A stretch of DNA of 62,486 bases from assembly GCA_023430365.1 (NCBI GenBank), contig JAEZAS010000509.1:1-62486 (forward strand), given 5' to 3'. A model generated the notes under the pieces. That model was not told where the DNA came from. It did no database searches and worked only from the letters and a program-made list of their open reading frames with translations. Made by a program: the position numbers and the translations under genes. Source of the DNA: Planctomycetota bacterium. Lineage in GTDB: Bacteria; Planctomycetota; Planctomycetia; Pirellulales; Pirellulaceae. Shown here one piece after another: positions 1-62,486 of this stretch (its first letter is position 1; the number at the start of each line of letters is the position of its first letter).

Positions 1-48
1 TTTTTCGGCCGGTCCGTGTTCAAGTGGTGGACGCGCCGGCCGAAAAAT
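1..48. terminator. Possible bidirectional stem-loop at the window edge
   Basis: TTTTTCGGCCGG ... CCGGCCGAAAAA inverted repeat with T/A runs on both sides; the loop is long (about 23 nt). Confidence 0.3.
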
Positions 49-176
49 GATCCCGACCCCTTTTCGTTTGCGTCTGCGCGCGGGGCTGGAACGGCACGGA
101 GGCCGTTCCCTACAGAGGACGCGGAGCGTCCAAGGGGGGCGTTACGACGCAGAGCGTCGTAACGAGCATCGACCGG

Positions 177-806
177 CTATTCGCCGGCCATTTCTACCGG
201 CGGCGTGATGCGGGGGAGGGGTTGGAGTTCGCAGGTGATCAGGCCGGCGAGAAGCGTTAGCCCGATCACCGTGTAGAACACGCCGCGGACCGGCCGGCGC
301 TCGGCGGGGGGATCGGTGGGTGGTTCCCGCCAGCGGCTGTAGATCCAAATGGCGGCCGACACGCCGGCCGAGGCCATCAGGCCGGGCAGAGCATCGCCGA
401 ATCCCGCCAGGAGCAGGCGCGACGTCGGCCCGCGCAGGACGACCGCCACGGCGACCGCCGCAACCGCCAGGTCGAGGAGGATTCGCAGGGCGTAGGTCCA
501 ACGGGCGGCAGGGGCCCCGTCCGCGCCCCGCCACGCCTCGCCCAAGTGGCTGAAGGCGAGGGCGAGCAGGTAAAGGGCGGCGACGATCAGCAGCCCCAGG
601 AGCCAGTTCTGCCAGGCCTCGGACCCTGGTTCGCTGCCGAGACCGAACAGACACGCCCCCAGCGGCACGAGCGACATCGCGGCAATGGCGGCGGTCACAA
701 AGTGGGCCAGCTCAGCGTGGTGCGGTGGGGCGTCGGGTAGCGGTTCGTCAGCCAAGATGCTGCTCGCCTCTTTCGGAAACGGGGCTCTAGGGGCAGGGGA
801 GGTCAT
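177..806 (-). CDS. Hypothetical polytopic membrane protein
   Basis: ORF 177..1004 trimmed to the internal ATG at 806. It has 5-6 hydrophobic helices (LLGLLIVAALYLLALAF, LLDLAVAAVAVAVVL, VFYTVIGLTLLAGLI). The upstream part of the ORF is the translation of repeat element A. Confidence 0.4.
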   Translation of the reverse strand: MTSPAPRAPFPKEASSILADEPLPDAPPHHAELAHFVTAAIAAMSLVPLGACLFGLGSEPGSEAWQNWLLGLLIVAALYLLALAFSHLGEAWRGADGAPAARWTYALRILLDLAVAAVAVAVVLRGPTSRLLLAGFGDALPGLMASAGVSAAIWIYSRWREPPTDPPAERRPVRGVFYTVIGLTLLAGLITCELQPLPRITPPVEMAGE

Positions 807-910
807 GCAGGCTGGGGCCTCGCGGAAATAGAATAGCAGACGGGCGGCGGAGCGGAGTAGGGACGCGGCGGGTTGCCGACTTGGTTGCCGCTTCGCAAAG
901 GCGCGTGCGT

Positions 911-999
911 CCGGCGAGCGGGAGACGTGAGTCTCCCGGTGAAGTGCGATCGAGAGATTTGCGGAGGACCCGGGACGCTTACGCGTCCCGCTCGCCGGG
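911..999. repeat. Paired GNRA-hairpin palindromic element, copy A
   Basis: GCGAGCG-[GGGAGAC GTGA GTCTCCC]-GGTGAA ... CC-[GGGACGC TTAC GCGTCCC]-GCTCGCC. Two 7-bp-stem hairpins lie in opposite orientation; loops GTGA and GTAA (the latter read on the other strand). Confidence 0.7.
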
Positions 1000-1078
1000 G
1001 CCACAAACTTGACAAAGTCGTCAAGTTTCGTTAAATTGCAACCCAGTCCGTTTTCATCGCCCTGACAGGCTCTTTGCC

Positions 1079-2821
1079 ATGCGTGATTCCCGGTCCGCTT
1101 CGCTGCGACTTACGTCCCACCGTTTCGACGTAAGTGACCGGAGGTCGGCGCGGGAGGGTGTTGAACAACCGACGGGGTATATCAACAAGTATGGGGCCCC
1201 TGCACCCCGGGGGGGCGTTGATAAACCTCGGTGGTTTATCAACACGCGTCCCAGTGCAGCTCGGCGACTTACGTCGATCGCGAGCGTCGTAAGTCTGCTG
1301 CTGGCGGTGGTGGTCGGTGGTTCGGTCGGCTGCGGCGATCGGCCGGTGGCCGCGAAGATTCGCGAGGGCGAAGCGGCGACTGCTCCGACAAAAACCGCAG
1401 AGCCGGGGGCAGTCGCTCCGGCCTCTCCTTCGGTGCGAGCAGAACCGGCCGCAGAGGCGGATGCCGCTCCTGCCGTGGTCCAGGTGGCTCAAGCGCCCCA
1501 GCGCAACCAGTCGCCTGCGTCAGCAGCTCCGCCGACGCGTCGGTCCTTGGCGGACCTGGTTCAGCGGGCGGCGAACGAGGAATTTCGGTTGCCGCAGATC
1601 GACGAGGGCAAAGTTGCCGCGGCTGGGATTCGCAAGCTGGAAGGCAAGCACATCACGATCTACACCGATGTGCCCGCCGGGGACGAAGTGGATCAGCTTC
1701 CCAGGGTCTTTGATGCGGCGGTGCCGCTCTACTGCGAGCATTTTGAGCTCGATCCGGCGCAGGCGGCGGACTGGAAGGTGGTCGGCTATCTGGTGCAGGA
1801 CAAGGAGCGGTTTCAGGGGGCGGGGCTGTTTCCCGACGACCTGCCGCCGTTTCTCAATGGTTACACGCGCGGCTCCGAGTTCTGGTGGTACGAACAACCG
1901 AGCGACTACTATCGCCGGCACCTGATGATTCACGAGGGGGTGCACGCGTTCATGTTCCGCTGGCTCGGCGGGGCCGGGCCGCCGTGGTACACCGAGGGGA
2001 TGGCGGAGCTTCTGGGCACGCACCGGTGGCAGGACGGCAAATTGCAACTCGCCTACATGCCGCAGAACAAGGAAGAGGTCCCGTACTGGGGACGGGTGAA
2101 GATCATCAAGGATCAGTTCGCGGCGAATCAAGGGCTGCAACTGACCGACATCTTTCGCCTCGACGCCCAGGCCCATCTCCGCAACGAGGCCTACGGCTGG
2201 TGCTGGGCTGCGGCTCAGTTTCTCGCAGCCCACCCACTGACCCGCGACGCTTTCCAGAAGCTCAAGGACGATGTCAAGGATCGTTCGATCGACTTCTCCG
2301 TGCGGTTCTACGAGCAGCTCAAGCCACAGTGGCCCCAGATCGCCGAGGACTGGCAGTTGTTCATCGTGAATTGCGATTATGGCTACGACGTCGAGCGGGC
2401 GGCTGTCGCGCGCAAGGAAGCGGCCCCTCTGCCGGCCAGTGGCGGCACGGCGACGATTGCCGCCGATCGGGGTTGGCAATCGAGCGGCTTCCAGGTCGAG
2501 GCAGGGAAGACGTACCGAATTGAAGCGGCGGGGCAGTTCACGATTGGGGGCGACGAGGCGAAACCGTGGCTTTGCGAGCCCAACGGCATTACGCTGCACT
2601 ACCACCGCGGTCAGCCAATCGGGATGCTGATGGCGGGAATCAGCGAGGTGGATAGCACCGTGCGTGGCATGACGCCGCTGTCCCGGCCGGTGGCGATTGG
2701 CGCCCGGGGCGAGTTTCGGCCGGAGCATAGCGGCGTGTTGTATTTCTGCGTGAACGAGTCGCCGGCGGGGCTGGGGGATAATCGCGGGACGGTGGCGGTG
2801 CGGGTGGTGGCGGTGGAGTAG
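1079..2821 (+). CDS. Secreted HExxH (zincin-like) protein with a C-terminal beta-rich domain; the true start is probably near 1250
   Basis: ORF 1079..2821. The first ~170 nt are the translation of the repeat above and have no convincing start. Hydrophobic signal-like segment LTSIASVVSLLLAVVVGGSVGC at residues ~64-86; the motif HLMIHEGVHAF (HExxH); C-terminal GWQSSGFQVEAGKTYRIEAAGQF... domain. Confidence 0.6.
   Translation: MRDSRSASLRLTSHRFDVSDRRSAREGVEQPTGYINKYGAPAPRGGVDKPRWFINTRPSAARRLTSIASVVSLLLAVVVGGSVGCGDRPVAAKIREGEAATAPTKTAEPGAVAPASPSVRAEPAAEADAAPAVVQVAQAPQRNQSPASAAPPTRRSLADLVQRAANEEFRLPQIDEGKVAAAGIRKLEGKHITIYTDVPAGDEVDQLPRVFDAAVPLYCEHFELDPAQAADWKVVGYLVQDKERFQGAGLFPDDLPPFLNGYTRGSEFWWYEQPSDYYRRHLMIHEGVHAFMFRWLGGAGPPWYTEGMAELLGTHRWQDGKLQLAYMPQNKEEVPYWGRVKIIKDQFAANQGLQLTDIFRLDAQAHLRNEAYGWCWAAAQFLAAHPLTRDAFQKLKDDVKDRSIDFSVRFYEQLKPQWPQIAEDWQLFIVNCDYGYDVERAAVARKEAAPLPASGGTATIAADRGWQSSGFQVEAGKTYRIEAAGQFTIGGDEAKPWLCEPNGITLHYHRGQPIGMLMAGISEVDSTVRGMTPLSRPVAIGARGEFRPEHSGVLYFCVNESPAGLGDNRGTVAVRVVAVE
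1095..1300. repeat. MITE-like repeat with internal GTTGATAAACC-N6-GGTTTATCAAC palindrome, copy 1
   Basis: Contains palindrome 1218..1244, extra GTTGA(A/T)(C/A)AACC half-sites, a GGGGCCCCTG motif and several inverted ACTTACGTC modules. A related inverted copy lies at 53935..54130. Confidence 0.55.
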
Positions 2822-2830
2822 GCGCTGGTT

Positions 2831-2926
2831 GGCGAGCGTGACACGTGAGTGTCACGGTCAATCGGCGGTCGATGGTCGAAAACACCGTGACACTGACGTG
2901 TCACGCTCGCCGGTGTTTCACCGGTG
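2831..2926. repeat. Paired GNRA-hairpin palindromic element, copy B
   Basis: GCGAGCG-[GTGACAC GTGA GTGTCAC]-GG ...spacer... CC-[GTGACAC TGAC GTGTCAC]-GCTCGCC-GGTGTTTCACCGG. The stems differ from copies A and C but remain base-paired. Confidence 0.7.
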
Positions 2927-2951
2927 GTTTGTCGGGGATGGGAGCATTCGC

Positions 2952-4082
2952 ATGAGTGAGTGTGCTTCGTCCGGAGGGATCGAATCGCGGCAACTGGCCG
3001 AGTTGCAGCTTTGTTTGGTTTCGGGCGTGGGGCCGCGCACCAGGCAGCAGTTGCTCGAGCACTTCGGCTCGGCGGAGCGGGTGCTTGCGGCTTCGCTCGA
3101 TGAGCTGCGGCAGGTCAGCGGCGTGGGACCGAAGCTGGCGAAGAATATCGCCGCGGCCCGATCATGCGATGCGGCGGCCAAGGAGCTGGAACGCTGCCGG
3201 GCGAGCGGTGTGGCGGTGATGGTGCAGGGAAGCGACGGCTATCCACGGATGCTGGAAGAGATTCCCGATCCGCCGGGCGTTCTGTTCCTGCGGGGTGAGA
3301 TTCAGCCGTGCGACGGTCTGGCGCTGGCGATTGTCGGAACACGCCACGCGACGCCTTATGGCGTTGCCCAGGCGGAGCGGCTCGCCAGTGGTTTGGCGAG
3401 GGCTGGGTACACGATCATCAGCGGACTGGCGCGAGGGATCGATTCGGTTGCCCATCAGGCGGCCCTCGCTGCCGGCGGGCGGACGATCGCGGTGCTCGGC
3501 AGCGGGGTGCTGAACGTCTATCCGCCGGAGAACGACGCCCTGGCGAAGGCAATTGCGAAGAACGGGGCCGTGCTCAGCGAATCGCCTCCGTTGTCGCCGC
3601 CGCTGAGCGGAGCGTTTCCGCAGCGGAACCGGATTGTGACGGGGCTGAGCCTGGGCGTGATCGTGGTCGAGGCCTCGGACCGTTCGGGAGCCCTGATCTC
3701 GGCCCGGCATGCGTCGGAGCAGGGGAGGGAAGTTTTTGCGGTCCCCGGTCGGGTCGACAGCCGAACCTCGAAGGGCTGCCACCGTCTTTTGAAGGAGGGG
3801 GCAAAACTAGTCGAGTCGGTCGATGACGTGCTCGAGGAGCTTGGCCCGCTGGTCGATACGATGCAGGAACCGAGCGGGCGAGAGATTCGTCACCCCGCCG
3901 AGCTGCAACTGAACGAGCAGGAGCGGGCGGTGCTGGAGGCGATCGAAATGGAGCCGACCGGCATCGACCAGGTGGTCGTGGCCAGTCAGCTTGCGGTTTC
4001 GCGCGTTTTGTCGACGCTGAGCGCCCTGGAAGTGCGACGGTTGATCCGCAGAGTGAGCGGGAACCGGGTGGTGAGGGTGTAA
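2952..4082 (+). CDS. dprA: DNA-processing protein DprA (Smf)
   Basis: Rossmann-fold signature LAIVGTRHATPYGVAQAERLASGLARAGYTIISGLARGIDSVAHQAAL, an N-terminal helix-hairpin-helix/SAM-like region and a C-terminal winged-helix-like tail. The start is taken at the ATG at 2952; the upstream ORF part belongs to repeat B. Confidence 0.85.
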   Translation: MSECASSGGIESRQLAELQLCLVSGVGPRTRQQLLEHFGSAERVLAASLDELRQVSGVGPKLAKNIAAARSCDAAAKELERCRASGVAVMVQGSDGYPRMLEEIPDPPGVLFLRGEIQPCDGLALAIVGTRHATPYGVAQAERLASGLARAGYTIISGLARGIDSVAHQAALAAGGRTIAVLGSGVLNVYPPENDALAKAIAKNGAVLSESPPLSPPLSGAFPQRNRIVTGLSLGVIVVEASDRSGALISARHASEQGREVFAVPGRVDSRTSKGCHRLLKEGAKLVESVDDVLEELGPLVDTMQEPSGREIRHPAELQLNEQERAVLEAIEMEPTGIDQVVVASQLAVSRVLSTLSALEVRRLIRRVSGNRVVRV

Positions 4083-4092
4083 TAGGTAGTGG

Positions 4093-4118
4093 TCAGTTTT
4101 CAGTATTCAGTTTTCAGT
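4093..4118. repeat. TCAGTTTTCAGT tandem motif (family e)
   Basis: GGTCAGTTTTCAGTATTCAGTTTTCAGTGG directly after the dprA stop. The same motif is arrayed after cysK (55330..55495). Confidence 0.5.
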
Positions 4119-4373
4119 GGGTGGGGTTGTGATGGGAGGCTCGGGTTTAGGGGCAGGGCTTGGTTGAGCGGGCCACGCTGCGCTTAGGCCCCGGCATCCT
4201 GTGACTCCCGACTCGCGTCTGACACCTGTTTGCTGACTCCTGTCTTCTGCCCCTTGGATTTGCGGTAGTTTTGGCACGCGGGGTGCGTAGAATGAAATCG
4301 GCGACGCGGTTTCTGCCAGGTTGAGCCGGTCGACAAGCGCAGTCGCTTCTTATCTGTTTCGAAAGGAGAGTTC

Positions 4374-4760
4374 GTGGCCAGCACCTTAAGCGCCCAGGCA
4401 ATTCAGTCGGATCCCCAGCACAGCCTCAATCTCGCCCTCGCGGCGGCGCGCAGTGCGGAAGAGAATCGCGGCCAGGACGTGGTCGTGCTCGACATGCGGG
4501 ATCAAACCGCCATCTTCGACTACTTCGTGGTTGCGACTGGCACCAGCCAGCGCCAACTGCGAGCCATGGGGGACGCGATCGACGACGTGCTGCAGAAAGA
4601 ACTCGGCCACACGCGGATGGGTACCGAAGGGTACAAGGACAGCAAGTGGCTATTGCTCGATTACGGCTCGGTCGTGGTGCACCTGTTCGATGGTCCGATG
4701 CGCGAGTACTACGCGATTGAGGACCTGTGGGCAGGGGCGAAGAAGGTCGAGTGGAAGTAG
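4374..4760 (+). CDS. rsfS: Ribosome silencing factor RsfS (Iojap)
   Basis: DVVVLDMRDQTAIFDYFVVATGTSQRQLRAMGDAI...WLLLDYGSVVVHLF is typical RsfS. GTG start preceded by AAGGAG. Confidence 0.85.
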   Translation: MASTLSAQAIQSDPQHSLNLALAAARSAEENRGQDVVVLDMRDQTAIFDYFVVATGTSQRQLRAMGDAIDDVLQKELGHTRMGTEGYKDSKWLLLDYGSVVVHLFDGPMREYYAIEDLWAGAKKVEWK

Positions 4761-4908
4761 GGAAGGGTTCGCAGCCGGGAGATAACATCTCCCGGAGAAC
4801 CGCGAGTGGACATCGCATTGCGGCGCGATTACGCTGACCGTTTTCGTCCCTTGAGTGTCCAATCGCAATTCTCTGGAGCGTGGTTACGCTCCGGCTACGG
4901 AGCTTGCC

Positions 4909-5802
4909 ATGACTGCTCTTTCTCGCCGCAATTTCCTGGCGGCTTCGGCTGCCACTCTTGCCGCGACCTCGTCGCTTTCTGCCATCGAGCCGATCGCGCG
5001 CAACGGTCAGCCAAAGTTCAAGTTCAGCCTGGCAGCCTACAGCTACCGAAGCTTGCTGACCGGCGAGAACCCGCAGCTCACGCTCAACGACTTCGTCGAT
5101 GATTGTGCGAAGTTCGGCCTCGAGGGGACCGAATTGACGTCGTACTACTTTCCCAAGGGCGTCACGCACGACTACCTGCGCTCGCTGAAGCGGCAATGCT
5201 TTCGGTTGGGCTTGGATGTCTCGGGGACGGCGGTGGGGAACGACTTCGGCGTGGCTCCGGGACCAGCGCGAGACAAGCAAATCGCTTCGCTGAAGCAGTC
5301 GATCGACTTCGCCCAGTCGCTCGGGGCTCCGGTGATCCGGGTCTTTGCCGGCCATACGCCCAAGGGGGAAACGGCGCCGGCGGAGGTGCACTCGCGGATG
5401 GTGTCGGCCATCGAGGAGTGCTGCGACTACGCGGGGCAGCGGGGCGTGCACCTGGCGCTCGAAAACCACGGCGGACCGACGGCGACGGCGGAAGGCTTGC
5501 TGAAGTTCGTGCAGGACGTGCAGAGCCCGTGGTTCGGCGTGAACCTGGATACGGGGAACTTCCACTCGGACGACATCTACGGCGAGCTGGAGCGGGTTGC
5601 GCCGTATGCGCTGAATGTGCAGGTGAAAGTGGTCGTGAGCGGTCCCGACAAGAAGAAGCAGCCGACCGACTACAAGCGGATTGCGAAGCTGCTCCGCGAC
5701 TCCAACTACCGCGGCTACGTCGTGCTCGAGTACGAAGAGAAGGGCGATCCGCGGGAAGAGTGCCCGAAGCACCTGCAGGAGCTGCGCGAGGCGTTTGCGT
5801 GA
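4909..5802 (+). CDS. Sugar phosphate isomerase/epimerase (xylose-isomerase-like TIM barrel) with a Tat signal
   Basis: Twin-arginine leader MTALSRRNFLAASAATLAATSSLSA, then a TIM-barrel AP-endonuclease/xylose-isomerase-like region (GLEGTEL..., HLALENHGG, NLDTGNF). Confidence 0.75.
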   Translation: MTALSRRNFLAASAATLAATSSLSAIEPIARNGQPKFKFSLAAYSYRSLLTGENPQLTLNDFVDDCAKFGLEGTELTSYYFPKGVTHDYLRSLKRQCFRLGLDVSGTAVGNDFGVAPGPARDKQIASLKQSIDFAQSLGAPVIRVFAGHTPKGETAPAEVHSRMVSAIEECCDYAGQRGVHLALENHGGPTATAEGLLKFVQDVQSPWFGVNLDTGNFHSDDIYGELERVAPYALNVQVKVVVSGPDKKKQPTDYKRIAKLLRDSNYRGYVVLEYEEKGDPREECPKHLQELREAFA

Positions 5803-6238
5803 GAGGGGGAGAGGGAAGGGAGGAGAGGGACAAGGGACAAGAGATAAGGGATTACGGCGGGAGTTGGTCGAGAACCACGAGCCTCTTGGGTCTGAACTCT
5901 AAGCTCTGCTCTCTGAACTCTCCGGCCCAAACTTTTTATTTCGCGCGAACCTTTGGGGGCTGGCTAGGTCTATTCTGTCGGCCAGCGCGAAATGCCTTTT
6001 CCGAACGCGTTCCCCGCGGCGATTCGACGAGTAACGAGAACGACTGGCGGATGAGAGAAACGTCGAATGCGCAAAACCGGCCAGATTTTCCTCTTGCCAG
6101 AATTGTGCCCCCTGACAATTATGAGATTGACGGGCCGTGCCACGCAGCACGGCAGGACTAGGGCCCGAACTAGATCGCTTCTTCGGCCGCGATCGAACCG
6201 GGGACAACTTAGTTGGAAAGGAGGTGGTCTAGTGAGTT

Positions 6239-6310
6239 ATGTCTGTACCAGCCGAGGTGGCGCCGCTTAAAGAGCCGGCGGGCTGTTTAGGCAGCCACCA
6301 CCCTCGTTGA
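6239..6310 (+). CDS. Candidate 23-aa small ORF (MSVPAEVAPLKEPAGCLGSHHPR)
   Basis: Strong SD AAAGGAGGTG 8 nt upstream of the ATG; stop at 6310; rho-independent terminator 30 nt downstream; sits inside a 500-nt gap that has no other gene. Confidence 0.25.
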   Translation: MSVPAEVAPLKEPAGCLGSHHPR

Positions 6311-6339
6311 GATCACTAGATCTTTTACGAGCTACCTGG

Positions 6340-6374
6340 GACCCGGCCTTCGCAAGAGGGCCGGGTCTTTTTTT
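6340..6374 (+). terminator. Rho-independent terminator
   Basis: GACCCGGCC-ttcgcaagag-GGCCGGGTC followed by TTTTTTT. Confidence 0.65.
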
Positions 6375-6599
6375 GCGCGCTTGGTAGGAGCTTGAGGCGC
6401 TGGGAGACTGCGGCCGGGAGTTAATAGCTCCCGGAGATGGGCGGAGGGCGTATCCACTGCAGAGTGTTGTGGACGAGGGGGCGCGAACGATTGCCGCGAC
6501 GCGTGGGCACCCATTCGGCTTCGAACCGAATTCACTTGGCAGAGTGTCTCGGTGGTTCTCCGGAGCGTGCTACGCTCCGGCTATGGATCGGATGTTCTG

Positions 6600-7478
6600 C
6601 TACTCGGCGCCGGCGGTGACCTGGGTCACGTCGGAGGCGTCGAGCGTCAACTGCATGCCGTTGTAGGCGCTCCCCGCGCGGTGGCTGGCGTGCCAGAGGG
6701 TTTCCATCTCGGCGAGGCCGTTGATGTGGTACACATCGCGGAGGGCTTTGTCGTAGCCGTGCTCCATCGCCCGCTGCACGAACGTGACAAACCGCGAGGG
6801 ATCGTCCCGGCGGGCGAGGAAGCTGACCAGCGAGGCACTCTGACCATAGAAAGCGGGAATGCGTTCGCGAGACGGATAATCGTCGAGCGTCAGCAGCTCC
6901 GCACAGCGGAAGGCGGAGCGGCGTTCGAGGCTGACGATCAGATCGCGCTGATGAAGCTGCTGCTTGGTTTCGTCATCGGCGAGGATGGCCACGCCTTCGT
7001 CGATCCAGCGGGGCGGCTGCCGGCCCTTGAACAGGTCGGCGAAGATCACATGAGTCATCTCGTGGGCCAAGGCCGAGAGGGGCTCTCCGGTTTGGCCCAA
7101 GAGATCGATCCGGCGAAGCGTCACGCGGGCGCCGGAGAACTCGATCGAGCAGGTTCCCAGCGTCTGCACCGCGCCCGTCCCGACGGCAGCCAGGTAATCC
7201 CGGCGAGTGGCGTGGATCACGATTCGACAGCGAGGTTCCCAGGCCGAAGTTTTGGAGCTGCCGCACCAGAACGAGTGCAATCGCTCGCGCCAGCGTTCGC
7301 AATGGACCGCCACATCGCGGGCGTCATGCGCCGAGCAGTTGCTGAACACGGCGAAATTGGTCGATCCGGCGACCCGGGCATCACCAGCAACAGCGGGAGC
7401 GGGCGAAGCAGCGTCTGCACGGGTAGTGCTCGACGTTGCACCGGCAACGACGAGCAATAGAGCGGTCGTCATCCACAC
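6600..7478 (-). CDS. Secreted HExxH zincin-like protein (second paralogous type)
   Basis: Signal peptide MWMTTALLLVVAGATSSTTRADA; ALAHEMTHVIFADL (HExxH) with a downstream WIDEGVA. The reverse strand is chosen over the overlapping + ORF, which lacks motifs. Confidence 0.55.
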   Translation of the reverse strand: MWMTTALLLVVAGATSSTTRADAASPAPAVAGDARVAGSTNFAVFSNCSAHDARDVAVHCERWRERLHSFWCGSSKTSAWEPRCRIVIHATRRDYLAAVGTGAVQTLGTCSIEFSGARVTLRRIDLLGQTGEPLSALAHEMTHVIFADLFKGRQPPRWIDEGVAILADDETKQQLHQRDLIVSLERRSAFRCAELLTLDDYPSRERIPAFYGQSASLVSFLARRDDPSRFVTFVQRAMEHGYDKALRDVYHINGLAEMETLWHASHRAGSAYNGMQLTLDASDVTQVTAGAE

Positions 7479-7893
7479 GGTCGAATTCCCTTCGATCCAA
7501 GGCGGGAGCGCACTCAGTTGCGCTTGATGATCGAGTGCCTAAGTCAAACCGCGCGCCAAAGCGCGCAGTGGCTCTATCCCATCCATCGGCTGGCATATGC
7601 AAAGCAAGGCAGCGTCGAGCCTTGCGAATGTGTGCAAAATGTCGCCATCACAAAGTGCTAGCGATAGTCGCGAGTGGAATGCCCGATTGTGAGGCGGCGT
7701 TTGCCTCGGTTTTCAGCAGATGGCGCAACTTGTGCAAAGCTGGACGCTTCACCGTGGAAGGCGGCGATTTGCACGGTCGGGGAAACTTTGATCAAGGACT
7801 CCCCGCCGATCGGCCGCACGCGGGAATTTGAGATGAGCCGTTTTCAATGGACGGCGCAGGCCCAGGCAAGGCTCTTTCACAGTGAGGTGACTT

Positions 7894-8346
7894 ATGAAGG
7901 CGGGATGGAAAATCGCGCTCGCGATCTTAGTTGCGGCGGCGGGCATGCCACTGGCGGCTAGTGCGGGCCACGGGCGTCATCACCACGGTGGCGGATATGG
8001 GTATGGAGGCGGGTACGGGGGCAACTGCAGTTGTGGCGTGCAGGTGCAGTACGCGCCGCCGGCTCACGCACAGTACGGCGAACCCACTCCAGCCGTGGCG
8101 CAAACGGGAACCGGCTACCGTTCGTTCTCCTATAGCCCGACTCCGACCGAAGGAGTTCAGCAAGCTGCGGCCGTCGCTTCGACCCCGGCGATGATTGCCC
8201 CAAGCTATTACCCAGCCTATGCGGGCTACGGCGCGGGTTACTACGGCGGCGGGTATTCCTACGGCTCGAATTGGGGTGCCCGGGTTTATAACAACGTGTC
8301 GAACAAGACACTTGGCCGCCACGACTATGGCCTGGGCCGTCGCTAG
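7894..8346 (+). CDS. Secreted Gly/Tyr-rich low-complexity protein
   Basis: Signal peptide MKAGWKIALAILVAAAGMPLAASA, then HHHGGGYGYGGGYGG and GYGAGYYGGGYSYG repeats. GTGAGGTGA lies 4 nt before the ATG; a terminator lies downstream. Confidence 0.5.
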   Translation: MKAGWKIALAILVAAAGMPLAASAGHGRHHHGGGYGYGGGYGGNCSCGVQVQYAPPAHAQYGEPTPAVAQTGTGYRSFSYSPTPTEGVQQAAAVASTPAMIAPSYYPAYAGYGAGYYGGGYSYGSNWGARVYNNVSNKTLGRHDYGLGRR

Positions 8347-8376
8347 CTCAAAACCCGTAGTCCAAGAACGCAAAAA

Positions 8377-8409
8377 GCTCCCAGCGACTTTCCGCCTGGG
8401 AGCTTTTTC
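8377..8409. terminator. Bidirectional rho-independent terminator
   Basis: AAAAAGCTCCCAG-cgactttccgc-CTGGGAGCTTTTT, with an A-run before and a T-run after. It lies between the convergent genes 7894..8346(+) and infC(-). Confidence 0.65.
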
Positions 8410-8437
8410 ACTTTTGTCAGAGCATGGAGCGTTTGAG

Positions 8438-8944
8438 CTACCGGGGCATCAAGGTGGCAATCATGCGCTTGGCTTGCTGCTGCGGCGGGAACTCCAGCTT
8501 GCCCACTTCCAGCAGCTCGTTGACCACCTTATCCATCACCTTCCGGCCCTCGTCGATGTGAGCGAGTTCGCGACCGCGGAAGATCACAGAGACCTGCACT
8601 TTGTCTTTGTGCTGCAGGAAGCCCTTCGCCTGCTTGATCTTGAAATCGATATCGTGATCGCCGGTCTTGGGACGAAGGCGGATTTCTTTGGTCTTCGTCT
8701 GATGCGTGGTTTGGTGGGACTTCTTTTTCTTTTCGTACTTGTACTTGCCGAAGTCCATGATGCGGCAAACGGGTGGTCGCTCGTTGGGAGCAACTTCCAC
8801 GAGATCCAAGTCCTCAGCCCGGGCGCGAGCCAACGCATCGTCGGCCGACAGGATGCCCAACTGAGAACCGTCGCTGCCAATCACACGCAGTGGTGAGATA
8901 CGAATCTGCTCGTTCACACGAGTCGTAATCCGGTCGATCGCCAT
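8438..8944 (-). CDS. infC: Translation initiation factor IF-3
   Basis: [24 protein letters not shown]...[24 protein letters not shown]...[21 protein letters not shown] aligns along the whole length with IF-3. Start set at the ATG MAIDR (8944); IF-3 is known to use atypical starts, so the exact start is uncertain. Confidence 0.85.
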
Positions 8945-9332
8945 AACCCCCTTTTTGTGGTCAAGGAAAAGATTGGTAGTACCCCGCTCAGCCGGCCTGC
9001 CATCCATCACAAGCGTAGCATGCGGACAATCGCATAAGTATGACGCTTGGACAGCCCAAACGTCAACAGCTACCTGAGCGACAAGGGTGTCAATTTCGCG
9101 CAATTCGCCGATTCGGTCGCCCTGCACCGGACGCCCAGCGGCGAGGCCGGGAGGTTGCGCTCGCCCCCGTGCTACGTCGGTGGAGTCCAGTCCCCCTCGT
9201 CCCAGGACCGCCGAGCGACCGTGGTACGGGGTTTGCTTCCACGGTGAATGTCGTTGACCCATTTTCTCGGGGGTCTGCGCCGCAGTGTGCGGCGGGCTCC
9301 CGAACGTACAAATCGGCAGAGGAGACTAGGTT

Positions 9333-9629
9333 ATGGAAACCATTTCGACCATTATCGCCTGGGCAGTGTTCGGTCTGATCGTCGGTGCTATCGCTCGCTT
9401 CTTGTATCCCGGACGCCAACCGATGGGCATCCTGATGACCATGGTGCTTGGTATCGTCGGTTCGTTGCTCGGTGGTTTTGTCTCCTGGATGTTTGGATTC
9501 GATCCGCAGGACGGACCGTTCCAGGGCGCCGGATGGATTATGTCCATCATTGGCGCGTTGATTGTGGTTTGGACTGGTCTGTTCATGGCCAGCCGTAGCG
9601 ACACCACCATGACGCGCGAGCGTTTCTAA
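9333..9629 (+). CDS. GlsB/YeaQ/YmgE-family small membrane protein
   Basis: 98 aa with three hydrophobic helices and the FLYPGRQPMGILMTMVLGIVGSLLGGF hallmark; RBS GGAGA. Confidence 0.75.
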   Translation: METISTIIAWAVFGLIVGAIARFLYPGRQPMGILMTMVLGIVGSLLGGFVSWMFGFDPQDGPFQGAGWIMSIIGALIVVWTGLFMASRSDTTMTRERF

Positions 9630-9676
9630 GCAGTTCCTCTCGTATCGACCGAGTTGGAACCTGCCGCGCAATACAA

Positions 9677-9710
9677 ACGCCCCCGGCAAATTACCGGGGG
9701 CGTTTTCGTT
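9677..9710 (+). terminator. Rho-independent terminator
   Basis: ACGCCCCCGG-caaatta-CCGGGGGCGT followed by TTTTCGTTT. Confidence 0.6.
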
Positions 9711-9759
9711 TCTTGGATCGCTCGGACGGCTGGAACCCGCAACTCGCGGAACTTCGGGA

Positions 9760-11391
9760 CTAGGAGTCCTTGCTCACCGCGGCCGCGAGCGGCGCCTTGC
9801 CGTTCGTCGTGACACCTTCTTCCGGACGAACAGTCACTTCCTCGTCCCCCGTGAACTTGACCAGCGATGCAGGCAATTCCACGCCACCGATGTCCTTCAT
9901 CACTTGCATCATCGGCGGCAATGTCTTTGCCATGCCACTCAGGAAGTCGGCCGTCGTGCTGCGGCCATTGGCGCCGCCATTTTCCCAGACCACGACCTTG
10001 TCGAACTTGATGTTCGAGATCGCCCGAGCCGAAGCGTCCGCCAGGTTGTCGAGGTGTTCGAGCATGAGCATCTGGAACGCCTGATTGGCGCCGCCGCAGG
10101 CTTCGACGATCTGCTTCAGACCTTCACCCTTCTTCGCCAGGATCTCGTACTGACCGCGAGCCTCGGCTTCCAGCTTCAGGTAGATCGCTTCCGCCTCAGC
10201 CTTGGCTGCGAGCATGCGCTGCTCGGCGGCGGCTTCGGCGTCGACGATCATCCGAGCCTTTTGGGCCTTGGCGGGAGCTTCGAGCGCGGCGCGCTGTTCG
10301 GCTTCGACCCGTTCCGCCTCGGCGAGAGCCGCTTTAGCCATTGCCCGGTTTTGGATCTCGAGCACGGCCGCCTCCGCCTGTTTGCGGCGGGCTTCACCGC
10401 GCTCGTAGGCTTCGGCCTTCTTCACCGCCAGTTCCGCCTGTGAGGCTGCAATCATCGCGGCCGACTGGTTTTCGCCCGAGATGGCGGCCGCATTGGCTTC
10501 CGCGACCTGGATACGCATCTGACGCTCGGAGTCTTTGGTCTGCGCTTCCGCCTCGAAGGACGCCGACTTCTCGGCAATGAGTTGGTCTTTTTCCAGCGAG
10601 GCGACGCTGACCGCCTGATCGCGCTGCGCAGCGCGGGTTCCGATCGCCTGCTCCTTGCGTGCGGCGGCCACCTGGATGCTCTTATCGCGCTCAGCCGAGG
10701 CGACGCGAGTTTCACCCATCTTCTCGTTGTCGGCGACGTCGCCACGAGCCTGCTGGATGGCAAGCGAAGCGGCTTTCTGACCAATCGCGTCGATATACCC
10801 CGACTCGTCGGTGATATCGGTGATGTTCACGTTGATCAGCTGCAAACCGATCTTGTTCAACTCGGGCTCGAGCGAGTGCTGGATGTGTTCCAGGAACTTA
10901 TCGCGGTCGCGGTTGATCTCCTCGATGTGCATCGAAGCAATCACCTGGCGCAGCTGACCGAAGATGATCTCCTCAGCCTGCTTCCGGATGCTCTGCACCG
11001 GCAGACCCAGCAAGCGGACGGCGGCGTTGGCCATCACTTCGGGCTTGGTATCGATGGCAACGGTGAACACGCTCGGAACGTTGACACGAATGTTCTCGGC
11101 CGAGAGGGCGCCGCGAAGCGGGACTTCGATTTGAATCGGCTCCAGGCTCAGGTAGGCATAGTCCTGAATCACCGGCCAGACAAAGGCGGCGCCGCCGTGA
11201 ATGGTTCGGCTGGCTTGCCCCTTGCCCGTGCGCCCGAAGATCACCAGCACCCGGTTGCTCGGGCAGCGTTTGTAATACTTCAGCAGGATGGCCAACACGA
11301 GGAAGACCACGACGAGGCCGGCGCCCACCATGGCCGCGGTGTACATGGCCACACCCATCAGGTCGGCCAAGGGAAGTGCAGTTAGAGGCAT
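9760..11391 (-). CDS. Flotillin-family SPFH/band-7 protein (YqiK/FloA-like)
   Basis: N-terminal TM segment, SPFH domain (IQIEVPLRGALSAENIRVNV..., VIASMHIEEINRDRDKF) and a long Ala/Glu-rich coiled coil. Confidence 0.85.
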   Translation of the reverse strand: MPLTALPLADLMGVAMYTAAMVGAGLVVVFLVLAILLKYYKRCPSNRVLVIFGRTGKGQASRTIHGGAAFVWPVIQDYAYLSLEPIQIEVPLRGALSAENIRVNVPSVFTVAIDTKPEVMANAAVRLLGLPVQSIRKQAEEIIFGQLRQVIASMHIEEINRDRDKFLEHIQHSLEPELNKIGLQLINVNITDITDESGYIDAIGQKAASLAIQQARGDVADNEKMGETRVASAERDKSIQVAAARKEQAIGTRAAQRDQAVSVASLEKDQLIAEKSASFEAEAQTKDSERQMRIQVAEANAAAISGENQSAAMIAASQAELAVKKAEAYERGEARRKQAEAAVLEIQNRAMAKAALAEAERVEAEQRAALEAPAKAQKARMIVDAEAAAEQRMLAAKAEAEAIYLKLEAEARGQYEILAKKGEGLKQIVEACGGANQAFQMLMLEHLDNLADASARAISNIKFDKVVVWENGGANGRSTTADFLSGMAKTLPPMMQVMKDIGGVELPASLVKFTGDEEVTVRPEEGVTTNGKAPLAAAVSKDS

Positions 11392-11468
11392 CGATCAACA
11401 CTCCGAACGTTAGATGGGTCGCAAAGAGAAAAGAGAAGTTAAAAAGCAGATTCGTGAGCCGCCTTCGG

Positions 11469-12086
11469 CTAGGAGGCAACCGCCTGATGTTCAGGCAATG
11501 GTTCGACCTGCAGCCGACTGCCGATCAGTCCGACCACACGGACTCGGGCTCCCGTGGGCAACGCTTCTTCGGCCGAGGTGACCGCTTCGTACTCCACCAG
11601 CCGGTCTTGCAGTTTCAGATGCACCTTTCCCGCTCGCTTTTGGTGCGGCGCGATCGGCACATAGACGATGGCCTGCTGGCCGATGGCGCGTTCGATCCGA
11701 ACGGTGCCGTCCGATGCCAGGCGGCGCATCGATTGGAGCAACCAGGCGACTCCGTACATCGCTCCACCGCCCGCCGCGAGCGCCAGGATCCACTGAGCCG
11801 CCGGGCGCAGCTCGGCGGCGTCGGCAGCCAGCCCCCCCAGCCCGAAGAACGTCGTGGCCGCGACGAGCGATCGGAAGGACAGCACACTGAAGAACCATGC
11901 CGCATGATGGCCGTCCGGGCTCATCTCACTGACATCGCCGGAACCATCCAACGGATGATCCGTCGCGCCGCCGAGATCCTCGGGGCTGTCCACGGAATCC
12001 ACACCGATTCCGATGAGGGTGAGCGCCATCTGACAGAGCAAGATGGTTCCCCCAGCAACCGCGCAAATCGTGAAAACGTGCAGCAT
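11469..12086 (-). CDS. NfeD-like membrane protein (YqiJ-like partner of flotillin)
   Basis: Start at the ATG at 12086 preceded by GGGAGGG. Two N-terminal TM helices, a second TM pair, then a C-terminal OB-fold-like tail (VHLKLQDRLVEYEAVTSAEEALPTGARVRVVGLIGSRLQVEP). Sits immediately upstream of the flotillin gene, as in the yqiJK arrangement. Confidence 0.6.
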   Translation of the reverse strand: MLHVFTICAVAGGTILLCQMALTLIGIGVDSVDSPEDLGGATDHPLDGSGDVSEMSPDGHHAAWFFSVLSFRSLVAATTFFGLGGLAADAAELRPAAQWILALAAGGGAMYGVAWLLQSMRRLASDGTVRIERAIGQQAIVYVPIAPHQKRAGKVHLKLQDRLVEYEAVTSAEEALPTGARVRVVGLIGSRLQVEPLPEHQAVAS

Positions 12087-12246
12087 GACCAGACCCTCCC
12101 TGAAGTGGGAGTACGACAAGTAAATAATCGCGAGTATTTCGCTGGCTGGCGGGGGATATTGCCGAAAATCGCTCGCCGGTCCCGCCATCTTGGACCGACG
12201 CTTCCCGCAAGTCAAATAAATGGCCCGCCAGCACTTGCGACCCCGG

Positions 12247-12654
12247 CTATGCCAGCACGAAACGGGTCTGCTGGAGGACGCGAGCGGCCACGGTGACATA
12301 CTCGGTTTCGCCAGCCTGTCCGAGCGTCTGTCGGGCAAGCGCATGCGGGTCGATGCGAGGCGGAATGGCATGCCGCAAGGTCAGAGATCCGCCTGGAACC
12401 AAAACTCGTCGGATTTCGAGCAGGGCGGCCCGCGAAAGGGGCGTTCTCTCGACGATAATCTCATCGACGCTCGCATCGGGGAGCGGAATCTGGTCGGCCC
12501 TGCCCGCCAGATGGCGAGGAATCGGCTGGCCGGCGTCGGGCCCGCACGTCTTCACACGACTGCGATTGAGATTCCAGGCCTGCGGGTGGCGTCCCTCGCC
12601 GCCAATATCGAGCACCAGCGGCTTGTCGGGTGGCAGTTGCATGGCCACCAGCAT
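12247..12654 (-). CDS. Possible small SAM-methyltransferase-like protein
   Basis: VLDIGGEGRHP ... VDEIIVERTPLSRAALLEIRRVLVPGGSLTL is reminiscent of the class-I MTase motifs I and post-III, but the Gly motif is atypical. Confidence 0.3.
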   Translation of the reverse strand: MLVAMQLPPDKPLVLDIGGEGRHPQAWNLNRSRVKTCGPDAGQPIPRHLAGRADQIPLPDASVDEIIVERTPLSRAALLEIRRVLVPGGSLTLRHAIPPRIDPHALARQTLGQAGETEYVTVAARVLQQTRFVLA

Positions 12655-12812
12655 AAACGCTCGGGGCCGAGCCGACAGTCGCTACGGCCCGTGGGCTAAA
12701 TCGGCTAGAGCGGCTAAACTAAAGCAGCCAGGACACTTCGCAGAAAGTAACGACTACTTGCTGCGACCTGCTACCAACCAACCGACGGTCACAGCTTGTC
12801 AGGGAGTCAGCC

Positions 12813-13625
12813 TTGCGGGTCATCATCGAATCCAATGCCGAAGAGGCCAGCCGGCGGGCGGCGAGGTTCGTCGCTGAACTGGTGCGTCGCAAACCGGACT
12901 GTGTCTTGGGCCTGGCCACGGGCAGCACGCCGCTGGGCGTTTATCGCGAGCTGATTCGCCTGCACAAAGAAGAAGGACTCGACTTCTCTCAGGTCACGAC
13001 GTTCAATCTGGACGAGTACGTCGGCCTGCCGGCCAGCCACCCGCAGAGCTACCGCTACTTCATGCAGCAGAGCCTGTTCGACCACATCAATATCGACCCG
13101 AAACACACGCACGTGCCCGACGGTCGGGCGCTCGACTTCGAGGTCCACTGTCGCAACTACGAGCAGCAAATCAAGGACGCCGGCGGTATCGATCTGCAAG
13201 TGCTGGGCATCGGATCGGACGGACACATCGCCTTCAATGAACCCGGTTCATCGCTTGGCAGTCGGACTCGCCTGAAGACCCTCGCAAGTGAAACCATCCG
13301 CGACAACGCCCGCTTCTTCGGTGGCGAGGACAAGGTTCCTCGTCTGGCTGTGACGATGGGTGTCGGCACGATCCTGGAATCCCGCCGCTGCCTGCTGCTC
13401 GCCTTTGGTCCACACAAGGCCTTGGCGGTGCGCGATACGGTCGAAGGTCCGATCACAGCCCAGGTCACCGCCTCGGCGCTGCAATTGCATCGCGAAGTGA
13501 TCGGCGTCTTCGACGAAGCGGCAGCCCGCCTGCTGGTTCGACGCGACTACTACGCGGAAGTGGAGAAGGCCCAGACGCTGCTGGAATCGGGGCAGTTGCG
13601 GGCATTGGGCATCGGCAATCAATAG
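12813..13625 (+). CDS. nagB: Glucosamine-6-phosphate deaminase
   Basis: Full-length match to the NagB family: MRVIIESNAEEASRRAARFVAELV, LGLATGSTPLGVY, FNLDEYVGL, LGIGSDGHIAFNEPGSS. Confidence 0.9.
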   Translation: MRVIIESNAEEASRRAARFVAELVRRKPDCVLGLATGSTPLGVYRELIRLHKEEGLDFSQVTTFNLDEYVGLPASHPQSYRYFMQQSLFDHINIDPKHTHVPDGRALDFEVHCRNYEQQIKDAGGIDLQVLGIGSDGHIAFNEPGSSLGSRTRLKTLASETIRDNARFFGGEDKVPRLAVTMGVGTILESRRCLLLAFGPHKALAVRDTVEGPITAQVTASALQLHREVIGVFDEAAARLLVRRDYYAEVEKAQTLLESGQLRALGIGNQ

Positions 13626-13739
13626 GAATCGTCCGCAAATTCCAAGTGCGGTTGGCGTTCACCGATCGCGGCCCAACGTACGACAGTCTGCGCACATCGC
13701 GTGCGGACAACAGGCAAGTAGAAATCGTCGAAACCAACC

Positions 13740-14756
13740 ATGCGACAAGTCGGCCAACTGACGAGTGAGAAGGACGCACGGCGTTTTGTCGCCTGGCTGC
13801 TGACTCAAAACATTGACGCCATCGCCGAGCAAGGAGGCGTCGGCTGGCAAATCTGGGTGCGGGACGAAGACAACCTGACATCGGCCCGGACGGCACTCGG
13901 TGAATTCTCGGCCGATCCAACCAACGAGCGCTACGCAGAAGCCGAAAAGAAAGCCGGCGTCTTGCAGCGTGAGCGTGAAGCCAAGCGCGAGCAAGCCCGC
14001 CGGCAGCAGGTGCAGATGCGCGATAAGTGGGGCGCCGCATCAGGCGTTGCCACGCGCCGCAGCCCGCTGACGATGGTGCTCATCGGGCTCTGTGTCGTGG
14101 TTTCCTTGATGAGCAATTTTGGCCAGAACTCGCGCAGCGCCGTGATGCGAGGTCTGCAATTCAGCGATCATTCGCAGGCCTTGGAACTCATACGGACGGG
14201 GCGACTCAGGATCGACAGCAGCCCAGCCACACCCGACGAGTTGCGCGAGCGGATCGAAAGGAGCGTCACCTGGTACAACATTCGGCGCGGCGAGGTCTGG
14301 CGGATATTCACACCGATGCTTATCCATATGGGCCTCACTCACCTGATCTTCAACATGGTGATGCTGTACTCGTTCGGTGGGCAAATCGAAACGCGCTATG
14401 GCACCCTGCGAATGCTGTTGTTGGTTCTGGTTCTCGCCGGGTTATCGAATATCGCCCAAGCGGCGGCGGTGCATCCCAATTTCGGCGGCATGTCCGGAGT
14501 GATCTATGGACTGTTTGGCTTCGCTTGGATGAGAGCGACATACGACCCAAATTCGGGACTGCACTTGGATCAGGTGACGGTCTTCATGCTGCTGGTTTGG
14601 TTCGTGCTGTGCATCGCAACCGAAGTTCCGGCATTTGAGCCCACGCTGGGACGGTTGTTTGGTGGGCGGGTGGCCAACGTGGCCCACGCGGTCGGCCTGG
14701 TGGCGGGAATGGCGATTGGGGTGCCTTGGCGGCGGTTTTTGACTTCGCGCCAGTGA
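13740..14756 (+). CDS. Rhomboid-family intramembrane serine protease with an N-terminal cytoplasmic domain
   Basis: Rhomboid core with HLIFNMVMLYSFG, catalytic GMSGVIYGLFGFAW (GxSG) and a downstream His-containing TM helix (VANVAHAVGL). Confidence 0.8.
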   Translation: MRQVGQLTSEKDARRFVAWLLTQNIDAIAEQGGVGWQIWVRDEDNLTSARTALGEFSADPTNERYAEAEKKAGVLQREREAKREQARRQQVQMRDKWGAASGVATRRSPLTMVLIGLCVVVSLMSNFGQNSRSAVMRGLQFSDHSQALELIRTGRLRIDSSPATPDELRERIERSVTWYNIRRGEVWRIFTPMLIHMGLTHLIFNMVMLYSFGGQIETRYGTLRMLLLVLVLAGLSNIAQAAAVHPNFGGMSGVIYGLFGFAWMRATYDPNSGLHLDQVTVFMLLVWFVLCIATEVPAFEPTLGRLFGGRVANVAHAVGLVAGMAIGVPWRRFLTSRQ

Positions 14757-14824
14757 AGCCCGGGTACGCCAGGCCGAGACTCGATTGGCGTGAATTCTCT
14801 CTAACGGCCGTTCTCCGGGCGGTG

Positions 14825-15322
14825 TTACCGCCCGGCTGTGGATTCGATCTTCGCCGCAAGTTGCTCGAGCACGGCGAGGGAGACCTTCTTTTGCCGCATT
14901 GCACGATTGTCGGCGGCTGAGCAGCGGATGGACTCGATGGAGCACTCGAGGCGTTTCGCTCGCCGGGCGATTGCGATGTAGACGAGGCCGTCCTTTCCTT
15001 CGGGGGCGTTCGGTCCCAAGTGGCCGGTGACCGCCGCGGCGTAGTCGGCCTCCGGGGTCAGCTTCAGAATCCGCTGGGCCATTTCGCGGGCGATTCGCTC
15101 GCTCACGGCATCGTGCTGGGCCAGCAGGCGGGCCGAAATGCCCAGGTACTGCTGCTTCGTCTCGTTGCGATAGACCACCATGCCGCCACAGTGATGGTTG
15201 GAAATGCCCGGAACCTTGGCGAGGGTGGCCGACGCGAGTCCGGCGGTACAGCTCTCGGCGAAAACAACTTTCAGCCGGCGCTCGACGAGCAGCCGGGCAA
15301 GGCGGGTGTGAATGGCGGTCAC
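14825..15322 (-). CDS. CinA C-terminal domain protein (PncC-like nicotinamide-nucleotide amidohydrolase)
   Basis: LKVVFAESCTAGLASATLAKVPGIS ... GGMVVYRNETKQQYLGI ... YAAAVTGHLGP is diagnostic of CinA-C. Confidence 0.8.
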   Translation of the reverse strand: MTAIHTRLARLLVERRLKVVFAESCTAGLASATLAKVPGISNHHCGGMVVYRNETKQQYLGISARLLAQHDAVSERIAREMAQRILKLTPEADYAAAVTGHLGPNAPEGKDGLVYIAIARRAKRLECSIESIRCSAADNRAMRQKKVSLAVLEQLAAKIESTAGR

Positions 15323-15390
15323 TTGGTCTCCCAGCGGCGGACGAACGGATGGTTCGCCGCCAGGATAGCACCTGCCGATCGGCCTGTCCG

Positions 15391-15960
15391 CTACGATCCG
15401 CTCGGCGGGGGCGGAGGGACATTCGGATTGGGGGCGGTTGCGCCCGTCGCCGAAGATGAGGCCGACGCTCCGGCTGGCGGTTCGATGACGATCGCTTCAG
15501 CCAAGAGCGGTTGCTGCATATTGCGCAGTTCGTCGAACTCCGTTCGATCCACGCTTCGTGCGCTGCCATCCATCATGCCGACGAGAAAACGCTCACCCGT
15601 GGGATTTGCGGGATAGGCAATCATAAAGTTCGATGTGCCGATCGTCGCTTGCGAGAATTCGAGTCCTAGCACGAGCTTGTAGCCCTCGCGCTCAAGCGTC
15701 TGTCGGGCCTCGCCGCTGAGTCCGGCCTCTTGAAGGTGCTCCCAACTCTCGGGCGCCCCCTTCCCCGTTCCACTTTCCCAGTGGGCGTCATGGTAGTTGT
15801 GATAGGCGAGACCCAGCTCTTTGAGATGGCGCATCACGTCTTCCCGCTTCGCGGCATTCTGCGCCTGCTGGATCGCTTCGCCAGGGTTGCAGCCTATTGC
15901 GAATCCAAGTGACACCGTGGCGGAAACCAGCAAAATCAGCGATCGCGATCGACGGAGCAT
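15391..15960 (-). CDS. Hypothetical lipoprotein
   Basis: Signal peptide with lipobox [17 protein letters not shown]; Pro-rich C-terminus; no recognisable domain. Confidence 0.45.
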
Positions 15961-16053
15961 TACAAAGTCCCGGTCTGAGAAGGGGTTCGGTGGACATAGT
16001 AGGAGGCTGAAAACGATACCGAAAACTCACGGTTCCTGTCCACCAAGAAAGAA

Positions 16054-17124
16054 TTGGAACCAACGCAACTCGGTCTCCTCCTGGCTTCTCCGCCTGGCGT
16101 GTCTACAATGGGGCTTTCCCACCTTGGCCGGCCCGCCGCTGTGAATCCAACCCTCTATCCGCCCACTCAGCCGACTCGCTACGGCGTCATCGACCCGGTC
16201 GTGTTCGGCACCCTCTGTGGGCTCGTATCCGCTGCCGTCTATACCGCCGCAAACGCATGTCTGCGGGCGGTGCACGATCTCGACCCGGTCTGGGTCTCGG
16301 CGGTCAAGGCAGTTCCCACCGTGGGGTGCATGATCCCGTGGATGTTGCTGCACTATCGCAACGGCGTGCGGCTGATGCCGCGGGCGAGAGTGCTCGTCGC
16401 CATCGCGGCGGCTGGCCTGTGCGGCCAATTGCTAGGGAACGTCTCGTTCCAGTGGGCCCTGGGTCAGATTGGAATGGCTTTGACGGTTCCACTGACGCTC
16501 GGGGGCATGATCGTTTGCGCTTCGATTTTAGGACGAATTTTCCTTGGCGAACCGGTATCGACTCGGATGGGTGTCGCGGTGAGTGTTCTGCTTGTAGCGA
16601 TGGCAGTGCTCTCGCTGGGAGCGGACGATGCTCGCCGATCGCTCGCTCCGGTCGCGTCGAACCCGTGGTCCTTGGTCGCCGGCGTTGCAGCGGCTGGGGG
16701 ATCGGGGTTGGCCTACTCCGTTTTGAATGTCGTGATTCGTTGGAGCGTCAGCAGACACGCTTCGTTGCCCGTGACCCTCTTTACCGTGTCGATCATGGGC
16801 CTCGTTAGCTTGGGGAGTGTGAGCTTCCTCCGCATCGGCTGGAGCGGCATGGTTGCGACGTCAACCAGCGATTGGTGGATCATGCTCGGCGCGGGGATTT
16901 GCAACGCGATTGCCTTCGTGGCGCTCACCAAGTCTTTGCAGTTGACCAACGTGGTCTACGTGAACGCGCTCAATGCCACCCAGGCGACGATGGCCGCCGT
17001 GGCCGGAGTGCTGATCTTTCAAGAGGCGGTGTCCAAGGCCCTGGTCGCGGGCGTTGGACTTACCATTGTCGGGCTCCTGCTCATGAGGAAGGGCAGAGCA
17101 GGGACCGCTGTGAAACCCGAGTGA
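16054..17124 (+). CDS. DMT-superfamily (EamA-like) transporter
   Basis: Ten predicted TM helices in two EamA-like halves; the start is probably the internal ATG near 16108. Confidence 0.65.
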   Translation: MEPTQLGLLLASPPGVSTMGLSHLGRPAAVNPTLYPPTQPTRYGVIDPVVFGTLCGLVSAAVYTAANACLRAVHDLDPVWVSAVKAVPTVGCMIPWMLLHYRNGVRLMPRARVLVAIAAAGLCGQLLGNVSFQWALGQIGMALTVPLTLGGMIVCASILGRIFLGEPVSTRMGVAVSVLLVAMAVLSLGADDARRSLAPVASNPWSLVAGVAAAGGSGLAYSVLNVVIRWSVSRHASLPVTLFTVSIMGLVSLGSVSFLRIGWSGMVATSTSDWWIMLGAGICNAIAFVALTKSLQLTNVVYVNALNATQATMAAVAGVLIFQEAVSKALVAGVGLTIVGLLLMRKGRAGTAVKPE

Positions 17125-17178
17125 ATAACTGCGGTCGCCCGTCCTCCGAAGATTGCCGAGCAAGGATTCGGCATGTTC

Positions 17179-17209
17179 AAAAAAAGAACGTCGCGAATGC
17201 GACGTTCTC
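17179..17209 (-). terminator. Rho-independent terminator (minus strand)
   Basis: AGAACGTCGC-gaat-GCGACGTTCT preceded on the plus strand by AAAAAAA (a T-run on the minus strand), 55 nt beyond the stop of the small minus-strand ORF. Confidence 0.6.
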
Positions 17210-17263
17210 AAGTAGGGACTCGCTGGCTGCCTTGTACGAGGCAGCCGTGCAACATTTCTAGAC

Positions 17264-17458
17264 TCAGCGGCCGACGCTGGCTCGGACGGCTCGCATCGTC
17301 CAATAAGGGCGAAACCGCTCTTCCATCGCGACCAGTTGGGTGTCCAGCTCGTCGTTAAACTTCACCCAGGCCGAGTTGGTGGCGTCGTAAACGACGCTAA
17401 CTTCCTGTTGGGAAGCCGGCTCGCGGGTTTCGACTTTGTTGGAAGCGTTCGGGATCAT
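17264..17458 (-). CDS. Small hypothetical protein (64 aa)
   Basis: ATG at 17458 with AAGGAAAGG 9 nt upstream; terminator directly after the stop; no recognisable domain. Confidence 0.4.
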   Translation of the reverse strand: MIPNASNKVETREPASQQEVSVVYDATNSAWVKFNDELDTQLVAMEERFRPYWTMRAVRASVGR

Positions 17459-18069
17459 GGCGGACACCCTTTCCTTGGAAGTGCCTCATTGGGTGCGGTC
17501 GTCTCTGTTGTGACGGAACAGAGAGCAACCGTCGTGCCATCCGTGACTGCACGATCCGCTGCGTAGCCTCTAAAGGCTGTGGAGAGTTAGCTTTTGCGTG
17601 CGATCTCGGCCGCCTGTACGTTGAACGGTGATAACGGTTTGTAGCCGATTCGTCCTCAGAATGCGACACCAGCCGTCTCACTTTAGAACGGCACGCGGCT
17701 TAGCCGCCGATCACCGTAAGTCGTTCGGGTCGCAAGATAACGGCTGGACCGGTTGCGCAGGCCCGCTGCCGATTTGGCGACCCACTCGCCGGGCGCTCAC
17801 GAATCTGGCAGTCGGCCGCTCGCCGGGCATTTATCGGCTGCGACATCCGGCCGCCCGTGTACATCCGCAACTCTCAGGAACGGTCCGCTCGGGTCTTGCC
17901 CGCGCCTCCGCGGGGAAACTTGAAATTATTTTCCCTTCCCAGCCAAGAGTTTGCCTATCGCGGCGAAAGACTCCCTATGACCGCGAAATTGCGCGGGCCT
18001 TGTTCCGCATTTGGTTTTCATAGTTCGAGGCTGATCCAAGGCGAAGCCGAGACAACGGAGGGCAGTCAG

Positions 18070-18873
18070 ATGGTGAAAAAGGGGATTGCGATTGGTGGAG
18101 CCGTGCTGCTTCTGCTCGGCTTGTTCTTTGGCCGGGATGCGGCGAGCTACGTCGGCACGACGACCGGCTGGGTCCGCGACTCGGTCCACAACAGCATTCC
18201 GGTCACGTTCGAAATCGAACGGGCCAAGCGGATGATCAAGGATCTCGATCCCGAGGTGCAGCGCAACATGCACCTGATCGCTAAGGAAGAGGTCGAAGTC
18301 AGCAATCTGCGCGAGCAGATCGACGTTGCCGAGCGTCAGCTGGCCAAGAGCAAGTCGGACATCGAACGGCTGACCCGCGACCTGAAGCAGGGTGGCAGCG
18401 AATTCGTGTATGCCGGCAAGAGCTACACGGAAAAGCAGGTCGAAAACGACCTCGCCCGCCGCTTTGAGCAGTTCAAGGTGAAGTCGTCGACATTCGAGAA
18501 GCTCCAGCAGGTGCTGGCTGCCCGCGAGCGGGGCCTGTCGGCTGGCCGCGAGAAGCTGAAGGCGATGCAAGCCGCTCGCCAGCAGCTCGAAGTCGATGTC
18601 GCCAACATGGAAGCCCGGCTGGAGATGGTCCGCGTGGCTCAGTCGACCAGCGAAATCAACTTCGATGACAGCCACCTGGCCCGCACCCGCGACCTGGTGA
18701 AAGACATCGGAGCCCGGATTGACGTAGCCGAGAAGCTGGTGAACGCCGAGACCTCGTACCCAGGACAGATCGACCTGGACGAGACCGAGACGTCGAACAT
18801 CACCGAGCAGATCACCGCGTACTTCCAGCAGTCGGACAAGCACGAAACCGAAACGGTTGTGAAGCTCGACTAA
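18070..18873 (+). CDS. Membrane-anchored coiled-coil protein
   Basis: ATG at 18070 after GGAGGG; one N-terminal TM helix (GIAIGGAVLLLLGLFFG), then heptad-rich segments for about 230 aa. Confidence 0.55.
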   Translation: MVKKGIAIGGAVLLLLGLFFGRDAASYVGTTTGWVRDSVHNSIPVTFEIERAKRMIKDLDPEVQRNMHLIAKEEVEVSNLREQIDVAERQLAKSKSDIERLTRDLKQGGSEFVYAGKSYTEKQVENDLARRFEQFKVKSSTFEKLQQVLAARERGLSAGREKLKAMQAARQQLEVDVANMEARLEMVRVAQSTSEINFDDSHLARTRDLVKDIGARIDVAEKLVNAETSYPGQIDLDETETSNITEQITAYFQQSDKHETETVVKLD

Positions 18874-18876
18874 GGT

Positions 18877-18990
18877 GCGTAGGGTAGGCTTCCAGCCTGC
18901 CCGCGCAGAGAATGACGAATGCTTCAATGACGAATGACCAATGAGGTAACTTGCTTCATTGGTCATTCGGGCTTCGTCATTCGTCATTTT
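18877..18990. repeat. Composite repeat: hairpin family f (CGTAGGGTAGGCTTCCAGCCTGCCCGC) plus family b (AATGACGAATGACCAATGA inverted pair)
   Basis: f: GGGTAGGC-ttcca-GCCTGCCC. b: AATGACGAATGACCAATGAGG ... TTCATTGGTCATTCGGGCTTCGTCATTCGTCATT. Related copies lie at 23950, 24793 and 53736..53843. Confidence 0.65.
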
Positions 18991-19054
18991 CGTAGGCCAA
19001 GGGCCTCTCTACGATAGGGAACGCAGTTCTGCGTTCCCTTTTTCATGGCGAGCA

Positions 19055-20449
19055 ATGGGTTTCATGTTTCAAGCCTGGCGATACAAACTGCGGCAGGCTC
19101 AAGTCGCCCTGGACGACGGGAGACTTGAAGAGGCCAGCCGAATGCTGCAGGAGGGGGATCTGCCGTCCTACCTTCCCGCTCAGCAGATGCTCGGCGAAGT
19201 GGCCGGCCGGATCGGCCAGCGGGGCGTTGAAAAAGCACGCACGGGAGATTGGCAGGCGGCGTGGCGCGACCTCGAAGCCGCCCGGCAGTTGCAGGGAGAA
19301 TCGACCGGCTGGCTGCAATCGCAGCAGGCGATTGTCGATGTCGTGATCGCCGCCGCCGTCAAACACCTTCAGGCTGGCGATGTGTCTGGGGCCGGGACGC
19401 TGCTCGATTCGCTCCACCGCCGCAACCTGGCCGCTTCGGCGGTGCAGGAACTGCGCGAAGTGGCCCGCCGGGTCGAGTCAGCCCAAAAGCTGGCCCAGCG
19501 AGGCAAGTTTTCGGACTGCGAAACGCAACTCGCCGCCGCGGCGCAGCTTCGCCCGGACTTGAAGCAACTCGATGAGCAGCGAGAGCTCTGCCGGCAAAAG
19601 GGAGAACGCTATCGGACTCTCCACGAGCAGCTCCATCGCGCCATGGCCGCCGAAGACTGGACGGAGGTCCTCCGGCGGGCGGATGAGGTTCTGGAACTCG
19701 CCCCTCAATGTCGCGTGTCGCGTGAGGCCCGGCGCAAGGCCTGGAGCCAGGTCGGCGCCAAAGTGCCCGATTCCCAGCGGCTCGGCCTGACGACGCCCTG
19801 GAACGGAGCTCTGGGGGTTCCGACAGCGGATCAAAGGCGCGACGAAGCTCCCCACCGGCGTTCGCCGCGATTCCTGATGTGGATCGACGCGGTCGGCGGC
19901 TACCTGGTCTGCCTCGGAGACGAAGTCGTCATTGGCCAGGCGGGTCCCGCCGGCCGGGCCGATATTCCCGTTCAAGCCGACATTTCCCGGCAGCATGTGA
20001 AGATCGTCCGCCAAGGCGAAGGCTATCTGATCGAGCCTCTCGCCGGCCCGGTTAACCTCAGCGGCAAGCCGATCTCATCCGCCGCCCTCCTCACGGATGG
20101 CGCAGAAATCGAACTCGGAACCGCCGTCCGGCTGCGTTTTCGCAAACCACACGCTCTCAGTGCGTCCGCCCGGCTCGAGATCGTCAGCCGGCATCGGACT
20201 CAGCCCTTCGCGGACGCGATCCTGCTGATGGCTGAGTCGTGCGTCCTGGGCCCGAAACGGCAGAACCACGTCGTCTGCCGCGACTGGTCGGGCGATGTGG
20301 TCCTCTATCGCAACGACGGCAAGCTCTTCTGCCGGGCCATGGAATCAATCGAAATCGACGGTCAGCTGCACACCTCGCGCGGTCCGGTGGAACCAACCTC
20401 GCGCATCGTGGGTACCGACTTTACCGTGAGCCTTGAGCCCCTCGCCTGA
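19055..20449 (+). CDS. FHA-domain protein with an N-terminal helical/TPR-like region
   Basis: C-terminal FHA core YLVCLGDEVVIGQAGPAGRADIPVQADISRQHVKIVRQGEGYLIE ... GAEIELG. Start moved to the ATG at 19055 because the ORF start is the translation of repeat b. Confidence 0.75.
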   Translation: MGFMFQAWRYKLRQAQVALDDGRLEEASRMLQEGDLPSYLPAQQMLGEVAGRIGQRGVEKARTGDWQAAWRDLEAARQLQGESTGWLQSQQAIVDVVIAAAVKHLQAGDVSGAGTLLDSLHRRNLAASAVQELREVARRVESAQKLAQRGKFSDCETQLAAAAQLRPDLKQLDEQRELCRQKGERYRTLHEQLHRAMAAEDWTEVLRRADEVLELAPQCRVSREARRKAWSQVGAKVPDSQRLGLTTPWNGALGVPTADQRRDEAPHRRSPRFLMWIDAVGGYLVCLGDEVVIGQAGPAGRADIPVQADISRQHVKIVRQGEGYLIEPLAGPVNLSGKPISSAALLTDGAEIELGTAVRLRFRKPHALSASARLEIVSRHRTQPFADAILLMAESCVLGPKRQNHVVCRDWSGDVVLYRNDGKLFCRAMESIEIDGQLHTSRGPVEPTSRIVGTDFTVSLEPLA

Positions 20450-20973
20450 CCCCGCAGCCGGGGCGTAACACGCCCCGGAGAAAGGCGGCAGGAGGATTGC
20501 TTCCAGGTAGAGCACAGAGAGGAGAGTTCAGAGAGCAGAGAGCAGAGAGCAGGGGAGGATGACGCCAGAGTTTGAGGGTCGAGGCGCTAGGGCTAGGAGC
20601 ACCCGCTAGCGACACAATTCCGGAGCCCTCGGTTTGGCCGCTGAAAAACTGGCGATTGCGGGGGTGTTATCCGTTGGTTTCGCTTGCGGTAAAGCCCATA
20701 ACCATCCGGGGTTAAGCGCAATCTGGCGAAAACCAGATGAAACTTTCCAAGAAAAACAAGCTGACAACGAAAACCCTTAAGCCCGGCGAGTGTCTAGGCT
20801 GATGGATGATCTTCCAGCCGATTTGCCGAACTTAGGGCTGTGCGACGACATGGCGCCCAGCAGGGGAAACTGGACAAATGATTCGAGATGCCGCTACTTT
20901 AGAAGCAGGCGTCCCGCAACAGGGCGGATCGCCCAACGACTTTTCTCCGCCTGCCGCTCCTCGCGGGGGTGTC

Positions 20974-22953
20974 ATGAAGTTTCTCTATGCCAGTGGCTCG
21001 CGGCCGCTCGACGGATACACGATCAAGCGTGGCATCGGCCGGGGTGGTTTCGGCGAGGTCTACTTTGCGACTAGCGATGCCGGCAAAGAAGTTGCGCTCA
21101 AGCACGTTGAGCGGAACCTCGATGTCGAGCTGCGCGGCGTCGGCCAGTGCCTCAACCTGAAGCACATCAATCTGATCGACCTGTACGACGTCCGTTACGA
21201 CGACCAGGGAGAAGCCTGGGTCGTGATGGAATACGTCGCGGGCGAAAGCCTGAAAGACGTCATCGACCGCAATCCGACCGGCCTGCCGCTCGAAGAGGTC
21301 GATCACTGGTTCCGCGGCGTGGCCGCTGGGGTGCGCTACCTGCACGATCACGGCATCGTGCACCGTGACCTGAAGCCGGGCAACATTTTCGAAGACAGCG
21401 GCATCGTCAAGATTGGCGACTACGGCCTCTCGAAGTTCATCTCCTGCAGCCGGCGGAGCGGTCAGACGGAGAGCGTCGGCACGTTCCACTACATGGCCCC
21501 CGAAATCGGCAAGGGCTCGTACGGCAAAGAGATCGACATCTACGCCCTGGGCATCGTCCTGTACGAAATGATCACCGGCCGGGTTCCCTTCGAGGGGGAG
21601 AGCAGCCAGGAGATCATCATGAAACACCTGACAGCCGATCCTGACCTGTCGGCTGTCCCCGCCGAATATCGTTCGCTGATCCAGCGAGCCATGCAGAAGG
21701 ACCCCGAGAAGCGTTTTCACGACGTTTCGGAGCTCGTCGAGCTGCTGCCGGTTCCGGGAATGGCTCAGCCGGTTGCGGCCGTCGTCACTCCCGTGGCTTC
21801 CGTGGGCGCCGCACGCGCGCAGCGCCGTGAAGCGGAGTTTCGCACGCCGCCGATCTACATCGGCGACGACGAACGCGAAATCCTGATGGGTCCCGTCCGT
21901 CCGGTGGTCAATCCACGTTCGGTCAAGAACGGCGCTCCTCCGCCGCGCGTTGTTTTGGCGCGAAATGCCAAGAATGAAGAGCCGATCGCGAAAGCCTTTA
22001 AAGAGAACTGGTCGAGGCTTTCCGGTTGGTGGAACACCGGCCCGATGGCGATGCCGATCAAGATCGTCGTTCTCGTCGGCGTATTGCTGCTGGGCGTGTT
22101 CCACGCCGCCTGGCTGGTTCCGCTGGCGCTGACGCTCGCCGCCGTTTACGTGGTGTACCTGGGAATTCGGATGGTTGCTGACACGCTCAACGCTTCGCCC
22201 GCCGCTGTGGCGGTTGGGCCGACGCCTCAATATCGCAGCGAAGGCTGGCGCACGCTCTCCGCCGAGCAGCAAGGTCGGGCGGCGCTGCGGATGCGCACCT
22301 TTGGTGATCGGGCCGCGGAACTGAGCGGGTCGATGCTGGCGGCGGCGCTGAATTCGGCGGTGCTGACCGTCATCATGCTGGTCCTGACCAACAACCCGAT
22401 CGACGGCAGCATGTCGACGATTGGCGGAGGGGTCTGGCTGTGGCTGGTCACGACGATGTGCGCTTGGGCCGTCCTCGTTGCCGGCAAATTCATGGAAAGC
22501 TCGTCCGGGGAACAAATCCGCCGGCGTTTTGCGATGCTCGTGGTCGGCATGTTGCTGGCGCTCGTGGCGTTTAGCCTCAGCCAGTATCTGATGGTCGACA
22601 TGGTGACCATGCTCGACAGCGAAGTTGCCCGCTATCCACGCTGGCAGCGAGGCATGCTCGAGTCGGGGACTGGAGCCCCGCTGCTCCCCGCCTACCTGGC
22701 GTTCTTTGGCGCCGTGTTTGGCACGGTCGGCTGGTGGAAACAAACCGATCCACTGCGGAGCTCTCGCCTGGTGGTGGGTCGGCTCATTACGACCGGCGTG
22801 ATTGGCCTGATCTGGATGCAGATCTGGCCGTTCCCTGGTCCGTGGGGATATTTCCTGCCCGTGGCGACTGCCATCGCCGTGCAGCTTTCGTCCCCGTGGT
22901 TGAACAAGCAGGAACGGGCCGCGATGCGGCAGCGTTTTCAGGAGGCAAGGTGA
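20974..22953 (+). CDS. Ser/Thr protein kinase fused to a C-terminal polytopic membrane domain
   Basis: Hanks kinase motifs GIGRGGFGEVYFA, VALK, HRDLKPGNIF, DYGLSK, APE, then 7-8 hydrophobic helices. Confidence 0.85.
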   Translation: MKFLYASGSRPLDGYTIKRGIGRGGFGEVYFATSDAGKEVALKHVERNLDVELRGVGQCLNLKHINLIDLYDVRYDDQGEAWVVMEYVAGESLKDVIDRNPTGLPLEEVDHWFRGVAAGVRYLHDHGIVHRDLKPGNIFEDSGIVKIGDYGLSKFISCSRRSGQTESVGTFHYMAPEIGKGSYGKEIDIYALGIVLYEMITGRVPFEGESSQEIIMKHLTADPDLSAVPAEYRSLIQRAMQKDPEKRFHDVSELVELLPVPGMAQPVAAVVTPVASVGAARAQRREAEFRTPPIYIGDDEREILMGPVRPVVNPRSVKNGAPPPRVVLARNAKNEEPIAKAFKENWSRLSGWWNTGPMAMPIKIVVLVGVLLLGVFHAAWLVPLALTLAAVYVVYLGIRMVADTLNASPAAVAVGPTPQYRSEGWRTLSAEQQGRAALRMRTFGDRAAELSGSMLAAALNSAVLTVIMLVLTNNPIDGSMSTIGGGVWLWLVTTMCAWAVLVAGKFMESSSGEQIRRRFAMLVVGMLLALVAFSLSQYLMVDMVTMLDSEVARYPRWQRGMLESGTGAPLLPAYLAFFGAVFGTVGWWKQTDPLRSSRLVVGRLITTGVIGLIWMQIWPFPGPWGYFLPVATAIAVQLSSPWLNKQERAAMRQRFQEAR

Positions 22954-22958
22954 GCGTC

Positions 22959-23948
22959 ATGTGGTTGGTTGTCACCGTGATTGGATTGCTGGGCTGCATG
23001 GCGTTTGGCGCCTGGCCGCTGGTGGTCTGCCGTCAGCTCGCTCCCGTGTGGCGCGGGGCAGTCGGAACGCTCTGCGTGCTGGTCGGTACGGTCGTGTTCG
23101 CGGGCGTCTGCTCGGCCAATGCTTGGGCGGATAGCGGCGAGGCGAAGGCCGAAAGCGGAGAGCAAAATACGGAAAGCGGCGACGCCAAGGCCGATTCGAA
23201 GGAAGCTGACATTCCTGATTCCGCTCCTTCGTCGGCGAGCGACTCCGATCCGTACAAACCGGGCGCGAAGGTGGCTGAAAAGGAATCGGCTGAAGATGGC
23301 GGCAGTGCTTCCGCAGCCGAGCTCACCCCGTCTGCAAAGACGGTGGTCGAATCGAGCGACGCAATTGAGATCGAAACGGCGCCGGAGGGAGTCATCATCC
23401 CGCCTGGACGGCCGAGCTGGGTGGAAGCTCCGCCGATGCACGTCGGCGAGCTTCACACGACGGCCGTTTCGTCCGGTCCCTTTGCGCGGGCCCAGGACTG
23501 CTGGCGGGAGTTCGACAACCAGCTTGTCGAGGCGACCAACGAGTACATCGCCGAGCACTTGGGGCAGTCGTTCGCGACTCAGTTCATCCGTTACGACGCC
23601 AAAACCATTCGTACGCGTTTGCTCAAGCCCGAGAACATCTACCACGAGCAGATCGTGGTTTCGATCGGTCCCATGCACCAGGTGCACGGCCTGCTGGAAT
23701 TCACACCGGAGTTTCGCAGCGAACTCGACCAGCGCTGGGCGCAGGTCACGCGCTATAGCCGCCTGTCTCAAGTTGGCCTGGGATCGTTTGCGTTGCTGTC
23801 GCTGCTGAGCGTGGTGTTCGGCTATTTCCGCCTCGACAATGCAACGCGAGGCTACTACACGGGACGCTTGCAGTTCCTAACGGCGGCGGCGATACTAGCC
23901 ATCGTTGGTGTGGGAGTCGTTGCCGCCCGCTGGGTGGTGTGGATGTGA
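22959..23948 (+). CDS. Membrane protein with an acidic Ser/Asp/Glu-rich region and a C-terminal TM pair
   Basis: ATG 5 nt after the kinase stop (AGGAGG upstream); two N-terminal TM helices, acidic low-complexity region, conserved-looking C-terminal block with two TM helices. Confidence 0.55.
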   Translation: MWLVVTVIGLLGCMAFGAWPLVVCRQLAPVWRGAVGTLCVLVGTVVFAGVCSANAWADSGEAKAESGEQNTESGDAKADSKEADIPDSAPSSASDSDPYKPGAKVAEKESAEDGGSASAAELTPSAKTVVESSDAIEIETAPEGVIIPPGRPSWVEAPPMHVGELHTTAVSSGPFARAQDCWREFDNQLVEATNEYIAEHLGQSFATQFIRYDAKTIRTRLLKPENIYHEQIVVSIGPMHQVHGLLEFTPEFRSELDQRWAQVTRYSRLSQVGLGSFALLSLLSVVFGYFRLDNATRGYYTGRLQFLTAAAILAIVGVGVVAARWVVWM

Positions 23949-23949
23949 C

Positions 23950-23977
23950 CGTAGGGCAAGCTTCCAGCTTGCCCGCC
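23950..23977. repeat. Hairpin repeat family f, variant copy
   Basis: CCGTAGGGCAAGCTTCCAGCTTGCCCGCC. The stem GGGCAAGC/GCTTGCCC is changed in a compensatory way relative to GGGTAGGC/GCCTGCCC; the loop TTCCA is conserved. Confidence 0.55.
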
Positions 23978-24156
23978 CTCTCCGCTCCCTCTCCTTTGAG
24001 AGAGGGCTGGGTTGAGAAAGGCTCACAGATCTCAGCTCATTCTGCTTCGCAGAGCAAGTCGCGGCTCATACCTCTCTCACCCTGACGCTCTCCCAAGGGG
24101 AGAGGGAACCAGACTCCCAAGCCGCTCATCGCACGTTCCGGGAAGCGTCCAGAGGT

Positions 24157-24798
24157 ATGACCGCTTCGCAAGCCGACTCGCTTCTGATCGCCCGCATTCG
24201 TCAGGGGGACGACGAGGCTTGGAACGACCTGATCGCCCGTTACGAGGGTCGGCTTTTGGCCTTCGTCGAAAGCCGCATTGGCCGGCGCGGCCCGAGCGAA
24301 GACATCGTTCAGGAATCGTTCCTCGGCTTTCTCAACAGCCTGCCGAACTTCGACGGCAAGCGGCCGCTCGAGAGCTATCTGTTCTCGATCTGCGCCTACA
24401 AACTGACCGACCACCTGCGTCGAGAGGGTCGCCGACCTGCGGTGCCCATGTCGACAGCCTCCGACACCTCCGGTGACTGGCAGTTGCCGGGGCAGGGGAG
24501 AGGCGCCAGCAGCATCGCCCGCAGCGGCGAGCGAAAGAAACTCGAAGAGAAGGCCCTGGTCGATGCCCTGAACGAGCAGATCCAGCGCTGGCGGCAGAAG
24601 GGGGAATGGACCAAGCTCCGGTGCGCGGAGCTGCTGTTCGTCCGCGGCTGGGCGAACAAGGACGTGGCCGAAGAACTCGGCCTGACCGAACAACAGGTGG
24701 CGAACTACAAGTTCGATTTCATCGCCCGCCTGCGATCGCTGGTGAAGAAACAGGAACTGTCGGCAGAGGTGTTTCCGGAGTTGTATGAGGGCGAATGA
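24157..24798 (+). CDS. ECF (group 4) sigma-70 family factor
   Basis: Region 2 (DIVQESFLGFLNSL..YLFSICAYKLTDHLRR) and region 4 HTH (LRCAELLFVRGWANKDVAEELGLTEQQVANYKFDFIARLR). Confidence 0.8.
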   Translation: MTASQADSLLIARIRQGDDEAWNDLIARYEGRLLAFVESRIGRRGPSEDIVQESFLGFLNSLPNFDGKRPLESYLFSICAYKLTDHLRREGRRPAVPMSTASDTSGDWQLPGQGRGASSIARSGERKKLEEKALVDALNEQIQRWRQKGEWTKLRCAELLFVRGWANKDVAEELGLTEQQVANYKFDFIARLRSLVKKQELSAEVFPELYEGE

Positions 24799-24876
24799 CG
24801 AGTGACCAAATCCGAATTATCAATCAGGTCGCCGAAGTATCCATTGGTCATTCGTGCTTCGTCATTCGTCATTTCG
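24793..24876. repeat. Family b inverted-repeat element, copy 2
   Basis: GAATGACGAGTGACCAAAT ...spacer... TCCATTGGTCATTCGTGCTTCGTCATTCGTCATTTC, between the ECF sigma gene and the AIM24-like gene. Confidence 0.6.
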
Positions 24877-24907
24877 CCCGAGCTTGCTTAACAGTACAGG
24901 ATCATCC

Positions 24908-25612
24908 ATGTCGCGCTACACCCTCCACGAGTTCGTCAACAAGACGCAGCAACAGGATCGCCAGCATGGGCTCTTCGAGCTCGAAAGCCCGCGAATGCTC
25001 GAGGTGAACCTCAACAACTCGATGGTCTGGATGAAGACGGGCGCCATGAAGGCGTACGTCGGCCAGATCAAGTTCGAGCGCGAGGGGATGCTGGAGCACG
25101 GAATCGGCAAGTTCCTGAAGCGGGCGGTCACCGGCGAAGGCACCAGGCTGACCAAGGCGACCGGAGTTGGACGGATGTACCTGGCCGACGAGGGGAAGAG
25201 CATTCAGATCCTGCAATTGCAGGGTGAATCGCTCTACGTGAACGGCAACGACCTGCTGGCGTTCGAGCCGTCGCTGAAGTGGGACATCACGATGATGAAG
25301 AAGCTTTCGGCGGTGATCGCCGGCGGGCTCTTCAACGTGCGGCTCGAAGGAGTCGGCATGGCGGCGATCACCACGCATCACGAACCGCTCACCCTGATGG
25401 TCACCCCTGGCCAGCCGGTGCGAACCGATCCGAACGCGACGATTGCCTGGTCGGGCACGCTGCAGCCGGAATTCCGCACCGACATTTCGTTCAAGACGCT
25501 GATCGGCCGGGGAAGCGGCGAATCGATTCAGATGGAATTCAACGGCAGCGGTTTCGTCGTGATTCAGCCGTTCGAAGAGACCATCGCCGCCCACGCGACG
25601 GCGGGGGGCTGA
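24908..25612 (+). CDS. AIM24-family (TIGR00266/DUF124) protein
   Basis: Characteristic repeated beta-rich blocks: GQIKFEREG, LTKATGVGRMYLADEG ... LKWDITMMKKLSAVIAGGLFNVRLEGVGMAAITTHHEPLTL, GSGFVVIQP. Confidence 0.7.
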   Translation: MSRYTLHEFVNKTQQQDRQHGLFELESPRMLEVNLNNSMVWMKTGAMKAYVGQIKFEREGMLEHGIGKFLKRAVTGEGTRLTKATGVGRMYLADEGKSIQILQLQGESLYVNGNDLLAFEPSLKWDITMMKKLSAVIAGGLFNVRLEGVGMAAITTHHEPLTLMVTPGQPVRTDPNATIAWSGTLQPEFRTDISFKTLIGRGSGESIQMEFNGSGFVVIQPFEETIAAHATAGG

Positions 25613-25789
25613 GGAGCGGAGTTTTCGCTCGGCGGGGAGTGAGTGGTCACTCACGCTGCTGGCGATGAGCGGAGGCGAGGCGGTGTTGCGTTGCACGCTT
25701 CCCTCCCCCCTGGCCCTCTCCCGAAGGGAGAGGGGATTGAGTTGGTGATTTTCGGCTGTTATTGCAAAAACCTAAGCCCAGCGACTGAC

Positions 25790-26200
25790 ATGGCCCCTCG
25801 CATCACCTCCGCCGATCTCGAAGCGTATCTCGACGAAGTGCTTTCGGCGGCCGAGATGAGCACGATCGAGAGTGCGATCCGGGCCAATCCAGACCTGCTG
25901 AAGCAGCTGGCGATCATCAACGGCCGGCGGGACGCGGGGCTGCATTCGGTCGGAGAGATCTGGCGTCGGCACCGGCTCAGTTGTCCGACGCGTGAGCAGC
26001 TCGGCAGCTATCTGCTGGGCGTGCTCGACAGCGAACATGCCGACTACATCGCCTTCCACTTGGAAAAGATCTCCTGCCGCTTGTGCCAGGCGAATCTCGA
26101 AGACTTGCAACGGCACCAGCAGGAGAGCGGCGAGGTCGTGCAGACCCGCCGGACGAAGTACTTTCAGTCGACCGCCGGGCACTTGCGGCGGGAGCGATAG
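25790..26200 (+). CDS. Small putative zinc-finger regulatory protein (possible anti-sigma zf-HC2-like)
   Basis: HRLSCPTREQL and HLEKISCRLCQ Cys/His pairs; 136 aa; located two genes after the ECF sigma gene. Confidence 0.35.
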   Translation: MAPRITSADLEAYLDEVLSAAEMSTIESAIRANPDLLKQLAIINGRRDAGLHSVGEIWRRHRLSCPTREQLGSYLLGVLDSEHADYIAFHLEKISCRLCQANLEDLQRHQQESGEVVQTRRTKYFQSTAGHLRRER

Positions 26201-26209
26201 GCCTTTCGG

Positions 26210-27457
26210 CTATTTCTTCGCTTTGCCGCTCTTGCTGAGAAAGCCGAGCCAACCGCCACCGCTCTTGGTGGCTGTCGCCGGGGCGGCATTCGGATCGGGA
26301 TTGTCGCGAAGCCGGTCCGATTTTTCTTCGCCGGAGAGCGCCTCGGCGAGCGTGACAATCGCCTGGGTGATGCTCGCCCTCGGGGCCTGCTCAATCAGCG
26401 GCACGCCGTTGTTGCGCACGTCGACCATCGTGCGATAGTCGTTCGGCAACTGCCAGAAGATTTCGCGGCCCATCGTTTCCTGGGCCTTCTTCAGGCTGAT
26501 GGGTCCGCTGTCGAGACCGACGCGGTTGACGACCACCTTGGTCTTGTCCTTCAGGCCGTCCACTTCGTTGAACGACATCATCAATCGCACGACATTGCGC
26601 AAGCAGGGCAAGTCGAGTTGCGATACGAGCAGCACGTGCTTCGACGCCTGCATCGCCACCATGTCAATCGGCGTGTAGCTCTTCGACAGGTCGATGATCA
26701 TGTGCGTGAACGTCGCCTTGAGCAGGCCGAGCACGCGAGTCAGATCCTCGGGCGTGATGTGCGAGGTGTCCTGCAGTTGCACCGGACGGGGCAACAGGTA
26801 CAGGCCCGAGGCGTGCTTCGTGAGCGATCGCTTGAGGAGCGTGAAGTCGAGGCGCGTGATGTTCTGCGCCACATCGACCAGCGTATAGTCGGGAATGGTG
26901 TCGAGGAAGATGTCGGCGTCGCCCAGGGCGAGGTCGAGATCGACGAGCACCACCGAATTGCGCTGATCGGCGGCCAGCACACAGCCGAGGTTCACCGCCA
27001 GGCTCGTGCTACCCACGCCCCCGGTGGCGCCGGCCACGGCGACCACATGACAGCTTCGGCTGCGGCCATCGCCGCCGCCAAACTTCTGATTGCTGATCCG
27101 GTCGAGCGCGGAGACCAGATCTTCGACGCGTACCGGCTGGATCAGAAATTCCTTCGCCCCGGCCCGCATGGCCCGCAGCACGATCTGGCCGTCGGACGAG
27201 CTGCTGACGACCAGCACCGCGCACTCGGGAGAGTTGGCGTGCAGGTTCTCGATCAGCTTCAACCCCTTATCGGGATTGGCGTCGATCGACACGACGCCGA
27301 TGTCGGGCTTCGTCTGGGCGACGACGTCGGCGAAAAACTCGTAACGCGAGCACTCTGCCTCCAGCCAAACGACGTCCATCCCCAGCAACATGTTCTTAAG
27401 CGCGTTGCGGGTCGTGTCGGTTGGGTCGACGATGGCGAGGCGAAGAACGTTGCTCAT
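26210..27457 (-). CDS. cpaE: Tad pilus assembly ATPase-like protein CpaE/TadZ (receiver domain plus MinD/ParA-like domain)
   Basis: N-terminal CheY-like fold (LAIVDPTD...) and deviant Walker A AVAGATGGVGSTSLAVNLG. Confidence 0.8.
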   Translation of the reverse strand: MSNVLRLAIVDPTDTTRNALKNMLLGMDVVWLEAECSRYEFFADVVAQTKPDIGVVSIDANPDKGLKLIENLHANSPECAVLVVSSSSDGQIVLRAMRAGAKEFLIQPVRVEDLVSALDRISNQKFGGGDGRSRSCHVVAVAGATGGVGSTSLAVNLGCVLAADQRNSVVLVDLDLALGDADIFLDTIPDYTLVDVAQNITRLDFTLLKRSLTKHASGLYLLPRPVQLQDTSHITPEDLTRVLGLLKATFTHMIIDLSKSYTPIDMVAMQASKHVLLVSQLDLPCLRNVVRLMMSFNEVDGLKDKTKVVVNRVGLDSGPISLKKAQETMGREIFWQLPNDYRTMVDVRNNGVPLIEQAPRASITQAIVTLAEALSGEEKSDRLRDNPDPNAAPATATKSGGGWLGFLSKSGKAKK

Positions 27458-27550
27458 CGTTACCTGAAGGAAAGGCGGCTGACTTGGAAAGAAGCAAAGG
27501 CCGCGGCAAAAATTGCCACGGCGCAGTCAGGCGAGATTACGCCCCGAAAC

Positions 27551-29251
27551 CTATTTTAGATCGTCATATCCGAGCGGTCCGATCAACGTGGGTTGCCCCA
27601 CTGCAGCGGGTTTCTGAGCCGTCGTGCTGGGTTGGTAGCGGCTAGTCGGATTTTGCGTGGCAGTCGGCCGCATGTCGCCGACCGTGGTCCGCGTCGCCGA
27701 GACCGGTCGAGTCACGGCGCTTCGCATCGGCTGCTGCGCCTGAGTGCCGTAGCCAGGCGTGCGCCGGGCGTTGGCATCGGCGGCTGGAACGGGTTGACCG
27801 GGCGGCAGCGTTTCGTACGCGGGTCCGTGATGCATTTCCGGATAGGCCGGCACACCACCCGGATGGGGACCGCCGCAGTCGCCGTCCTTGCAGGGGCTCT
27901 TCGGCGTTTCGATGTAGCCGCGATAGTAGAGCTCCACGTCGGTGGGCGAGCTGGTCAGCTGACCCGGACCACACGGGGGCACTTCACAGGGGTCCATGGC
28001 TTCCGCGAATTCGGGCGTCACCATGATGACCAATTCCACTTCGTTGTTGCGTTCGGTGACGCGGCGGAACGGGGCGCCGAACCACGGCACATCCGCAATC
28101 CACGGCAAACCCTTGTTCTGCGACTCAGTGCGGTTGTAGACGAGACCGGCGATCGCCAGGGTTTGGCCCGCCTTCATTTCGACGCCCACGTCGGCCCGAC
28201 GCTGACGGAAACCAGGAACCACCGAACCGCCGACCGTCACCGACAGGCTGTTGTCGAGCTCCGTGATCTGCGGGCGGACTTCCAGGCGAACGACGCCGTT
28301 GCCAAGCACGATCGGCACGAAGTCGACTTGCGTACCGAACTCGCGATATTCGATTGTCACGGTGCCAAGGCTCTGCGGCACCAGCACCGGAACTTCACCA
28401 CCGACGTTGAAGCTCGCCGGCCGGCCGTTCAGAGTGGTGAGGGTCGGTTCGGCCAGCAACTTGGCCAGATCGTTCTGCCGCAGGGCTTCGAGGAAGCCGT
28501 AGAACTGCGTGTTTCCGTCGACGATGCCAAAGCGGACGGTCGAGGGTCCGCCGGCCAGGTCGCCCGCGTTGTTGATCAAGCCGCCAACGCCCTGCGAGAA
28601 GAAAGCCTGCTCGCCGAGCACCGCCCAGTCGAAACCGAGGGTCCGCAGCTTCGTGCGAGAAACTTCCATCACCTTCACATGCAACAGGACCTTCTGCACG
28701 CCGCCGACTGTCATGTTGTTGACGATCTTGGGGAAGTAATCTTCCGCGACGCGGACGATGCTGCCGACCATCTCGGCCTTGGGCACGAAGCCCGAGATGT
28801 ACAAGCTGCTATTGAGGGGCCGCAGGCGGAGCGAGGCGTCGGGAAATTCCGTCTTGAGAACGAGCTCCAGTTCCTGAACGTCGCCGAGGATGACCAGGTC
28901 GATCGAGGTCACCTTGCCGTCCATGTCCCAGACGTTGAGCTGCGTAACGCCCGCTTTCACCGCCGAGAGTTGAATCGAGTTCGGCGAGACCGGAATCACC
29001 CGCACGAGGTCGGGGTTGTTCACCAGCATCTTCGGCACGTCGAATTCGAACTCGAGCACCCGGCTGGTGTTCACGGTCATGTCCAGGCGTTCGGCGGGGC
29101 CGTTCACCTTGAACTTGACCGACGGAGGCGCCGCATCCTGGGCGGTCGACCTGGCGACTGGTGCGATGCCGAGCAGCGCGAGGACCAGTGCGGCGATCAG
29201 GGGCCGGCGGCCCATGGGCGATGAGAACAACATCCGTGTAAATCCTTGCAC
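27551..29251 (-). CDS. cpaC: Tad secretin CpaC/RcpA with a Pro/Gln-rich C-terminal extension
   Basis: Signal peptide; BON/secretin-N region; secretin core GQTLAIAGLVYNRTESQNKGLPWIADVPWFGAPFRR ... ELVIMVTPEF; ~150-aa Pro-rich tail. Confidence 0.8.
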   Translation of the reverse strand: MQGFTRMLFSSPMGRRPLIAALVLALLGIAPVARSTAQDAAPPSVKFKVNGPAERLDMTVNTSRVLEFEFDVPKMLVNNPDLVRVIPVSPNSIQLSAVKAGVTQLNVWDMDGKVTSIDLVILGDVQELELVLKTEFPDASLRLRPLNSSLYISGFVPKAEMVGSIVRVAEDYFPKIVNNMTVGGVQKVLLHVKVMEVSRTKLRTLGFDWAVLGEQAFFSQGVGGLINNAGDLAGGPSTVRFGIVDGNTQFYGFLEALRQNDLAKLLAEPTLTTLNGRPASFNVGGEVPVLVPQSLGTVTIEYREFGTQVDFVPIVLGNGVVRLEVRPQITELDNSLSVTVGGSVVPGFRQRRADVGVEMKAGQTLAIAGLVYNRTESQNKGLPWIADVPWFGAPFRRVTERNNEVELVIMVTPEFAEAMDPCEVPPCGPGQLTSSPTDVELYYRGYIETPKSPCKDGDCGGPHPGGVPAYPEMHHGPAYETLPPGQPVPAADANARRTPGYGTQAQQPMRSAVTRPVSATRTTVGDMRPTATQNPTSRYQPSTTAQKPAAVGQPTLIGPLGYDDLK

Positions 29252-29316
29252 TAGCGTGTTGGCATTCCATGCCTACGCCTGCCGCATCCGTGGCAGGCGC
29301 TGTTGCACCCGGGTGG

Positions 29317-30423
29317 TTACCAGGCGCGGAACAACGAGCGCCGGCCGCTCGACTTCGGCGGCGCTTCTCCATTAATCAGCGTATCGGTCTCTGCGGTGTC
29401 TTCTTCAGCCGTGGGCTCGGCGGTCGCCGGGTCAGCGGCGGCCGGAGCCAGGGTGTTCGGGGCGACAGGCGTCAGCGGAGCTCCGCCCATGACCGCCTGC
29501 TCCGTGGGCATCGAATTGCGATCGGTCCACTCGTACTGCTTCACATCCGAGGGGCCGAAGACGGTCATCACGAAACCCGCCTTGGGTGTTTCAGGAGCGG
29601 CTACCGGCGCCGGAGGCGTCTGGACGGCCGACTTGATCGCATCGAGGAAGGAGGGACCGGTGCTGGCGACCTGCGTGTCGGCATCTGGCTCCTCATCGTC
29701 GCCGTTCTTCGACTTGCCGTTGAGGATGTCGGCGAGCGACGTGACGTCTTCTTCGCTGCCGTCGCTCACTTCGCCCGGGTGACGCAGGACGAGGAAGATC
29801 TTGCCGATCTGTCCGGCCATCGCCAGTTCGCGAGCCTGGTCCGGCTTCACGAGCAGCGAGACCGTACGAGCCTGGATTTCCTTGCCCTTGTCATCGACCG
29901 AGCGTTCCGTGTTCGAACCAACCGCGAACACGCGCACGTTGCGAAGGATCGTATGCGTTCCGGTGCGAAGCACTTCTTCGCTGCGCCGCAGGAAGACGTT
30001 CACATCGACGCGATCGCCCGGGGCAATGCCCTTCAGCACGGTGTCTTCTTCAATACGGACCGGCATCACGCGAAAACCTTCGGGAATGCGGGTCGCCGAG
30101 TTGTCGGTGCTGTCGCTGATCTTGGCCTGAATGATCGGCTCGCCCTTATAGAAGCGCTGGAGGGCGAACTTGTTCTCGACGTCGTTCAGGCTGGTGATCG
30201 CCCCTTCGGGGACTTTCATCTTGGGCCATTCCTCGAGCTTCACGTTCGAGGCGTCGAGCTTGGCGTTGATATCGATATCGGAGAGAGCGACAAGGATCTG
30301 AGCCATCTCGAGTTGCGGTGTCGCGCGGGTGCCGCTGCCTTGCAGCACCTGGCTGATGCCGATCGACGCGACGAGGCCGCAGCCCAGGGCGATAAAGATC
30401 AGAATCAGCGATTTCATTCGCAT
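29317..30423 (-). CDS. cpaB: Flp pilus assembly protein CpaB/RcpC (SAF domain)
   Basis: N-terminal TM (LILIFIALGCGLVASIGI), SAF/ChapFlgA region VALSDIDINAKLD..., RcpC-like core RVMPVRIEEDTVLKGIAPGDRVDV; Pro/Ala-rich C-terminus. Confidence 0.8.
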   Translation of the reverse strand: MRMKSLILIFIALGCGLVASIGISQVLQGSGTRATPQLEMAQILVALSDIDINAKLDASNVKLEEWPKMKVPEGAITSLNDVENKFALQRFYKGEPIIQAKISDSTDNSATRIPEGFRVMPVRIEEDTVLKGIAPGDRVDVNVFLRRSEEVLRTGTHTILRNVRVFAVGSNTERSVDDKGKEIQARTVSLLVKPDQARELAMAGQIGKIFLVLRHPGEVSDGSEEDVTSLADILNGKSKNGDDEEPDADTQVASTGPSFLDAIKSAVQTPPAPVAAPETPKAGFVMTVFGPSDVKQYEWTDRNSMPTEQAVMGGAPLTPVAPNTLAPAAADPATAEPTAEEDTAETDTLINGEAPPKSSGRRSLFRAW

Positions 30424-30524
30424 CGCGACGTTCCTAACTCAAAGGCGGTCGTTGTACCTGCGGCCACCCCTCGGATTTGGAGGGGAAACATTCCATCAAT
30501 CCGCCCTGATCCTTGGGCGATCCG

Positions 30525-31040
30525 TTACTGCACGCTCTCGCGGCGCATCACCGTGGAGGCAGTAAGGGTTTTCCCTCCTAAAAACATTGGCGATGGAAGC
30601 CAGCTGACTTGATTAAAAGGAACGGAGACCGTCACGCTCACCGGGTCGCCGAAGGCGGCATTGCTGGGCGGATTTGGACTAACCGTTATCGTCGCACCCT
30701 TGATGGCCCCACTCGTCAGGTAGCTGTTTACGGCATTGCGCACTTCGTTGGTCGTGGCGCCGTCGAGAACCGCCTGCCGAGCCCCCTCGCGGGAGGCGTT
30801 GGTGATGACTTGCTGCACCATCACCATTCGGCCGAACTCGATCATTCCGAACACGAGCAGGAAGAACACCGGGACCACGACCGCAAACTCTACGGTGGCA
30901 GCGCCCAGACGGAATCTTCGGAACGACCGGCAAGGTCGCTCCACCTTCCGCCCCGCATGCGGAACACCTTCGCCAGAATGCCCAGATGGCCGCTCAGCGA
31001 TAATGGTGCGCGAACCCGTCGTGGTATCGAATCGGCTCAT
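30525..31040 (-). CDS. TadE-like pilus assembly protein (pseudopilin-like)
   Basis: TadE motif AATVEFAVVVPVFFLLVFGMIEFGRMVMVQQVITNASREGAR. Start ATG at 31040 overlaps the cpaA stop (ATGA). Confidence 0.6.
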   Translation of the reverse strand: MSRFDTTTGSRTIIAERPSGHSGEGVPHAGRKVERPCRSFRRFRLGAATVEFAVVVPVFFLLVFGMIEFGRMVMVQQVITNASREGARQAVLDGATTNEVRNAVNSYLTSGAIKGATITVSPNPPSNAAFGDPVSVTVSVPFNQVSWLPSPMFLGGKTLTASTVMRRESVQ

Positions 31041-31606
31041 ACCAGCTTCCCCATCCAGATGAAGTAACCAATGGTGCCCATCGCGATCGGAATGCCGTAA
31101 GGCAGGAGCAGCATCGAGCTTTTCCGCTGGGCGGCGATCGTTGCTAGCTGCTCGGGATTTTTGATGACCATGATCTCGTTCAAGATCAGCCAGAACTGTT
31201 CGGTGTGCTTCTTCATCGAGCGACGGTAGAGCACCATGGCGACCGCTAGCACCGCGCCGATGACGGCGGTCCAAGCGAAGGCGTACGTGGTGTCCATCAC
31301 CCAGACCCAGGCGCCGACGCCGGCGAGCAGCTTCACGTCGCCGGCTCCCATGCCGCCGATCGCGTAGGCCGGCATCAGCAGAGCCAGGCCGACGATCGTG
31401 CCCAGCAGGCTCCAGCCGAGACCTTCGAGGCCGAAGGCGGCGAAGCTGTAGACCCAGCCGCTCATGATGAACGGAAACGTGATCCAGTTCGGAACCTTCA
31501 GTTCAAATCCGTCGATCACTGCCGCGACGATCAAGGTGATAGTCACCAGCCAGATCGGCCAGTTCTCAACAATGGCAGTGCCGAAAGCGGCAGCAAGATC
31601 GAACAT
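31037..31606 (-). CDS. cpaA: A24-family prepilin peptidase CpaA/TadV
   Basis: ATG at 31606 preceded by GGAGAG. 5-6 TM helices with conserved Asp in AAVIDGFELKVPN and GGMGAGDVKLLAGVGAW. Confidence 0.75.
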   Translation of the reverse strand: MFDLAAAFGTAIVENWPIWLVTITLIVAAVIDGFELKVPNWITFPFIMSGWVYSFAAFGLEGLGWSLLGTIVGLALLMPAYAIGGMGAGDVKLLAGVGAWVWVMDTTYAFAWTAVIGAVLAVAMVLYRRSMKKHTEQFWLILNEIMVIKNPEQLATIAAQRKSSMLLLPYGIPIAMGTIGYFIWMGKLV

Positions 31607-31898
31607 CGGAACTCTCTCCCCGTTTAAAACCTTTCGCCCTGGCGGCCGGCGATCATGCCGGCCAGGTCTTAGCGCAGTGCGAACAAATAGCTCAGTAATG
31701 CAACGACCATCGTGCAACCGTAGCACACCATTTCCCACCCGCCCGCAAGCGAGTCGATTGGCAGCGCTGTGTACATCTGTGGTCAGCTCCAGCGAACGTT
31801 CATGGGATCGAGAAAGCGGCCTTAGCGCCGGCACGGGGCCGACCGCTCGCGCACCTTCTACGCAAGACTAGGTCACGTTTTTGCGCGCGGCCTGCAAC

Positions 31899-32049
31899 TC
31901 TCCGTCCCAGGCTCCCGCCTGGGAGGGAACTAGCCGGTGGCTCAGCCTCCGAGCACCGCGAGGACGGATTGCAGCGGATGCTCCGCTCGCAGGGCGGGCG
32001 AGGCGGAGCCTCGCGTTAGTTTCGTCCAAGGCTGGAGCCTGGGACGGAG
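31899..32049. mobile_element. MITE-like element (family c), copy 1, about 150 bp with 25-bp terminal inverted repeats
   Basis: Left end CTCCGTCCCAGGCTCCCGCCTGGGA, right end TCCAAGGCTGGAGCCTGGGACGGAG; internal GCGAGGCGGAGCCTCGC hairpin. Confidence 0.6.
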
Positions 32050-32208
32050 CGGTAGAAGCAGCAATTGCCGGTTTCTTGCGGTCCGCGCAGCGATGCCCCC
32101 TCGACAAATGCAGCCGGTCGGCTGAAATCGGTCGAGGGGAGCATGGATGTCAATCGCCAGCCGCAGCCATCAGGCATACGGCTGGCGAAATGTCGACGTC
32201 GCGAGCGA

Positions 32209-32388
32209 CTAGGCGCCTGGCAGCTTCTTGGCGACGCTGTCGAACGTAATGTTCGCGTTCGTGCCGATGGCCTGAATGGCCGTCAAGCAGACGATCACGA
32301 TGAGGGCCAGCATCACGGCGTATTCCACCGCGGTCGGGCCATCTTCAGAAGCCAGGAAACGTTGCACTTTCGAAGCGAAGCTCTTCAT
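32209..32388 (-). CDS. flp: Flp/Fap-family pilin
   Basis: ATG at 32388 with GGAGGAG upstream. MKSFASKVQRFLASEDGPTAVEYAVMLALIVIVCLTAIQAIG is the Flp prepilin motif (G/XXXXEY) plus a hydrophobic helix. Confidence 0.75.
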   Translation of the reverse strand: MKSFASKVQRFLASEDGPTAVEYAVMLALIVIVCLTAIQAIGTNANITFDSVAKKLPGA

Positions 32389-32985
32389 GTTTACTCCTCC
32401 AGTCGTGCCTGCTGCCGCGTGTGCAGCAGACAGTAGCCGACCAAACAAAGGACCGACCGAGTCATAGTCCGCCGCTGACGGTTGGTTCCGTCGGCCTGCC
32501 TTGCGAAGGACCGCGACTCAACTAGGTAATAGCTCGCCTCGCCATCGTCTTCCCGTGTGCAGGTAACCGCGAATCCACCGGAGCGGATTCAGCGGAACAC
32601 CCCTTCGGTAGCTCGGCTTCCGACATGAACCTCGCAGCTCATGGCGGCCCGTGGCTTTGCGCACTCGGCATTGCTGCCGGTTTGCCCTTATCGGGGATGT
32701 GAGGCGGCAGGCCATCACAGGATCCGTCAGCCACATTCCGGCGAAGCAGCTAGTGCTTCGTGTTTTCCGGAGGCGGCTGACGCTCCCACGGTCAGCGTCA
32801 CTTCGATGTCTAAGCACCGCAGTGAACCCTGACACCGCAAACCTAGGTCAACTTTGCCGGGTGTCAAATTTGGGGCTTTAGGGAATTCAGAAGATTCTTT
32901 GCGGTTTTTCGCCCGCGCATCTCATGCAGCAGCGGAGCAACCGGCAGAATCGTTAGAAGCAGGCCCCGGGGGGCGTTCCCAACGT

Positions 32986-33144
32986 CCGAATCTCCGTCCC
33001 CGGCTGCCCGCCTGGGACGAAATGGACGCGAGGCTCCTGCCTCGCCAGGCCCGATAGCTGGGCTTTGCGTGGCAGCCCGCCTTTGCGGGGCTCGGAGGCG
33101 GAGCCTCCGGTTGATTTCGTCCCAGGCTGGAGCCTGGGACGGAG
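32986..33144. mobile_element. MITE-like element (family c), copy 2
   Basis: CTCCGTCCCCGGCTGCCCGCCTGGGA ... GGAGGCGGAGCCTCC ... TCCCAGGCTGGAGCCTGGGACGGAG, in the same orientation and architecture as copy 1. Confidence 0.6.
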
Positions 33145-33271
33145 GATTTCTGGATCAGGGGCCGAAGTCCGGCCAAGACGCTCAACCCTAGCTTCGCACA
33201 GGCGTGGGCTGGCTGTTAGCGCAAAAGAAAACCCACCGCTTGCAGCAGTGGGCAATCGATTCTTCCAGAAG

Positions 33272-33355
33272 TGCGGGTGAGAGGACTTGAACCTCCACGA
33301 CCTTGCGGCCACAAGAACCTGAATCTTGCGCGTCTGCCAATTCCGCCACACCCGC
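33272..33355 (-). tRNA. tRNA-Leu (anticodon CAG)
   Basis: Reverse complement reads GCGGGTG-TG-GCGGAATTGGCAGACGC-G-CAAGA-TTCAGGT-TCTTG-TGGCCGCAAGGTCGTG-GAGGTTCAAGTCCTC-TCACCCGC-A: 7-bp acceptor stem, D-arm, CAG anticodon loop, long variable arm typical of Leu, T-arm GGTTCAAGTCC. Confidence 0.85.
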
Positions 33356-33511
33356 GTGTGCCAGGCAGCCGTGAAACTGCCTAGAGTTCCATTTATAGGC
33401 CAAACTCCCGGTAACGGGCAAGGGGACCCGGGGAGGGGGAATTCAGATTTCAGATTTAGGATTTCTGATTTGGGACGCGGCCGATTCTGGATCCGCTTTC
33501 CGAATTCCGCC

Positions 33512-33853
33512 TTAATACCGCGGTACGGCCGGGTCGATTTCCTGCGACCAGGCGTCGATGCCGCCGGTCATGTTTTGGACCTGGGTGAAGCCCTGTTGCT
33601 GGAGCCAGGCCTGGACTCGGGCGCTGCGGCCCCCGTGGTGGCAATGAACGACGATCCGCTCGTTCTTGTGCGGTTCGAGTTCCTGGAGGCGGGTGGGAAT
33701 TTGCTGCATCGGGATGCGGACGGTTCCGTCGATCGCCGCGGTGGCGATTTCGCCCGGCTCGCGCACGTCGAGCAGCACGAACTTCTCTCCCTGATCTTGC
33801 AGTTGCTTGACGCCTTTGACGTCGATTTCGGCAGGCAATGGCTGGTTGGTCAT
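33512..33853 (-). CDS. Rhodanese-domain sulfurtransferase
   Basis: Single rhodanese domain with active-site loop VVHCHHGGRSARVQAWLQQQGF (CxxGxR). Confidence 0.8.
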   Translation of the reverse strand: MTNQPLPAEIDVKGVKQLQDQGEKFVLLDVREPGEIATAAIDGTVRIPMQQIPTRLQELEPHKNERIVVHCHHGGRSARVQAWLQQQGFTQVQNMTGGIDAWSQEIDPAVPRY

Positions 33854-33941
33854 GGTCTGGATTGTTTTGGTTGAAGTTGTCTCGGAGTCGGCGCCCGGCG
33901 GGTTCGCAGCCCAATGGCTGTCAGCAACGCGTGCCGCTGGC

Positions 33942-34598
33942 TTACGCCGCCTGGGCCGCTTTCAGCCGCAGGTAGGGGCGCATTTTAAACACTGCCAGGG
34001 CGAACAGGCCGATGAGCGTACCGCGAATCACAAGAGTCACCAGAGCCCCCACCAGGAAGGTGGCCTGCTGTTCGGCATTCAGGGTCCGCGACACGATAAA
34101 CAACTGCCACAGCGCCACGGCGAGGCTGAATAGCGACGAAATAAGCGTCAGAAAGCCGAGGACGACGCCCCAACGCCGTTGCCTCAGCATGCCGATGTTG
34201 CCCGCAATGCCAAAGAGCACAATCGCCGCCCCGGAAAGGATCTCGAACGGGGCCGTCAGAAAAATCGGATTCCCCATGAACTCCGGAGGAATTCGGATCC
34301 AGTTCATCGTGCCGTAAATCACTATGGGGATGCGCAGCACAGCCAGGATCAGGCTGATAATGAACATGACCACGCAGAACGTGGGCATCTTCAGCGTGGT
34401 CTCAGGCAACGGAGCGTACGCCTGCAAGGGAGTGGCGTACGGGTTCAGCGGCGGCAGCGACGAATGGGACATGAGCAAGGCCAGCCATGTGAAATTGGGG
34501 AAAACTGCCGAAACCGAATACTGTTGTGACCGCACGCCGGAAACAACACAACCCACCCGTTGGGGGTATTGTAGGTTTCGAAGCCCAAAAGGCTGCAA
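33942..34598 (-). CDS. Hypothetical polytopic membrane protein
   Basis: 4-5 hydrophobic helices; the start is probably internal (MSHSSLPP... or MPTFCVVMFIISL). Confidence 0.4.
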   Translation of the reverse strand: MQPFGLRNLQYPQRVGCVVSGVRSQQYSVSAVFPNFTWLALLMSHSSLPPLNPYATPLQAYAPLPETTLKMPTFCVVMFIISLILAVLRIPIVIYGTMNWIRIPPEFMGNPIFLTAPFEILSGAAIVLFGIAGNIGMLRQRRWGVVLGFLTLISSLFSLAVALWQLFIVSRTLNAEQQATFLVGALVTLVIRGTLIGLFALAVFKMRPYLRLKAAQAA

Positions 34599-35598
34599 CC
34601 GATTGCCGAATTTGGGTTTAGGGCCGATTCCTTGTCCTTCCTCCCCCTAGTAAGCCGCACTGCAGATACAACCGGTGTGTCGGCCGAAATATTTTTTTCG
34701 TCTCGCGCGAACCTTCCGGTCGATAGCCCGTCTTAGCGGTATCGACGTTCTGACCGAGCGGGCGCTCAGACTGTTCTCTGCTGGTGACAGCGGGAATAAT
34801 GAGCGTTGCGACTGGATCAGTTCAGTCGTAAGCTTGCTCTAGAGCGGTTGACTCCACCAACGGGGTGGAGCGCAAGCCTGAGTGGGATGAGTTCTCGGCC
34901 TCGCCGGCCGGACTCCGCATCGCCTGGCGATCGGTTCCCCTCTATCTCAACCGCCTTGTTGTAGTCTCTCTCGCACTGCGCGGAAAACGCAGCGGAGGAA
35001 TGTGTCATGCGTAACGTCAATCGTGCCCAGGTCAACAACGTCGTCGCGAACGTCGTCGTCGTGGATCGCCAGGACCGTCAGGTCATGGTCGGCATGATTA
35101 CGGTGCGCGAACACCTCCCGACATTTCCGCGCCTTCATCGACCGCGCTTCTTGGAAGCGGGCTCGGGTTATTGGCTAGGCGGCGGAGCGCTTCCATCGAA
35201 GCGCTCAGCAGCAGCCAGTAAACCGGCTATTCGGCCCGGCAGTGACCAAACGTGTCACATGACCGGGCGATGCTCCGGCGGTCGGCGTCTGCCGTGTTTC
35301 AGGAGCGAGTGCAGGAGGGGGTAATCCCTCGAGGCCGAGTCGCGGTGAAATCACCCGACGACTCAAAATAGCCTCGAGAAACCCATCTCTGCATTCTCTC
35401 CGACGAAAGCGGACGCCTCAGCCGAGCCTGGCCAGTGGGACTGCGTATGCACGCGTCTCCGCTCAGCCACTCGCCGCTGCCGGTTCGCTTCTCGGTCCAC
35501 ATGCACAGTGCCCGGTCCGCTTGCAGCAAAGCGCCCTCGTAGCAGGTGCGCTTGCTCGGCAAGGCGGGCCAGGTCAGGCGAGAGAGAATCTTCACCCA

Positions 35599-36171
35599 AT
35601 GGCTACTATCACCTTCACTGACGAAAAGACTGAACTGATCTGCCTTGTTGAAGCCGCCCAGTTGGGCGACCGCGAGGCCTTTGGCGAGCTGTTCGCTCGG
35701 TTCGAGCGGCACGTGCTGGCGATCGCGATCCGTCGGCTGGGCGACTATGGCGAGGCGCAGGAACTGTGCCAGGACGTGTTCATCCAGGCGATGGAGAAGA
35801 TCGATCAGCTGCGGACTCCGGAGGCGTTTCCGGGCTGGCTCCGGTCGATCACCAATCGGATGGCGATCAACCGGATCGTCCGCCGGACTCCGGATCAGGC
35901 GATGGAGAGCGGCGCGCTCGAGCTCAACTGCGTTGAGACCGAGACTCCGCTCGACACCGCCCTGGGCGAGGAGCGTCAGAACCACGTTCGCGCGGGACTG
36001 AAGCGGCTCGGCCGGCTGGACCGCGAGACGCTGGTGGCCTTCTACGTCGATGGCCGCAGCCTGAACGAGATGGCGGACGAGTTTGAGGCTCCGGTGGGAA
36101 CCATCAAGCGTCGTCTGCACGTTGCGCGGAAGCGGCTGGCGAAGCAGGTCGAGGACCTGGTGGCGATCTAG
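35599..36171 (+). CDS. ECF sigma-70 family factor
   Basis: Start at MATITF. Region 2 (ELCQDVFIQAMEKIDQLRTPEAFPGWLRSITNRMAINR) and region 4 (LVAFYVDGRSLNEMADEFEAPVGTIKRRLHVARKRL). Confidence 0.8.
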   Translation: MATITFTDEKTELICLVEAAQLGDREAFGELFARFERHVLAIAIRRLGDYGEAQELCQDVFIQAMEKIDQLRTPEAFPGWLRSITNRMAINRIVRRTPDQAMESGALELNCVETETPLDTALGEERQNHVRAGLKRLGRLDRETLVAFYVDGRSLNEMADEFEAPVGTIKRRLHVARKRLAKQVEDLVAI

Positions 36172-36337
36172 GCTCCGGGCCCTGGTCGCAACTCGGATGT
36201 TTTGACTTCTGGACAGTAACGGGGGCGGCCGCAGCGATGGCTGCGGCCGCATAAAAAGAGTTGTTGGCGTCATGATCCGGTTGCAGCAGTCTGTTGGCTG
36301 CGATCAGCTGGATTGCGACGACACGCTCGACCTATCA

Positions 36338-36392
36338 AGAGCGGTCGACGGTCTGCGTTCTGGGACGCGGGCGGTCGGCCGCTCTTTTTCTT
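36338..36392 (+). terminator. Putative rho-independent terminator
   Basis: AGAGCGGTCGAC ... GTCGGCCGCTCT followed by TTTTTCTTT; preceded at 36222..36250 by a perfect 29-bp palindrome GCGGCCGCAGCGATGGCTGCGGCCGC. Confidence 0.4.
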
Positions 36393-36619
36393 TGCAATTT
36401 TGTTTGACCGCGGTTTGCAAACCGGTTTAGGATCAAAAGCGCTCCTCTGAAACGACCTCTTCGAATGCCAGCGTTCGTTCGACCGCTGCGGGATGGGCGG
36501 TTGGTTCATGGCTACCTTGGGTAGCGACACGCGACAGGTCCGGCACACGAAGTCGGGCTTGGAGCTCCGCCAGACGCCTGGTGTGGTGTACGTCCATGCC
36601 TCGCGAGGGAGACGCATTC

Positions 36620-37099
36620 ATGGCTGGAGTTACGAGCACGCGCACGGTGACCCTCAACCCGGCGTTTCTGCAGGAAATCAAAGAGGTCAACGAAGAGCTG
36701 TGGCAATTGCTCGACGAGTTGCGTCAGTGTGTCCGCCGACCGATCGGACCGGCACAGTGCCGGCTGATCGTGGAGCGGTTGGCCACGCTGCGAGACCAGT
36801 TGGCGTTGCACTTCGCCCTGGAGGAAGCGTTTGGCTATTTCGAGGATCCAGCCTACGTGTCGCCGGGGATTAGCGAGTCGGCCGAGAAGCTGCGGCAGGA
36901 GCATCGCACGCTGTATGTGCGGCTGAACGATCTGGTCGAGCGGGCCGAGGATTTGTCGTACGACCTGCAGCTGACGGCGCTCGCACGGTGGATCGGTCCG
37001 CAGTTCGAGCAATTCGACGCGGCGTTTCGCCAGCATGAATCGCGCGAGAATGAACTGATCATGGACGCGCTCGAAGTGGACCTCGGCGGCGAACACTAA
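36620..37099 (+). CDS. Hemerythrin-like metal-binding domain protein (tentative)
   Basis: H/E-rich pairs LALHFALEEAFGYFE and FRQHESRENELIMDALE resemble hemerythrin HHE cation-binding motifs. Confidence 0.4.
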   Translation: MAGVTSTRTVTLNPAFLQEIKEVNEELWQLLDELRQCVRRPIGPAQCRLIVERLATLRDQLALHFALEEAFGYFEDPAYVSPGISESAEKLRQEHRTLYVRLNDLVERAEDLSYDLQLTALARWIGPQFEQFDAAFRQHESRENELIMDALEVDLGGEH

Positions 37100-37114
37100 A
37101 GCGTGCGTGACAGG

Positions 37115-37864
37115 CTACAGCGCAGCGACGGCTTCGCAGTCGTCGCGCGTGATTCGACCGTCGTGCAAGGCGGAGGCAACCAAAGCGGCCGAGCAACCGG
37201 CCTCGGCCAACTCGCGCAAATCGCCCATGTGTCGAACGCCGCCGCCGGAGATGAACTCGATGCGAGGGAACTCGCTCTTCAGCTGGCGACAGAGATCGAG
37301 CGTGCGCGAACCATGCCCGGTCCCTACGTCGGCCAGATCGAGCACGATGATCCGGTGAAACCCCGCTCGCACGGCCGCCGTCGCCCAGTCGAAGGATGAC
37401 AGCGATTGATCCGCGGTATTGCGGGCCAGCGGAACTCCCTCGCGCAGATCGAGGCTAAAAATCGAATCGGCGCCGGCCGCCTGATGCAATTCGGAAAGCA
37501 GCTTGAGAGAGCCGACCGATTCGAGCCCGATGACCGGCGATCCCTTGATCGCAGCCCGCTGCAAGGTCTCGCACACGAAGCGGGCGCGCTGCGCGCTGCC
37601 GATTCCGGCATCGAGCCAGAGCGGAACGCCCGCGTCGGCAATCGCCCGCCAGCACGCGATATCCGGCTCGCCGGTCTCGATGGCGTCGAGATCCGCGACA
37701 TAGAGAAACGGGGGCGAGAAGGTCGTGGAAAGTGCTGCCGCAACGGCCTCCGGCTCGGAACCGCTGACGAGCGAACTCACCAGCGGCCGATAGTCCTCTC
37801 GCCGTCCGCCAATGCCGCGAACGACCTGACCGCGGCGCAGATCAATGACCGGGACGATTCGCAT
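37115..37864 (-). CDS. HisA/HisF-family (beta/alpha)8 barrel protein
   Basis: MRIVPVIDLRRGQVVRG ... GGGVRHMGDLRELAEAGCSAALVASALH; the phosphate-binding motifs match HisA/HisF-like enzymes. Confidence 0.65.
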   Translation of the reverse strand: MRIVPVIDLRRGQVVRGIGGRREDYRPLVSSLVSGSEPEAVAAALSTTFSPPFLYVADLDAIETGEPDIACWRAIADAGVPLWLDAGIGSAQRARFVCETLQRAAIKGSPVIGLESVGSLKLLSELHQAAGADSIFSLDLREGVPLARNTADQSLSSFDWATAAVRAGFHRIIVLDLADVGTGHGSRTLDLCRQLKSEFPRIEFISGGGVRHMGDLRELAEAGCSAALVASALHDGRITRDDCEAVAAL

Positions 37865-37869
37865 CGCCG

Positions 37870-39051
37870 CTACCGGTCCGACTTCTCGAACTTGTACGCA
37901 TGATCGCGTTTGCGAAGCACTTCGGCTTTGACGATGCGATCCGGTTCCGGCTGGTTCGGACGGGTCGGCTCGCGGCGCTGGATCTTGGCCAGCACGTCGT
38001 GTCCTTCGATTACCCGGCCGAAGCAGGTGTGCAGATTGTCGAGATTGGGCGTCGGGCGGAAGGTGAGAAAGAATTGCGAGCCGCCCGTGTCGCGTCCGGC
38101 GTGAGCCATGCTCAGGCTGCCGCGGAAATGGTGGCGATAGTCGTCGCGATAACACTCACACGGAATGTGGTACCCCGGGCCACCGCGGCCGGTGCCCGTG
38201 GGATCGCCCCCTTGAGCCATGAAGTTCGAAAGCACCCGGTGGAACGGGGTGCCGTCGTAGTGCTTCTTCTCCACGAGGGTGATGAAGTTGGCCACCGTGT
38301 TGGGCGCCTGGTTCTCGAAGAGTTCGAGGACGATCTCTCCCTTGTCGGTCGTGAACTTCACGCGCGGCAGGTCGTCGGCCGCGGCTTCCTGGTCGCGAAT
38401 CGCCTTCTCCGCCTGCCAGAGTTGCTTGCGCTCGGGCGCCTCGAGCAGGAAACGTTCTCCCTGATCGACCAGGCGGCCCGCCTTATGGGCGATCGTCAGA
38501 TACTTTTCGGCAGCGTCGTACTCGTCGACGCAGTACGCCGCGCAGCCGGCGTAGGCGTAGAGCGTGGGGTCTTCGCAGCCGGCCTCGAACATCTGGCGAG
38601 CGAGACGAAGGGCTTCGTCATTGCGATCTCGGCGATAATCGTTCGCCACGATGCCGACGAGGACGCCAGTGGCCTGCTTGTCTTGCGGGTTGTTTTGAAA
38701 GGCCGTCAGCGCCGCTTGCTGCAGCGCCGGCATCAGGTCCTCGAGTCGCGTGGTGAGAGCGATGTACTTGTCACGCAGCCGCTCTCGCTCGGCGGGATCG
38801 GTTGCCGATCCATAGGCGCCGCCGATTTCGCGAAGCTGCTTATCCAGCTCGGCGTAGCGGGCCATGGCGGCCGGGAAATCCAAGTTGGCATTGGAAGCGG
38901 CTTCGGCCGGCTCATCGTCGCTGATCTTGGCTCGTGCGGGGGGCTGCGGACTGCCCTGGCCGTCCGGCCCTTGGGCAAACGCCCGGCAGCCGGACACGAC
39001 AGTGAGCAAAGCGGCGAGCACCAGGCCGCGGCGGAGGCAAGTCAGACACAT
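37870..39051 (-). CDS. Secreted TPR-repeat plus cyclophilin-type peptidyl-prolyl isomerase (paralog 1)
   Basis: Signal peptide; TPR-like helical region; C-terminal cyclophilin core [25 protein letters not shown] ... [20 protein letters not shown]. Confidence 0.8.
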   Translation of the reverse strand: MCLTCLRRGLVLAALLTVVSGCRAFAQGPDGQGSPQPPARAKISDDEPAEAASNANLDFPAAMARYAELDKQLREIGGAYGSATDPAERERLRDKYIALTTRLEDLMPALQQAALTAFQNNPQDKQATGVLVGIVANDYRRDRNDEALRLARQMFEAGCEDPTLYAYAGCAAYCVDEYDAAEKYLTIAHKAGRLVDQGERFLLEAPERKQLWQAEKAIRDQEAAADDLPRVKFTTDKGEIVLELFENQAPNTVANFITLVEKKHYDGTPFHRVLSNFMAQGGDPTGTGRGGPGYHIPCECYRDDYRHHFRGSLSMAHAGRDTGGSQFFLTFRPTPNLDNLHTCFGRVIEGHDVLAKIQRREPTRPNQPEPDRIVKAEVLRKRDHAYKFEKSDR

Positions 39052-39155
39052 GGAATGGGTCCGGTACGAAGTGAGGCAAGCAAAACGCCAAGACAGTACA
39101 ACGAGCAAGGGGCCGAGACGAGTCTCGACCCCATCTGCAACTAAAAACGTCGCCG

Positions 39156-40346
39156 CTATTCGACCTTCCGCGGCTCGTAGGAGTGATCGCGTTTGCGGAT
39201 CACTTCGGCCGAGAGAATGCGATCGGGCTCCGGCAGCGGCGGCTGGCCCTGCGGGTCGCGACGCTGGATCTTGGCGAGCACATCCATGCCTTCGATCACA
39301 CGTCCGAACGCCGTGTGCTTGCCGTCGAGTTCGGGCGTCTGGCGGAACGTGATGAAGAACTGGCTGCCGCCGGTGTCCTTGCCGGCGTGGGCCATGCTGA
39401 GAGTGCCGCGGAAGTGGCGGCGATACTCGGGCTTATAGCATTCGCAGAAAATCTGATAGCCGGGACCGCCGGTGCCGTCCCCCTTGGGATCGCCCCCTTG
39501 AGCCATAAAGTTCTGCAGTACGCGGTGGAAGGTCAGGCCGTCGTAGAACTTGTCCTCCACAAGCTTGACGAAGTTGCCGACCGTGTCGGGAGCCTCGTTC
39601 TCGAAGAGTTCGAGGACGATCTCACCCTTGTTGGTCGTCAGCTTCACGCGAGGCAGGTCGTTGGCCTCTTCCTCGGCCTTGCGGATTTCCTGCTCCTTTT
39701 CCCATAGCTGCTTTTCGATATCGACGCTGGAGGCCAGCTGCATGCCGTAGGACGACAGAGCGCCGGCTTCCTGGGCTTTGGTGAAGTATTCCTTCGCCTT
39801 GTCGTAGTCGTTCATCACGAAAGCGGCGACGCCGGCCGAGTCGTAGACCGACTTATCGTCGGCTTCGTTCTCGATGAGCGTCTGCGAGATCTCGGCGGCG
39901 GCTTCGTAGTCGTCACGGGCGACGGCGTCGGAGGCCATCTTCGTCAGGAAGCGGGCAAGTTCGAGGTCGGCGTTGGGAGACTCAACGTAGGCCTTGCGAG
40001 CCGCCTCGGTCAGCTTGGGAAGCAGTTCGGTGCCGCTTTTAACCCGGGCGGTCCACTGCTCGTTGAGTTGCTTTTGATCCGCCGACGAGGCAGTGACGTA
40101 CTGAGCTTTCAGCTTGCGCATGTCCTTGAGCAGCGTTTTCCACTGCGTGAACAGCTGGTCGAACTCGGCAGCGGCCGGTTTATCGGCGTTGCCTTTCTCG
40201 GCAGCCGGAGGAGCTTTTGCAGCCGGCGGCTGGGTGGGAGGCTGAGCGGGATTGGGCTGAGCAAAAACCAAAGCGGGCATACCGACGCAGGCAACCGCAC
40301 CCAGGACGGCTGCCCGGGTCAGGAAGTGCGAGAACCAGGCTTGCAT
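39156..40346 (-). CDS. Secreted TPR-repeat plus cyclophilin-type peptidyl-prolyl isomerase (paralog 2)
   Basis: Same architecture; cyclophilin core [25 protein letters not shown] ... [20 protein letters not shown]. Tandem duplicate of the previous gene. Confidence 0.8.
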
Positions 40347-40570
40347 GAGCGAATGCTCCGGAATGATGAATCGTTTGCCTAAAGTGTAACACCTTAGCAT
40401 GTTCGGGCCTGTCCGTGGAACCGCCGCAGGGCACCTGGGGGCGAAACGGACCAGCCGCCTTGTCGAATTGGGCAAGGGCGGCAAAACTTCTTTACGCAGC
40501 TTGCCGGGGCGATGGTTCGCTCCAGGGGTCGTTGCGAGAGGCAAATTCCGTCCTATCGGAAGGCGAAGAC

Positions 40571-41260
40571 GTGGCAAAACGGCGGCGAACCGAGCGACGA
40601 CGCAAAGAGTCCGAGGAATTGGACTCCGCCGACGCCTCGAAGCGGGAGGATGAGGGGCGTAAAGGTCCTGCCGACGAGCGGGCGCCCGTCGGCTTGCGCA
40701 TCATCGGCGGCAAGCATCGCGGCCGGACGCTGCAGTACAGCGGCGACATGCGCACCCGGCCGATGAAGGATCGCGTGCGGGAAGCGGTGTTCAACCTGGT
40801 TGGTCCGGACATCAAAGGGATGCACGCGATCGACCTGTTCGCCGGCACCGGGGCGCTCGGACTCGAGGCGATGAGCCGAGGCGCGGTAGGGGTGACGCTC
40901 ATCGAACGCCATCTGCCCACCACCAAGATTATCGAACAGAACGCCGCCGTCATTGGGGTCGAAGCGCAAACCAACGTCATCTTCGGCGACGCCTTTCGCT
41001 GGGCGAAGAACCCCACGGCGCCGGGCGATGTGCCGTGGGTCGTCTTTTGCTGCCCACCTTATGAGTTCTATGTCAGCCGGCAGCAGGACATGCTCGACCT
41101 CGTGAGTCGCCTGATGGAAAAAGCGCCGGCCGGCAGCGTGTTCGTTGTCGAAGCGGACGAACAATTTGACATGAGCCTATTGCCCGGCGGCGAGATCTGG
41201 GATGTCCGCAGATACCTGCCCGCCGTGGTGGCCATCGCGAGCAAGGAACAGCCGAAATGA
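40571..41260 (+). CDS. rsmD: 16S rRNA (guanine966-N2)-methyltransferase RsmD-like
   Basis: [37 protein letters not shown] ... [18 protein letters not shown] ... VFCCPPY. Start uncertain (GTG at 40571; the ORF extends to 40415). Confidence 0.7.
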
Positions 41261-42195
41261 ATCAGACCGCAAATCAACACTTTGCCGACCGCCTCTGCCG
41301 CGAAATCCAGCGCAAGGGAAACCCGGTGCTGGTGGGCCTCGACCCGCGCACGCAGTCGCTGCCGGCCGGCCTGATCCAGGGCGAGGGCTATCAGGCAATT
41401 GCCCGCGGCTATTCTGCCTTCTGTCGCGGGGTGATCGACGTGGTGTCGCCGCTGGTTGCCGCAGTGAAGCCGCAGGCTGCCTTCTTCGAACAACTGGGCC
41501 CCGCAGGATGCACGGCGCTCGCGGAAGTGATCCAGTACGCCTCCCGCATAGGACTGCTCGTCATCGTCGATGGCAAGCGGAACGACATCGGCACCACTGC
41601 GGCCGCCTACGCCGAAGCGTACCTGGGCCCGGGTGAAACAAGCCCCTGGGGCGGCGACGCTTTGACGGTCAGCCCTTACCTCGGGGACGATAGCCTTACG
41701 CCGTTTATCGACACCGCGAAGCAGCGAGGGGCCGGCATCTTCGTCCTCGTGAAGACCTCGAATCCGGGCGGGCGAACGTTTCAGGATCTGCTCGTCGACG
41801 AACTGCCGCTCTATCGCCACGTGGCGACGCTCGTCGAAGGACTCTCGAAAGAAACGGCCGGCGAGTTTGGCTACGGAATCGCCGGCGCGGTGGCGGGAGC
41901 AACCTACCCGCAGCAACTGGGTGAAATCCGTCAGGCGATGCCCCACTCGCTGCTTCTGATACCAGGCTATGGCGCTCAAGGCGGCACCGCGAAGGACTGC
42001 GCCCCTGCGTTCGACGAGCGAGGTTTGGGGGCCATCGTGAACAATTCGCGCGGGATCATCTTCGCCCATCAAAAGGCGGAGTATAAGGAGCGGTTTGGTG
42101 AGAGTCGGTGGCAGGAAGCCGTGGAAGCCGCCACACGCGACATGATCGATCAATTGGCCGCCGAAACCACGGCGGGTCGGTTGCAACGGTCGTAG
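41257..42195 (+). CDS. pyrF: Orotidine-5'-phosphate decarboxylase (type 2)
   Basis: VLVGLDPR, VKPQAAFFE, VIVDGKRNDIGTTAAAY and LIPGYGAQGG are hallmarks of long-form PyrF. ATGA overlap with the rsmD stop. Confidence 0.85.
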   Translation: MNQTANQHFADRLCREIQRKGNPVLVGLDPRTQSLPAGLIQGEGYQAIARGYSAFCRGVIDVVSPLVAAVKPQAAFFEQLGPAGCTALAEVIQYASRIGLLVIVDGKRNDIGTTAAAYAEAYLGPGETSPWGGDALTVSPYLGDDSLTPFIDTAKQRGAGIFVLVKTSNPGGRTFQDLLVDELPLYRHVATLVEGLSKETAGEFGYGIAGAVAGATYPQQLGEIRQAMPHSLLLIPGYGAQGGTAKDCAPAFDERGLGAIVNNSRGIIFAHQKAEYKERFGESRWQEAVEAATRDMIDQLAAETTAGRLQRS

Positions 42196-42345
42196 CGGCT
42201 ACGACGAGGGCGGCGGACGCGGAGTTACTGCGAGGCGGGTGCTAAACTTGCCAGTGGTTCCAACTCCGTGGCGAATGACCATGCCTGAATCCCAATGACT
42301 TAAGTCTTTGGGACCTCGGCTTGGCCGTTTTGCACCTGATCGACT

Positions 42346-43245
42346 TTGCGAAGGCCCTCTCGCATGCGCAGCTTTGTTTTTGGATTGCTTGTCTTCGGCC
42401 TGACTTCCTCATCGCTGGCGATCGACATCTTTGTCGACAATCGCAACGGCGACGATCGGCGAAACGGTCGCACGCCGACTTCGCAGGGAGCGGCGAGCGG
42501 GCCGGTGCGCTCGATCGAGAAGGCGATCCGCCTCTGCAGCGGCGGGGGCGATCGGATCATCCTGATCAACTCGGGCGAACCGTACCGCGAGCAGGTCGCC
42601 ATCCAGGGTCCTCGCTGCAGCGGCACCGCGGATCTGCCGTTTGAGATCATCGGCAACGGCTGCGTGCTCGACGGCCGAACGTCGCTCGTCGAAGCCCAGT
42701 GGGAGCATCACCGCGGCGACATCTTCCGCGTGCGTCCTGGCTACATGAGCTATCAGCAGGTGTTCCTCGGCGACGCTCCTCTCGTGCGGCGTTATTCGGT
42801 CGACGGCCTGGTTCCCCAGCTAAAGCCGCTGGAGTGGTGCCTGCTCGACGGCTACATCTACTTCCGCACGGAGTCGGACCGGCTGCCGGAGTCGTATGAC
42901 CTTTTCTGCTGCGGCGGCAAGACGGGCATCACGCTTTACAACGTCCACGATGTTGTGATTTTGGACCTGACGATCCGCGGTTTTCACCTCGACGGTCTGA
43001 ACGCTCACGACAACGTCCGGCGGACCGACATTCTGGGGGTCACGAGCCAGCACAATGGCCGGAGTGGCTTCAGCGTCGGCGGCGCTTCGCGGGTGCGCAT
43101 CGAAGACTGTGCCGCGGCAGGCAACGGCGAGGCCCAGGTGCGGACCGAGGGCTATTCGATCACGCAGTTGAACCGCGGCGCCTTTGATGCGGCTTCGGCC
43201 CCCGCCTTGGTGCAAGACGGCGGCCGAGTGATTTCGAAGAAGTAG
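42346..43245 (+). CDS. Secreted right-handed parallel beta-helix repeat protein
   Basis: Signal peptide MRRPSRMRSFVFGLLVFGLTSSSLA; repeated GxxGxxV turns (ILINSGEPY, VVILDLTIRGFHLDGLNAHDN, GVTSQHNGRSGFSVGGAS). Confidence 0.6.
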   Translation: MRRPSRMRSFVFGLLVFGLTSSSLAIDIFVDNRNGDDRRNGRTPTSQGAASGPVRSIEKAIRLCSGGGDRIILINSGEPYREQVAIQGPRCSGTADLPFEIIGNGCVLDGRTSLVEAQWEHHRGDIFRVRPGYMSYQQVFLGDAPLVRRYSVDGLVPQLKPLEWCLLDGYIYFRTESDRLPESYDLFCCGGKTGITLYNVHDVVILDLTIRGFHLDGLNAHDNVRRTDILGVTSQHNGRSGFSVGGASRVRIEDCAAAGNGEAQVRTEGYSITQLNRGAFDAASAPALVQDGGRVISKK

Positions 43246-43264
43246 AGAACCCGGCGAGCTACGT

Positions 43265-43906
43265 CTAGTCCCGGACCAGCGGTACAAACCGGCAGAGCGT
43301 GAGCGCCTGCCCCTCGGCCTTGCCCGCCACCTTGTGAAAGGCGTAGAGCGTCTGTTCTTCGGACGTTCCCAGCGGAGCAACGAGAATCCCGCCTTCGCGC
43401 ATTTGCTTCCAGACTTCCTCGGGAACTTCCGGGGCCGCCGCTGCGATCAGGCAGCGGTCGAACGGAGCCGCCTCCGGCCAGCCGAGCCCCCCGTCGCCGA
43501 CACGAAGATGGACGTTGCGATAGTCGAGCCGCTCCAGCCGTTCCGCCGCCTGCTGAGAGAGCGGCGCGTGACGCTCAATGCTGTAAACCTCCGCAGACAG
43601 CTCAGCGAGCACCGCGGTCTGATAGCCACTGCCGGTGCCGATCTCCAGCACCCGCTCGCGGCCGGTGAGTTGCAACGCCTCGGTCATCAGCGCGACGATA
43701 TATGGCTGGCTGATCGTCTGGTGGCAATCGATCTGGAGGGCGCGATCGGAGTACGCTTCGTCGCGCACGGCTTCCGGAACGAAGCTTTCGCGCGGCACGC
43801 GCTCCATGGCGGCAAGGACCGCCGACGAGCGGATCCCTCGACGACGTAAATGCTGATTGAGCATCTCGGCGCGGGCGGAATCGAACTCACTCGACGGCTG
43901 TCTCAT
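43265..43906 (-). CDS. pcm: Protein-L-isoaspartate O-methyltransferase
   Basis: QTISQPYIVALMTEAL, VLEIGTGSGYQTAVLA and DRCLIAAAAPEVPEEVWKQMREGGILVAPLG are typical PCMT motifs. Confidence 0.85.
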   Translation of the reverse strand: MRQPSSEFDSARAEMLNQHLRRRGIRSSAVLAAMERVPRESFVPEAVRDEAYSDRALQIDCHQTISQPYIVALMTEALQLTGRERVLEIGTGSGYQTAVLAELSAEVYSIERHAPLSQQAAERLERLDYRNVHLRVGDGGLGWPEAAPFDRCLIAAAAPEVPEEVWKQMREGGILVAPLGTSEEQTLYAFHKVAGKAEGQALTLCRFVPLVRD

Positions 43907-43940
43907 GGCGGAAAGGGCGAGCTATTGACGTGCCGATGGG

Positions 43941-44681
43941 TCAGAAATCGATCTGTTGGTCGTCGAAGCCGATCTCGATTCTGGGAAAGATGTTTTTCAC
44001 CTCGTCCAGTGGCAGCGGCTCCATCGACCGCTCCAACGGATTGGTGTGCACCAGCACGAGGCGACCGACCTGGGCTTCCGCGGCCAGGCGGGCCACGGGG
44101 GTCAGGCAACTGTGCCCCGTTTTCTCGGCCCAGGGTCCCCAGTCGTCGGTGAAGTAGCACTCGTGCACTAGCACATCGACGCCGCGAATGTGCTCCCGGT
44201 ATTCGATCCCGCTCCCGGCCGTCGTATCGGTGACGTAGGCGAGCGAGCGGCCCGGCCAATCGAGGCGATAGCCGACCGCTCCCCCCGGGTGCGTAAGTGG
44301 AAACGAGCGCAGCACGCCGCCGTCGCGCAGCGGCACTTCGCGTTCGAGCGGCCGCCAGTCGATCGGCGGCATTGCGGGAAAGAGTTCCTGGGCAAACAGA
44401 TGCTTTTGAATCGCCGCCAGCTTCTGAGGCTCGCCATGAACCACGGCCCGTTCGACCGCTTGCTGGTAGAGGATGTCGAACAAATAGGTCAGGCCGATGA
44501 CGTGGTCGAGGTGCGCATGGGTCAGGAAGATATCGAGCCCGCCGGGGCGCAGGTGCTCGCGCACGCGGTACAAGGCGGTCCCCGCATCGAGGACGACGCC
44601 GATTTCCGGCAGCATCAAACACGAGGTCTGCCGACGATCGGTCGGATGGTAGCCCGAGGTACCCAGCAGGAGGAGTTTCAT
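43941..44681 (-). CDS. MBL-fold metallo-hydrolase
   Basis: THAHLDHVIGL (HxHxDH) and downstream Asp/His ligands (AYVTDT, VHEC). Confidence 0.75.
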   Translation of the reverse strand: MKLLLLGTSGYHPTDRRQTSCLMLPEIGVVLDAGTALYRVREHLRPGGLDIFLTHAHLDHVIGLTYLFDILYQQAVERAVVHGEPQKLAAIQKHLFAQELFPAMPPIDWRPLEREVPLRDGGVLRSFPLTHPGGAVGYRLDWPGRSLAYVTDTTAGSGIEYREHIRGVDVLVHECYFTDDWGPWAEKTGHSCLTPVARLAAEAQVGRLVLVHTNPLERSMEPLPLDEVKNIFPRIEIGFDDQQIDF

Positions 44682-44838
44682 GGCGTCAAGGTAACGGCCC
44701 GCCGAGCGGCGGACAATTGATGCCGGCGGGTGGCGAGAAGAATTGCCGCCGTAGCTGGATTCGCCAGAATTCAGACAAACCAGGCCCTCAACTCGCAGGG
44801 CGTCTGAATTCTGGCGAATTCAGCTACGGGGAGACTCT

Positions 44839-46008
44839 TTATCGTTCGAGCATTTTGAACGCTTCGAGGACCTTACCGCGGTGCTGGCTGCCGAAGACCA
44901 GAACCATCAGCTGGGTCATGATCTGCCGCTGGTCGGTGGTGAGAAACGCCTCGCCGCCGCCCGCCATGGCGATTTCGTAGAACTCGGGGAGCGGTTCCGA
45001 GTCGCGGCAGGTCACCGTGCTGACGATTCCTTTGTTCTGGCCGCGGAACGCCCGGGCATAGTCGACGCAGGTCTTCGTTTTCTCGGGATGCGGAGGAGCG
45101 TCGCCGAAGATGAGGATCATCTTGCGGGCGTTAGGGCGAAACCGATTGTTGTGCATCGACCAGTAAAGTCCTTCCTCGACCGCTTCGGGATGATCGCCGC
45201 CGCCGCCGGCTTCGACCTTTTCGAGAAAGGCTTTCAAATCCTGCACGTTGCTCGTGAGCGGAATGCCGCGGACGACATAATCGTCGTCGGTGTCGCGATA
45301 GGTGCAGAGGCTGATGCGGGCCTTGGGGACGAGGGTCAGCAGCGTGGTGCCGATGCGATCGATCTGGTCGGTCACCTGGTCGATTTCGCCCGACATACTG
45401 CCGGTGCTGTCAAAGCAGATGACAATGTCGAGCCCATTGCGGCGGAGCGACTGCAGCATGCCGTCCCAACTGCCGCCGCCCATCGAACCGCCGATTTGCA
45501 CGGAGCCAAGGTCGAATGCGCCGGCGCTGGCGCCGCTCGGCGACGGGGTCGCGAGCGTCAGGTCGGTGGCCCCTTCGGAGGTGGAACCACCGAACGCCGC
45601 GGGGGACTCGATCTCGAGCATCGGCTCGAGTTCTTCGCGAGGATGATCGCTGACGACCTCGTCGGTGACCAGCTGTTCTTCCTGCCGATCGGTCAGCGTT
45701 TCGGAGGGGAGGATGCCGACGAGCACATCGTCGGTCGTTCCTTCGCCGCTTCCCCCTTCGGTCTGCATGAGCGCGATCACGACCAGAATGGTCATGTGGA
45801 TCAGCAGCGAGCCGATGCCGGAGATGGAGTTCTCCAGCCAACCGCTCGGAGCGCGGCGCGGCGGGGCTCCTTGCGCGGCCACCGACGGGGCGGGTTCCGC
45901 CCGCGGAATGGTGACCGGCTTGCGGCAGTGGGGGCAGAGACCACGCGTGCCGAGTTGCTCGGGCGTGATGACGAACCGGCCACCGCAATGAACGCAGACA
46001 ATCTTCAT
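44839..46008 (-). CDS. Membrane-anchored vWA-domain protein with an N-terminal zinc ribbon
   Basis: CVHCGGRF...CPHCRKP zinc ribbon; one TM helix; vWA/MIDAS VICFDSTGSMSGEI ... ISLCTYRDTDDDY. Confidence 0.7.
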   Translation of the reverse strand: MKIVCVHCGGRFVITPEQLGTRGLCPHCRKPVTIPRAEPAPSVAAQGAPPRRAPSGWLENSISGIGSLLIHMTILVVIALMQTEGGSGEGTTDDVLVGILPSETLTDRQEEQLVTDEVVSDHPREELEPMLEIESPAAFGGSTSEGATDLTLATPSPSGASAGAFDLGSVQIGGSMGGGSWDGMLQSLRRNGLDIVICFDSTGSMSGEIDQVTDQIDRIGTTLLTLVPKARISLCTYRDTDDDYVVRGIPLTSNVQDLKAFLEKVEAGGGGDHPEAVEEGLYWSMHNNRFRPNARKMILIFGDAPPHPEKTKTCVDYARAFRGQNKGIVSTVTCRDSEPLPEFYEIAMAGGGEAFLTTDQRQIMTQLMVLVFGSQHRGKVLEAFKMLER

Positions 46009-46087
46009 ACGCTTATTGTCCGTGCGGGGAGCGGGCGGGTCAACAAAAGAGCGGAGGCGAGCGGGCAGGGTCGCAACATTGCTGCAC

Positions 46088-46176
46088 CGGCGAGCGGGAC
46101 GCGTGAGCGTCCCGGGTGCTCGCGGCGACGAGTGGTTCGCGTTTCACCGGGAGACTTACGTCTCCCGTTCGCCGGA
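46088..46176. repeat. Paired GNRA-hairpin palindromic element, copy C
   Basis: GCGAGCG-[GGGACGC GTGA GCGTCCC]-GGGTGCTCGC ... GTTTCACC-[GGGAGAC TTAC GTCTCCC]-GTTCGCC. Confidence 0.7.
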
Positions 46177-46365
46177 GGCCCAGGCGTTTTTCAGCAAAAC
46201 TCGTCGGCGAAAGTAGTAGGCACACCCCGTGTGCCGTGACTCACACGGACGACGGCAGAGGGCGTGTGCCTACTACTTAGCTGTCGCATGGTGTTATCAT
46301 GGGCGGCCGAGCGGCGAACCGATTTGCCGCGGTTCCTTGTTTGCGTTTCCCGATTGATCCCACCT

Positions 46366-47196
46366 ATGAAATTTGCAATCTGCAACGAGACGTTTGTCGA
46401 CTGGCCGTTCGAGAAGGCGTTCGCCCTGGCGCGCGAGGTCGGTTACACGGGCATTGAGATCGCTCCATTCACGATGGCCACCGATGTGCGAACCATCTCG
46501 GCCGCCCAGCGGGACGAAGTTCGCCGGCAGGCCGAGGCGGCTGAGCTCGAAGTGATCGGCCTGCACTGGCTCTTGGCCAAGACCGAAGGGTTTTATCTCA
46601 CCACGCCCGACGACACGGTTCGCCAGGCGACGGCTGGATACATCGGCGACCTGGCCCGGCTGTGCCGCGACCTCGGTGGGCGGGTGATGGTGCTCGGTTC
46701 GCCGAAGCAGCGCAACTTGCTGCCGGGCGTGTCGCACGAGCGAGCGATGGAACTGGCGGCCGATTGCCTGCGGCAGGCGGTCCCCGTGCTCGAAGAGTGC
46801 AACGTGACGATCGCCGTCGAGCCGCTTGGCCCGATGGATGGCGACTTTCTCACGACGGCCGATCAAGGCGTCCAATTGCTCGAGATGATCGGTTCGCCGC
46901 ATTGCCGGCTGCACCTGGACGTCAAAGCGATGGACAGCGAGCCGACTCCCATTCCGCAGATCATCGAGCGGCATGCAAACGTGATGGAACACTTCCATGC
47001 AAACGACCCAAACCTGAAGGGGCCGGGCATGGGAGAAATGGATTTTCTGCCCATCTTTCAGTCGCTGGCCAAGGTAGACTATCGCGGCTGGGTGTCGGTG
47101 GAAGTTTTCGACTATAGCCCCGGGCCTGAAACGATCGCCCGCGAAAGCATCGAGTACATGCGAGATTGCCTCGCCCGCCTGGCGGATGGCGAATAG
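46366..47196 (+). CDS. Sugar phosphate isomerase/epimerase (xylose-isomerase-like TIM barrel)
   Basis: MKFAICNETF ... GYTGIEIAPF ... TIAVEPLGP ... HCRLHLDV ... FHANDPN; TIM-barrel metal-ligand pattern. Confidence 0.75.
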   Translation: MKFAICNETFVDWPFEKAFALAREVGYTGIEIAPFTMATDVRTISAAQRDEVRRQAEAAELEVIGLHWLLAKTEGFYLTTPDDTVRQATAGYIGDLARLCRDLGGRVMVLGSPKQRNLLPGVSHERAMELAADCLRQAVPVLEECNVTIAVEPLGPMDGDFLTTADQGVQLLEMIGSPHCRLHLDVKAMDSEPTPIPQIIERHANVMEHFHANDPNLKGPGMGEMDFLPIFQSLAKVDYRGWVSVEVFDYSPGPETIARESIEYMRDCLARLADGE

Positions 47197-47214
47197 CACA
47201 GAGGAGCGGCAAGC

Positions 47215-48111
47215 GTGAGCAACCAAGCGTTGACGAGCACTCGGCGGGTATTTTTGCGGGACGGATCGCTGCTGCTCCTGGGCGCCGGCACCACGCTGGC
47301 TTCGGCGAAGCAATTGATCGCCGACGAATCGAAACCGGGAGCTCGACTGGGCCTGGTGACCGACCTGCACTATGCCGACAAGCCGCCGGCCGGAACGCGG
47401 TACTACCGCGAGACGCTGGCGAAGTTCCAGGAAGCGGCCGGCGAATTCACGAAGGCAAAGATCGACGCGGTCGTGAGCCTGGGCGATTTGATCGACTCAG
47501 CCGACACGCTCGAAGCCGAAACCGAATATCTCGCACGCATCCAGAAAGAATTCGCCGCCCTGCCATGCGACCGGCACTACGTGCTGGGCAACCACTGCGT
47601 GACGACGCTCACCAAGAAGGAATTTCTCCAGGAGGTGGGTCAGCAGCAGCCGCACTATTCGTTCGATCTCGGCGGCTATCACTTCATTGTGCTCGACGCC
47701 TGTTTTCGCTCCGATTGCCAGCCGTACGGTCGCAACAACTTCGTGTGGACCGACTGCAATCTGCCGCCGGATCAGATCGAGTGGCTGCGCGAGGACTTGA
47801 AGGATACGAGCAAACCGACGATCGTCTTCGTCCACCAGCGGCTCGACGTCGAGAACCACTATGGCGTGCAGCAGGCGAAGCAGATTCGCGAGCTGCTGGA
47901 GCAATCGCAGAAGGTGCTCGCGGTGTTTCAGGGGCACAGCCACAAGAACGACCTCAAGACCATCAACGGCATCCACTACTGCACGCTGGTCGCGATGATC
48001 GAGGGGTCGGGAAAAGAAAACAGCGGCTATTCGCTGCTCGACCTGCACGAGCCCGGTGTGCTCCGACTGTCGGGATTCCGCAAGCAAGCAAACTACGCGT
48101 GGGCAACATGA
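47215..48111 (+). CDS. Tat-secreted calcineurin-like metallophosphoesterase
   Basis: Tat leader STRRVFLRDGSLLLLGAGTTLASA; phosphoesterase motifs GLVTDLHY, SLGDLID, GNHC, FVHQ. Confidence 0.75.
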   Translation: MSNQALTSTRRVFLRDGSLLLLGAGTTLASAKQLIADESKPGARLGLVTDLHYADKPPAGTRYYRETLAKFQEAAGEFTKAKIDAVVSLGDLIDSADTLEAETEYLARIQKEFAALPCDRHYVLGNHCVTTLTKKEFLQEVGQQQPHYSFDLGGYHFIVLDACFRSDCQPYGRNNFVWTDCNLPPDQIEWLREDLKDTSKPTIVFVHQRLDVENHYGVQQAKQIRELLEQSQKVLAVFQGHSHKNDLKTINGIHYCTLVAMIEGSGKENSGYSLLDLHEPGVLRLSGFRKQANYAWAT

Positions 48112-48905
48112 AAACGCTTTTAGCTTGGACGGGCTTTTGCCTGGCACTTGGTCTTTTCGTAGCGTGCGCGAACGCGGCAGACGCAACGTCTGCGTTTCAG
48201 CCGGTGACCTGCGAGGGAACCTATCGGCATCACCTGCAGGGAGTCTGCACGGACGAAAAAGAGGCCATCTTCTGGTCGTTCACGACCCAACTGGTGAAAA
48301 CCGATCGCCAGGGGAAGGTGCTGCGGAAAATCGAAGTCGGCAATCATCACGGCGACCTTTGCTATCGCGATGGCAAGGTCTACGTCGCGGTGAATTTCGG
48401 CAAGTTCAACGACGCCCAGGGGAATGCGAACTCGTGGATCTATGTCTACGACGCCGCAAGCCTTGACCTGGTCGCGAAGCACGAAGTGCAGCAGGTGGCG
48501 CATGGCGCGGGAGGCATCGCCTGGCATGACGGGCGATTTCTCGTCGTCGGTGGCTTGCCCGTCGGAGCGGAAGCGAACCTGGTGTATGAATTCGACGACA
48601 AGTTCACGCTCGTGAAGGAGCACAAACTGGCCGGAGGCTTTACCCTGATGGGCATTCAGACCGCCGCGTTTGCAGATGGACGCTGGTGGTTCGGTTGCTA
48701 CGGTAAGCCGGAAAGCTTGCTGATTGCGGACGCAGATATTGGAAAAGTCGAGCGGTACGAGTTTAGTTGCTCGCTCGGGATCGTGCCGCTGGGGGGCGGA
48801 AAGTTCCTGATCGGTCGCGACCGAAAGACTGCCGATATGCAGCACATCGGCAGCCTGGTGCTCGCCGAAGCCGATCCGCAGCAGGGTATGCGACTGGTGA
48901 AATAG
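48108..48905 (+). CDS. Secreted hypothetical protein, translationally coupled to the metallophosphoesterase
   Basis: ATGA overlap at 48108..48111; signal peptide MKTLLAWTGFCLALGLFVACANA; beta-rich with four Cys. Confidence 0.55.
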   Translation: MKTLLAWTGFCLALGLFVACANAADATSAFQPVTCEGTYRHHLQGVCTDEKEAIFWSFTTQLVKTDRQGKVLRKIEVGNHHGDLCYRDGKVYVAVNFGKFNDAQGNANSWIYVYDAASLDLVAKHEVQQVAHGAGGIAWHDGRFLVVGGLPVGAEANLVYEFDDKFTLVKEHKLAGGFTLMGIQTAAFADGRWWFGCYGKPESLLIADADIGKVERYEFSCSLGIVPLGGGKFLIGRDRKTADMQHIGSLVLAEADPQQGMRLVK

Positions 48906-48955
48906 GCTGGCGATGGACAAAGCGCCGGCTGGGGGCCCGTTCAAGGAGTGTCGCC

Positions 48956-49471
48956 ATGTCAGCGCCGGAAAGCGTCCCGCCGATCGATCCCGGCGTTTGC
49001 ATAGGCCACGTTCACTTGAAGGTGGCCGACCTCGAGCGATCGCTACGGTTCTATTGCGGCGTGCTGGGGTTCGAGCTCACGCAGCGCTACGGCAGCCAGG
49101 CGGCGTTCATCTCGGCAGGGGGTTACCACCATCACCTGGGGCTCAACACCTGGGAAAGCCGAGGAGGCTCGCCGCCGGCGCGAGGCACGACTGGGCTGTA
49201 CCACGTCGCCATTCTGTATCCAACGCGACGCAGCCTGGCCGATGCGCTCCAGCGGCTGGTCACGGCAGGCATTCCGCTCGATGGCGCGAGCGATCACGGC
49301 GTGAGCGAAGCCTTATACCTGCGCGATCCCGACGAGAACGGGCTTGAACTCTACTGGGATCGCCCGCGCGACGTATGGCCGCGAACGGCGGATGGGCAGA
49401 TCGAGATGTACACGCATCGACTCGACCTGCAAGGTCTGCTCGGCGAACTTCAATCGCCGGCGGGCGAGTGA
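48956..49471 (+). CDS. VOC-family (glyoxalase/bleomycin-resistance/extradiol dioxygenase) protein
   Basis: AAGGAG RBS; IGHVHLKVADLERSLRFYCGVLGFEL ... HHHLGLNTWES ... YLRDPDENGLELY. Confidence 0.75.
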   Translation: MSAPESVPPIDPGVCIGHVHLKVADLERSLRFYCGVLGFELTQRYGSQAAFISAGGYHHHLGLNTWESRGGSPPARGTTGLYHVAILYPTRRSLADALQRLVTAGIPLDGASDHGVSEALYLRDPDENGLELYWDRPRDVWPRTADGQIEMYTHRLDLQGLLGELQSPAGE

Positions 49472-49494
49472 GCGGCTGAATAAATCGCGAGCGA

Positions 49495-50151
49495 CTACCA
49501 ACCGTCGCGATAGCGCTGCTCGCGCCACGGATCACCCAACATGTGATAGCCCCCTTGCTCCCAGTAGCCGGGACGATCCTCGGATGTGAGCTCGATCGCC
49601 GCGACCCACTTCGCGCTCTTCCAGGCGTAAAGCCGCGGGACCATGCCGCGGACCGGGCCGCCGTGGTCGGCAGAGATCGGTTGGCCGTCGTGCGTGTCGG
49701 CCAGAAGGGCGTCTTCGGCGACGAACTCGCCCAGCGGCAAGTTGGTCGTCCAGCCACGGTCGTAGGCATGGCAGACGACGAACCTGGCCTCCGGCAGCAC
49801 ACCCGCTCGCTCGAGCAACACGCGGGTGGAAACGCCCTCCCACAGATTGCCCAGCCGAGACCAGGCAGTCACGCAGTGGAAGTCGGCAAACACCTTCACC
49901 CGCGGCAGGGCTTGGAACTCGGCGAGCGTCAGCACATACGGCCGCTCGACGAGGCCAAAGACGCGAAGCTGCCAGAGGTCGAGCGGAATCTGAGGAGTGC
50001 CGAAGGCGTCGAGCACCGGCCATTTGCGGGTGCGCGATTGGCCGGGCGGGATGCGGTTGCTGCGACGCGTATCGGGACTGACGATCACATCCTCCGGCAA
50101 CGCATCGGGGGTCGATGGCTCGCCGGTTTGATACTTCGGATCACTCAGCAT
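49495..50151 (-). CDS. Sulfite-oxidase-fold molybdopterin oxidoreductase (soluble, YedY/MsrP-like catalytic domain)
   Basis: Moco-domain pattern WQLRVFGLVERPYVLTLAEFQALP ... HCVTAWSRLGNLWEGVSTRVLL ... ADHGGPVRGMVPRLYAWKSAKWV. Starts at MLSDPKY; no signal peptide. Its start overlaps the stop of the PafA-like gene. Confidence 0.7.
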   Translation of the reverse strand: MLSDPKYQTGEPSTPDALPEDVIVSPDTRRSNRIPPGQSRTRKWPVLDAFGTPQIPLDLWQLRVFGLVERPYVLTLAEFQALPRVKVFADFHCVTAWSRLGNLWEGVSTRVLLERAGVLPEARFVVCHAYDRGWTTNLPLGEFVAEDALLADTHDGQPISADHGGPVRGMVPRLYAWKSAKWVAAIELTSEDRPGYWEQGGYHMLGDPWREQRYRDGW

Positions 50152-51910
50152 CTTCTTCCTGAGCCTCGGCTGCCGAGGAGTGGGCTTTGCCCGTGACGAT
50201 GCGTCGATAGTCGCGGAGGCGGATCGTCTTGGCCTTTCGACCCTGGCCGATGAAGACACATTTCCAGTTGGCGGCCACCGGTTCGTCGCCGCAGGCGAAC
50301 TCGCGAATGTAGCGGCCGCGGGCGGAGGCGGGAGTGCCGACCGGCGGGTTGCGACGGGCCAGTTCGATCTCGCTCGGCTCCAGAATCTGTTCCGTTACGC
50401 CGGCCGCGTTCAATTGTTGGAAGTAGCCCTGCGGCGAGAGCTCGTGATAGCGGAGGTCGATCTTCTTCTGGGCTTCCCAGCGGGCATCGCTGCCAGCCGA
50501 CTGGAGCACGAACCGCTTCGTCACCCAGTCGAGCGAACCAACGAGCGAATCGGGATCGTCCTGCAAGGCGTCGAGCGTCGCTTCCCAGCGTCGCACCAGC
50601 TCGCGGGCTTCGCGCGGGGCTTCAGGGCGACGGTCGAGAAACCGCCGACAGGCTTCCAGGTAGAACCGTTGCAACTCCAGGGCGCTCGCGTCCTGGCCAC
50701 CCGCCAGAGCTACGCGGGCACTCAGCGAGGGATCGGCGCAGATCGCTCGCAGCGCTCGCAGCGGCCGGCGGATTCGCGGCGGGCGGGGCATTTCCCCCGC
50801 TTCGATGCAGTCGATCACCAGCAGCGTCGTGCCGATGCGCAGGTACTCGGCTGGCTCCGCGAGATTGGAGTCCCCCAAGGCGATCTGCAACCGGTGCGTG
50901 CCGGCAAAGAGCCGCAAGTACTCGCGCGGCGCCATCCAGGCGTCGGCATAGACGGTCTTGAAGAAATGGCCGAACGTGAAGATCGGTCGGTCGCCGAGCA
51001 AACCGCCGTAGCCGGTCAGGCAGTTCATCGCCGGCGCCGTATCGGCGAGGTGGAACCGGCCGGCGTCGTCGAGCATGCCGCTGCCGCAGAGGATCGAGCG
51101 GCTCACAAGGAACGGCAAAATCTCTCGCCGCACGCGCGTGAACGCCGTTCCCCAGAGCAGCAAGTAGAACGCAGCCGCCAGCGGACCGGTCAGCACGCGG
51201 GTGATCGCCGAGAGCCAGGCCTCCAACCAGGCTGGCCCGGTCGGCGCCGCGTGGCCAAGTTGGTCGAACTCGCAGCCGAACAAAAACCGAGCCAGCGCAT
51301 CGGGCCGGCGGGTGAAGCGTTCACCCACCAGATAGACGAGGGAGGCAGCGATCGTGTAGAGGACGATCAGCAGGGCGAGCATCCAGAGCAGCGCCCAACT
51401 GACGAGGACCAGCGGCATCATCAGCACGAGGCCCACGCGCCAGGCCGCCAGCCGCCAACCCGTGGCAAAGGTCGCCTCGTAGTTCTCCTGAGCGCCGTAG
51501 ACATTGCCGCGGGCGTCGCGGTCGTTCTTGAGCAGACGGACCTGTCGGCCGAAGGCCCGATGGGCGGCCTCGGCGAGCAGTTCGTCCTGGGCCCGCTGCC
51601 AGGTGAGCAATTGTCGCGGACTGCGACACTCGGGCGTGGCGCCTTCGACCAGACCGCCGCCGGCCGCGGGGCGTTCGGTCTCGAACCAAACAGCACCGCC
51701 CGACGCATGAAAGACCCCTTCTTTCATATGCCGGGCGTCGACGACGGGAGTGATGCAGCGGAGCGCTGTCACCAGTTCCCGAAAGAGTTGGTAGCGACCG
51801 CCGGACCGCTTCACGGCGCCGGCGGGCAATTGCAAGGCGTATTCGGTCTCGAGGCCGATCAGCCGTTCGAAGACCTCGCCGCTAGGGACAGTGCCACTAC
51901 TACTCGCCAC
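50141..51910 (-). CDS. Pup-ligase family protein (PafA/Dop homolog) with a ~130-aa transmembrane insertion
   Basis: Recognised by eye, not searched: RLIGLETEYA, GGAVWFETERP..GATPEC, NDRDARGNVYGAQENY and ILPFLVSRSILCGSGML, which resemble the Pup-ligase motifs as I recall them. A hydrophobic multi-helix insert (WRLAAWRVGLVLMMPLVLVSWALLWMLALLIVLYTIAASLVYLV ... LTGPLAAAFYLLLWGTAF) lies between the ENY and LPFLV motifs. Start probably the GTG at ~51910 overlapping the stop of the Pup-like ORF; the track ORF extends to 52018. Confidence 0.7.
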   Translation of the reverse strand: MASSSGTVPSGEVFERLIGLETEYALQLPAGAVKRSGGRYQLFRELVTALRCITPVVDARHMKEGVFHASGGAVWFETERPAAGGGLVEGATPECRSPRQLLTWQRAQDELLAEAAHRAFGRQVRLLKNDRDARGNVYGAQENYEATFATGWRLAAWRVGLVLMMPLVLVSWALLWMLALLIVLYTIAASLVYLVGERFTRRPDALARFLFGCEFDQLGHAAPTGPAWLEAWLSAITRVLTGPLAAAFYLLLWGTAFTRVRREILPFLVSRSILCGSGMLDDAGRFHLADTAPAMNCLTGYGGLLGDRPIFTFGHFFKTVYADAWMAPREYLRLFAGTHRLQIALGDSNLAEPAEYLRIGTTLLVIDCIEAGEMPRPPRIRRPLRALRAICADPSLSARVALAGGQDASALELQRFYLEACRRFLDRRPEAPREARELVRRWEATLDALQDDPDSLVGSLDWVTKRFVLQSAGSDARWEAQKKIDLRYHELSPQGYFQQLNAAGVTEQILEPSEIELARRNPPVGTPASARGRYIREFACGDEPVAANWKCVFIGQGRKAKTIRLRDYRRIVTGKAHSSAAEAQEEDAE

Positions 51911-52067
51911 CGTAAGGGACTTCCGTCTCGCGGAGATAAGCCTCCGGAGCAGCCTTCGCGTCGACGGCGATTGCCGACAGCACCTGGTCAAGCGACGGGG
52001 CTTCCGGCCGGGCGACAACCGGCGTGGCGGCTTCCGGGGCTGTGGGAGTTTTCAGGTTCGTGGGCAT
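51900..52067 (-). CDS. Pup-like small protein (C-terminal GGE)
   Basis: 55 aa from the ATG at 52067 (AAGGTG 8 nt upstream): MPTNLKTPTAPEAATPVVARPEAPSLDQVLSAIAVDAKAAPEAYLRETEVPYGGE. Low complexity, C-terminal GGE, directly upstream of and overlapping the PafA-like gene. Confidence 0.45.
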   Translation of the reverse strand: MPTNLKTPTAPEAATPVVARPEAPSLDQVLSAIAVDAKAAPEAYLRETEVPYGGE

Positions 52068-52284
52068 GGGCAGACACCTTGCGCCAGAGGAATCAAGTGA
52101 AAGGCTTTCGCCGCCCCTCATGGGCCGGCACATTCATCCTAATCAGGCCCCGGAGCAGCGGCAAGCGCAGGCAGCGCCCGCGCTCGGTTCCGACCGCGTT
52201 TTGCCGGGCAAATATCCGGCCAAAGTCGCAGCCGGTGGCATAACGATGTTTGCACCGGGACGCCTATTCACCCGGCGCCCAACC

Positions 52285-52325
52285 TAGTAGGCCGGGTGGC
52301 ATGCCGTCGCGGTACTCCGCGTCGG
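52285..52325. repeat. REP palindrome (5' flank of RAYT)
   Basis: GGGTGGCATGCCGTCGCGGTACTCCGCGTCGGCATGG; imperfect palindrome CATGCCGTCGCG-GTACTC-CGCGTCGGCATG. Confidence 0.7.
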
Positions 52326-52434
52326 CATGGAGCCGGGCTCGCGTGCTACCCGACTCGCCGTCCGGCGTCGTTAGGGGACCGCCCTGGTCACTGCTGCGTG
52401 ACATATTTGCGCCAGTGAAGTAACAATTGCCAGA

Positions 52435-53028
52435 ATGAACGATGGCATCCCCAGGCGGACGAAGCACAAGACTTGTCGGCGGTTCAATGAGCCGGGACAT
52501 GCTCATGCTCTGACGTTCTCCTGCTTTCAAGGACGGCCGTTCCTAAGTAAAGATCGAACGCGGCAGTGGTTCGTGAATTCACTGGACGCGGCACGTAGGC
52601 GACTGGCTTTTGACGTGTGGGCCTATGTCATCATGCCGAATCATTGCCACGTGTTGGTTTGGCCTCGAAGTCCGATCTATTCGATCAGCGAGATCCTGAC
52701 GTCGATTAAGTTGCCCGTCGCTCGTCGCGCGGTGGCTTGGGTGAAACAAAACTCACCCGACAACCTCCAACTCATGCGGGACAACCAGCCGAGCGGCGCC
52801 GCGGTCCATCGATTCTGGCAGCGCGGGGGCGGGTTCGACCAAAACCTGGTCGAGGAGAAGTTGATTTACGCGACGATCGACTACCTTCATTTGAATCCGG
52901 TTCGGCGTGGACTGGTCGAGCGTGCGGAAGACTGGAAATGGTCCTCGGCTGGGTACTTCGCGGGAGCGGCCGATGTTCCTTTGAAACCGGATTCGGGTTC
53001 GCTGCCCACGCCGGTGGATGAAACTTGA
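52435..53028 (+). CDS. REP-associated tyrosine transposase (RAYT; IS200/IS605-like Y1 transposase)
   Basis: HuH motif VIMPNHCHVLVWP, catalytic Tyr region YATIDYLHLNPVRRGLV, N-terminal GHAHALTFSCFQGRPFL; flanked by inverted REP copies. Confidence 0.8.
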   Translation: MNDGIPRRTKHKTCRRFNEPGHAHALTFSCFQGRPFLSKDRTRQWFVNSLDAARRRLAFDVWAYVIMPNHCHVLVWPRSPIYSISEILTSIKLPVARRAVAWVKQNSPDNLQLMRDNQPSGAAVHRFWQRGGGFDQNLVEEKLIYATIDYLHLNPVRRGLVERAEDWKWSSAGYFAGAADVPLKPDSGSLPTPVDET

Positions 53029-53057
53029 CACGTTTAGCGTATTACGACTGGTGACCG

Positions 53058-53100
53058 AATTGCATGCCGACGCGGAGTACCGCGACGGCATGCCACCCGA
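53058..53100. repeat. REP palindrome (3' flank of RAYT, inverted relative to the 5' copy)
   Basis: Reverse complement reads GGTCGGGTGGCATGCCGTCGCGGTACTCCGCGTCGGCATGCAATTC, identical over 36 nt to the upstream copy. Confidence 0.7.
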
Positions 53101-53195
53101 CCAAGGTCCGACGCTCGGTAGCACGCCGTGGGCTCACGCCCACGGCTAATCAATGCCGCCGCTGCGCGGCTTTCCTCTTGCCCTTGGGTGGCGCA

Positions 53196-53678
53196 TCAAT
53201 GCTTGGGCACGCTGATCTCGACGCCGTACTTGGGTGCGATCGCGAGTAGCTTTTCGATCTCTTCCTTCGTCGGCGGCCCTGCCGTTTCGCCGGGGGCTAG
53301 GATTCGGCCTGCTTCGAAGAACATTTGTTCGAAGCCGGCTGGGGCGCAGGAGATGATCATGCGGGCGGGCTTGGCGGTGGCGTTGCGGAAGCTGTGCAGG
53401 CTGCCGAGGGGCATGCTCGCGAACGTGCCGGGGCCCGCCGAAAAGGTTTCGCCTTCGACCGTGAATGTGACCTCCCCTTCGAGGACATAGAACGACTCCT
53501 CCTCGCGGCTGTGGGTGTGCGGAGGAGGTCCGCCGCCGGGCGGGACCAGGGCGTCCCACATGGCGTAGCGGCCGCCGGTTTCTTTGCCGGTGACGAGGAT
53601 GCGATAGGTGTCGCCGACGATGGCGATGACCGGGCCTTCGCCGCCGTGACGGATTGTGGCGGGGTAAGGGAGGGGCAT
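53196..53678 (-). CDS. Cupin-domain protein
   Basis: Start at MPLPYPA. Cupin motifs GGRYAMWDALVPPGGGPPPHTHSREEESFYVLEGEV ... PLGSLHSFRN. Confidence 0.7.
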   Translation of the reverse strand: MPLPYPATIRHGGEGPVIAIVGDTYRILVTGKETGGRYAMWDALVPPGGGPPPHTHSREEESFYVLEGEVTFTVEGETFSAGPGTFASMPLGSLHSFRNATAKPARMIISCAPAGFEQMFFEAGRILAPGETAGPPTKEEIEKLLAIAPKYGVEISVPKH

Positions 53679-53735
53679 GGGGGTTTTCCAGGGATATGAG
53701 GCGTGGCGGTCTGGATTAGGTCGCGGGGATTTGGA

Positions 53736-53843
53736 AATGACGAATGACGAAGTCCGAATGACCAATGGATTTGGGCAGGGAGGGTTGGTCCGTTTGTCAG
53801 GTGGCGCTTTTTACGGGCAGGCTGGAAGCCTACCCTACGGTGG
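53736..53843. repeat. Composite repeat b plus f, copy 3 (mirror orientation of 18877..18990)
   Basis: AAATGACGAATGACGAAGTCCGAATGACCAATGGA ... GGGCAGGCTGGAAGCCTACCCTACGG. Confidence 0.6.
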
Positions 53844-53934
53844 TGTTTGACGAACTCGAGCCGGCACGATACAATACTCAATAGTTTTTAACGACAATAG
53901 GGCTGCGAGGACAAGCTGGGTTTGGCGTCAGGGC

Positions 53935-54130
53935 GAAGAATCGCTTGCCACTTACGGCGACCGTCGCTCGCGGAGGTGTTGATAAACCCGGGAGGTTTAT
54001 CAACTAGTTGGGGGCCCCTGGGGGGCCGGTTTGTGTTGCAAAACCGGTGGAGTAAATCAACAGGCAGCTCGCGGGTCGTTGATGTAAGTCGTCAAGCGCG
54101 GGGCGGGCCCGCGTCACCCTGGGCCTCTCC
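53935..54130. repeat. MITE-like repeat with the GTTGATAAACC-N6-GGTTTATCAAC palindrome, copy 2 (inverted relative to copy 1)
   Basis: Palindrome 53978..54004, GGGGCCCCTGGGGGG, TAAATCAAC/GTTGATGTAAG half-sites, CGCGAGCG...CGTAAGT modules shared with 1095..1300. Confidence 0.55.
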
Positions 54131-54350
54131 TGGAGGGGAAGGGGGAGGGGACTTCGGCATTACGTTTTCGACATGGAAGGGACTTGCTGCTTGTTTTCCG
54201 GCGGATGTGATCCGCCGGCTGTGGTAGTACGAGGGGACGAGGGGCGGCTGGGCTTCGCTAAGCGCTCGCGTTGACCCATTTTGCCGCGAAGGGGTATACT
54301 TCGGCTCGCAATTTCCGCACATTTCTGCTGCACGGAAGGAAACTGGTTTC

Positions 54351-55316
54351 ATGTCGACTGCCGCTCTCCCTGCTGGGGTAAAGAAGGACATCACGCAGTG
54401 CGTGGGAAACACGCCGCTCATCCATGTGCGCCGGATCACCGAAGGCTGTGTCGGAACGGTGCTCGCGAAGATGGAAAACTTCAACCCGCTGTGGAGCGTC
54501 AAGGACCGCATCGCCCGGGCGATGGTCGACGCTGCCGAGCGCGAAGGCAAGATCAAGCCAGGCGTCACGATCATTGAACCAACGAGCGGCAACACGGGCA
54601 TCGGCCTGGCCTACGTTTGTGCGGCCCGCGGCTACAAGTTGAAGGTGACGATGCCCGAGAGCATGACGCTCGAACGTCGCCGCCTGCTCAAGGCCCTGGG
54701 GGCCGAGATCGTGCTCACCCCGGCCGCCGAAGGCATGCCGGGCGCCGTCCGCCGGGCCGAAGCGATCATCGCCGAAGCGCCCGACAAGTACTACATGCCC
54801 CAGCAGTTCAACAACCCAGCCAATCCCGAAATCCACCGCAAGACGACGGCCGAAGAGATCTGGCGCGACACGGAAGGCAAGGTCGACATCCTGATCTCGG
54901 GTGTTGGCACGGGCGGAACGATCACGGGCGTTGCCGAAGTGCTCAAGCAGCGCAAACCGACGTTCCAGGCCATCGCTGTGGAACCGGTCAACAGCCCAGT
55001 GATCACGCAGAAGCGGGCTGGCCAAGAGTTGAAGCCGGGCCGGCACACGATTCAAGGCATCGGCGCCGGTTTCATTCCGCAGAACCTGAACCTGGACATC
55101 ATCGACGACGTGGTGCAGGTGAAGGACGAGGACGCCGCGGAGACGGCCCGCCAGATGGCCACCAAGGAAGGCCTGTTCGGCGGCATCAGCTGCGGCGCCG
55201 CGATGTGGGCTGGCATCGAAGTGGCGAAGCGTCCCGAGAACAAGGGGAAAGTGATCGTCGTGATCTGCCCGGACCTCGGCGAGCGTTATCTGTCGACGCA
55301 GCTCTATCCGGAATAA
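54351..55316 (+). CDS. cysK: Cysteine synthase A (O-acetylserine sulfhydrylase)
   Basis: [18 protein letters not shown] (PLP-lysine), [25 protein letters not shown]: full-length CysK. Confidence 0.9.
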
Positions 55317-55329
55317 CGCCCGGGCGGTT

Positions 55330-55495
55330 ATCAGTTTTCAGTAGTCAGTTTTCAGTTCTTAGTAGACAGTAGACAGTTCACAGTTGGTCGATTGAACTTT
55401 CTGGCCGCTCGCGGTTGTTTCTGGCCGTGGGCGGTTTTTTGTGCGCGAGGGCAAGCTCGTCTTACTGAGAACTGACTACTGACAGCTGAAAACTC
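55330..55495. repeat. TCAGTTTTCAGT-type arrays forming a long inverted repeat around an internal T-run (family e)
   Basis: Left arm CAGTTTTCAGTAGTCAGTTTTCAGTTCTTAGTAGACAGTAGACAGTTCACAGTTGG; right arm CTGAGAACTGACTACTGACAGCTGAAAACTC (reverse complement of a related array); GGCCGTGGGCGGTTTTTT between. Confidence 0.5.
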
Positions 55496-55501
55496 GCTCC
55501 C

Positions 55502-56296
55502 ATGCGCAACCGCTCCTCAACCACGACTTGTTCTGCCGCTGCCTTGCAGGCGGCGTTGCGGCGGATTGCTCGGCCGAAGGTCGCGAAAACGTCGGCCTGG
55601 TTCTTCAAGACGGGGCCGGGCGAGTATGGCGAGGGAGACCAGTTCATTGGCGTGAAGGTGCCCGAGGTTCGTCGCGTGGCGCGGGACTTTCGGGCGTTGC
55701 CGCTTGCAGAAATTGGTCAGCTCTTGGAGTCGCCGATTCACGAGGACCGACTGGCGGGCCTGGTGGTGCTGGTCCATCAGTTCGAGCGCGCGGACGAAGC
55801 GGGACAGAAGCGGATTTTTGACTTCTACCTGGCGAGCACTAGGCGGATCAACAATTGGGACCTGGTCGACGTCTCGGCGCCGCAGATCGCCGGCGGCTGG
55901 CTGGCGGAGCGGAGTCGCAAACCGCTGCTGAAGCTCGCCAAGTCGGCGAGTCTGTGGGAGCGGCGGACCGCGATCGTCGCCACGCTGCACTTCATCCGCC
56001 GCGGTGACTTCGGCGAGACATTGACGATCGCCGAGATGCTGCTTGGTGACCGGCATGACCTGATCCATAAGGCAACCGGCTGGATGCTCCGCGAGGTCGG
56101 CAAGCGCGACGAGGCCGTGCTCGAGGGATTTCTCGATCCGTTCGCCCCGCGAATGCCCCGGACGATGTTGCGCTATGCGATTGAGCGAATGGATGAAGCC
56201 AAACGGATGCGATACCTGTCCGCCGGCAAATGCGAAGCGGTTGCAGCTCGCGAGAAGAAAAAGAAAGAGCCACGAGTGGCGACTCGTGGCTCTTGA
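55502..56296 (+). CDS. DNA alkylation repair enzyme (AlkC/AlkD-like HEAT-repeat glycosylase family)
   Basis: AWFFKTGPGEYGEGDQFIGVKVPEVRRVA ... WDLVDVSAPQIAGGWL ... WERRTAIVATLHFIRRGDF ... ATGWMLREVGKRD, typical of the DNA_alkylation family. Confidence 0.7.
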   Translation: MRNRSSTTTCSAAALQAALRRIARPKVAKTSAWFFKTGPGEYGEGDQFIGVKVPEVRRVARDFRALPLAEIGQLLESPIHEDRLAGLVVLVHQFERADEAGQKRIFDFYLASTRRINNWDLVDVSAPQIAGGWLAERSRKPLLKLAKSASLWERRTAIVATLHFIRRGDFGETLTIAEMLLGDRHDLIHKATGWMLREVGKRDEAVLEGFLDPFAPRMPRTMLRYAIERMDEAKRMRYLSAGKCEAVAAREKKKKEPRVATRGS

Positions 56297-56364
56297 GAGT
56301 TTGGCAGTTATCTGCCGCAACTCAATTGAGCGAGTTGCAGCGAGCCAGCGACTGCAATCGGCTG

Positions 56365-58149
56365 TCAGTTCTTGGCCTTCAGCCGGGCGAGAGCCTCCTG
56401 GATCTGTTTCGCCTTGTCGCTGTTCTTGCTCTTCGATTTCGACGTTGAGACCTTGGATGTCGCTTTGCCGACAGTCAAACCTTTGAGTTTTGAATCCAAG
56501 AGTTCAAAATCCGAGACGTCCAAGATCTCCGGGCCTTTGTCATCCGCCGCAATGAACTCGGTGGCCTCCGAGGCATCGAACAAGTCCAGCCGCTGCTCGT
56601 CGACATCGACGCCCACGACGTACGTGCCTTCGGTCAGGACTTTGCGAGCCGGCTTACCGCCGTCCCCCCGGTCGAACTCAATCACGATCGGCAACTGCGA
56701 ACTCAGGTCGGCCGCCTGTCCGGGTTGCAGGACCGCGTGCTTGCCGTCGACCAGGTAGTTGAACGTCCCTTCGTACTGCGAATTGTCGATGGTCACTTCG
56801 ACCTTGACCGTCTTAAGTTCCCAGCCGCCGTCCTTGAGGACGAACTTGTACGTGCCGGTGCCGAGCGTGTACTTCTTGATCGCGCCTCCGTTGCCGGGGT
56901 CGAACGAGATGACGTAGCTCTTCTCCAGCCGCTGGCTCTGCCCCGGCCCGATGGTGTAGGGATACGGCCCGAGGTTGTAGTTGATCGTCTGTCCATTCTC
57001 TTCGGGATTGAGAATGACGGTGGTCGCCGTGCCGCTCGCGGTGCTATCGCTGAGCGGATCTTCCATCATTGGCATCCCGCTCACCTCGGCCAGGAAGCTG
57101 ACGGGATAGCCTGCGTTCTGACAGCCTTCCCACATGACGTCCCAAGGGTTTCCCGAATCCTGCGCGAGCTCCGAGAGCTTTCCGAGCTCATTGAATTTGT
57201 CCATCTGGGCGAGGTTGTCCTCCAAGCTCATTTTGAGCGGGGTGTCGCCCATCGCATCGAACTGGGCGGTGATCTCTTCCAGCCGCTTGTCCTTGCCGGG
57301 TCCTGTCAGCAGACCACTGGCAACATCGCGTTCGTACTCACCGAGGGCAATCCGCATATCGAGGGCCTTCTTGCCTTCGTCCGAGAGCTTGCCGCCATGC
57401 TTCTCTTTGAATTCCTTCATCTTCTCCGGATCGCCGGAGAGGACGGCTTCCGAAAAATCCTGCTCGGCTTGGGGGTCGGGCGGCTGCAACTTGGAAAGTT
57501 CGCTTTCAAGAGCCGCGTCGATCTTGCCGGATCCCTTCGAAGCTTCGTTTGCCTGGCGGGCATCGAATTCGGCGCTCATTCCGGACAATTCGTACGCGAC
57601 ACGCTCATTCGCTTTTGGAGTGGGACGCTGCTGGCGGACCACATTGCGCGCTGGAGTCGGCGCCGGCTTGCTAACGACGGGCCGCGGCTGTGGATTCTGT
57701 GGGTACTGGGGATACTGGGGTGTCGTGTATTGAGGTGGGTAGGTTCGATTGTCTTCTCGCCATCCGCGCGGGGGACGCTGCGGTCGATCTGGAGGTGGAA
57801 TTCGCGTGGCGATGTCGATGAGATCGACTACCAAAGGAGCCCACGGGAAGGGATCAGCGGGTTTGGTGGGCTTGCTCGGAGGCCGAGGCGGACGAGGCGG
57901 ACGAGGCGGCCAGTTTCCGACATCTCCCGCGTCACCACCGTCACTGGCATCGAGCGAGCCTCGGCGGAAACCGTTGTTCGGTCGACCGAAACTATTACGA
58001 TTGCCGCCCGAGTTCCATGAACTGTTATTGTTTCCTTGGTTGGAGAGTCCGCGAAAGAGATCGCCCAAGTTCTGTGCGTTGGCTAAGCGATCGGTTGCTA
58101 GAATCGCTATGGCCGTGACGGCCAGTAGCAATACTCGAGAGTGTGTCAT
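56365..58149 (-). CDS. Secreted protein with Pro-rich linker (PPRPPRPPRPPSKP) and a C-terminal beta-rich region
   Basis: Signal peptide MTHSRVLLLAVTAIAILATDRLANA; low-complexity N/G/S and Pro-rich segments; no assignable domain. Confidence 0.5.
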   Translation of the reverse strand: MTHSRVLLLAVTAIAILATDRLANAQNLGDLFRGLSNQGNNNSSWNSGGNRNSFGRPNNGFRRGSLDASDGGDAGDVGNWPPRPPRPPRPPSKPTKPADPFPWAPLVVDLIDIATRIPPPDRPQRPPRGWREDNRTYPPQYTTPQYPQYPQNPQPRPVVSKPAPTPARNVVRQQRPTPKANERVAYELSGMSAEFDARQANEASKGSGKIDAALESELSKLQPPDPQAEQDFSEAVLSGDPEKMKEFKEKHGGKLSDEGKKALDMRIALGEYERDVASGLLTGPGKDKRLEEITAQFDAMGDTPLKMSLEDNLAQMDKFNELGKLSELAQDSGNPWDVMWEGCQNAGYPVSFLAEVSGMPMMEDPLSDSTASGTATTVILNPEENGQTINYNLGPYPYTIGPGQSQRLEKSYVISFDPGNGGAIKKYTLGTGTYKFVLKDGGWELKTVKVEVTIDNSQYEGTFNYLVDGKHAVLQPGQAADLSSQLPIVIEFDRGDGGKPARKVLTEGTYVVGVDVDEQRLDLFDASEATEFIAADDKGPEILDVSDFELLDSKLKGLTVGKATSKVSTSKSKSKNSDKAKQIQEALARLKAKN

Positions 58150-58351
58150 GGCAAAGATTCCTCGACAGGGGTGAGACACAGTTTGGCCGGCCGACGCGTT
58201 GCGTGCGTGTCGCCAGACCACGATACTGGGGGGGCCCGCCCAATGTATACAGCCTCATGGCGTCTCGCAACGGTTGAAAAGTGCCCGGAAGGGTATTCAC
58301 CAGACTTACCCTCCGTTCCCGGGTCTCGTTCTTAGCCTCCTTCAGCTTCCC

Positions 58352-59995
58352 ATGACCGTTCCTGTAGTGAATCGTCGCTCTGCAACTAGCCGTTTCGCTA
58401 CCGAATGGTTGCGCCCCCTTCTCGCGATCGATACACGCAGCCTGGCGGCCTTCCGAATTGCCCTTGGCATACTGCTCCTTCTGGATTTGTGCGTTCGCGG
58501 CACGGATATCCTCTCGCACTACACGGACGTGGGAGTGCTGCCGCGCCCCGCGCGCATCACTTTGTATGAGTTTCGTGGCGAGACTTCGGCCCGTTTCTGG
58601 TGGTCGCTGCACATGATCAATGGGACGGGCTGGTTCCAGCTTGGGCTATTTTCCCTTGCTGCGTGCGTTGCCACCTGCCTGACACTCGGCTATCGCACGC
58701 GCATGGCGACATTCATGAGTTGGGCGCTATTGGTGTCGCTGCATAGCCGATTGCCGGGTGTGAACCAGGGAGGAGACATCCTCCTGCGGATGCTGCTGTT
58801 TTGGAGCATGTTCCTTCCCCTGGGCGCGACCGCGAGCGTCGATCGCTTCCGTTGGCCGGCCGATCGCGATCAACCGTCGCAGACGATTGCCTCACTGGGA
58901 AGCTTTGCAATGCTCGTACAAGTTCTGCTGGTCTATTGGTGTACGGCCTATGCCAAATTGGAACCGACCTGGACCCGCGACTTTTCTGCGATCTACTATG
59001 CCTTAGAGTTCGATATGTATGTGCGCCCTGTGGGGATCGTTCTACGCGAATACCCCGTCATCTGCCGCGTGCTTACGGGCATGACGCTGTGTCTTGAATT
59101 CTTCGGTCCCTTACTGCTACTGATTCCGGTCCGGACTTGGATATTTCGCTTGGTCGCGGTTGCATTGTTTTGGTCGTTTCATCTAGGCCTTGCTCTCTGC
59201 CTCGAACTGGGACTGTTTTCGTATGTTTCGATGACGGCCTGGTTGTTGTTCCTGCCAGGTCAGTTTTGGGATGGACTCTCGGCCCTGCTTCGCCGGGCGA
59301 GAGATTCGAGTGCGCTACTGCAATCAGTTCGGCTACAAGGAGCACTTGGCCTACTGAACCTGCTGCGACGTCCGGCCGCCCCCGTTTTCAAACTATCCTG
59401 GCCCGGCAATGTCTTTGTCGCATGCTGCCTGGCGATTGTGCTTCAAATCAACTTCGCATCGTTGCACAACCTGGAAGATCGACAGCGGACGATCGACGGT
59501 CCAGGGTGGATGCATGCGGTCACCGCCATCCTTCGGATCGAGCAGCGGTGGCTCATGTTCGCTCCGCGACCAGCACGGGCAGACGGCTGGTGCTTGATGC
59601 GCGGTGTGCTCATGGACGGAACCGAGGTAAATCTTTGGCAGCCTGAGCAACCATTGCCCTTCACCAAACCCACCTCAGTTCGCCGGCAATTTCCCAATCA
59701 CCGCTGGCGGAAATATGTCGTTCACCTCTGCTGGGATGCCGATGGCGAGCAACTGAGTTGTTTCTCCGACTGGCTTAGTTGGCGGTGGAATCTCTTCTAC
59801 AGCAATGGCCAGCCGGAACGCCAGGTACGCATGGTTGAAATCGTTTTCTACCACGAGGAAACCCCGCCCCCCGGGGAACCCGCGAAGCCGGTCCAAGCTT
59901 TCCTGCTCTGGAACTGGGATTACCTCGAAGGCAGAACACTAATGCCCGACGGAGAACCGGGAGAAATGCCGGAAGGTCGGCCGGAGGAACGCTGA
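58352..59995 (+). CDS. HTTM-domain protein (vitamin K-dependent gamma-carboxylase homolog)
   Basis: N-terminal HTTM signature SLAAFRIALGILLLLDLCVRGTDILSHYTDVGVLPR ... WWSLHMI ... LGYRTRMATFMSWALLVSLHSRLPGVNQGGDILLRMLLFW, then a ~250-aa C-terminal domain. Confidence 0.7.
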   Translation: MTVPVVNRRSATSRFATEWLRPLLAIDTRSLAAFRIALGILLLLDLCVRGTDILSHYTDVGVLPRPARITLYEFRGETSARFWWSLHMINGTGWFQLGLFSLAACVATCLTLGYRTRMATFMSWALLVSLHSRLPGVNQGGDILLRMLLFWSMFLPLGATASVDRFRWPADRDQPSQTIASLGSFAMLVQVLLVYWCTAYAKLEPTWTRDFSAIYYALEFDMYVRPVGIVLREYPVICRVLTGMTLCLEFFGPLLLLIPVRTWIFRLVAVALFWSFHLGLALCLELGLFSYVSMTAWLLFLPGQFWDGLSALLRRARDSSALLQSVRLQGALGLLNLLRRPAAPVFKLSWPGNVFVACCLAIVLQINFASLHNLEDRQRTIDGPGWMHAVTAILRIEQRWLMFAPRPARADGWCLMRGVLMDGTEVNLWQPEQPLPFTKPTSVRRQFPNHRWRKYVVHLCWDADGEQLSCFSDWLSWRWNLFYSNGQPERQVRMVEIVFYHEETPPPGEPAKPVQAFLLWNWDYLEGRTLMPDGEPGEMPEGRPEER

Positions 59996-60122
59996 ACCTA
60001 GCGAACGACTACCAGGAGTTGAAGGAACCACCACGGATTCCATGGAGGGGAACGAAGACCCCGCGAGTTCCCAATTGGATGTACCGCTGGACGAAAGCAT
60101 CCATGGCTGTCACAACATCGCT

Positions 60123-61127
60123 ATGCCGGCCGAATCCCCTCCGCAATTATCCTCACCAGGACACGACGCCACGGCCCGATTTCGGGGTCGGGTGCTCGTT
60201 GCGATCGCGGCGCTGCTGTGGAGCACCAGCGGGCTGTTTGCCAAGGCGCCGTACTTCGCGGGTTGGCCCGGACCGACGCTGGCGTTCTGGCGGGCCCTGT
60301 TTGCTTGCGTGATTCTGGTGCCGCTCGCGCTCTGGCATGTTTGCAACCGGCGCAGCGGCGAGCATCCGCTGTGGTCCTGGGCGCTGATTCCGATGACGCT
60401 GCTCTTTGCGGCGATGAACTACACCTATTTGACGGCGATGGCCGAGGGAAGCGCGGCGAACGCCATTTGGCTGCAGTGCACGGCGCCGGTGTGGGTGTTA
60501 CTGGTGGGGGTGTTTGTGTTTGGCGAACATTCATCCTGGCGCGACTGGGTGCTGATCGCCTTCGTGGCTGCGGGAGTGGGGCTGATCCTGATTTATGAGT
60601 CGCGCGGGGCGTCGTTGCCGGCGGTCCTGTGGGGACTAGCCGCGGGGGTGATGTATGCCGGCGTGGTTCTCTCGCTGCGGCAACTGCGGGCCTTCGATTC
60701 CGCGTGGCTCGCGATGCTGAACCACACGGTGACGGTGGCGGTCCTCATGCCGCTCGCCCTGCAGTGGATCGCCGATCCCCTGATCGCCGAGCGGGCTGCC
60801 TCGACGACCGCCGCTCCGCGACTCTTTCCGCAGGGGATACAATGGGTTTTGCTGGCGGCGTTCGGCATTTTGCAGATGGGGCTCCCCTATGTTCTGTTCG
60901 CCCGTGGCCTGCGGCACATTCCCGGGCACGAGGCGACGGCGATCGGCTTGCTCGAACCGATCGTGATGCCGATCTGGGTGCTGCTGGTTTGGGACCAGGC
61001 TCCGCGCTGGTGGACGATTGCCGGGGGCGGGCTCATCCTGGCGGGTCTTGCGCTGCGTTACGTGTTTGTTCCCCCCGCTCCCACCTTGCTGCCGCCCGAG
61101 GCGGTCGGGCTCGAAGACCCCAGTTGA
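60123..61127 (+). CDS. DMT-superfamily (EamA) transporter
   Basis: Ten TM helices with duplicated EamA halves (ALLWSTSGLFAK ..., LLEPIVMPIWVLLVW). Confidence 0.65.
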   Translation: MPAESPPQLSSPGHDATARFRGRVLVAIAALLWSTSGLFAKAPYFAGWPGPTLAFWRALFACVILVPLALWHVCNRRSGEHPLWSWALIPMTLLFAAMNYTYLTAMAEGSAANAIWLQCTAPVWVLLVGVFVFGEHSSWRDWVLIAFVAAGVGLILIYESRGASLPAVLWGLAAGVMYAGVVLSLRQLRAFDSAWLAMLNHTVTVAVLMPLALQWIADPLIAERAASTTAAPRLFPQGIQWVLLAAFGILQMGLPYVLFARGLRHIPGHEATAIGLLEPIVMPIWVLLVWDQAPRWWTIAGGGLILAGLALRYVFVPPAPTLLPPEAVGLEDPS

Positions 61128-61133
61128 CCGACG

Positions 61134-62210
61134 ATGGCTGAGAAACCGTTTCGCAACTTCCACGTCGGCGACGAGTCGCGCAGCCAAACGCTTTCGACCG
61201 CCCTACGGCGATTTCTGCCCGATAAGTCCTGGAACCAGGTGAAAAAGCTGATCGGCGGTCGGCAGGTGCAGGTGAACGGCAATCTCTGCCTCGACGAAAA
61301 CCGCAAGGTGAAGGCTGGAGATGTCGTCAAAGTCTGGGATCATCCGCTGGCCAAACCTGCCGATGAGCGGGATGTGCGGATTCGTTACGTCGACGCCCAT
61401 CTGGTCGTCATCGAGAAGCCTGCCGGAGTCACCACGTTGCGACACGCCGAGGAGCGTCATTGGCCCGCCCGGCGAAAGCAACTCCAGCCGACGCTCGATG
61501 AACTGCTGCCGCTCGCACTGGCCCGCTACTTAGGTTGGAACACCAGTGAATCGACTTCGCCAACACGGCAGGCAGCGCCCCGACGGGGCCGCTCGTCCTC
61601 TCGCCGAGGGAGTCATAACGAAGCGGACCAACGAAGCCCCAAGCTGCCCACCGTGCGAGCCGTCCATCGCCTGGACCGCGACACGAGCGGCCTGATGGTG
61701 TTCGCTCGGACCACCGCGGCTGAACATGCTCTGATTGGCCTGTTCAGCAAGCACAAGATCCAGAGGGCCTACGTCGCAGTGGTCCATGGCCAGCCCCGGC
61801 CGCAGACGATCGAGTCCTACCTGGTCCGCGACCGAGGAGACGGTCTTCGTGGGAGCAGCCCGCAAGGAGCATCAGCCGAGGGAGCACAGCGGGCGATCAC
61901 GCATGTCGAGCCCCTGAAGGATCTCGGGGAATACAGCATCGTCCGCTGCCGACTCGAAACCGGCAGGACCCACCAGATCCGCATCCACTTGAGCGAGAAG
62001 GGACACATGCTCTGCGGGGAAAAGACCTACACCCATCCGCTGGGCGGCAAACCAGCCGTAGATAAGAGTGGTGCTCCGCGGCAGGCGCTGCACGCGGCGG
62101 AACTGGGCTTCGTTCACCCGATCACCGGCGAGACTCTGGCGTTTCGCACACCGGTGCCGCAAGACCTTGCCTCGTGGCTAAAACGTCTCAGGTCAACCAA
62201 GCACGACTAA
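61134..62210 (+). CDS. RluA-family pseudouridine synthase (RluD-like, S4 domain plus catalytic domain)
   Basis: S4-like N-terminus; catalytic VHRLDRDTSGLMVFART (Asp) and HQIRIHLSEKGHMLCGEKTY; the basic low-complexity insert is unusual. Confidence 0.85.
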   Translation: MAEKPFRNFHVGDESRSQTLSTALRRFLPDKSWNQVKKLIGGRQVQVNGNLCLDENRKVKAGDVVKVWDHPLAKPADERDVRIRYVDAHLVVIEKPAGVTTLRHAEERHWPARRKQLQPTLDELLPLALARYLGWNTSESTSPTRQAAPRRGRSSSRRGSHNEADQRSPKLPTVRAVHRLDRDTSGLMVFARTTAAEHALIGLFSKHKIQRAYVAVVHGQPRPQTIESYLVRDRGDGLRGSSPQGASAEGAQRAITHVEPLKDLGEYSIVRCRLETGRTHQIRIHLSEKGHMLCGEKTYTHPLGGKPAVDKSGAPRQALHAAELGFVHPITGETLAFRTPVPQDLASWLKRLRSTKHD

Positions 62211-62486
62211 CGCTGCCGTGCGAGTTTGGCGGAAAACAAACAGTTACCTTTGGTGCAGGAAATGCAGTATAGTGCGGGCCGGGCAACTGGGACGCGCGCT
62301 AAGCGACGCCCTGTCAGACAGTTGCGTCGATTTATCGTCATCCGCAGAATCTGTTGGAGCGCTCGGGCTCTGGCCGTTCGGTGGCGGCCTGATGACCGGT
62401 CCGGTCGTCCAAGGCCCGGTCGATCGGGGGTGCGCGGTTAGGCCTTTCGAGTCACGTCTGCACGAAGTCGGTTCATGAACGCAATC

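Follow-up and report, generated by a model that had tools for sequence, protein, structure and literature searches.

The locus analyzed in this study consists of a gene for a 197-residue protein located between two inverted copies of a 36-nt palindrome, GGGTGGCATGCCGTCGCGGTACTCCGCGTCGGCATG, in a stretch of planctomycete DNA of 62.5 kb, the whole of which is referred to here as the window. The gene is designated RAYT (for REP-associated tyrosine transposase, also named TnpAREP) and the palindromes are designated the left and right REPs; their coordinates are collected in Table 1. The 36-mer is present in exactly two copies, one on each strand, and a third copy was absent from the 62.5-kb window when up to three mismatches were allowed; none of 100 dinucleotide shuffles contained a match to it. 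The inverted repeat is longer than the 36-mer, reaching 40 nt with 98% identity (52290–52329 and 53063–53102). The REPs are 733 nt apart with the RAYT gene inside, and neither the list of open reading frames nor the gene calls on metagenome contigs gave a supported second ORF between them. The preliminary description had placed the same palindrome, in inverted orientation, 110 bp upstream and 30 bp downstream of the gene; the repeat was recovered exactly on both sides, whereas the distances had to be corrected to 105 nt from the left REP to the start codon (ATG at 52435) and 34 nt from the stop codon (ending at 53028) to the right REP. The leader between the left REP and the start codon contains a putative promoter, a sigma-70-like consensus match (GTGACA-18-AACAAT, 52398–52427) that was the only site in a promoter scan in which 0.3 were expected.

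Table 1. Features of the REP–RAYT–REP locus, in coordinates of the window.
Feature	Position	Strand	Details
Left REP	52294..52329	+	Exact 36-mer; inverted repeat; single-stranded DNA fold z = -5.8; covariance model R1, 60.5 bits
Left REP, GG lead			2 nt
Left REP, GTGG foot	52296-52299		
Left REP, 5′ arm	52300-52312		
Left REP, TACT loop	52313-52316		
Left REP, 3′ arm	52317-52329		
Left REP, T.T mismatch	52307/52322		
Leader, left REP to RAYT start codon	52330..52434	+	105 nt
RAYT / TnpAREP gene	52435..53028	+	197 aa; NF047646 and 4er8_A matches, invariant motifs, AlphaFold2 model
Right REP	53063..53098	-	Same 36-mer as left REP; R1, 59.4 bits; repeat reaches 53102
Window-specific segment with the whole REPtron	52169..53130		962 nt; blastn against L024 and L025, and gene lists

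As single-stranded DNA, each REP is predicted to form a 13-bp stem (CATGCCG-T-CGCGG paired with CCGCG-T-CGGCATG) with a 4-nt loop, and the z-scores of the folds against shuffled sequences were between -3.4 and -5.8. The single mismatch in each stem is T.T, or A.A on the complementary strand. A GTGG foot of the GT[AG]G type abuts the 5′ side of the stem with no gap, and the foot of both REPs is directed away from the RAYT gene: the foot-bearing strand of the left REP is the plus strand, and the right REP, read on the plus strand, is CATGCCGACGCGG AGTA CCGCGACGGCATG CCACCC. In a search of the window with the covariance model R1, the left REP was recovered with an E value of 4.8e-13. The two REPs do not have the layout of a REPIN, in which two inverted REPs with a short spacer form one long hairpin. 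A second inverted match of 10 nt, GCGTGCTACC (52341–52350 and 53117–53126), was dropped owing to its asymmetric placement and a frequency near chance expectation. No Rfam family covers either REP. The only Rfam match near the locus is an Acido-Lenti-1 RNA motif that adjoins the right REP; it is missing from the other RAYT loci and was rejected as a component of the unit. The suggestion that several REP/RAYT systems coexist found no support in the window, in which tblastn detected no second RAYT and the repeat beside the right REP proved to be the Acido-Lenti-1 motif.

Two further open reading frames, 52264–52530 on the minus strand and 53064–53249 on the plus strand, cross the palindromes, as had been noted before. 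The REP has an ATG at each end of its stem and encodes HADAEYRDGMPP or MPTRSTATACHP, and spurious gene calls are thereby seeded. On five independent metagenome contigs neither of the two frames was called by gene callers, and on some of these contigs a third REP-derived frame (53018–53149) was called instead; furthermore, 53064–53249 overlaps the 3′ end of the neighbouring cupin gene and the Rfam RNA motif. The small frames are artefacts.

The 197-residue protein was compared with family profiles, known structures and its own homologues, of which there are more than 2,900. The preliminary description had proposed a search with Y1_Tnp or RAYT profiles, and these gave different outcomes: the NCBIfam equivalog model NF047646 (REP-associated tyrosine transposase) was matched at 88.8 bits (cut-off 80) over model positions 3–146 of 146, whereas the Pfam Y1_Tnp model gave 19.7, under its gathering score of 23. 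The HuH motif is N69-H70-C71-H72 (NHCHVL), with the codons of H70-C-H72 at 52642–52650, and the putative catalytic Tyr150 (52882–52884) lies within I-D-Y150-L-H-L-N-P (IDYLHLNPV), which has the Y-x-x-x-NP form of class 2 (class 1 has Y---Q). An FWQRGGG motif spans the W128–G133 region and a WSS motif is located at residues 169–171. In an alignment of 24 homologues, H70, H72, F127-W128-Q129-R130-G131-G132-G133, D135, Y150, H152 and P155 are invariant.

A single-sequence phmmer search of all PDB sequences returned a sole match, 4er8_A (E. coli TnpAREP), in which NHCH aligns over HMH and IDYLHLNP over DYIYINP; the profile of the 24 homologues, run against the whole PDB, likewise had 4er8_A (E 2.2e-8) as its single hit. 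The HuH and catalytic-tyrosine motifs that had been read from the sequence earlier are thus borne out by their alignment with E. coli TnpAREP and by their invariance in the 24 homologues. A confident AlphaFold2 model constructed from the same alignment (pLDDT 90.3, pTM 0.85) had 4er8_A as its best PDB match in Foldseek (E 6.5e-9; TM 0.63 by query and 0.74 by target); next came transposases of the IS200/IS605 family, namely those of ISDra2, IS608 and Sulfolobus. No extra domain was found in the protein by Pfam, NCBIfam or the AlphaFold2 model. On the basis of the NF047646 score, the motif alignment, the invariant columns and the 4ER8-like fold, the protein is predicted to be a RAYT-type HUH/Y1 enzyme with a complete set of catalytic motifs, and NCBI's own model would already give it this name. 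For some of the residues that contact the GTAG foot in E. coli TnpAREP, R104 among them, our reading of the alignment shows no obvious equivalent here.

The loci of nine homologues, with approximately 57–76% protein identity to the window RAYT, were compared. The genes neighbouring RAYT differ at every locus; nevertheless, at eight of them the gene is accompanied by foot-outward hairpins of the form G(G/T)GTG(G/C)-CATGC...GCATG. The hairpins are located on both sides of RAYT in L015, L016, L017, L019, L020 and L022 and in both units of L023, and downstream only in L014, the contig of which begins 33 nt before the gene; L021 has weak, diverged copies, all of which are upstream. The two complete units of L023 lie 0.8 kb apart on one 5.2-kb contig and are 86% identical in DNA and 85% identical in protein. 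Covariation was tested on 21 aligned hairpins, with controls in which the 3′ partners were slid by 1–3 columns. The expected partners could pair in 91.3% of the cells, compared with 21–46% in the slid controls; compensatory changes on both sides were observed in 7/15 stem pairs, and none of 500 shuffles reached the observed covariation score.

The first three bases of the foot (GTG) and the five basal pairs are invariant in the 21 hairpins, and T.T at stem position 8 is nearly so, whereas the inner stem and the loop vary freely, the inner stem nonetheless remaining complementary. Such a distribution would be expected of a protein that recognizes the foot, the stem base and the stem irregularity and for which, beyond these, any hairpin suffices. 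[quoted passage not shown] The planctomycete RAYT clade is a natural comparative data set, from which the DNA positions read by the protein can be predicted.

Copies of the hairpin away from the gene were searched for in several ways. With the family covariance model and filters switched off, no third REP was detected in the window, the next best hit having 12 bits (E 0.36), and approximately 120 kb of flanking DNA from six homologous loci contained no REP more than ∼400 nt from RAYT. High-copy dispersal, which is the usual hallmark of REPs, was not seen in either. The approximately 180 kb without a distant copy suggests fewer than ∼100 REP copies per genome as an average over these genomes, under a Poisson model and an assumed genome size of 6 Mb. 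In a hairpin-pattern scan of species-representative genomes, L008 was the one true member of the family, the other five hits being chance hairpins without a foot in unrelated phyla, and the scan of metagenomes gave two loci. The copy in L008, a metagenome-assembled genome (MAG) labelled Phycisphaerae, is located beside polA and is identical to the window REP at 34/36 positions, including the foot. L013 has a copy between two convergent genes, and L012 has three diverged copies within 1.1 kb, two of which form an inverted pair; tblastn detected no RAYT in L008, L012 or L013. Dispersal was thus observed in related DNA only, where these RAYT-less copies show that members of the hairpin family exist apart from the transposase gene.

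In addition, an inverted REP doublet is located downstream of the RAYT of the closest homologue (L014), and its spacer resembles the RAYT 5′ leader, as would be left by an internal deletion of the unit. REPIN-like doublets were found only in such related DNA (L014, 744–892; L012, 4641–4905). The REP family is probably of low copy number in this lineage. Bertels et al. reported 57 and 140 flanking 16-mers per replicon for RAYT Groups 2 and 3, and 12 and 14 for Groups 1 and 4 (PMC5581495); the present copy number looks like that of Groups 1 and 4 and not that of Groups 2 and 3.

The identical RAYT protein is encoded on the five independent metagenome contigs, with the same neighbours on all of them. 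The named homologues of RAYT and of the adjacent PafA2-like gene belong to Planctomycetota, and the MAGs carrying homologues are labelled Phycisphaerae, Pirellulales, Pirellulaceae and Thermoguttaceae; Anatilimnocola is also represented. The right REP is located between the convergent RAYT and cupin genes, and the left REP is located in a divergent promoter region. In the two closest relatives that were found, L024 and L025, the PafA2-like protein is 85–87% identical to that of the window. Both align with the window by blastn up to position 52168 and again from position 53131, and the segment specific to the window contains the whole REP–RAYT–REP unit (Table 1). RAYT is absent from the same slot in both relatives, which is filled by a PDZ gene in L025 and by DUF2071, a 133-aa gene and PDZ in L024. 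A solo REP (35 bits) lies directly after the cupin gene of L024, in the position and orientation of the right REP of the window, with the TACT loop kept and a compensatory change in the inner stem; L025 has no such REP. Owing to the strong divergence of the intergenic DNA, comparison with L024 and L025 did not yield exact REP insertion boundaries. The GC3 of RAYT is 0.67, compared with 0.81–0.83 in the neighbouring genes. The unit occupies a variable intergenic slot. Together with the two units of L023, these observations agree with gain, loss or replacement of the unit over moderate time-scales, without distinguishing transposition of the whole unit from its loss in the relatives. A tblastn search of plasmids with RAYT gave only five distant matches (22–29% identity), on large replicons of other phyla.

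A REPtron has been defined by Ton-Hoang et al. and Quentin et al. as a gene of this type near canonical REPs with a 5′ GT[AG]G foot. The locus is best explained as a REPtron, i.e. an intact RAYT/TnpAREP-type gene between two inverted copies of its cognate REP, to which we assign a probability of roughly 0.85. This reading follows from the family model, the alignment of the HuH and tyrosine motifs, the 4ER8-like fold, the inverted hairpins of the GT[AG]G type and the same layout at homologous loci. The relation is probably cognate in the sense that the protein recognizes the hairpin that flanks its gene. The annotation of the region is thereby settled, with the 197-aa ORF as a real RAYT, the palindromes as REPs and the frames across them as artefacts. 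The locus is a well formed new example of a known system and not a new kind of element.

The mechanism proposed for this REPtron is modelled on the characterized E. coli TnpAREP (PMC3333891, PMC3479197, PMC8266576). A TnpAREP-like protein would bind the foot-bearing strand (5′ GTGG) of the REP in its folded form while the DNA is transiently single-stranded, and the foot and the irregularity of the stem would serve as specificity determinants. H70 and H72 would coordinate a divalent metal, and Tyr150 would cleave near the hairpin to form a 5′-phosphotyrosine link; rejoining of the strands by the protein could then move or copy REPs and REP doublets. Since the flanking REPs are inverted, each strand presents one copy in the substrate orientation. 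Strand-specific cleavage and strand transfer of single-stranded REPs have been described in work on E. coli, S. maltophilia and Marinomonas (PMC3333891, PMC8266576), and by analogy we infer the same activities for the window protein.

The E. coli K-12 REPtron (TnpAREP, or RayT/YafM, with REP/BIME; PDB 4ER8; Quentin subclass 2.2, Bertels Group 2) is the best PDB match in both structure and sequence and has the same HUH/Y1 fold. The two systems share the HuH and Y-x-x-x-NP motifs and the location of the gene between inverted REPs, and in both REPs a 4-nt 5′ foot immediately adjoins the base of an imperfect hairpin whose stem is irregular in its middle part. However, the identity of the protein to E. 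coli TnpAREP is just ∼18%, and the HuH motif is NHCH here and EHMH in E. coli. The foot is GTGG here instead of GTAG, and a T.T mismatch takes the place of the A12A13/G26C27 bulge. Furthermore, one REP is present on each side of the gene, whereas E. coli has BIME clusters, and there is no sign here of hundreds of copies. The arrangement had been called canonical in the preliminary description; this holds for the layout, but the apparent copy number and the history of the locus are less like those of the high-copy, vertically inherited proteobacterial systems. RAYTs in the sense of Bertels et al. are vertically inherited genes present once per genome; the window contains one RAYT, whereas one related contig has two units and two close relatives lack the gene in this slot.

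Among the classes of TnpAY1 proteins, the protein is nearest to subclass 2.4 of Quentin et al. 2018 (Bertels Group 4), although the assignment is ambiguous, being a comparison of motifs in which features are shared with subclasses 2.6 and 2.1. Subclass 2.4 is characterized by NH[IFV]H, WQ and YIxNNP motifs, a median length of 194 aa, long canonical REPs and low counts of flanking 16-mers. The length of 197 aa, the NHxH and WQ motifs, the long hairpin with a GT[AG]G foot and the low apparent copy number agree with this, and YIHNNP is the tyrosine motif of several members of the clade. In contrast, the window protein has YLHLNP and a WSS tail motif, which Quentin et al. list for subclasses 2.1, 2.2 and 2.6; the base of the stem is C-G, A-T, T-A instead of three G-C pairs, and neither a double foot nor a REP inserted within a gene was observed. 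The TIRYT proteins of subclass 2.1 (Bertels Group 1) likewise have a Y[IV]HLNP-like tyrosine motif and an SS motif, but they have a C-terminal HTH, a median length of 238 aa and either long terminal inverted repeats (GGGG[AT][CG]A[CG]) or none, with no footed hairpins. The window protein differs from these in that it has 197 aa, ends ∼26 residues past WSS, has no HTH and is flanked by footed hairpins in place of terminal inverted repeats.

Similar elements have been described in PVC bacteria. The GTAG-tagged REP families of Di Nocera et al. 2013 include REPs of Rhodopirellula baltica, together with several tyrosine transposases, and GTAG-20 of Opitutus terrae with a GTGG tag (PMC3733652). By their description, these resemble the present family (GTGG-CATGCC...GGCATG) in their planctomycete or PVC hosts, in the association of tagged stem-loops with tyrosine transposase genes and in the documented GTGG variant of the tag; the O. 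terrae repeats are abundant and often intragenic. A more distant likeness is to the IS200/IS605 elements IS608 and ISDra2, the transposases of which have the HUH/Y1 fold and were second-tier structural matches, and which also have subterminal imperfect hairpins, a 5′ guide tetranucleotide and single-stranded DNA substrates. However, their own features, namely Y---Q, obligate dimers, unequal ends on the same strand, a frequently multi-copy state and tnpB, were not seen here, and membership of IS200/IS605 was rejected in view of the YLHLNP motif, the identical inverted ends, the lack of a supported second ORF and the single copy in the window.

The main rival to the REPtron reading is that the whole REP–RAYT–REP segment is a still-mobile IS-like element, the solo REPs and doublets being MITE-like deletion derivatives and not copies amplified by a domesticated, stationary gene. 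We regard this as unlikely, if worth serious consideration; it is partly compatible with the REPtron reading, so that the two are not fully exclusive. Mobility would account for the different neighbouring genes at every homologous locus, for the relatives with 85–87% PafA2 identity that have other genes and no RAYT in the slot, for the divergent GC3 of RAYT and for the two complete units on the L023 contig; internal deletion would account for the leader-like spacer of the L014 doublet, and REPs are indeed rare away from the RAYT gene. However, the loss of synteny is expected in any case at 57–63% protein identity, the solo REP of L024 fits loss of RAYT as well as gain, and the L023 units, at just 86% identity, argue against recent transposition. 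The ends are identical inverted hairpins, whereas in IS200/IS605 elements the left and right hairpins differ from each other and share one strand (PMC6006769, PMC8266576), and the tyrosine motif is the YxHxNP of class 2 and not the Y---Q of IS200 transposases. Furthermore, the window has one copy of the segment, and the identical protein stands in the same context on all five contigs.

Two other readings carry much less weight. The unit might be an inactive relic with a decaying RAYT that has ceased to act on DNA, to which the low local copy number of the REP and the atypical codon usage would be suited; this is very improbable, as the ORF has its full length and aligns co-linearly with its homologues, all of the invariant family positions are kept (HuH, WQRGGG and Tyr among them), the two flanking REPs do not differ at any of their 36 nt, and the protein is the same on five independent metagenome contigs. 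Scarcely credible is the view that the palindromes serve the neighbouring genes as local regulatory hairpins or terminators and lie beside a transposase-like gene by coincidence. The position of the right copy between the convergent RAYT and cupin genes, that of the left copy in a divergent promoter region and the solo copies of L013 and L024 just past the ends of genes agree with a local role, but neither copy has a T-run or is called by a terminator scan, and exact identity over 36 nt is unexpected for two unrelated terminators. In addition, at eight homologous loci, where the neighbours are otherwise unrelated, RAYT is accompanied by the same foot and hairpin, and the invariance of the GTG and the five basal pairs, with covariation of the inner stem, also speaks against this view.

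Beyond its identification as a REPtron, the locus is of interest on three counts: the foot and basal stem do not vary within the clade, REP copies appear to be few, and there are hints of a unit that is not stationary. Whether RAYTs are residual transposons or domesticated genes is a long-running question, to which the tandem units, the doublets without RAYT, the low copy number and the variable insertion slot are all relevant. A tentative and rather doubtful extension is that the clade survives as an intermediate between insertion sequences of the IS200/IS605 family and REP/RAYT systems that have been domesticated, in which the unit relocates, is duplicated, is lost and spawns a few solo REPs and doublets by internal deletion, while the recognition module (GTGG foot, CATGC basal stem and T.T mismatch) remains unchanged across RAYTs at about 55–60% identity. 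Such a history, if true, would be unlike the lineage-specific turnover of REPs described in proteobacteria.

An Acido-Lenti-1 RNA motif (Rfam RF01687) is located 27 nt outside the right REP of the REPtron, between this repeat and the stop codon of the cupin gene, and a second copy is found in L025, a close relative. None was detected in the 11 other related loci scanned, a set that did not include L012 and L021, and the motif is therefore an element independent of the REPtron. The family was named after the Acidobacteria and Lentisphaerae, and the host here is a planctomycete.

Among the related loci with RAYT homologues, L023 carries two complete REP-RAYT-REP units in tandem, separated by a 202-aa ORF that cannot be assigned to any known family. 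The inner pair of REPs shares one sequence and the outer pair another, and the difference between the pairs lies in the loop. Furthermore, half-sites consisting only of the foot and the 5' arm lie approximately 22 nt upstream of the foot of a full REP in three lineages (L017, L019 and L023); the counterpart in the window is only a weak GGTGGCAT, which precedes the left REP by approximately 60 nt. Since an ATG is present at both ends of the REP stem, the repeat seeds spurious ORFs, which start with MPTRS or contain HADAEYRDGMPP, and some of these are annotated as genes in public assemblies.

Coordinates of features in the window and in related loci
Feature	Sequence	Positions (strand)	Remarks
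Acido-Lenti-1 motif	Window	53126-53171 (+)	54.7 bits; gathering score 37
Acido-Lenti-1, second copy	L025	904-949 (+)	
Two REP-RAYT-REP units	L023	794-2901	Single 5.2-kb contig
Half-sites	L017	9889-9906	
Half-sites	L019	9904-9921, 10652-10669	
Half-sites	L023	773-790	
Half-site counterpart	Window	52234-52241	
REP-seeded ORFs	Window	52264-52530 (-), 53018-53149 (+), 53064-53249 (+)	
REP-seeded ORF	L008 (REP copy beside polA)	3440-3760 (-)	
REP-seeded ORF	L014 (RAYT homologue)	840-1121 (+)	
Inverted doublets of another repeat	Window	897-1011, 2829-2911, 46074-46189	
c-di-GMP-I riboswitch and tRNA gene in repeat-rich patch	Window	32604-32696 (-), 33272-33355 (-), 31887-33153	Spans listed jointly
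36-nt block CATTGGTCATTCG.GCTTCGTCATTCGTCATTT (three copies); 26-nt exact block CGTAGGGTAGGCTTCCAGCCTGCCCG (two copies)	Window	18878-18989, 24839-24875, 53734-53839	Spans listed jointly
55-aa gene	Window	51900-52067 (-)	C-terminal end EVPYGGE
PafA2/Pup-ligase-family gene	Window	50141-51910 (-)	

The window also contains repeats other than the REP of the REPtron. In the repeat that forms the inverted doublets, GGCGAGC precedes a 7-bp hairpin whose loop is GTGA; the stems vary in sequence from copy to copy while complementarity is kept. Their layout is REPIN-like; they lack a GT[AG]G foot, and the window holds no RAYT for them. The patch around the riboswitch and the tRNA gene comprises direct and inverted repeats of 50-82 nt of the CGTCCCAGGCTGGAGCCTGGGACG type, and one set of the 36-nt and 26-nt blocks is situated immediately upstream of the cupin gene adjoining the REPtron. 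GAATG-rich runs similar to these blocks precede polA in L008.

The 55-aa gene, the product of which has no match in Pfam, overlaps by 11 nt with the start of the PafA2/Pup-ligase-family gene, and its counterpart is kept at 54-55 aa in the close relatives L024 and L025. Together, the two genes look like a small modifier of the Pup/UBact type with its ligase.
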